A DNA stretch of 21,248 nucleotides. Origin: Candidatus Odinarchaeia archaeon. Its GTDB lineage: Archaea > Asgardarchaeota > Odinarchaeia > Odinarchaeales > Odinarchaeaceae. Shown one piece after another: positions 1 through 21,248 of the stretch. Where the stretch lies: the NCBI GenBank assembly GCA_029856525.1, contig JAHQXC010000015.1, positions 1 to 21,248 on the forward strand. Reading direction: 5' to 3'. The notes beneath the pieces were generated by a model, which saw nothing but the letters and a program-made list of their open reading frames with translations, had not been told where the DNA came from and searched no databases. How positions within the stretch are numbered: the stretch's first letter is position 1; each line of letters begins with the position of its first letter. The translations under genes were made by a program, and so were the position numbers.

Positions 1-87
1 TAAACTCTAATTGAACGAAGAAGAGTAGCTAGCATGCAGTGGTCTAAAATAGTAAAATTCTCAAAGTAACTTGATGAAACCGGTATT

Positions 88-102
88 AAAAAATATAAAA
101 TT
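88..102 (-). terminator. Possible oligo-T terminator downstream of tRNA-Gln
   Basis: Minus strand reads TTTTATATTTTTT about 10 nt past the CCA end. Archaeal terminators are typically T-rich, but the local sequence is AT-rich anyway. Confidence 0.4.
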
Positions 103-140
103 CATGTTTAAATGGTAGCCCGGAGGAGATTCGAACTCCT

Positions 141-159
141 TTTTAGCCTTTGATAAGGG
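141..159 (-). other. tRNA intron 2, non-canonical position 48/49 (variable loop/T-stem junction), 19 nt, BHB motif
   Basis: Intron is C-CCTT-ATCA-AAGG-CTAA-AA. Central helix is UUAG/CUAA, the bulges are AC|C and AA|A, the inner hairpin is CCTT/AAGG, and the outer helix is CC(40-41)/GG(50-51). Removal leaves a 4-nt variable loop AGAC and an intact T-stem. Confidence 0.88.
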
Positions 160-169
160 GTCTAAGGGT

Positions 170-189
170 TTCCTTACACTTTAAGTGTT
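170..189 (-). other. tRNA intron 1, canonical position 37/38, 20 nt, BHB motif
   Basis: Intron is A-ACACT-TAA-AGTGT-AAGG-AA. Central 4-bp helix is CUUU(32-35)/AAGG, the bulges are GG|A and AA|A, the inner hairpin is ACACT/AGTGT, and the outer helix is the anticodon stem. Confidence 0.92.
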
Positions 190-399
190 CCAAAGCCCTT
201 TATGCTTGGCCACTACACCACCGGGCTGCAGATTACAGTTAACTTTTTTATTCTCTTATCGCTTCTTCTAGCTATTAGATACGAGTCTCTTTAAAAATTT
301 AAATGTTTTCAAAGCCTTGCATGGTTTAGCCGATTCTCGAGTCGTAGATGGTGAATTAACCTTTTTAGTATAGGTTTAAAATATTTTAAAAGTTTAAGT

Positions 400-408
400 T
401 TTTAAATA
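400..408 (+). promoter_or_regulatory. Putative TATA box for the small ORF-pscS operon
   Basis: TTTTAAATA lies about 40 nt upstream of the start codon. The same 9-mer recurs upstream of taw1 (15281-15289) and the translin gene (16316-16324). Confidence 0.45.
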
Positions 409-450
409 GGTTACGTTATAAGCTAATTATCGCTGCTTTCGGTGGTTGCT

Positions 451-627
451 ATGCCGGATGATAAAACTAATTTAGTTTTTCGCGCTATGTTTCTGTTAGA
501 GGATTTCAGAGAGCTTTTACGTGAAACAGCTCCTAACCATGTTTTCACCGGGGATGTTAAAATAAGAGCTGAGCGTATTTTAGCTGATTTAGAGAAGATT
601 ATAGGAGAATTGAAGAGGTTGATTTGA
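451..627 (+). CDS. Small helical protein (58 aa), probable truncated SepCysE homolog (SepCysSN type) coupled to SepCysS
   Basis: ATG at 451 follows GGTGGT, a Shine-Dalgarno-like sequence. The product is amphipathic and helical. Its TGA (625-627) directly abuts the pscS ATG (628) in the same frame. The family call rests on size and position: C-terminally truncated SepCysE homologs are known to be fused or gene-coupled to SepCysS. Confidence 0.55.
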   Translation: MPDDKTNLVFRAMFLLEDFRELLRETAPNHVFTGDVKIRAERILADLEKIIGELKRLI

Positions 628-1818
628 ATGCCCTGGGATATATGTGATTTCAGTAATATTAGACGAGTTGAAGAAGACTATATTAACTTGAATCCTATTC
701 AAAGAGCCGGTGTGTTAACTAGCGCGGCTAGAAAGGCGCTTATCTCATACGGGGATGGTTATTCAACCTGCGATTTATGTCTTAAACCTTTTAGGCTTGA
801 TAAGATTTCTAAACCTCCTATAGGTGAATTCTATCAGGAGTTAGCTGAATGGCTGAATATGGATGTTGTTCGTATTATGCCTGGAGCCCGCCGCGGTTTT
901 CAAGCTGTAGCTCTATCTCTTCTTAAACCAGGTGATGTTGTAGTAGGGTCTGTTCTATCTCACTACACTGTTTTTCTCGCGGTTGAAGAGGCTGGTGCTA
1001 GTTTAGCTGAGGTTAACGTTGATGAAAGCTATGTTATAAAACCGGAGTTTTTAGCCAGTAAAATCGAGGAGATCCGGCGTGTTAAAGGTAGAGATCAGCC
1101 TAAACTAGTTGTTTTAAGCCATGTAGACTACCTTTTCGGGAATGTTCACCCGATTGAAGAGCTTATTAAAATCGCAAAAGAATATGGGGTTCCGTTTCTC
1201 TATAACGGCGCTTACACGGTTGGTGTGATGCCTGTTGATGGTAGAAGGCTTGGAGCTGATTTCATCGTCGGTTCAGGGCATAAAAGCATGGCTTCACCGG
1301 CTCCTACAGGTGTTCTAGCTACGTCTAATGAATGGGCTTCTAAAATTTTTTCAACGGCGAGTATTAAAGGCGATGTTAGCGGTAGAAGCTTCGGGATTAA
1401 AGAAACTCATCTTCTAGGTTGCACTGTAATGGGTGCTCCTCTTCTAGCTATGATGGCAAGCTTCCCCTATGTGAAAGAGAGGGTTAAGAGATGGGATGAA
1501 GAGGTGAGGAAAGCTCAATTTTTCATCAACGAATTTGAGAAGATTGAAGGAAACCGTGTTCTCGGGCAGAGACCCCACCTTCACACGCTTATGAAACTCG
1601 ATACGACAAGGTCCTTTGATAGAATCGCTCAAGCCCATAAGAAGAAAGGATACTTCCTCTATCATGAACTTGAAGCTCGTAAAATAACCGGTATTTTTCC
1701 AGGAGCTACTAGGAATTTTAAGATTAACTTATACGGTTTAACATGGGATCAAGTCCGCTATGTAGCTGACGCGTTCAAGGAGATCGCTGTAAATTATAAT
1801 ATACCAGTGTCAGGGTAG
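628..1818 (+). CDS. pscS: O-phosphoseryl-tRNA:Cys-tRNA synthase (SepCysS)
   Basis: Motifs INLNPIQRAGVLT, YGDGYSTCDLC, LYNGAY, the PLP-lysine motif GSGHKS, and LLGCT. Confidence 0.95.
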   Translation: MPWDICDFSNIRRVEEDYINLNPIQRAGVLTSAARKALISYGDGYSTCDLCLKPFRLDKISKPPIGEFYQELAEWLNMDVVRIMPGARRGFQAVALSLLKPGDVVVGSVLSHYTVFLAVEEAGASLAEVNVDESYVIKPEFLASKIEEIRRVKGRDQPKLVVLSHVDYLFGNVHPIEELIKIAKEYGVPFLYNGAYTVGVMPVDGRRLGADFIVGSGHKSMASPAPTGVLATSNEWASKIFSTASIKGDVSGRSFGIKETHLLGCTVMGAPLLAMMASFPYVKERVKRWDEEVRKAQFFINEFEKIEGNRVLGQRPHLHTLMKLDTTRSFDRIAQAHKKKGYFLYHELEARKITGIFPGATRNFKINLYGLTWDQVRYVADAFKEIAVNYNIPVSG

Positions 1819-1834
1819 CGGTTTTTCTTAAAAG

Positions 1835-3517
1835 TTAGGCGGCTTCCTGTCTTAACTCAAGTATTTTTCTATCTATTCTCTGCGATAACTTCATTATTTT
1901 CTTTTCAAGCTCATCTTTTAATCTATTATATGTAGCCGCTGTTACACGTTTATTTAAGTATCTATTTCTTAAATCTTGTAATTGTCTCTGCGCTGTCTCC
2001 TTCTCTAATTCAAACTCCTCTATAGTAGTAACAGTTCTAGCATACGAGGAGCCTGCTCTACTTAAATCCTCTTTCAAAGGTTTTAACTCCCTGTCGACGC
2101 GTTCAAGCTCTGTAATATAAGCCGTCCTCCTTTTCTGATACTCTATTTTCCTAATCTTACCTTTCAAGTAGTCTACTTCTAATCGTTCAAGTCTTTCAGC
2201 TAAAGCTGTTTTATCCTCGTAGAGTTTACAGAACAGGCTGATTAATTCTTTAGGTTTCTCCTCTATTTTAACCTCTACAGGAGCCTCCTCTTCTCTACGT
2301 GTTTTAAGCCTCCAAGCTATGAAAGCTGTTAGCAGGATCCCTGTTACCGCGCTTATAAGAAGAGGCCTCCCTATAATATCAGCTAACCCTATCGTATAAG
2401 TGAACTCCACGATACCTGTATTATAAGAAGTAGCGTTCACTCTTGTAATAGTCAGCGTGTTCAAGGTTGCTTGAACATTATAGTCGGAGGGGGCTGTATA
2501 ACTGTTAATTATAGATGACTCTGAAAGCTTTATATTTAAAGAGTATTCTCTAGCCGTGTATTGAGGCGGAGATGTCTGAAGCCTTATACCGGTTGAAGTT
2601 TGACCGCGGTATGATTCAATCGGAAGCCAGTATTCTATAATAAATAAATAGCTTTGATTACTGTAAACCGTGTATCTGAAATTCACTGTTATTAAAGTTA
2701 TATTCCCGTCTGCAACCTGATTATATGTGAGGATACCCGTATAATCGTATACTTTAAAGTTTTGAGCGTAGGGTAGCGTCGCCACGGTAAACGTTGTTAT
2801 ACCTGAGGTGACACCGGTATTTAGTATTGTAAGATTATGTGTTTCAATTATTTTCAAACCAAGCCATGGATTAATTTCTAAACTTCTTTTAAACATATTA
2901 TACTCAGCTAAAGGCGTGCCGCTGTACGCGTATTCTATTTTAAGAGCAACGTAATTGTAAGCTGTGAGATTCGACGCTGTATAAGTGGAATAAGACGGTG
3001 TTGTTCTCACACCGGGAGTTGAAATTTTACCTGTCATATAAGTTATATTATATGGGAGTATAGGGTATCTCGGGATTGTGAGAGAATACTCGCCTACTCC
3101 TTTAGATAATATTATTCTCGTGTAAACCATTGTAACCGTTATGTTAACGGTTGAACTAGGCGTTAACGCGGATGGTAGTAGTATAGCATAGCCGGATATG
3201 TTACTGTTAATCGTGAACCTGTTTGAAACCTGTAGGCTTAAACCGTTATAAACAGCTCCAACATAGTTAATATAACTGTTAAAATCAGAGTAGACTCCTA
3301 TAACGACGTAATCGGTTGAAGTTGACCCGTTGTTAGCTACCAGCAGAGTGTCGTTCACCACCACCTGTCCATAAGTGTTTACGCTTATCTGACGGTTAGC
3401 GTTGATAACTGTAAGATAGTTCTGTGGAGTGTACGCTGCTTGCTGAGTGATATTGACAGGTATACTTATGAAGATGAATAAAACCGTTAGAGTGATTAGA
3501 TAAACATTTTTATTCAA
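1835..3517 (-). CDS. Ribophorin I (RPN1/OST1)-like type I membrane protein
   Basis: N-terminal signal peptide, two beta-rich luminal repeats, one TM helix (PLLISAVTGILLTAFIAW) and a C-terminal coiled-coil region. KRSLEINPWLGLKIIETH resembles the RPN1 R.IEVSHWGN...E motif, and LP...KVYDYTG resembles LP...YYRD.IG. Many N-x-S/T sequons. TTG start. Confidence 0.75.
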   Translation of the reverse strand: MNKNVYLITLTVLFIFISIPVNITQQAAYTPQNYLTVINANRQISVNTYGQVVVNDTLLVANNGSTSTDYVVIGVYSDFNSYINYVGAVYNGLSLQVSNRFTINSNISGYAILLPSALTPSSTVNITVTMVYTRIILSKGVGEYSLTIPRYPILPYNITYMTGKISTPGVRTTPSYSTYTASNLTAYNYVALKIEYAYSGTPLAEYNMFKRSLEINPWLGLKIIETHNLTILNTGVTSGITTFTVATLPYAQNFKVYDYTGILTYNQVADGNITLITVNFRYTVYSNQSYLFIIEYWLPIESYRGQTSTGIRLQTSPPQYTAREYSLNIKLSESSIINSYTAPSDYNVQATLNTLTITRVNATSYNTGIVEFTYTIGLADIIGRPLLISAVTGILLTAFIAWRLKTRREEEAPVEVKIEEKPKELISLFCKLYEDKTALAERLERLEVDYLKGKIRKIEYQKRRTAYITELERVDRELKPLKEDLSRAGSSYARTVTTIEEFELEKETAQRQLQDLRNRYLNKRVTAATYNRLKDELEKKIMKLSQRIDRKILELRQEAA

Positions 3518-3585
3518 ATAGAAAACCCCGTTTAACTATAGACCTCGTATGCAAGTTATTAGTTTTTTATTATCTTAAAGCTTCA

Positions 3586-3652
3586 TATATAAATATTTAA
3601 TTTTCCAGCTTAGCCGGGTGTGTGAACCTGCATAATATAAAAACTTATTAAA
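3586..3652. promoter_or_regulatory. Divergent promoter region for the ribophorin I-like gene and the gcvP operon
   Basis: TTTATATA on the minus strand (3593-3586) and AAAAC-TTATTAAA on the plus strand (about 3640-3652), each upstream of a divergent gene. Confidence 0.4.
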
Positions 3653-3705
3653 GTAGAGGTGATTAATAGCTAAATATGTTTAAATGAAATTTGAAGGGTG
3701 ACCTT

Positions 3706-5123
3706 ATGAAAGAATACCCTTATCTACCAAATGTACCTGATAAGATTAAGCGGATGATGTTAGATGAGATAGGCGTGAATTCGATAGAGCAGCTATACTC
3801 TGATATTCCAGCGGATATTCTTCTAAGAAGGAATCTGAATCTCCCTGAATCCAAGTCTGAGAGTGAAGTTTACCGTGAAACTGTTCGAATTCTAAGAAAA
3901 AACAGGGCTTTAGATTATTCTAAGATATTTGTAGGCGCAGGGGTTTGGCCTCATCTTATCCCCTCAATAGTCGGTGTTCTACTCAGCCGCGGGGAATTCC
4001 TGACCGCCTACACCCCATAGCTGTGTTTTAATAAACACGGCGGGGAGATCAAGCGGAAGCCTCTCAGGGAATTCTCCAAGCCTTCTACGAGTATCAGAGC
4101 ATGATGGCTGAGCTTTTAGAGATAGATGTTGTAAACGAGTCCATGTACGACTGGGCTTCAGCTTTAGGTGAAGCTGCTTTAATGTGTAATCGCCTTAATA
4201 AGAGGGGGAAGTTTCTAATACCTGAAATCATACACCCTGACCGTTACTCAACGCTTATATCCTATACTGATAGCGCTGGAATAGAAGTTGTTAAAGTTAA
4301 ATATGACCGGGATAGCGGTAAGCTTGATCTAGCCGATTTAAAATCGAAGATGAACGGTGATGTAACCGCTGTCTATGTTGAAAATCCAAGCTATCTCGGA
4401 GTCATAGAAGACCAGGTTGATGAAATTTCCAGTATTTGTAAAAGCAATGAATCACTGTTCGTGGTCGGCGTGGACCCTACCTCTCTTGGTATAATTAAAC
4501 CTCCTGGAGCTTATGGAGCTGATATTATTATAGGAGAAGGCCAGCCTTTCGGATCTCCTATCAACTATGGAGGTCCGCTGCTAGGGATCTTCGCGTGTAG
4601 AGACGACAAGAAAATGATCAGACAGCTACCAGGCCGCTTAATCGGTATGACTACTACAATAGAAGGCGGTGAGCGCGGTTATGTGATGACTTTAACCTCT
4701 AGAGAACAGCATATAAAAAGGGAGAAGGCTACATCTAATATATGCTCTAATGAAGGCTTGTTAACTGTTGCAGCTGCAATATACATGGCGGCTCTCGGTA
4801 AAAACGGGATTATTAAACTGAGCAAGAATATTTTCTATAATACACAGTATTTGATGAGAAGGCTTCAAGAAATTGAATCTATTACAAGCCCTGTTTTTAA
4901 CAGCGTTCACTTTAAAGAGTTTACAGTTAACATTGACAGGGTTAAATTATCTTGCTCTGAATTCCAGGGGAAATTGTTAGAGAAAGGGTTAATCTTCGGT
5001 AAATCCGTGGAGCGTGAGTATCCTGAGCTCGGTAAAACATTATTAGCCTGCACAACAGAGGTTCACTTAAAAGAGGATTTAGATTACCTGGCGAATAGTA
5101 TCCGCGAGGTGGTTGAAGCATGA
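3706..5123 (+). CDS. gcvPA: Glycine dehydrogenase (decarboxylating) subunit 1, intron-containing: join(3706..4018,4048..5123), 462 aa
   Basis: ATG at 3706 follows AAGGGTGA. Exon 1 ends ...[11 protein letters not shown] and exon 2 begins AT-CAA-GCG-GAA-GCC-TCT-CAG-GGA, so the join gives [27 protein letters not shown]. Downstream GcvPA motifs are intact (NESMYD, GEGQPFG, GGP.LG, LTSREQHIKREKATSNICSN). Spliced length is 1389 nt, or 463 codons. Confidence 0.93.
4019..4047 (+). other. Predicted 29-nt archaeal BHB intron within the gcvPA mRNA
   Basis: CCCC(4013-16), bulge AT|A(4017-19), 9-bp hairpin GCTGTGTTT-TAAT-AAACACGGC(4020-41), GGGG(4042-45), bulge AG|A(4046-48). Cleavage after the second nucleotide of each bulge reconstitutes TAT (Tyr) and the reading frame. 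Confidence 0.9.
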
Positions 5124-6670
5124 CGGGTAAAGATTTTTACAGGCAAGCGAAGTGGAGTGAACCCCTCATCTTCGAATTATCAAGTGAGGGTAGAGTAGGA
5201 TACCGGCTACCTGATCTTGACGAATCGATTGAGAGAGAGATCGGCGATTACAGAAAGATAATTCCAAGCAACATGATTCGAGATAATCCTCCGAGTTTAC
5301 CTGAAGTCTCAGAGGTTACAGTTATCCGGCATTTCACACGTTTATCTCAGATGAACTGGGGGGTTGACAGTGGAATATATCCTTTAGGAAGCTGTACTAT
5401 GAAGTATAATCCTAGGGTTAATGAAATTTTAACGAGTATGATGGAGTTAACTAACCTTCACCCATATCAGCCGGTTGAAACAGTTCAAGGGATTTTAGAA
5501 ATCTTATACAAGCTTCAAAAATGGCTTGCTGAGATAACGGGGACTGCAGCAGTCTCTCTTCAACCAGCTGCAGGCGCTCACGGAGAATTCTTAGGCGTAT
5601 TATTAATGAGAGCATACCACAAGTATAATGGTGAACTGGATAAGAGAAGAGAGATGATCATACCTGATTCAGCTCACGGAACCAACCCTGCTAGCGCTCG
5701 GATGGGCGGCTTCGATGTAGTGGTTGTTCCTTCAGATGAAAACGGATTAGTTGACATGGAGGCTTTAAAGAGTAGTGTATCTGAGAAAACCGCTGGTTTA
5801 ATGTTGACTAATCCGAATACACTTGGTTTATTCGAGAAGAATATAGTTGAAATAGCTAGAATCATCCATGAGGCTGGTGCTCTACTATACTATGACGGCG
5901 CTAATCTGAACCCTATTCTAGGTAAGGTTAGACCAGGAGACATGGGGTTTGACATAGTTCACATAAACACGCATAAAACGTTTTCAACACCTCACGGAGG
6001 CGGCGGTCCAGGCGCCGGTCCTGTAGCTGTCTGCGAGCGGCTTGCAGAATTTCTACCGGTTCCAATAGTAGACTACGATGGGTCTAAATACTATCTTAAC
6101 TATAATCTACCGCACTCTATCGGTAAAATAAAAGGTTTTTACGGTAATATAAGCGTGTTAGTGAGAGCCTACTGTTACATTCTCTCCATGGGATTCGACG
6201 GTTTAAAAGAGGCTGCTGAGTTATCTGTCTTAAACGCGAATTATATTAAAGCTAGGCTAGAGAAATTACGCGGGCTATCTCTTAAATACGCTCCTCAAAC
6301 ACCTAGAAAACATGAAGTAGTGTTCAGCGCTTCCCCTCTATTAAAGGAGACGGGGGTGGCGGCTTTAGACATAGCTAAAAACCTGCTTGATTCAGGTGTA
6401 CACGCTCCTACCAATTACTTTCCATTAATCGTAAGCGAGGCTTTAATGATAGAGCCTACTGAAACAGAGCCGAAGGAGGAGTTAGATAAATTCGTTGAAG
6501 GCTTGAAGAGAATCCTGGATGAGGCTTATTCGAATCCTGAAGCGGTTAAGAAGGCTCCTTTAAAAACATCTGTAACTAGACTGGATGAGGTTAAAGCAGC
6601 TCACCCTCAAACAATGGCTTTAACATACCGGATGTTTCTCAAATCCGCGGGTGTTAAAAGGGATGTTTGA
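5120..6670 (+). CDS. gcvPB: Glycine dehydrogenase (decarboxylating) subunit 2
   Basis: Motifs YPLGSCTMKYNP, QPAAGAHGE, PDSAHGTNPASA, MLTNPNTLGLFE, YYDGAN, and the PLP lysine motif HINTHKTFSTPHGGGGPG. ATGA overlap with gcvPA. Confidence 0.97.
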   Translation: MTGKDFYRQAKWSEPLIFELSSEGRVGYRLPDLDESIEREIGDYRKIIPSNMIRDNPPSLPEVSEVTVIRHFTRLSQMNWGVDSGIYPLGSCTMKYNPRVNEILTSMMELTNLHPYQPVETVQGILEILYKLQKWLAEITGTAAVSLQPAAGAHGEFLGVLLMRAYHKYNGELDKRREMIIPDSAHGTNPASARMGGFDVVVVPSDENGLVDMEALKSSVSEKTAGLMLTNPNTLGLFEKNIVEIARIIHEAGALLYYDGANLNPILGKVRPGDMGFDIVHINTHKTFSTPHGGGGPGAGPVAVCERLAEFLPVPIVDYDGSKYYLNYNLPHSIGKIKGFYGNISVLVRAYCYILSMGFDGLKEAAELSVLNANYIKARLEKLRGLSLKYAPQTPRKHEVVFSASPLLKETGVAALDIAKNLLDSGVHAPTNYFPLIVSEALMIEPTETEPKEELDKFVEGLKRILDEAYSNPEAVKKAPLKTSVTRLDEVKAAHPQTMALTYRMFLKSAGVKRDV

Positions 6671-7221
6671 TGAAGATTCTAGTATTAGGGGATTTACATA
6701 TACCTGGAAGAGCTAAAGAGATTAACCCGATTATAAGAGAGTATATAGAAGAGAGGAGAAGCAGCTATAAGCTTATCCTCTGCACAGGTGATTTAACCTC
6801 CCATAAGACTTTAGAATATCTCTCCACGCTAGGAGCGGTTAAAGCTGTCAGAGGGAATATGGATAATATTGAACTGCCTGAATACTTTATTGAAAACATT
6901 AGCGGCGTTAGATTAGGGTTAATACACGGCGACCAAGTTTACCCTAGAGGAGATCCTACACTATTAAGTAAGATTGCACGACAGTTAAATGTGAAGATTC
7001 TAGTAAGCGGGCATACGCATTCATCTTTCTCATTAGAGTGTAATCAAATAATTTTACTAAACCCGGGGAGTATCACGGGAGCTTGGGGTGGAGGCGACTA
7101 CTCAGGGATACCTGAATTCATGGAGTTATCATTCGCCTCGAATAATTCTTTAACAGTAGACGTTCATAAACTTATACAGGATAAAATTGTACGCTCCAGC
7201 TTCAATTTTAAAATAGTATAG
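6670..7221 (+). CDS. YfcE/MJ0936/Vps29-family metallophosphoesterase
   Basis: Motifs LVLGDLHIP, LCTGDL, VRGNMD, LIHGDQV.P.GD, LVSGHTH and NPGSITGA, collinear with Vps29. The ATG at 6670 overlaps the gcvPB TGA. Confidence 0.88.
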   Translation: MKILVLGDLHIPGRAKEINPIIREYIEERRSSYKLILCTGDLTSHKTLEYLSTLGAVKAVRGNMDNIELPEYFIENISGVRLGLIHGDQVYPRGDPTLLSKIARQLNVKILVSGHTHSSFSLECNQIILLNPGSITGAWGGGDYSGIPEFMELSFASNNSLTVDVHKLIQDKIVRSSFNFKIV

Positions 7222-7237
7222 TAAGGGTGGGCTTGTA

Positions 7238-9409
7238 TTGGAGGAGAAGCTTAGCGATTTAATCAATGATCAGTTAGACGAGCTTTACGCGAAGATAGGT
7301 GGCCGCAGCGAAGCCGTATGGGCTGCTCTATCACTTGACGTGTTAACAGTGGTTGAAAAAACCGGGTTAAATTTAACAGATACTCTTCAATTATTGAGTA
7401 AGATATTACGCGACGATCTTAAACTAGATGTTAAAACAGTTTTAAAAACAGATGACGCTAAAAAAATATACGCTAACATTCTAAATTTAATAGGGGAATT
7501 CTTCTCCACAAGCTACTCTAAAAATAAGATTAAACTATTCTATCCTCTGCCGTCTCAATTCACGGATGCTATTAAAAAACGCCAGGAGTATGCTATAGCC
7601 GCTAAAAAAACTGTTGAAGATTTAAGCGACGCGGATAAAACATGGTTTAGAAGCATGCTCTCAAAGATAACATCTCTAAGGAAACCTAGAGGCGCTGCGA
7701 GGATCCCTGGAAGAGTTATAATAACAGACGACAAGAAAATATTTGAAAAATATACAAGTAGATTATTGAACGAGTATTGTGATATACTTTATATTCCTGT
7801 TAAAGAAAGAGAGCGGCTGGTTGAATGTCTCCAAAACTATGAGAGTGTCATCTACGTTTCAGACAGCTCCTACTACCCTAGTGAACTAGAATACGCTGAA
7901 AACGTTGAAATTCTATCAGGTTCAACCCCTATAAGCGAGATTATACCTGAGAGAACTATCTCGTTTTTCACAGCTAACTATAATAGTATTAAAGCAGCCT
8001 GTGAAATCGCTTTAAAATGGTTTAGCCTAAACTTAGAGTATTTGAAGAAACTCTTCTCATCTAAATTTAATGAACGCGAGATAAGAGAGTTAACTGAAAC
8101 ATTGAATTATTTAGACGAGACTGGCGGTGTTAGAGAAGGATTAGACGCTGATATAGATAATCTCTCTAAAGCTTTAAAAAATATTGATAAAGTTATAGTC
8201 CAGGTTGAAACCGAGTTAAACGAGTATATTAAACGGAAGATTTCCTCCAGCGCTGTTACCATTAAAGGAGAGCAGATATTAAAGATTCTTCAATCAGCTT
8301 ACGACGAAGCGGACGCTGATAGAATTAAACAATATCTACCAGACGAGGTTATTGAAATATTCGAGAAAGCGATTCAAATAGGCGAGGAAGCGATTATTAA
8401 AAAACTATTTTTGCCGCAATCAGAGGCTGCGCTAGTTGACGGTATCCTGCCGAGAGAGATTAAACTGCCTTTAGAAGCTAACAGGAAGAAGATAGCTGAA
8501 TTAGAGTCTAATTTAAGAGCTAAACTCAACTCGAAGAAATATAAGCTTCTAAAGAATATTAGTAGAATACTTGATAAACATATTTTAACAGTAAACGCGT
8601 TGGTAGGATTCGTTCAAGAATTCGACTTCTTTTTAGGTCTAGGAGAGTTTGCTTTAAAATACGGGTTGAACCAGCCTTCAATAATAGAGAGCGAGGCGGG
8701 TATAGGTTTTAAAAACGGTGTTAACCTTTTCTTAAGAGAACAGGAGCTTAAAGGTAAGCTTAAAGCTGAACCTATAGACTATAATATAGGCTCAACTCCT
8801 TTAAACGGAGGTTATAAAGAGCATATTATTATTTTGACCGGGGCTAACTCGGGCGGTAAATCAATGTGCATTGAATTAATCGCTCAAATATCTATTCTAT
8901 GCCAGATGGGTTTACCTGTTCCAGCTCAAACAGCTTATATGAGTTTATTCGATGAAATCCACTTTTTCGCTAAAAGCCGCGGTATGCTCACAGCAGGCGC
9001 CTTAGAGGAGTCTCTTAAAAAATTTGCTAGAATCGCTTCTACGAATATATCTAAACTAGTTTTATTCGATGAAGTTGAAGCTATGACTGAAAGCGGTGCA
9101 GCCGCTAAGATCCTAGCAGCGGTTCTAGACATGCTCTCAGAGAACCCTAAAACATGCGCTGTAATGGTTACCCACCTAGGAGGCGAGATTATAAAACTAA
9201 CTAGAAGCCCTGTTAGAGTTGACGGTATTGAAGCTGAAGGCTTAGATGATAAACTGAATTTAATAGTTAACCGTAAACCGAGATATAATTATCTAGCCCG
9301 CTCCACTCCTGAGCTTATAGTTGAAAGACTTTTCAGACTATCTAAAGGTGATGAGAGAAAAGTTTATGAGAGGATTCTCCGAGAGTTCTCGAAGGAGGTT
9401 TCAACTTAA
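7238..9409 (+). CDS. Archaeal MutS-like ATPase (MutS5/MutS2-like, lacking the mismatch-recognition domain)
   Basis: C-terminal MutS domain V with Walker A TGANSGGKS, Walker B VLFDEVEAMTE, VTHL and VDGIEA. No Smr domain is apparent. TTG start. Confidence 0.85.
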   Translation: MEEKLSDLINDQLDELYAKIGGRSEAVWAALSLDVLTVVEKTGLNLTDTLQLLSKILRDDLKLDVKTVLKTDDAKKIYANILNLIGEFFSTSYSKNKIKLFYPLPSQFTDAIKKRQEYAIAAKKTVEDLSDADKTWFRSMLSKITSLRKPRGAARIPGRVIITDDKKIFEKYTSRLLNEYCDILYIPVKERERLVECLQNYESVIYVSDSSYYPSELEYAENVEILSGSTPISEIIPERTISFFTANYNSIKAACEIALKWFSLNLEYLKKLFSSKFNEREIRELTETLNYLDETGGVREGLDADIDNLSKALKNIDKVIVQVETELNEYIKRKISSSAVTIKGEQILKILQSAYDEADADRIKQYLPDEVIEIFEKAIQIGEEAIIKKLFLPQSEAALVDGILPREIKLPLEANRKKIAELESNLRAKLNSKKYKLLKNISRILDKHILTVNALVGFVQEFDFFLGLGEFALKYGLNQPSIIESEAGIGFKNGVNLFLREQELKGKLKAEPIDYNIGSTPLNGGYKEHIIILTGANSGGKSMCIELIAQISILCQMGLPVPAQTAYMSLFDEIHFFAKSRGMLTAGALEESLKKFARIASTNISKLVLFDEVEAMTESGAAAKILAAVLDMLSENPKTCAVMVTHLGGEIIKLTRSPVRVDGIEAEGLDDKLNLIVNRKPRYNYLARSTPELIVERLFRLSKGDERKVYERILREFSKEVST

Positions 9410-10216
9410 CTTATAAAATATTTGGAAGACATCTCCGCTTTTTAATCTAAGATTTTTCGCAGCGTCTCCTTTATTCACCGCGATTTCAATAAAACCCTTA
9501 CTACCCGGGAGGATTACAAGCCCTCCTTCACATGTATCCGCGAATATTCTCCCCATTTTCGCCTCGAATCTACCTTCTCTCGTTAAAAGTGTTAGAAATT
9601 CAGGTGTTTTATTTAAATTTTCGAATAGAATCTCAGCAGGGATACTGGTGATAATGTTCCCGAAATCATCCACGTCTATAACATGGCCTTCAACTCCGTT
9701 TTCTAACAGTTTATAGTATTCTAGCTTAAGTTGAACTATATTTTCAGTCTCGCAGCCGAACTCTTCTAAACTTATATTTTTAGCTAGATAACCTACTATA
9801 GGCGCCATAATATCTCTGCCGTGGAATGTATCTGAGAATCTTTTAAGAGAGTATTCTAAGTTTGTGAATTTGATTATTTTGGAAACACCCTCCCTCATAG
9901 CCGCCGGGTATAGAAGCCCGTTATCAGGGCCTACAAGATATTTTCCGCTTCTAGTTTTTATTATAAGAATACTTCTCTCAGATCCTACGCCTGGGTCTAC
10001 GATTCCAAGGTGAATTGAACCTGGAGGGAAATATGGGATAATTGATCTTAAAACAAGCGCTCCCTTTCTAATATTATACTTCGGGATTTGATGCGTTATG
10101 TCAACTATTTTAACATCCGGTGCGATGCTTAAAATAACACCTTTAACCGCACCAGTATACTCGTCAGCTAATCCGAAATCCGTGGTGAGGGTGACTATCC
10201 TACTCATATCTTTCAC
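9401..10216 (-). CDS. SAM hydrolase / SAM-dependent chlorinase-fluorinase family (DUF62)
   Basis: Motifs TLTTDFG, IVDITHQI, IVDPGVGSER, VGPDNGLL, TFHGRDI and DDFGNIIT. The start may be the ATG at 10207. Confidence 0.92.
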   Translation of the reverse strand: MKDMSRIVTLTTDFGLADEYTGAVKGVILSIAPDVKIVDITHQIPKYNIRKGALVLRSIIPYFPPGSIHLGIVDPGVGSERSILIIKTRSGKYLVGPDNGLLYPAAMREGVSKIIKFTNLEYSLKRFSDTFHGRDIMAPIVGYLAKNISLEEFGCETENIVQLKLEYYKLLENGVEGHVIDVDDFGNIITSIPAEILFENLNKTPEFLTLLTREGRFEAKMGRIFADTCEGGLVILPGSKGFIEIAVNKGDAAKNLRLKSGDVFQIFYKLS

Positions 10217-10734
10217 TTAAGAGACTGTGCTTCAATAAACTTGACTCGTTCAACGCCTTTTATATCATCTATTATTTCAGCTACACTCTCAGGGACTAGA
10301 GACCTCCAGTCTCCTCCCTCCCTCATCCGCCTTCTAACCTCCGTGGAAGAATACACGCTTCTATCATATTCTTCGAAGAATCTAGCGTCGAATCCGGCTG
10401 TTTTAAAAAGATAGTTGGAGAGTTTATCATTCGTGTAAACTACATCGAATCTTGGTACAAGTGAGACAACGTGGTGAACCCATAATCTGTTATCATCTAC
10501 ATCCTGTATCGGGATTAACATGTATTTAGAGCAGTTCACTCCCTCCTCCTCTAAAGCCGCCTTCAACATTGTAATTCTCTCACCGGCTGTAAACGGATTA
10601 TTTTGAAAGAAACACTTTTGCGCGCTTCCAATTCCTATAATAAGCATGCTAACTTTTTGGAGAATTGCTTTTATAGCGAGTATGTGGCCTTTATGAGGTG
10701 GTTGAAATCTCCCAATTATCAGTCCGACAACCAT
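10213..10734 (-). CDS. nadM: Nicotinamide-nucleotide adenylyltransferase (archaeal NMNAT)
   Basis: Motifs GRFQPPHKGH, IGIGSAQ, NPFTAGER, SSTEVR and WRSLVP. Confidence 0.95.
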   Translation of the reverse strand: MVVGLIIGRFQPPHKGHILAIKAILQKVSMLIIGIGSAQKCFFQNNPFTAGERITMLKAALEEEGVNCSKYMLIPIQDVDDNRLWVHHVVSLVPRFDVVYTNDKLSNYLFKTAGFDARFFEEYDRSVYSSTEVRRRMREGGDWRSLVPESVAEIIDDIKGVERVKFIEAQSLK

Positions 10735-10745
10735 TTAACCAGCCT

Positions 10746-11093
10746 CTACTCTTTTAGTAGATTTATATTTATAAGATGCTTCTTCAAGTTAACTTTACCT
10801 TTAACTATTTCAACCCCTTCTTCTACTAGCATATTCATCTTAACATCTCTTCCGTGAGCGTATCCACCGATCTCACCGTTAGCTTTAACCACTCTATGGC
10901 ATGGTACTTTTTCATGTGGGAAGGGGTTGTTGTGAAGAGCGTTTCCAACCGCTCTAGCATAGTTTTTAGAGCCGACGGCTTCTGCAATCTGACTGTAGGA
11001 GGCTACAAAACCTTTAGGAATCCTTGATACTATATCATATACCTGTCTTTTAAACTCGGTTAAAAGCTTAGAACTAAACCTTTCAGCCGGCAT
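10746..11093 (-). CDS. ogt: O6-methylguanine-DNA methyltransferase, C-terminal domain only (115 aa)
   Basis: Motifs VYDIVSRIPKG.V.SY..IA, ARAVGNAL, the active site VPCHRVV, and GGY. Start reassigned to the ATG at 11093, which follows GGAGGGAG; the longer ORF in the track runs into rtcA. Confidence 0.88.
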   Translation of the reverse strand: MPAERFSSKLLTEFKRQVYDIVSRIPKGFVASYSQIAEAVGSKNYARAVGNALHNNPFPHEKVPCHRVVKANGEIGGYAHGRDVKMNMLVEEGVEIVKGKVNLKKHLININLLKE

Positions 11094-11142
11094 CAGCTCC
11101 CTCCGATAATAAAATATACTGTAAACGCTTATTTTAAAAATT

Positions 11143-12210
11143 ATGATAGAGATAGACGGCAGTCTCGGTGAGGGTGGCGGCCAGATTCTGAGAACGAGTC
11201 TAGCGCTCTCAGCTCTTTTAAATAAACCTGTTAGAATATATAATATTCGAATGAACCGGCCTAACCCCGGGCTTAGACCGCAGCATATGGCTAGTGTGCG
11301 AGCGTTATCAGAGCTGACAGGAGCGGAGTTGAAAGGTTTAGAGGAAGGGTCCACTGAATTAATTTTTTCACCTAAAGGCGGAGGTGTTAAAAGAACTGTT
11401 ATCGATATCGGAACCGCTGGAAGCGTCTCTCTACTATTACAGGCTATAACCCCCTACTGTATTTTTACAGGCGACCGTGTTAAATTAAGGATTATCGGAG
11501 GCACCGACGTTAAATGGAGTCCGCCGATAGACTATGTTAAGCATGTTACGATTCCGATATTTAAAAAAATGAATATTAGAATAGATTTGAATCTTGTGAA
11601 GAGAGGATTCTACCCGAAAGGCGGCGGTGTTGTAGACGTGTTATTTCATCCATGCGATGAATTAACTCCGATTCAGATAGGAGAACAGTCGCGGATTCTT
11701 CAAATTAAAGGTGTTTCATACGCTGCTAATCTACCATCCCATGTTATTAAGAGGCAAGCTGAATCCGCTGAAGAAGTTTTAAAAAAATCTGGTTTAATCC
11801 CAGGTGACGTTATCATAGATATACTTCAAGAGGAACCTGTTAACGCTTTATCCCCGGGTTCAGGCATTGTCTTATACGCTATTATGGATAGAGGCGGGCT
11901 TATAGGCGCTGACTCTCTTGGTGAGAAGGGGGTTCCAGCTGAGAAAGTGGGTGAGGCGGCGGCTGACAGTCTTCTTCTTCAATTGAAGACAAAGGCGGGT
12001 GTCGACTACCATATGTGTGACATGCTTATTCCTTATCTAGCTTTAGCCTCAGGCTTATCGAAAATATACACGTCGAATATGACGCTTCACGCTTTAACAA
12101 ACATTATGATTGTTGAAAAATTCCTTAATGTTAAATTCAATGTAACAGGCGGGTTGAATAAACCATCTTATATCGAAGTGAAAGGGGGGATGTTGAATCA
12201 GCTACGTTGA
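11143..12210 (+). CDS. rtcA: RNA 3'-terminal phosphate cyclase
   Basis: Motifs IDGSLGEGGGQILRTSLALS, RPNPGLRPQH, GTAGS, GGTDV.WSPP, GFYPKGGG, and the His-adenylate motif VDYHMCD. Confidence 0.96.
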   Translation: MIEIDGSLGEGGGQILRTSLALSALLNKPVRIYNIRMNRPNPGLRPQHMASVRALSELTGAELKGLEEGSTELIFSPKGGGVKRTVIDIGTAGSVSLLLQAITPYCIFTGDRVKLRIIGGTDVKWSPPIDYVKHVTIPIFKKMNIRIDLNLVKRGFYPKGGGVVDVLFHPCDELTPIQIGEQSRILQIKGVSYAANLPSHVIKRQAESAEEVLKKSGLIPGDVIIDILQEEPVNALSPGSGIVLYAIMDRGGLIGADSLGEKGVPAEKVGEAAADSLLLQLKTKAGVDYHMCDMLIPYLALASGLSKIYTSNMTLHALTNIMIVEKFLNVKFNVTGGLNKPSYIEVKGGMLNQLR

Positions 12211-13202
12211 AGGTTTAACCCGTCTAGAATATTCTTCAAGACTTTTCTAGCTTCCACATCGTTAACAGATGAAATAGAGGCGGCCTCCCCTATTTCATCG
12301 ACTATTACACTCACCTTTTCAGGGGCTGCTAAATCAATTTTATTTATAACAGGGATCACCTGTTTATCTGTAAAGAAGTTTTTAATATACTTGTATAGGT
12401 TTAACTGGCTTGTTAAAGAATAGCCGCATGTTTCACTCGGATCGAACAAGTATATTATCAGATCAGCTAAGTGTTTTAAGGCGATAATCGACTGTAACTC
12501 GATTTTATTTCTTAAATCGGGTTCTCTGTCGAGGAGGCCGGGTGTGTCGACAACCTGTATCATATTTCCATTATACTCTAAATGTCCTACTAGAATCTTC
12601 TTTGTAGTGAACGGGTACTCTGCTATCTCAGGTTGAGCTGTTGAAACCGCTTTGACAAAAGTTGACTTACCGACATTAGGCTGACCGGCTACAACTATTG
12701 TGAAGCTTGTTTTATCTATGGATGGGAATCTGCGGGCTTCCACTATGATTTCACGTATAAAAGTTAAGCTTGAGCTGATCTTTTTTATAAGCGATGAGAC
12801 CCTTCCGTAAACTCTCTTTTTAAAAGCGATCACATCGCTTGTAGAGGTTATAGTTTTCAACCTTCTAGCTTCTTCATTTATTATTTTTCTTATAATAGGC
12901 GGGGTGCCGTTAATGGAGGATAACGCTTTCTTTACTTTATCAACTCCGAAAAGCGTATCTATTAAATCATAGTAGAAAGGATCAATAGTGTTCAGTGAAG
13001 GGAAATTTTTTACTATAGCGGTTAAACTATCTGTTAAAACTTTACCGAAAACCTTCATTTTAATCAGGCTTTCACGTTTAATAAATTCAAGTTTATCTTT
13101 AACTTTTCCAGGGTTATAGCTTGCTTTAAGAGATTTCCTGAAAGCTTTATCTAGCAGTGTCTCGCTTGTAGGAGTGGGTTTTAATTCTTCAAACGGATTC
13201 AT
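12198..13202 (-). CDS. NOG1-family GTPase (ribosome biogenesis)
   Basis: G1 GQPNVGKS, G2 YPFTTK, G3 DTPGLLDR, G4 NKID. The N-terminus MNPFEEL...LLDKAFR is typical, so the start is placed at the ATG at 13202. Confidence 0.93.
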   Translation of the reverse strand: MNPFEELKPTPTSETLLDKAFRKSLKASYNPGKVKDKLEFIKRESLIKMKVFGKVLTDSLTAIVKNFPSLNTIDPFYYDLIDTLFGVDKVKKALSSINGTPPIIRKIINEEARRLKTITSTSDVIAFKKRVYGRVSSLIKKISSSLTFIREIIVEARRFPSIDKTSFTIVVAGQPNVGKSTFVKAVSTAQPEIAEYPFTTKKILVGHLEYNGNMIQVVDTPGLLDREPDLRNKIELQSIIALKHLADLIIYLFDPSETCGYSLTSQLNLYKYIKNFFTDKQVIPVINKIDLAAPEKVSVIVDEIGEAASISSVNDVEARKVLKNILDGLNLQRS

Positions 13203-13276
13203 TTCAAAACCTCTATTCAACATTTTTTTCAATTAGTAGAAGGCTCGCCCTCCACTATATCACTATATAGTTCAAT

Positions 13277-13549
13277 CTAAGTTGAATAAGAAGAGCACCT
13301 CCTCTTAACCCATAAAACCTCGCCGGTAGCCTCGTCTATAACTGTTATTATACGGTGGTAGGGGATCACCACTTCCTCGCTCGCACTGTTAGTGTAAGTG
13401 AAATAAGAGGAGCAGATTCGATTAATCTTATCGGTTGTTATCTGCTGTGTATCGTTAGGCGCCCCTCTGTGAATGTAAGTTATCTTTAAAATTTTATTTT
13501 TAAACTTGGGATCCCATCTTAACTTATTAAGTAAGTCTCTTAATCTCAT
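13277..13549 (-). CDS. DUF504 / MJ1316-like putative RNA-binding protein
   Basis: Motifs LRDLLNKLRWDP, ITYIHRGAP and IPYHRI. About 90 aa; likely ATG at 13549. Confidence 0.8.
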   Translation of the reverse strand: MRLRDLLNKLRWDPKFKNKILKITYIHRGAPNDTQQITTDKINRICSSYFTYTNSASEEVVIPYHRIITVIDEATGEVLWVKRRCSSYST

Positions 13550-13659
13550 TCCGTTCAACAACTCTAAACGATTATTTTAACCGTATTAATTTAAATATGG
13601 ATTCGATTATTAAACTTAAAAGGATAATCTACTAGATGAGTTTCATCTAAGCCTATTGA

Positions 13660-14298
13660 ATGAAAGGTATCTTGGAGTTGAATGAATTGGCGCAGGAATT
13701 CCCTGAATGGGTTATCGGAGCGACGACTATAGGCATGGTTTGTTCGGATGGAGTTGTTTTAGCATCTGAGAAGAAGCTTTCCCTCGGAACTCTTATAATA
13801 AGTAAGACTGTTAGAAAAGTTTTTAAGATAACTGAGAATATAGGCGCGGCCTGTGCGGGTTTATCATCTGATTTTCAAGCGCTGGTGAGAACTATTCAAG
13901 CTTACGCTAACCTGTATAGTTTAGAGGTTAAAAAACCTATTACAACACGCGCCGCGGCTAAGGTTATGTCTAATATTCTATTCGCTAGGAAGTGGCTGCC
14001 TCTTATAACTGAGACTATTGTAGCCGGCGTTGACGAATCAGGTCCTCAACTTTACACGCTAGATTTAGTCGGCTCGCTTATCGAAGATGATTTTGCAGCT
14101 GTTGGAACAGGCGCTAAAGTCGCAGTCGGTGTATTAGAGTCAAAGTATAAGAAAGATATAACGGTGAACGAGGGGAGGGAGCTAGCTATACTAGCTGTTA
14201 AAACAGCCTCCGAGAGGGATATAGCTTCAGGTGAAGGAGTTGATGTTTTAACGATTAGTAAATCAGGTTCAGCTTTCACCTATATTCCGTTAAAATAA
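13660..14298 (+). CDS. psmB: Proteasome beta subunit, probably non-catalytic (Thr1 replaced by Ala)
   Basis: Motifs GATTIG...DGVVLASEKK, KVFKIT.NIG...AGL.SDFQ, GPQLY.LD..GS, A.GTG, and RDIASG. Confidence 0.93.
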   Translation: MKGILELNELAQEFPEWVIGATTIGMVCSDGVVLASEKKLSLGTLIISKTVRKVFKITENIGAACAGLSSDFQALVRTIQAYANLYSLEVKKPITTRAAAKVMSNILFARKWLPLITETIVAGVDESGPQLYTLDLVGSLIEDDFAAVGTGAKVAVGVLESKYKKDITVNEGRELAILAVKTASERDIASGEGVDVLTISKSGSAFTYIPLK

Positions 14299-15234
14299 AC
14301 CTTTACGTTTTAATTGAAGCCCGTACTCTGTTGTCACACCTATTTTTTCAAGTATCTCATAGGCTTCTAAGAAGCTTTTAGAATCAGCTATCCTCTGAGC
14401 CATCATATTATTTTTATAAACGATATCGGTTTTAAGATAATATGTGAATATTGAGAAAAACGTGAGCTCCGCTATTCTAGCACCGTCTCTTATAGGCGTA
14501 GGCCCTGTTCTCCCATCCGCTACTAGAAGAGGAAGCCTACTAGCCTCTGTTTTAACATATTCAACTCCTTTTCTCATCATTTCAACATCTTCGAAGCTTA
14601 AAGCTATAGCTCCTATAAACCCTTTCTCAGAGTAGATTTTAGCCAATCTCTCTGAAACTTCGTTAAGCTTCAGCTCCCCGTCGCAGCAAACACCGAACAC
14701 GCCTATAATACTGTTTACTGTCAGTTTTTTAAGAGCAGCCAGCATGATAGCGTCTGTTAGCGGACTCCTCAACCCTTTCTCATAACCGTTAGCTATCACA
14801 TCCCCTCCGACATCAACTCCTACGACTAGGTTAACTGAGAATCTCCTACAGAAGTCTTCAAGCCCCTCTCTAACACCTTCAACCCCCTTCGTTATATCCA
14901 CTAAAATAGTTTCTTCGCATAGAAACCTGCTCATCCCGCTTACTTGAAACTCTAATCCATAATTTGTTTTAGTTTCACCGCTAGCTAAACCAATAGTATC
15001 ATTAATTCTCACAATATTTTCAACTTCATCTAAAGATCTAGGCCCAGGCTTATAATCGAAGCGGCTTCTCTCGTATGCGACACCGCCCATTCTACAGTCA
15101 AACCCTATGCTTGCTAAAAAATTTCTAGTAGGAAGCGCGCCTAGAATATCCCCTCCCCCTCCTATACCGAGGATTAACGCTTTCCCCCCGTTTCTAACAC
15201 ATCTTTTAAATTCGTCGATTAACATGAACACCAC
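14290..15234 (-). CDS. DUF1152 family protein
   Basis: Motifs LGIGGGGDI, VGVDVGGDV, LRSPLTDA and CDGEL. Confidence 0.85.
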   Translation of the reverse strand: MVFMLIDEFKRCVRNGGKALILGIGGGGDILGALPTRNFLASIGFDCRMGGVAYERSRFDYKPGPRSLDEVENIVRINDTIGLASGETKTNYGLEFQVSGMSRFLCEETILVDITKGVEGVREGLEDFCRRFSVNLVVGVDVGGDVIANGYEKGLRSPLTDAIMLAALKKLTVNSIIGVFGVCCDGELKLNEVSERLAKIYSEKGFIGAIALSFEDVEMMRKGVEYVKTEASRLPLLVADGRTGPTPIRDGARIAELTFFSIFTYYLKTDIVYKNNMMAQRIADSKSFLEAYEILEKIGVTTEYGLQLKRKGLF

Positions 15235-15273
15235 GTTTCAAATCAAGTAGATTACCTAAATTTAATAATCAAC

Positions 15274-15303
15274 AAACTATTTTTAAATATCTAAAAATAG
15301 TTT
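15274..15303. repeat. Perfect 12-bp inverted repeat in the divergent DUF1152/taw1 intergenic region
   Basis: AAACTATTTTTA-aatatc-TAAAAATAGTTT. Confidence 0.8.
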
Positions 15304-15313
15304 TCTTTTAAAG

Positions 15314-16270
15314 GTGTTCTATTTGCCTATAATCCCTGGAGATGTTAAAAGACTGCTTGTGAAACAGAAATATCATATTGTAGGAGCGCACTCCGCTGTT
15401 AAAAAATGCAGGTGGCTTCATAAAAGTCTAGTTGAAAATAAGAGCTGTTATAAAGAGAAATTTTATGGTATTCGAAGCCATAGATGTGTACAGTGTACTC
15501 CATCTGTTATATGGTGTCCGAATTACTGCGTATACTGCTGGCGTGTTATGCCACAGGATGTAGGGTTTACCTGGGATCCACTCGGTATTAAATCTATCAC
15601 CGTAGATGATCCTGAAACCATATTTGAAGGTTTTATCAGAGAGCAGAGGAGGATTCTCTCCGGTTATAACCCGGAGGGTAACAGTAAAGTTGATAGAGTT
15701 AAATGGCTTGAAGCACAGGAGCCGAAGCATTTCGCTATCAGTCTTTCAGGTGAACCGTTACTGTATAGTAGAATAAGTGAGCTGGTAGATTATATTAAAA
15801 ATAAAGGTAACACTGTTTTCTTAGTTACTAACGGTCAGGAGCCGGATAAGCTAGCTGATTTAACAGAACCTTCTCAACTATATGTGTCGGTGAGCGCACC
15901 GGATGAAAGAGTTTACGCTAAGACGTGTAGGCCAACTTATTCAGACGGTTGGAGGCGCCTTCAGAGAAGCTTAGAATTACTATCCACTTTTAAATGCCCT
16001 ACAGTTTTACGCCTCACCCTGGTGAGAGATGTGAACATGGTTAATCCTCAAGGCTACGCTGAATCTATATTAAAGTCGAACTGTGATTATGTGGAGGTTA
16101 AAGCCGCGATGTTCGTAGGCGGATCGCTGTTTAGAATGAGATTCGAAAACATGCCTAGACACTCGGAGATTAAAGAATTCGCTGAGATATTAGCGAATTT
16201 AACAGGCTACTATATAGCTGATGAGGTTCTCAACAGCAGAGTTGTTCTGTTAAGTAAGAGGAGAAAATGA
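15314..16270 (+). CDS. taw1: 4-demethylwyosine synthase (radical SAM, tRNA-Phe G37 modification)
   Basis: Motifs HSAVKKCRW, CYKEKFYGI.SHRC.QCTPS, CxxxCxxC (CPNYCVYCWR), ISLSGEP, and SRVVLL. GTG start. Confidence 0.95.
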   Translation: MFYLPIIPGDVKRLLVKQKYHIVGAHSAVKKCRWLHKSLVENKSCYKEKFYGIRSHRCVQCTPSVIWCPNYCVYCWRVMPQDVGFTWDPLGIKSITVDDPETIFEGFIREQRRILSGYNPEGNSKVDRVKWLEAQEPKHFAISLSGEPLLYSRISELVDYIKNKGNTVFLVTNGQEPDKLADLTEPSQLYVSVSAPDERVYAKTCRPTYSDGWRRLQRSLELLSTFKCPTVLRLTLVRDVNMVNPQGYAESILKSNCDYVEVKAAMFVGGSLFRMRFENMPRHSEIKEFAEILANLTGYYIADEVLNSRVVLLSKRRK

Positions 16271-16359
16271 GAATATTAATCTTTTACAGCCGGCTTCAAA
16301 TAAAATCAAGTATAGTTTTAAATATTTAGCTGTTTATTTTAACACAGCGCTAAAAGGGT

Positions 16360-17031
16360 ATGATAGAATTGGAGCTAGATAAAATAATCGATTCAATACG
16401 CGCCGAACTGGAGAGCGAAGAGCAGGCGAAAGAGCTGATTGTAGAGAAAGCAAGGCTGGGTATAAAAGCATGCGGAGACGCTATCGTATACGCTCATAGA
16501 AATAATACTGCTAAATCAATCTCAAAATTAGAGGAGGCTTACACTCTTATCCGAGAAGTTAACTCCCTCGTTGAGAAGCAGCCTGAAGCTTTAAATATAT
16601 CGATTATCGGCGACTTATACCAGGAATACGTGGAGGCTAAGCTATTTATAGATTTCATTGAACGCCGGCTTTACCCTCATTACAATGAGCTTAAAGTACC
16701 TGGAAAATATTATGCTTTAGGATTAGCAGATTTAATAGGCGAATTGAGAAGATACGTGTTAAACGCGATTAGAAAGGATAAGCTAGACGAAGCTGAATAC
16801 GCGTTACAGGTGATGGAGGAGATATTCGATAACATTTACTCTTTAGAGTCTCCTAAATCTCTTTTAAACGGTTTAAGACGTAAATGCGATATAGCGAGAT
16901 CTGTTTTAGAGAAGACTAGAGGAGATGTAACCTCAGCTTATAGTAACAGCCGTTTAGTTAAACATGTTAAAACATTATTCGAGAAACTGTCATCACTGGA
17001 AGATAAATCAGAGAATAAGGATGGGAGTTGA
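16360..17031 (+). CDS. Translin/TRAX (C3PO)-family protein
   Basis: All-helical protein with QEYVEA, YALGLADLIGELRR and LRRKCD. The acidic residues of the TRAX-type nuclease site appear to be retained. Confidence 0.9.
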   Translation: MIELELDKIIDSIRAELESEEQAKELIVEKARLGIKACGDAIVYAHRNNTAKSISKLEEAYTLIREVNSLVEKQPEALNISIIGDLYQEYVEAKLFIDFIERRLYPHYNELKVPGKYYALGLADLIGELRRYVLNAIRKDKLDEAEYALQVMEEIFDNIYSLESPKSLLNGLRRKCDIARSVLEKTRGDVTSAYSNSRLVKHVKTLFEKLSSLEDKSENKDGS

Positions 17032-17032
17032 A

Positions 17033-18595
17033 ATGGTTAAATTTGATATTAGTAAAATACTTAAAGAAGCTGAAGAAGACTATGAGAAAGCCTGGATTCA
17101 AACAGCTGAGTTAATACCCAAGAAGAGTAAAGGCTTTAAACTCGAGAGAAATGGTGTAAGCCATCCGGTAATGGATTTCATACAGAAGTTTAGAAGCGCA
17201 TTCATAGAGTTAGGGTTCGAAGAAGTAATTCTCCCAACTATTCTACCGGAAGAAGAAGTTTACAAAGAGTACGGTCCTGAAGCACCTATAATCCTTGACA
17301 GAATATTTTATTTAGCAGGCTTACCTAGAGCTGATATAGGTTTAAGTGAAAAGAAAAAAGAGGAGATTCTTAAAATCTACCCTAATTTCTCAAAGTTTAA
17401 TGAACTCCAGGAGATATTCAGAAAATATAAGAAATCGGAGATAGAGGCTGATAATCTCCTCGACGTGATGGTTGAAGAGTTAAAGCTTCCTGAAGAGGTT
17501 GCGAGTAAGATCATAGACAAAGTCTTCCATGAATTCAAAGAACTTAAACCAATACCTTCAAATCTAACACTCAGATCACATATGACCGCTTTATGGTTCC
17601 CTGTTTTAAAAGAGCTTTCAAAGAAGCGTCTCCCTCCGATTCAATTATTCACAGTAGGTGAAAAATTTAGAAGAGAGCAGAGCCTTGACGCAACACACCT
17701 TTACTCCTCGTTCACAGCCTCCTGTGTCGTGTTAAATGAAAATCTCAGTTTAAATGACGGTGTAAGCTTAGCTAAAAACATTTTAAGTCATATAGGTTTT
17801 AAAGAGGTTAAATTCGAATTTAAGAAAACAACGTCAAAATACTATGCGCCGAAAACCGAGTTTGAAATATTCATCTACCATCCTCATAGAAACGAATGGG
17901 TTGAAGTAGGGGACGGCGGCTTCTACAGCCCTGTATCCCTCGCTAAATACGAGGTGGATACACCTGTCTTTAACATAGGATTCGGAGTAGAGCGCTTCGT
18001 AATGGTTTTACAGCGAGAAGAAGATATTAGAAGCTTAGTCTATCCATACTTCTACAAGGAGACGGCTTTCACAGATCAAGATATCGCTAAAAGCATATTT
18101 TTAATCGAGCAGCCTAAAACAGATCTAGGACTTGAAATAATGAATAAAATAATAGCTGTCTGCATTGAGAACAAAGATCAGCAGTCACCTGTCACTATCA
18201 CAGTCGACGAGCGTATCGTAAACGGTAGAAAACTGAAGGTTACCGTATGGGAGACTGATCCGGGGGTTAAACTGTTAGGTCCAGCCGCGCTTAACGAGAT
18301 ATTTGTTTTAGACGGTAATATAATCGGTAGTTTACCTAACGAGGAGCTTTTAACTAAAGCTGTGAGAACTAACATAACATATTTGAAGGCTACAGCGGCT
18401 TTAGCGGCTGCCGCTGTAGAGAAGCTTATTGAAAAAAACAGCGGTGAAGCTGTTATCAGAGTTAAAATGTCAAAGCAGCCTTCAGATGTGAATATCGGTA
18501 TCCCTGATAATATTCGAAGGTTTATAACAGCTAATAGAAGGAGAATCGATGTCCGCGGGCCTGTTTTCATCGGTATAACAGCGAGTTTAGAATAA
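17033..18595 (+). CDS. sepS: O-phosphoserine--tRNA(Cys) ligase (SepRS), 520 aa
   Basis: Motifs GPEA...LDR.FYLAGLPR.DIG, LTLRSHMT, FRREQ..DATHL, SKYYAP.TE, YSP.SL..Y, and NIGFGVER. The start is placed at the ATG at 17033, 1 nt after the translin stop. Confidence 0.95.
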   Translation: MVKFDISKILKEAEEDYEKAWIQTAELIPKKSKGFKLERNGVSHPVMDFIQKFRSAFIELGFEEVILPTILPEEEVYKEYGPEAPIILDRIFYLAGLPRADIGLSEKKKEEILKIYPNFSKFNELQEIFRKYKKSEIEADNLLDVMVEELKLPEEVASKIIDKVFHEFKELKPIPSNLTLRSHMTALWFPVLKELSKKRLPPIQLFTVGEKFRREQSLDATHLYSSFTASCVVLNENLSLNDGVSLAKNILSHIGFKEVKFEFKKTTSKYYAPKTEFEIFIYHPHRNEWVEVGDGGFYSPVSLAKYEVDTPVFNIGFGVERFVMVLQREEDIRSLVYPYFYKETAFTDQDIAKSIFLIEQPKTDLGLEIMNKIIAVCIENKDQQSPVTITVDERIVNGRKLKVTVWETDPGVKLLGPAALNEIFVLDGNIIGSLPNEELLTKAVRTNITYLKATAALAAAAVEKLIEKNSGEAVIRVKMSKQPSDVNIGIPDNIRRFITANRRRIDVRGPVFIGITASLE

Positions 18596-18607
18596 GAGGT
18601 TGTTTAG

Positions 18608-19168
18608 ATGAGCTCTTATTCTAAATGCCCTGTCTGTGAGAAAGGTAATTTTAAACTCACTTCAGCGGAGGTTGATATCCCCTACTACGGTCAAGCATAT
18701 ATAATAACATTGATCTGCGAGGTCTGCGCTTTCAGAATAACCGATGTAGTGTTAAGTAAAGTTAACCCTCCTACAGCCTATTACGCTAAAATAGATTCAG
18801 TCGAAGACTTGAAGATAAAAGTTGTTAAAAGCTCTACAGCTATTATTAGAATACCTGAAATGGGTGTGAAAATGGAGCCAGGCGCGGTCTCGCAGGGTTT
18901 TATAACTAATATCGAAGGTATACTGCAAAGAGTTGAAGATGTGACTGTAATGGTTAAAGGATGGTTAACTGATGAGAGGAAATTGGAAAAATGTAATCAG
19001 CTTTTAGAGAAAATTAATAAAGCTGTTAACGGCGAATTCGAATTCACTTTTATAATAGAGGATCCCTTAGGTAACAGTCTGCTTGTAGGAGCCCCCGGTC
19101 AAATCATAAAGAAGAGAAGGTTAAGTGAAAGACAGGTTAATAGAATGCTTTCAAAGCGAAAATTCTAA
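18608..19168 (+). CDS. ZPR1-type zinc finger protein
   Basis: Motifs CPVC, IPYYG, CEVC, VVKSSTA.I.IPE.G, GFITNIEGIL, and IEDPLGNS. Confidence 0.93.
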   Translation: MSSYSKCPVCEKGNFKLTSAEVDIPYYGQAYIITLICEVCAFRITDVVLSKVNPPTAYYAKIDSVEDLKIKVVKSSTAIIRIPEMGVKMEPGAVSQGFITNIEGILQRVEDVTVMVKGWLTDERKLEKCNQLLEKINKAVNGEFEFTFIIEDPLGNSLLVGAPGQIIKKRRLSERQVNRMLSKRKF

Positions 19169-19322
19169 CCGGCTATTTTTCAGTATACGCGTCTACTACT
19201 GGAATCTAATTAAATCTATGTAATTTTAATTAAACAGATTTTTATAATCTAGCAGTGAACTAATATTTTTAATAAAATTTCTTAACTCGACTAATATTTA
19301 AAACACTTTAACAGGCGGTTGA

Positions 19323-20330
19323 ATGAAGCTTATATGGAGTAACGGACTGTTAATTGAAAACCAAGGTGAAAGAATTACCGTAGACCCTCAGAATAAATTC
19401 AGTAAATCAAATTTAACTCTTATATCACACGCTCACATAGATCATATTCAAGGAGTAAACGGGGAGACTAGTATTCTTTCAAGCAAGGAAACATATGAAA
19501 TATTAAAGCTGAGAACCCCTCAGCCGGTTAACCATATTCCTCTCTCCCAGCGTCAATTATACGAGAGCAGCGGGTTCAAAATAACCCCTTATAACTCTGG
19601 GCATGTACTCGGCTCATTCCAGTTTTTTATTGAAAGCGATACTAAGTCTATTCTATACTCTTCTGATATTAACTGCGTTAAATCTTTAACAACCCCGCCG
19701 GCTGAAAGCTTAGAAGCTGATATTCTTATATTAGAGTCAACTTACGGTAGACCGGAGTATTCTCTACCTCCTAGAGAGGAGGTTTACGCTGAGATAATTG
19801 AATGGTGTGTTAAAACACTAGGCGAGGGGAGGATCCCTGTTTTCAAAGCTTACGCTCTAGGTAAAAGCCAGGAGCTTATTAAATTAATGAACAGCTACCT
19901 TCACATCCCTGTTATAGTTGATTCAGAGATAGCGTTTATAAGCGAAGTATATAATAAGAATGGTGTTAAACTTAATTTTATAAGTCAACACCGAGAGGAG
20001 GCTCAAAGCCTTCTAAAAGAAAAATTCTGTATTCTAATACTATCATCTTTTAAAAATAGCGGGCTCTTATTTGATAGAAGGAGCTTTGAATTAGCGTTCG
20101 CTTCAGGCTGGGCGCTTAAGTTTAAACCTAAATACTGCTCAGCAGCTTTTCCTTTAAGCAGTCACGCTGACTACTACCAGCTTTTAAGCTTCGTCGAAGC
20201 TTGTGCTCCTAAAAAAGTTTATACCTGTCATGGTTTCGCTCATGATTTAGCTAAAGCGATAGAGTCGAAGCTAAATGTGGAAGCGCAGCCTATCTCCGAG
20301 GTGGGTCAGAGAAAACTGCTTGATTTCTAA
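19323..20330 (+). CDS. Metallo-beta-lactamase / beta-CASP-type nuclease
   Basis: Motifs SHAHIDH, NSGHVLGS, LILESTYG, YALGKSQE, LSSHAD and VYTCHG. Confidence 0.88.
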   Translation: MKLIWSNGLLIENQGERITVDPQNKFSKSNLTLISHAHIDHIQGVNGETSILSSKETYEILKLRTPQPVNHIPLSQRQLYESSGFKITPYNSGHVLGSFQFFIESDTKSILYSSDINCVKSLTTPPAESLEADILILESTYGRPEYSLPPREEVYAEIIEWCVKTLGEGRIPVFKAYALGKSQELIKLMNSYLHIPVIVDSEIAFISEVYNKNGVKLNFISQHREEAQSLLKEKFCILILSSFKNSGLLFDRRSFELAFASGWALKFKPKYCSAAFPLSSHADYYQLLSFVEACAPKKVYTCHGFAHDLAKAIESKLNVEAQPISEVGQRKLLDF

Positions 20331-20356
20331 TTTTAAACTAGAAAGCGGTTTTAAAA

Positions 20357-20545
20357 TTAAGTTAACGGGAACATTAAGTATAGGAATAAAACCGTTAACA
20401 TTATAAGAATAGAGCCGACTATAACCGCTTTAGGCCCAACTTTTATACCTGTAGATTCATCTTGAAAGAATCTAATTAAACCCGCGCCGGCTATAGGCAT
20501 CTGAGCCTCTTCCCGCCTCTTCCTAGTCTTAGACACATAGACCAC
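20357..20545 (-). CDS. sec61b: Preprotein translocase subunit Sec61-beta
   Basis: Basic N-terminus, the motif AGAGLIRFF.DE..GIKVGP, and a single C-terminal TM helix. Confidence 0.9.
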   Translation of the reverse strand: MVYVSKTRKRREEAQMPIAGAGLIRFFQDESTGIKVGPKAVIVGSILIMLTVLFLYLMFPLT

Positions 20546-20619
20546 CTTTAAACTATTAATCTAGTAATAGATTTATAAGTGTAGCGTTATAAAAATTGAA
20601 TTGTCAGGATGGTGGTTGA

Positions 20620-21248
20620 ATGTCTTTCGAACAGGATTATGAAGCTATTTTTGATTTAATCAGACAACACCATAACTGGATGGCTAATACTATTAATCTA
20701 ATAGCTAGTGAAAACGTGGCTTCAATCGCTGTTAAAGAAGCTATGATAAGCGATTTCGGTGACAGATACGCTGAAGGCTGGCCTGGGGAGCGTGTTTACG
20801 CAGGCTGCAAGTATATAGATCAAGTTGAATTGATCACCGCTAAACTTGCAAGGCAGCTTTACAACGCTGAATTCGCTGATGTGAGACCTATCTCAGGGGT
20901 TGTCGCTAATCTTGTAGTGTATACCGCTTTCACCAACCCTGGTGATCGTATAATGGCTTTATCTATACCAGACGGCGGTCATATAAGCTCAGGTAAAGAG
21001 AAGATGTGGGGGACAGCTGGTAAAGTTCACGGTTTGAAGGTTCAAAACTTTGTTTTCGATGAAAAAGAGATGTGTATCGACGTAGATGCTACTGTTAAGA
21101 GAATAAGAGAGCTTGAAGAGAAAGGAGATCACATCTCATTATACCAGTTAGGTGCAAGCGTCTTTTTATTCCCTCATCCTGTTAAAGAAATTAAATCTAT
21201 AGCTGAAGAGTACGGGGCTTTCGTCAACTATGATGCCGCTCACGTAGC
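20620..21248 (+). CDS. glyA: Serine hydroxymethyltransferase, 5' part (runs off the window; absent from the ORF track)
   Basis: Translated manually from the ATG at 20620, which follows GGTGGT: MSFEQDY...INLIASENVAS...RYAEGWPGERVYAGCKYID...VRPISGVVANL...DGGHIS...YDAAHV. Confidence 0.95.
   Translation, partial: MSFEQDYEAIFDLIRQHHNWMANTINLIASENVASIAVKEAMISDFGDRYAEGWPGERVYAGCKYIDQVELITAKLARQLYNAEFADVRPISGVVANLVVYTAFTNPGDRIMALSIPDGGHISSGKEKMWGTAGKVHGLKVQNFVFDEKEMCIDVDATVKRIRELEEKGDHISLYQLGASVFLFPHPVKEIKSIAEEYGAFVNYDAAHV

Follow-up and report, generated by a model that had tools for sequence, protein, structure and literature searches.

Two BHB introns flank a 10-nt exon in the tRNA-Gln(UUG) gene of Odinarchaeum, and their predicted splice motifs share two anticodon-stem nucleotides

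Archaeal pre-tRNAs with more than one intron are the closest described counterparts of the gene analysed here. For the Thermoproteales and Crenarchaeota, secondary accounts of the work of Sugahara et al. (2007, 2008) describe the features that link these precursors to our case, i.e. two to three BHB introns, relaxed motifs and an (alpha-beta)2 endonuclease, and likewise the idea that the folding of the RNA can set the order of splicing (PMC3728597, PMC4033280). In the Atabeyarchaeia and Freyarchaeia, introns are present in 92-95% of the tRNA genes; more than half of the genes have several introns, many of them at non-canonical sites, and tRNAscan-SE overlooks some of the genes (Valentin-Alvarado et al. 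2024, PMC11291895). A preprint of October 2026 extends this census to 90 Asgard genomes and lists insertions in the variable region (bioRxiv 10.64898/2026.10.13.758758). In the light of these Asgard reports, the statement of the original prediction that multi-intron tRNAs are known mainly from the Thermoproteales is outdated. Both papers deal with the phylum to which the organism studied here belongs and centre on other classes. A term search of the preprint gave no mention of Odinarchaeia, and in the accessible parts of PMC11291895 and of the preprint we found no description of the Odinarchaeum gene, of an intron at position 48/49 or of the shared nucleotides U42-U43 considered below.

The window, i.e. 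the whole stretch of DNA analysed here, comprises 21,248 nt and corresponds to positions 1 to 21,248 (forward strand) of contig JAHQXC010000015.1 of assembly GCA_029856525.1, a Candidatus Odinarchaeota MAG of 1.32 Mb with 38.5% G+C (genome G000 in the following). Its minus strand carries, from position 227 to 113, a tRNA-Gln(UUG) gene with two introns and an encoded CCA end:

190..227, minus strand: exon 1, tRNA positions 1-37 (A1 at 227), comprising the acceptor 5' strand, the D arm, the anticodon-stem 5' strand and the loop nucleotides C32 U33 U34 U35 G36 G37
170..189, minus strand: intron 1, 20 nt, at the canonical position 37/38, strict hBHBh' type, pre-tRNA positions 39-58
160..169, minus strand: exon 2 (middle exon), 10 nt, comprising A38, C39-U43 (anticodon-stem 3' strand) and the variable loop A44 G45 A46 C48
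141..159, minus strand: intron 2, 19 nt, between C48 and A49 at the junction of variable loop and T stem, pre-tRNA positions 69-87
116..140, minus strand: exon 3, comprising the T arm AGGAG/UUCGAAU/CUCCU, the acceptor 3' strand and the discriminator A73 at 116
113..115, minus strand: encoded CCA end, read directly and followed by T runs

The middle exon has the sequence ACCCUUAGAC. The T runs following CCA are a candidate archaeal terminator. As expected of a Gln(UUG) tRNA, the acceptor stem comprises 7 bp and U33 precedes the anticodon UUG at positions 34-36. Removal of both introns yields a product of 76 nt including CCA, which ARAGORN identifies as tRNA-Gln(ttg) with an intact cloverleaf. 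The 5' half shows 95% identity to an Asgard tRNA-Gln(UUG) that has no introns (L005), and the Rfam tRNA model RF00005 matches the unspliced gene (227..116) with 42.4 bits at a cut-off of 29, if run in sensitive mode with loosened filters.

We scanned the 115-nt precursor for BHB motifs, defined by a 4-bp central helix and a 3-nt bulge on either strand, with the cut following the second base of the bulge. The scan yielded just two strong motifs, one per intron. BHB1 has a complete central helix (4/4; C32-U35 paired with AAGG), the bulges GGA and AAA, the 5-bp anticodon stem as outer helix and an inner helix of 4-5 bp, and thus conforms to the strict hBHBh' type at 37/38. The central helix of BHB2 is complete as well (4/4; U42 U43 A44 G45 with CUAA), flanked by the bulges ACC and AAA (the last A being A49), an inner helix of 4 bp (CCUU/AAGG) and an outer helix of 2 bp (C41-G50 and C40-G51); intron 2 thereby qualifies as a BHB intron at a non-canonical site, where relaxed HBh' forms count. 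Other BHB candidates in the precursor lacked an outer or inner helix, or formed only 3/4 of the central helix, and were dropped. An exhaustive solver, which recursively removes BHB candidates and accepts solutions with a full cloverleaf only, returned a single solution, identical to the parse given in the original prediction. When the intron letters were shuffled with the boundaries held fixed, a 4/4 central helix together with an inner helix of at least 4 bp was estimated to arise by chance with a probability of 3e-5 for intron 2 and 7e-4 for intron 1. The alternative parse suggested by the Rfam alignment, a single long intron plus a long variable arm, was rejected. Gene identity, strand, lengths and positions of the introns and the middle exon, all as originally proposed, were borne out by the BHB scan, the unique solver solution and ARAGORN, and the scan reproduced the nucleotides that had been assigned to each motif. 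We conclude that the tRNA-Gln(UUG) gene with two BHB introns is real.

The exon junctions were also evaluated independently of the BHB motif. We searched metagenome contigs for the 25 nt of exon 3 (T arm and acceptor 3' strand) and found them in more than 120 contigs, from which 66 distinct tRNA-Gln genes were taken. Each of the 66 has a variable loop of 4 nt (NRAC) that borders directly on the T stem AGGAG, and an insert at 48/49 was absent from 66/66 of these metagenomic genes with the same T arm. Two intron-less genes of 73 nt, L111 and L122, are identical to the predicted spliced product at 67/73 and 66/73 positions, respectively. In both, exon 2 is contiguous with exons 1 and 3, and the last 45 nt, which cross both junctions, are identical to the predicted product. 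These genes support both junctions without recourse to the motif, and both introns are predicted to be absent from the mature RNA. A search for sequencing runs that contain this genome gave a single DNA run, a sediment metagenome that may be the source of the assembly, and no RNA run. In a sister family of the same order, the UUG gene (L006-L008) has a D-loop intron only, with UGAC directly abutting AGGAG; the CUG gene (L040, L041) has a D-loop and a 37/38 intron, and its position 48/49 is empty. Within our sample, the 48/49 intron thus appears to be confined to the genus Odinarchaeum and its two glutamine tRNAs.

The UUG gene recurs in three further genomes of the genus, each representing a separate species, with 93-97% identity across the locus, and both intron positions are kept in all four species and both isoacceptors (UUG and CUG). 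The UUG genes of the four species do not differ in their middle and 3' exons; in exon 1, G003 shows two substitutions, one giving a G27-U43 pair. Differences in intron 1 are mostly located in the loop, apart from one G-to-A change that turns a G-U pair with U33 into A-U. Intron 2 ranges from 17 to 21 nt, again with variation mainly in the loop, and G001 loses one pair of the inner helix. In the CUG gene, the introns at 37/38 and 48/49 comprise 30-33 and 26-27 nt, respectively, in the four species. The inner helix of its intron 2 (GUGGCU/AGCCAC, or GUGGU/ACCAC in G003) is unrelated to CCUU/AAGG of the UUG gene and shows a compensatory C-G to U-A change in one species, and its central helix differs from that of the UUG gene by a double change (A44-U to G44-C). 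The CUG gene otherwise shares the geometry of the UUG gene, with an outer helix of 3 bp. Since the UUG gene was matched only once in the closed genome of the genus (G002), it must be functional. The CUG gene of G003 (C28; L039:50-212) contains a third insert of ~26 nt in the T loop besides those at 37/38 and 48/49, which looks like a species-level intron gain.

Default ARAGORN (no introns) found no tRNA in the window, default cmscan at gathering threshold gave no Rfam match in the window, and a whole-genome RF00005 search missed the UUG and the CUG gene alike. With ARAGORN -i, intron 1 is shifted by 2 nt, resulting in the call 'tRNA-Stop(tta)', and intron 2 is kept as a long variable arm, much as the original prediction had warned that tRNA finders may misplace the boundaries or report a false long variable arm. 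The reading of the anticodon as UUA ('tta') was rejected as a product of the intron 1 call being 2 nt off. ARAGORN -i reported a second 'tRNA-Stop(tta)' at G000:C5:342-477, for which the splice solver gave a tRNA-Lys(UUU) with two introns; this is an annotation artefact of the same type. The sole CAA-reading glutamine tRNA found for this Asgard genus is hence overlooked by ARAGORN in default mode and by the default filters of Rfam. Reports on Odinarchaeia genomes could wrongly list an absent tRNA-Gln or a stop-codon suppressor.

Variable-loop introns are found in further tRNA genes of the genome. Our genome-wide intron solver is crude: class II tRNAs and several long genes (e.g. C26 Pro, C71 Trp and C124) were parsed ambiguously or not at all, and the following context was taken only from class I parses with 4/4 central helices. 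Introns of 28-30 nt at position 46/47, with a 4/4 central helix and no outer helix, were identified in Lys-UUU, Thr-UGU, Lys-CUU, Thr-CGU and Thr-GGU:

G000, C5:342-474, C13:4065-4187, C48:9331-9459, C84:2465-2566 and C97:2066-2167: tRNA genes with an intron at 46/47

Ala-GGC has a variable-loop intron at 45/46. The central helices of the 46/47 and 45/46 introns use positions 41-44, three of these being anticodon-stem bases, and the outer helix of the parsed variable-loop introns comprises 0 bp at 46/47 and 0-1 bp elsewhere. The combination of a 37/38 with a variable-loop intron, separated by a middle exon of 9-10 nt, occurs in Lys-UUU, Thr-UGU and both Gln genes, and in Glu-CUC a distance of 11 nt separates an intron of the anticodon loop (parsed at 34/35) from one of the variable loop. 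Overlap with the anticodon stem is a general property of variable-loop introns in this genome; the Gln genes stand apart only in the precise site, which directly borders the T stem. The hot spot at 46/47 may reflect the spread of introns between tRNA genes.

The original prediction went on to claim that the two folds cannot coexist and that splicing must be sequential with refolding in between. The full-length folds of BHB1 and BHB2 do collide, but their cores (central plus inner helix) overlap at U42-U43 only. Outside BHB2, these two residues form the uppermost pairs of the anticodon stem, with A28 and A27; formation of the BHB2 outer helix (C40-C41/G50-G51) breaks the T stem as well. Evaluated as explicit structures at 37 C, with nearest-neighbour energies that ignore tertiary contacts, modifications, protein binding and growth temperature and are only indicative, the cloverleaf with BHB1 has -30.3 kcal/mol, and a structure with both BHB cores, a 3-bp G-C anticodon stem and an intact 4-bp T stem has -27.4 kcal/mol, i.e. 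it lies ~3 kcal/mol above the best BHB1 conformer. The corresponding values are -24.1 kcal/mol for the BHB2 core alone and -19.4 kcal/mol for the full BHB2 fold as originally drawn. Ensemble costs were computed with the acceptor stem enforced. In the full precursor, the BHB1 core costs 3.9 kcal/mol at 37 C, and the BHB2 core 4.75 kcal/mol at 37 C and 4.1 at 70 C; addition of the outer helix raises the cost of BHB2 at 37 C to 6.65 kcal/mol. Both cores together cost 7.4 kcal/mol at 37 C, which is less than the sum of 8.65 (3.9 + 4.75). After removal of intron 1 the BHB2 core costs 4.78 kcal/mol at 37 C and 3.3 at 70 C, and after removal of intron 2 the BHB1 core costs 4.5 kcal/mol at 37 C. The unconstrained MFE structure was not a cloverleaf at any temperature tried and was not used for or against any order; as the nearest-neighbour model does not recover the cloverleaf as MFE, the energy argument is weak both ways.

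In the conformer with both cores, the outer helix of BHB1 is reduced to 3 bp and that of BHB2 is absent. The latter is probably dispensable, since most other parsed variable-loop introns of this genome are devoid of an outer helix. Both motifs are predicted to form in the unspliced precursor, so that neither depends on prior removal of the other intron, as would be the case in a nested or order-dependent arrangement. The original claim of incompatible folds thus holds for the full-length versions, but not for the cores, which share just U42-U43 and whose joint cost is below the sum; the demand for sequential splicing with refolding was overstated, as both cores fit into one predicted structure and no order is clearly favoured in the model. 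The calculated energies lend no support to strict exclusivity or a fixed order, and the proposed refolding would amount to a partner swap of two base pairs.

As to the splicing machinery, the genome has two EndA (PF01974) genes, encoding 188 and 187 aa. The best PDB match of the first protein is the catalytic subunit of A. pernix EndA (3P1Z_B, E 6e-44), with an end-to-end alignment that includes the region of the Crenarchaea-specific loop. This loop has been linked to relaxed substrate recognition and the cutting of non-canonical introns (PMC3241643, PMC12397907). In the second protein the region of the catalytic His motif is missing by eye; it shows weaker matches to other endonuclease units, the best being euryarchaeal-type, and is probably a structural subunit. 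Judged from these sequences, EndA appears to be a broad-specificity enzyme of the (alpha-beta)2 type, encoded by two genes. A. pernix EndA is an (alpha-beta)2 enzyme (3P1Z, 3AJV; Hirata et al. 2011, PMC3241643), and the putative catalytic subunit of Odinarchaeum aligns with it through the loop. The A. pernix enzyme is crenarchaeal; the putative second subunit in Odinarchaeum is nearest to euryarchaeal-type units. An RtcB homologue is present; its only match, at G000:C95:1006-1164 (minus strand), covers profile positions 1-50 of 426 and lies in a 438-aa open frame. The ligase gene may be unusual, i.e. diverged, split or interrupted. RtcA (RNA 3'-terminal phosphate cyclase), an RNA-end-healing enzyme often associated with RtcB ligation, is encoded in the window at 11143-12210 (plus strand; Pfam RTC, 3.5e-78, plus RTC_insert).

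Further genes of the window deserve a short remark. The ORF adjoining the tRNA gene (628-1818, plus strand) matches the Aminotran_5 and SepSecS profiles with E about 1e-21 each and may encode either a tRNA-dependent enzyme resembling SepCysS/SepSecS or a conventional class V aminotransferase. The gene for subunit 1 of the glycine-cleavage P-protein looks split (3691-4020 and 4101-5123, plus strand): its 340-aa ORF matches Pfam GDC-P only from profile position 118 on, and a 109-aa ORF is located just upstream. The window also contains a PheRS gene, with 90% identity to a Candidatus Odinarchaeota MAG.

We consider it quite likely that the locus specifies a functional tRNA-Gln(UUG) with two protein-spliced introns, whose sites are compatible or interconverting and which are probably removed in either order. 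According to our proposal, a primary transcript of ~112 nt plus CCA would be cut by EndA at the two BHB motifs, and the three exons would then be joined by RtcB. Intron 1 would present a textbook motif that has the anticodon stem as its base. Intron 2 directly adjoins the T stem and would be recognized via a central helix formed by U42-G45 and the 3' part of the intron; its exposure would require merely a local swap, in which U42 and U43 leave A28 and A27 for two intron A residues, and the three G-C pairs of the anticodon stem as well as the T stem could remain closed. Both cut sites might thus be present in one molecule, or interconvert by fraying of two A-U pairs, and the introns would probably be removed in either order, in separate encounters with the enzyme. 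The normal cloverleaf would form once the second ligation is done. That splicing does take place, with an enzyme of this specificity and in no obligate order, is what we infer from the data at hand.

A different route would be one in which mutually exclusive BHB folds impose a fixed splicing sequence, with global refolding between the cuts. This idea, which we regard as rather unlikely, draws on the double demand for U42-U43, which pair in the 5-bp anticodon stem (the BHB1 outer helix) and also in the BHB2 central helix, on the ability of C40-C41 to pair with G50-G51, and on the retention of this geometry in the CUG gene, there with a 3-bp outer helix. There are also precedents: multi-BHB precursors of C. 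merolae are processed in order, with the 37/38 motif last, and order dependence has been described for some archaea (PMC3728597). However, the cores overlap by two A-U pairs only, the joint cost stays below the sum, and removal of intron 1 hardly changes the cost of BHB2 (4.75 kcal/mol before vs 4.78 after, at 37 C). The outer helix that would extend the conflict into the T stem makes BHB2 costlier, is absent in the 46/47 introns and does not exceed 1 bp in the other parsed variable-loop introns. Moreover, the single-intron genes for Thr-CGU, Thr-GGU and Ala-GGC show the same clash with the anticodon stem in the absence of a second intron; therefore, the clash belongs to variable-loop introns and not to the intron pair. 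In a variant of the fixed-order idea, the U42-U43 swap, retained by both glutamine isoacceptors in the four Odinarchaeum species sampled, would act as a conformational switch that enforces such an order (e.g. variable-loop intron first, 37/38 intron last, as in C. merolae) and would represent a folding checkpoint in tRNA-Gln maturation, which we likewise hold to be doubtful.

Very improbable, in our opinion, is that the 19-nt segment is retained as a long variable arm of a class-II-like or suppressor-like tRNA. The segment does contain a 4-bp hairpin, and it is assigned to the variable region by ARAGORN -i as well as by the alignment to the Rfam model, but it is bounded by a perfect BHB at exactly the positions that restore a 4-nt variable loop (chance 3e-5), is absent from the 66/66 related tRNA-Gln genes and from the sister family, and has a counterpart of unrelated sequence, with the same site and the same motif, in the CUG paralog. 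At least five other class I tRNAs of the genome could be cleanly parsed with BHB-flanked variable-loop inserts, and the 'tta' anticodon behind the suppressor-like reading stems from the intron call shifted by 2 nt. Hardly conceivable is a pseudogene in decay, with inserts that are not spliced out any more: its unusual layout and the fact that tRNA finders miss it in default mode are all that speaks for it. Against it, no second gene for Gln(UUG) was matched in the closed genome of the genus, the middle and 3' exons are invariant across four species, with drift seen in the intron loops, and the spliced product has an intact cloverleaf.

The reading that we prefer, two compatible or interconverting BHB sites in one precursor, can be compared with two described systems. 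In nested crenarchaeal pre-tRNAs, according to secondary descriptions, the last BHB forms after removal of the other introns, whereas in Odinarchaeum both BHBs are predicted in the primary transcript, with two nucleotides in common. Independent BHBs in one precursor are known from C. merolae, where the order of removal follows stability and position of the motifs (Soma et al. 2013, PMC3728597). This is a eukaryotic nuclear system with experimentally detected intermediates; in the Odinarchaeum gene, the predicted stabilities of the two motifs are close. Asgard tRNAs with several introns and a splicing order that depends on folding are already known, and the Odinarchaeum gene opens no new principle. 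It does provide a clean and conserved case of two close BHB introns around a 10-nt micro-exon in the archaeal group nearest to the eukaryotes, and a small substrate for probing how much flanking helix an Asgard splicing endonuclease requires.

Follow-up and report, generated by a model that had tools for sequence, protein, structure and literature searches.

Interruption of the gcvPA reading frame

The locus raises the question of how a gcvPA gene whose reading frame ends at a stop codon and resumes in another frame could still give rise to its protein. The window (the whole stretch of DNA that was analysed, 21,248 nt) is one entire contig (C123) of a MAG of 1.32 Mb in 127 contigs. Its closest named records are two Candidatus Odinarchaeota MAGs (85-87% protein identity), in agreement with the Asgard host proposed in an earlier note on this DNA. 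The ORF beginning at ATG 3706 encodes 104 aa and then meets TAG 4018-4020, while a second open frame starts within a hairpin after the TAG and runs to TGA 5121-5123. In this second frame, which is not that of the first part, the gcvPA reading resumes at CAA 4050. We refer to the two parts of the gene as exons 1 and 2:

3706-5123, plus strand: gcvPA, interrupted by a 29-nt insert at 4019-4047
3706-4018, plus strand: gcvPA exon 1, 104 codons and the first base of a Tyr codon (NF001696 and PF02347 matches; dN/dS)
4048-5123, plus strand: gcvPA exon 2, the last two bases of the Tyr codon, 357 codons and the stop TGA 5121-5123 (NF001696; dN/dS)
5120-6670, plus strand: gcvPB (NF003346, 743 bits; ORF coordinates)

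Both exons match the NF001696 profile (GcvPA, glycine dehydrogenase subunit 1), exon 1 over positions 2-101 (E 1e-30, 107 bits) and exon 2 over positions 103-446 (429.5 bits alone, with a cut-off of 364). Together they cover positions 2-446 of the 447 in the profile, above the equivalog cut-off, and Pfam GDC-P (PF02347) matches both pieces in the same manner. The sole NF001696 position absent between the exons is the Tyr codon that is split into T4018 on one side and A4048 and T4049 on the other. The exon 2 frame has no ATG, GTG or TTG before 4101. The genome contains no second, intron-less gcvPA; gcvPB is intact and lies directly downstream of gcvPA, and gcvT and a gcvH-like gene are present and intact.

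The start codon of gcvPB overlaps the stop codon of gcvPA (ATGA, 5120-5123), an arrangement suggestive of translational coupling between the two P-protein subunits. Upstream of gcvPA lies a divergent ORF of 560 aa (1835-3517, minus strand). In one related lineage (L126) it is the ORF in the equivalent position that has a match to Pfam Ribophorin_I, an oligosaccharyltransferase subunit typical of eukaryotes. Rfam reported no family and ARAGORN no tRNA in the window.

A BHB motif and the predicted splice junction

The insert and its flanks fold into a BHB motif with the following elements:

4004-4009, plus strand: 5' strand of a distal exon-exon helix, paired with 4051-4056 in the folds, with C4008.A4052 mismatched here
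4013-4016, plus strand: exon strand CCCC of the central 4-bp helix, within codons ACC CCA, paired with 4042-4045 in all folds
4017-4019, plus strand: 5' bulge AUA with a predicted cut at U4018/A4019, invariant in eight sequences
4019-4047, plus strand: predicted 29-nt BHB intron (the only TPYQ-restoring deletion; present in a second assembly and in relatives)
4020-4041, plus strand: intron hairpin with a 9-bp stem (4020-4028/4033-4041) and a loop at 4029-4032 (fold; covariation)
4042-4045, plus strand: intron strand GGGG of the central helix (folds; relatives)
4046-4048, plus strand: 3' bulge AGA with a predicted cut at G4047/A4048; AGA, AUA or AAA in relatives

In RNAfold, the BHB is both the minimum-free-energy and the centroid structure of 4000-4062 (-23.5 kcal/mol, z = -3.9), and none of 200 shuffled sequences folds as stably. 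Three unpaired bases follow each central-helix strand on its 3' side, as expected for BHB geometry, in the minimum-free-energy fold and in eight of eight variants. Of the flanking helices that define the strict hBHBh' form, the one on the intron side is strong: its nine pairs include a single G.U, its loop is UAAU, and it stacks directly on GGGG. On the exon side, the 3' bulge is closed by A4012-U4049 alone, followed by a 2x1 internal loop and then an interrupted helix of 4-6 bp. A4012-U4049 is invariant among the aligned relatives, and the distal helix (CCGCUU/AAGCGG) is perfect in three of them, whereas in this genome it carries the C.A mismatch. Because of this weak exon-side closure, we regard the motif as a relaxed BHB and not as a textbook one, and its cleavage would therefore need an enzyme of broad specificity.

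All deletions of 26, 29 and 32 nt with starts at 4005-4029 were tested, and only the removal of 4019-4047 (equivalently 4020-4048) gives TPYQ. Cuts after the second nucleotide of each bulge produce CCA-U/AU-CAA, restoring the frame and the motif; the predicted spliced junction, with 4018 joined to 4048, reads ACCCCAU followed by AUCAAGCG. In cbf5, cleavage takes place between the second and third bulge residues (PMC2738675), and this rule, applied to gcvPA, yields exactly the frame-restoring junction. The TAG straddles the predicted 5' splice site.

The earlier note had described the stop and the change of frame, a 29-nt extra stretch with CCCC/GGGG, bulges ATA and AGA and a 9-bp hairpin, and a cut after the second bulge nucleotide that restores TPYQ. 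The stop and the change of frame are as it said, its geometry is found in the minimum-free-energy fold, with the refinement that the motif is relaxed, and the cut proved to be unique among the deletions tested and renders the two NF001696 matches contiguous. It had also placed the TAG across the 5' splice site, with a fragment of about 104 aa from unspliced mRNA, which is the 104 aa that the reading frame gives. It had expected automated annotation to call the gene a pseudogene, and gene callers do break gcvPA into two ORFs, one of 104 aa and one of about 340 aa.

Distribution of the insert and covariation of its stem

The class Odinarchaeia is represented by seven species genomes, and the insert is present at the same codon in all five that carry gcvPA. 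A protein search with contig look-up added three further lineages with the insert, at 78% (L125), 71% (L126) and 60% (L127) identity. The eight intron variants thus occupy one site, are 28, 29 or 30 nt long and have largely unrelated hairpin sequences, and all of them splice to YTPYQAE under the BHB rule. Folding predicts the same BHB architecture in the five genomes. In the five-genome alignment, seven of the nine hairpin pairs have changed on both sides, and 92% of the cells are paired versus 38-47% when the partners are slid. None of 500 shuffles reached the observed covariation score; because the eight sequences are related, these covariation statistics overstate independence. In the L125 lineage the central helix is CUCC/GGAG, a synonymous ACC-to-ACU change in the exon being offset by GGGG-to-GGAG in the intron. 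The pairs of the distal helix (4004-4009/4051-4056) hardly vary and therefore lend no covariation support, and the central and exon helices are nearly invariant and partly coding, so that most of their conservation is uninformative about structure.

Outside these lineages the insert is lacking in 23 other Asgard genomes in which the gcvPA match is full-length and in 78 of 80 metagenome loci; at the remaining two the junction motif was not found. All 80 metagenome gcvPA loci are 42-60% identical, and there is no new intron variant among them. The intact junction at the 23 Asgard and 78 metagenome loci reads Y-T-x-[YF]-Q, and the junction residue is Tyr in 101 of 102 intact loci and Phe in one (two loci with a 30-nt intron left out). 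On a maximum-likelihood protein tree with modest support (71/84), the intron label needs one change, consistent with the intron having been gained once, close to the base of Odinarchaeia. In protein databases, a protein search with cluster look-up returned only shortened products of 339-350 aa at identities of at least 66%, and no full-length form, a result that speaks neither for nor against splicing. Among sequencing runs, a search for the locus listed a single DNA run, probably the source, and none of RNA.

Purifying selection on both exons

Comparisons with congeners, with synonymous changes at or close to saturation, place both exons under purifying selection: dN/dS amounts to 0.13-0.17 in exon 1, to 0.05-0.08 in exon 2 and to 0.05-0.17 over the two. 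The 17 codons at 4050-4100, which extend from the 3' splice site to the first possible start at ATG 4101, have a dN of about 0 and a dS of 0.2-0.8. Conservation of these start-less codons means that ribosomes must arrive from upstream to translate them in this frame.

The splicing machinery encoded in the genome

The genome encodes two EndA paralogs, on contigs C56 and C61. The C56 protein (EndA alpha, 188 aa) gives a full-length alignment with the catalytic subunit from the heterotetramer of Aeropyrum pernix (3P1Z_B, E 6e-44) and retains the Tyr, His and Lys-bearing segments as well as the N-terminal loop region linked to broad specificity. The C61 protein (EndA beta) is without the catalytic His and also matches the structural subunits NEQ261 and PAE0789. 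Together the two would form an EndA of the alpha/beta heterotetramer type, presumably able to take relaxed motifs. Asgard archaea are reported to have an (alpha-beta)2 EndA with an L1 loop that is associated with relaxed-motif cleavage (PMC5829648). Many tRNA genes of this genome carry introns. The gene for the ligase was located as follows:

L041:1-1311 on contig C95, minus strand: RtcB gene, with a LAGLIDADG intein after profile position 50, running off the contig end

RtcB is complete and uninterrupted in the congeners G001 and G002, and an intein-bearing copy is present in G005. Since the copy in this MAG has an intein and is truncated by the contig end, it is the congeners alone that show the ligase gene intact.

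A model for gcvPA expression

Altogether, our results argue for a model whereby 4019-4047 is, in all likelihood, a genuine archaeal BHB intron inside the gcvPA coding sequence that is spliced from the mRNA. The earlier note had arrived at the same reading, which the recurrence of the insert at one site in eight sequences, the covarying stems, the purifying selection and the EndA and RtcB genes now support. In this model, the exon CCCC of the pre-mRNA would pair with the intron GGGG to form the 4-bp central helix, with the 9-bp intron hairpin stacked on top. EndA alpha/beta would cut at U4018/A4019 and G4047/A4048, after the second nucleotide of each bulge, and RtcB would ligate the exons to give ACC CCA UAU CAA, encoding TPYQ. 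The ligated mRNA would be translated into full-length GcvPA of 462 aa, and unspliced RNA would yield the 104-aa stub only. GcvPA is thus very probably made only after the mRNA has been cut and rejoined, and splicing may be needed for translation of gcvPB too, given the overlap of its start with the gcvPA stop. We infer the steps of EndA cleavage and RtcB ligation at the gcvPA sites, as well as any regulatory role that the splicing might have, from the sequence. Splicing activity may in this way control glycine cleavage, along the lines of the dependence that the earlier note had put forward.

Several other explanations have to be weighed against splicing. An assembly or sequencing artefact, for which nothing speaks beyond the source being a MAG, is vanishingly unlikely: the identical insert, at a depth of about 16, also appears in a contig that another assembler produced from the likely source run, and seven other assemblies from other samples have an insert at the same site. 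Ribosomal recoding without splicing, by a programmed frameshift or by hairpin bypassing as in phage T4 gene 60, might be suspected from the position of the stop right after CCA and at the foot of a stable hairpin, which superficially resembles a bypass take-off site. However, each frame is closed by stops, that of exon 1 at 4018-4020 and that of exon 2 by TAA TAA at 4029-4034, so that no single frameshift can connect the exons. Moreover, the intron has no CCN landing codon, and the DNA is without an intact UAU, so that bypassing could not yield the conserved Tyr. It would also have to proceed differently for inserts of 28, for those of 29 and for those of 30 nt, while one product follows from the BHB rule in eight of eight, and we therefore consider recoding very improbable.

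That a small insertion has disrupted gcvPA and left it to decay as a pseudogene is also highly unlikely. The two ORFs reported by gene callers and the origin of the MAG from a small, streamlined genome would agree with decay, but dN/dS is low (0.05-0.17) on both sides of the insert, the insert has stayed at one site even between lineages whose proteins share only 59-60% identity, its stem pairing is preserved through compensatory changes, and gcvPB, gcvT and the gcvH-like gene are intact. A split gene, in which the 104-aa N-terminal polypeptide and a C-terminal polypeptide starting at ATG 4101 assemble non-covalently, would make use of the stop codon of exon 1 and of the available ATG. Such an arrangement is nonetheless quite improbable, as codons 4050-4100, beyond the reach of any start, are conserved in protein with many synonymous changes, the conserved Tyr codon would not exist, and the covarying BHB would be left without a reason. 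Finally, EndA cleavage could mainly destroy the message and act as a down-regulator, with ligation rare or absent; ligation is here a prediction from the sequence, and among the substrates of the Haloferax enzyme is a BHB in an mRNA 5' UTR (PMC7714728). Yet exact ligation at the BHB sites alone yields a functional protein, and strong purifying selection on the only gcvPA copy means that such a protein has to be produced; we give this explanation very little credence and retain mRNA splicing as our reading of the locus.

Other interrupted genes in the genome

The genome was scanned for BHB geometry that fuses two open frames, and candidates were kept if they were structurally strict and restored a conserved motif. 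Of the 3014 candidates from a loose scan, most simply joined neighbouring genes; a leuC/leuD-like pair on C95 was rejected for this reason. The scan recovered gcvPA and three further strong cases:

C23 3669-3697 (L128:1170-1198), minus strand: 29-nt BHB insert in gatA, with helix GCGG/CCGU, bulges UAA and AGG and a 9-bp hairpin
C124 8175-8203 (L129:876-904), minus strand: 29-nt BHB insert in a radical SAM gene, splitting CxxxCxxC (FFSGCTFRCAY/CQNYDIS)
C27, position 2105 on the reverse complement, minus strand: 32-nt BHB insert in kae1, the removal of which restores SQGPG/LGPCLR

The gatA exons match TIGR00132 at positions 3-164 and 166-464, and their junction restores the amidase signature GSDTGG/SVRQPA; an insert with a covarying stem is found in gatA of four other Odinarchaeia genomes (G001, G002, G003 and G005). 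The radical SAM exons gave a sub-threshold match to Pfam Radical_SAM, in exon 2 only, and none in NCBIfam. The central helix of the kae1 insert is rich in G.U pairs. In this genome, cbf5 (L042, C91 23726-24682) has no interruption.

The introns of gcvPA, gatA and the radical SAM gene are dissimilar in sequence but follow one layout (1 + 22 + 4 + 2 = 29 nt), and each splits a highly conserved motif.

With at least four interrupted protein genes in a 1.3-Mb genome, each split in a conserved motif, it is tempting to speculate that mRNA BHB splicing forms a systematic level of gene expression in Odinarchaeia and further Asgard archaea, and not an oddity of one gene. At present we hold this generalization to be unlikely, if well worth entertaining. 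If true, production of GcvPA, GatA, Kae1 and the radical SAM enzyme would be gated by EndA/RtcB activity, and these relatives of the eukaryotic ancestor would have to postpone translation or uncouple it from transcription.

Implications and comparison with known systems

In open-access papers and bioRxiv we found no report of a gcvPA intron or of an Asgard mRNA BHB intron, as the earlier note had supposed for this host gene, and a 2026 preprint on Asgard tRNA introns makes no mention of mRNA introns. The gcvPA BHB intron thus appears undescribed in the open-access literature, in which the known archaeal cases are cbf5 and one 5' UTR. If our reading is correct, the tRNA-splicing machinery is required by a gene of central metabolism in an Asgard archaeon, as it probably is by at least three other genes in the same small genome, and the tRNA-splicing system would have mRNA clients in the closest prokaryotic relatives of eukaryotes. 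The locus also exposes a systematic annotation error, in that annotation turns such a gene into two ORFs or a pseudogene. It poses a testable question as well, by setting the presumed coupling of transcription and translation against ribosomes that terminate at the in-frame stop before the intron is removed. Finally, introns of 28-30 nt with known variants offer short natural BHB substrates for studying the specificity of Asgard EndA.

The nearest parallel among protein-coding genes is the cbf5 pre-mRNA intron of Crenarchaeota, on which Watanabe in 2002 and Yoshinari in 2006 reportedly worked. This intron occurs in Desulfurococcales and Sulfolobales, and by that account archaeal pre-mRNA splicing was confirmed for no gene other than cbf5 (Yokobori 2009, PMC2738675). 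Like the gcvPA intron, the cbf5 intron is short, lies inside the coding sequence and has a relaxed BHB, as most cbf5 introns do (PMC2738675). In both, the cut falls between the second and third bulge residues and is made by a hetero-oligomeric EndA, as predicted for gcvPA. Both introns split a codon in a highly conserved motif, are routinely mis-annotated as a frameshift and were gained in one lineage. The two differ in that the gcvPA host gene encodes a metabolic enzyme in an Asgard archaeon (Odinarchaeia), whereas cbf5 encodes an RNA-modification enzyme in a crenarchaeon; moreover, cbf5 splicing has been proven by cDNA and in vitro, whereas gcvPA splicing is predicted from sequence.

In Haloferax volcanii, the HVO_1309 mRNA has a BHB intron in its 5' UTR, with the cbf5 mRNA as the only other mRNA case reported by 2020 (PMC7714728). 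Here too an mRNA is the substrate of the tRNA splicing endonuclease, as we predict for gcvPA, but the intron lies in an untranslated leader so that no frame is rebuilt, and the enzyme is of the homodimeric euryarchaeal type. Archaeal tRNA introns, described at canonical and non-canonical positions with a BHB or relaxed BHB (Marck and Grosjean 2003, to the extent cited in PMC5829648), have the same motif geometry as the gcvPA intron and presumably the same enzymes. In contrast to these introns, that of gcvPA lies in a translated mRNA, so that splicing has to get ahead of the ribosomes or keep them away, and codons restrict the exon strand of its central helix.

A more distant analog is the unconventional mRNA splicing of HAC1/XBP1 in eukaryotes, in which Ire1 cleaves and, in animals, RtcB ligates; Tanaka 2011, on this subject, is among the references of PMC5829648. 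That system differs from gcvPA in that its nuclease Ire1 is not of the Sen/EndA family and its splicing is stress-regulated. Both systems, by our model of gcvPA, are protein-only and independent of the spliceosome and remove a short intron defined by RNA structure, and in both a change of frame gates the functional protein.

Follow-up and report, generated by a model that had tools for sequence, protein, structure and literature searches.

The window, i.e., the whole stretch of 21,248 nt from a Candidatus Odinarchaeia archaeon that was analysed here, carries the gene gcvPA for subunit 1 of the glycine cleavage P-protein, which is followed by gcvPB. The gcvPA frame is broken by a UAG stop codon (4018-4020) and picks up again in a different frame. 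Taking out positions 4019-4047 joins CCAU to AUCAA and brings back the conserved TAYTPYQAE motif, giving CCAU/AUCAAGCG as the predicted spliced junction (the slash marks the joint). Likewise, exon 1 accounts for positions 9-99 and exon 2 for positions 101-426 of the Pfam GDC-P profile, which makes the two matches contiguous. The intron ends were set by the cut-site rule of the cbf5 introns, for which the consulted passages of PMC2738675 place the cut between nucleotides two and three of the bulge. As expected of a cbf5-type intron, excision at the bulges restores the reading frame. The coordinates of all features are collected in Table 1; a search of the whole window with ARAGORN returned no tRNA.

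Table 1 Features of the interrupted gcvPA gene and locations of two further introns of the same genome
Feature	Location	Strand	Remarks
gcvPA exon 1	3691..4018	+	Start TTG 3691 or ATG 3706; ends at the second nucleotide of the 5' bulge
Helix A, 5' arm	3991..4003	+	Distal helix; codons G E F L and first base of T
Helix B, 5' arm (CCGC)	4004..4007	+	Proximal helix; reaches 4009 in relatives
Internal loop, 5' side (CUACA)	4008..4012	+	Parts the exon helices from the motif core in predicted folds
Central helix H, exon strand (CCCC)	4013-4016	+	Pairs with GGGG 4042-4045; invariant in 5 genomes
5' bulge (AUA)	4017-4019	+	Cut 4018/4019; overlaps the in-frame UAG 4018-4020
Intron, 29 nt	4019-4047	+	Excision restores the frame; inner helix covaries in 5 genomes
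Inner helix h'	4020-4028 with 4033-4041	+	Loop UAAU 4029-4032
Central helix H, intron strand (GGGG)	4042-4045	+	Within the 29-nt intron
Internal loop, 3' side (AGAUCAA)	4046..4052	+	Holds the 3' cut 4047/4048
gcvPA exon 2	4048..5123	+	Pfam GDC-P match 101-426
Helix B, 3' arm (GCGG)	4053..4056	+	Proximal helix
Unpaired spacer of 7 nt from helix B to helix A	4057..4063	+	Third codon positions (4061; adjacent 4064) vary freely in the genus
Helix A, 3' arm	4064..4077	+	G4067 bulged; codons S Q G I L and first base of Q
gatA (amidase) intron, 29 nt	L114:1070-1098 (G000 contig C23:3669-3697)	-	Bulge-helix-bulge
Radical-SAM gene intron, 29 nt	L115:776-804 (G000 contig C124:8175-8203)	-	Canonical bulge-helix-bulge

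An intron is present at the same site in all five gcvPA-bearing genomes of the class, which comprises seven genomes. Its length is 29, 29, 29, 30 and 29 nt, and the offset between the exon frames shifts accordingly; the 30-nt intron of genome G003 thus leaves both exons of that gene in one frame. This match of length and frame across genomes provides strong indirect evidence that the intron would be excised at the bulges and, judged from sequence, positions 4019-4047 represent a real bulge-helix-bulge intron in gcvPA. In G003 (L004:2396-2543, minus strand), the exons are parted only by the in-frame UAG, and an annotator could take this gcvPA for a case of stop-codon readthrough. Three further proteins (P0004, P0005 and P0006, with 77, 71 and 66% identity and approximately 340 aa) are probably split too.

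At its 5' cut site, the core of the motif is a textbook case, a 3-nt bulge being flanked by the 4-bp central helix on one side and the covarying inner hairpin on the other. The central helix, as found in the strict hBHBh' motif, is predicted with pair probabilities of 0.77-0.91; since it does not change in the five genomes, covariation speaks neither for nor against it. The inner helix adjoins the 5' bulge with 9 bp, seven of which are altered on both sides among the five genomes. In contrast, two other elements of a strict hBHBh' motif, namely two opposed 3-nt bulges and an outer helix h of at least 2 bp beside the 3' bulge, are missing. The 3' site (AGA, 4046-4048) is located inside a 5 x 7 internal loop instead, and the nearest exon helix is 5 to 7 nt off. 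The only possible adjoining outer pair is A4012-U4049, to which the initial annotation had assigned the direct closure of the motif. This pair is predicted with a probability of at most 0.07, however, and the loop stays open. Hence, the 3' cut falls in the internal loop rather than a closed bulge of 3 nt, which makes the motif a relaxed one of the HBh' type, consisting of H, B and h' with the second cut in a loop. The relaxed character had already been recognised in the initial annotation.

The internal loop is closed by a proximal helix of 4-6 bp (helix B), which is followed by a 7-nt gap and a distal helix of 10-13 bp (helix A). Direct reading of the window recovers both helices exactly as first described (3991-4003 with 4064-4077 and 4004-4007 with 4053-4056), with helix A comprising 13 bp, a bulged G4067 and G3993-U4075 as its sole G-U pair. 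Both helices are part of the minimum-energy fold in every context from 87 to 487 nt (87, 111, 187, 287 and 487 nt), and this fold differs from that of dinucleotide shuffles with z = -4.6 (87 nt) and z = -3.2 (111 nt). The ten core pairs have a mean ensemble probability of 0.86 at 37 °C, which falls to 0.79 at 70 °C and 0.57 at 80 °C. Folding without the intron, which had been suggested as a check, leaves all 17 bp in place, with a loop of 16 nt, at about -18.7 kcal/mol, and no pairs are gained. Moreover, the cleaved halves are predicted by cofolding to stay annealed, with a ddG of -15.0 kcal/mol at 37 °C and -9.4 kcal/mol at 70 °C. The helices had been proposed as an outer scaffold that stabilises the motif; the core alone folds at -18.3 kcal/mol and, being stable on its own, needs no scaffold in order to form. 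RNAalifold additionally proposed to pair 3975-3986 with 4085-4101 outside these helices, where there is little covariation. As no run of U follows the helix on direct reading, it was not treated as a terminator. An interpretation of the arms as terminal inverted repeats of an inserted element was rejected, both arms encoding conserved residues.

Regarding the splicing machinery, two EndA paralogues of 188 and 187 aa are encoded in the genome (contigs C56 and C61), both matching PF01974 and PF02778. The catalytic His, as read by eye, is missing in the second one, in keeping with a pair made up of a catalytic and a structural subunit. By these features of its proteins, the pair represents the (alpha-beta)2 type; an EndA of this type with a broad-specificity loop is reported from Asgard archaea including Odinarchaeota (PMC5829648). 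A relaxed motif fits such a two-subunit enzyme. RtcB is encoded as well. Its Pfam match (L207, G000 contig C95:1006-1164, minus strand) covers profile positions 1-50 of 426 in an open frame of 438 aa, and the gene may be interrupted or divergent. The rRNA operon has a G+C content of 56-58% compared to 38.5% for the genome, which suggests that the host is a thermophile.

Our preferred explanation, to which we give about an even chance of being right, is that the helix constitutes an exon-exon clamp which replaces the absent outer helix and holds the mRNA halves together for ligation, being helpful but not essential. In place of the missing outer helix, the clamp would set the geometry at the 3' site for the two-subunit EndA with its broad specificity. 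With both ends of the intron cut, exon 1 would no longer be paired to the intron, leaving exon-exon pairs as the only ones to hold the halves. The clamp could then keep these annealed at high temperature until RtcB joins them. Selection at synonymous sites would maintain the clamp within the genus, and splicing would be improved by it without depending on it.

The strongest rival, possible though on balance rather unlikely, regards the helix as a by-product of protein coding: the conserved peptides GEF(L)TA and AE..QGILQ are encoded by partly complementary RNA, and chance codons in the ancestor of the genus, inherited by four relatives, did the rest. Most of the complementarity is indeed written by the protein sequence, with approximately 12 of the 17 pairs forced by the amino acids GEFLTA and AE..QGILQ (codons GGN GAR UUY CUN ACN GCN facing GCN GAR ... 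CAR GGN AUH CUN C). When synonymous codons were redrawn with the genome's own usage in 5000 draws, these amino acids alone gave on average 9.0 of the 13 pairs of helix A and 3.4 of the 4 pairs of helix B. The full helix, however, is less frequent than expected from the choice of synonymous codons (P about 0.001-0.006). All 13 pairs of helix A are obtained with P = 0.001 under this null, and the observed duplex energy of -20.6 kcal/mol compares with -8.3 +/- 2.7 for the redrawn sequences, none of the 5000 draws being as strong. A register-free 36-nt statistic yields P = 0.003-0.006, and flanks pairing at -20.6 kcal/mol or below occur at about 1.3% of random coding positions of the window genome. 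While these values count against a by-product, the feature to which they apply was picked post hoc, which counts in its favour.

Codon choice itself gives a divided picture. The initial annotation had considered the local codons GC-rich for this genome and had related them to selection on RNA structure. Minor codons do occur in the helix, namely CTG (7% genome usage), CTC (9%), GCC (14%), ACC (19%) and GGG (19%), whereas TTC, which had been listed among the GC-rich choices, is the preferred Phe codon with 57%. As to the proposed cause, pairing is above the synonymous null, but the C of the GCC codon (4008) breaks a U-A pair of three relatives, as a by-product might. Synonymous conservation of the helix codons (0.70) is not significantly different from the gene-wide value (0.63). 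The strongest synonymous-site conservation of the gene is found at the junction, from where it reaches about 45 nt into exon 2 (4080-4125, FYEYQ..AEL).

Within the genus, the helix A pairs of 3991-4001 are kept in all four genomes, and the top two pairs (4002-4065 and 4003-4064) occur in the window genome only. Helix B is longer in G001, G002 and G003 (CCGCUU/AAGCGG), where the window genome has a C4008-A4052 mismatch. Six pairs of the helix A core are invariant, and in four a single partner differs (G-C/G-U or G-U/A-U). The exon-helix pairs of the five genomes include no compensatory double change; with no pair altered on both sides, there is no true covariation, which suits a by-product. By enumeration, seven of the eight possible synonymous transitions in the helix A core preserve pairing. 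The one-sided changes therefore prove little, being expected from the structure of the code. The comparison of synonymous sites that had been proposed at the outset thus yielded no double changes, but it did reveal constraint of another kind: six pair-critical degenerate sites (3993, 4005, 4055, 4070, 4073 and 4076) are without any pair-breaking change in the genus, for which gene-wide rates give a joint P of about 0.013. For reference, the gene as a whole has a transversion at half of its four-fold sites in the genus and 60% of its Ile codons vary, and the unpaired third positions 4002, 4008, 4061 and 4064 are all variable. Exon pairing exceeds its own synonymous null in all four genus genomes (z = -2.8 to -5.1), which, as these are close kin from one genus, amounts to roughly one evolutionary observation.

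Genome G005, a member of the sister family, carries the same intron with a relaxed 3' site in an intact frame of 465 aa. Here, the exons pair no better than under the null (z = 0.0, -7.7 kcal/mol) and the exon stem is absent from the 147-nt fold. The long helix is hence not required for intron retention, and the lack of excess pairing in G005 agrees with a by-product. For the comparison of intron-containing with intron-less genes, 151 distinct intron-less orthologues were available; matches from scans of metagenome and genome contigs, the closest being 55% and 49% identical, served only as such controls. At the same positions, these orthologues form on average 6.0 of the 10 core pairs (maximum 9), with a mean energy of -6.6 +/- 3.1 kcal/mol and a best value of -15.4 kcal/mol. 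None of the 151 reaches the weakest stem of the intron-bearing genus (-16.6 kcal/mol), which is at odds with a by-product of the encoded peptides. Taken together with G005, these controls suggest that the helix was strengthened after the arrival of the intron, in one genus.

Further evidence comes from other mRNA introns. The genome was scanned for inserts of the motif's shape that, once taken out, leave two open frames fused, and three convincing mRNA introns were obtained, in gcvPA, in gatA and in a radical-SAM gene, each of 29 nt and with the layout 4+3+22+4+3. A relaxed genome-wide scan produced 4132 raw matches, mostly gene junctions, and no further convincing mRNA intron. Filtering for the motif in the fold left the same three introns together with two other matches, of which one lies inside the rRNA operon and one is probably a gene junction. 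The gatA junction lies within the signature GSDTGG/SVRQPA, and the Pfam Amidase matches (positions 2-153 and 156-445) are contiguous. This intron is present in all six genomes of the class that have gatA, with a length of 28, 29 or 30 nt and frames shifting to match. Here, too, the 3' site is relaxed, and the exons form a stem of 4 + 8 bp. All six genomes show more exon pairing than expected (z = -1.5 to -3.8), with another 5' arm used by the sister family; such a similar excess in gatA of both families argues against a by-product in gcvPA. The radical-SAM intron resides inside a CxxxCxxC motif (junction CTFRCAY/CQN) and is also present in G001, G002 and G003. It has a canonical motif with a 2-bp outer helix and no clamp. 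The association of a relaxed 3' site with a clamp, seen across these three cases only, is suggestive. The common layout of the three introns runs from a 4-bp helix through a 3-nt bulge and a 22-nt hairpin to 4 bp and 3 nt, and two of them have a CUUUA(A/G)-like loop; there are hints that they form one intron family. Because ordinary gene callers split such genes, metabolic reconstructions of these genomes miscount gcvPA, gatA and the radical-SAM enzyme.

A second rival, which we consider improbable, places the function of the helix in the mature mRNA, where the hairpin persisting in the coding region (about -18.7 kcal/mol) might hold up ribosomes or shield the transcript. The 17-bp hairpin does survive splicing in the predicted fold, and the peak of synonymous-site conservation that reaches from the junction into exon 2 would be in line with such a role. 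Intron-less orthologues, however, encode the same protein region without the hairpin, which ties it to the intron. Furthermore, no pause function is known at the position of the hairpin, and the energy of the spliced hairpin is less extreme relative to the synonymous null (P = 0.016) than that of the duplex. That the helix is older than the intron and offered a structured site for its insertion by reverse splicing or a similar process, as the initial annotation had proposed for a pre-existing mRNA stem, is very improbable and lacks support beyond the basic level of pairing that the peptides encode everywhere (about 6 of 10 core pairs), since none of the 151 intron-less orthologues has a comparably stable stem, the sister family shares the intron without a strong helix, and reverse splicing by an EndA/RtcB pathway is not known as an established mechanism.

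The putative exon-exon clamp in gcvPA, if maintained through synonymous-site selection, could also be an instance of a broader rule, i.e., a general, RNA-intrinsic requirement for splicing Asgard mRNAs with relaxed tRNA-type introns, in which exon pairing holds the halves for RtcB in the manner of the XBP1/HAC1 zipper. We regard this extension as doubtful. If true, mRNAs would have juxtaposed their own exons in ligase-based splicing before there were eukaryotes. For archaeal mRNAs, documented cases of protein-only splicing are confined to very few genes, and it has hardly been asked how an mRNA, which has no tRNA body, presents a poor motif and stays whole between cutting and ligation. The gcvPA locus offers a compact substrate of 150 nt for this question along with a natural contrast, since the intron occurs without a clamp in the sister family, and gatA has a parallel clamp.

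With respect to known systems, an exon-exon helix as such is not new, as half of any bulge-helix-bulge motif is exon. In the split tRNAs of Nanoarchaeum and the processing stems of archaeal pre-rRNA, EndA meets a bulge-helix-bulge motif presented by a long helix, which also keeps two RNA ends together. Those helices consist of leaders or spacers that are removed, whereas the arms in gcvPA are retained, protein-constrained coding sequence. A close precedent is the cbf5 pre-mRNA intron of Desulfurococcales and Sulfolobales, which, according to the consulted passages of PMC2738675, has a mostly 'unconventional' bulge-helix-bulge motif and is ascribed to a hetero-oligomeric EndA (Watanabe 2002; Yokobori 2009). 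As far as these passages describe it, cbf5 has in common with gcvPA a short intron in coding sequence, a relaxed motif and exon as half of the motif. The gcvPA case differs in its gene and its host, a member of an Asgard class, and in a clamp of 4-6 bp plus 10-13 bp set back by an internal loop; its splicing is predicted only. An extended clamp is not mentioned for cbf5 in the passages of PMC2738675 consulted, and no paper on an extended exon-exon clamp was found in the literature searched.

The gcvPA motif likewise resembles the relaxed HBh' or bulge-helix-loop introns of tRNAs, which are processed by EndA enzymes, either (alpha-beta)2 or epsilon2 (Marck and Grosjean 2003; PMC5829648), in having a 4-bp helix and an inner helix besides one well-formed bulge. 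As in these, the second cut falls in a loop, and a two-subunit EndA is encoded in the genome. In tRNA introns, however, the tRNA body holds the exons, while the gcvPA mRNA must bring its own exon-exon pairing. In this respect, the exon zipper of XBP1 and HAC1 mRNA is a parallel, as both involve protein-only mRNA splicing, a tRNA ligase and exon-exon pairs that juxtapose the ends. For XBP1 mRNA, which is sealed by RtcB, base pairing of the exons was experimentally found to be a prerequisite for ligation (Peschek 2015, PMC4687415), and the gcvPA halves, according to the cofold prediction, would be held by their pairing, too. In contrast to XBP1 and HAC1, with their twin IRE1 stem-loops, gcvPA would rely on another endonuclease and on a bulge-helix-bulge motif. 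Moreover, new exon pairs form in XBP1 after ejection of the intron, whereas the gcvPA clamp is pre-formed and none are added. What is new compared with all these systems is an extended, set-back clamp within coding sequence that bears signs of synonymous-site constraint, as well as its location in an Asgard class and within a metabolic gene.
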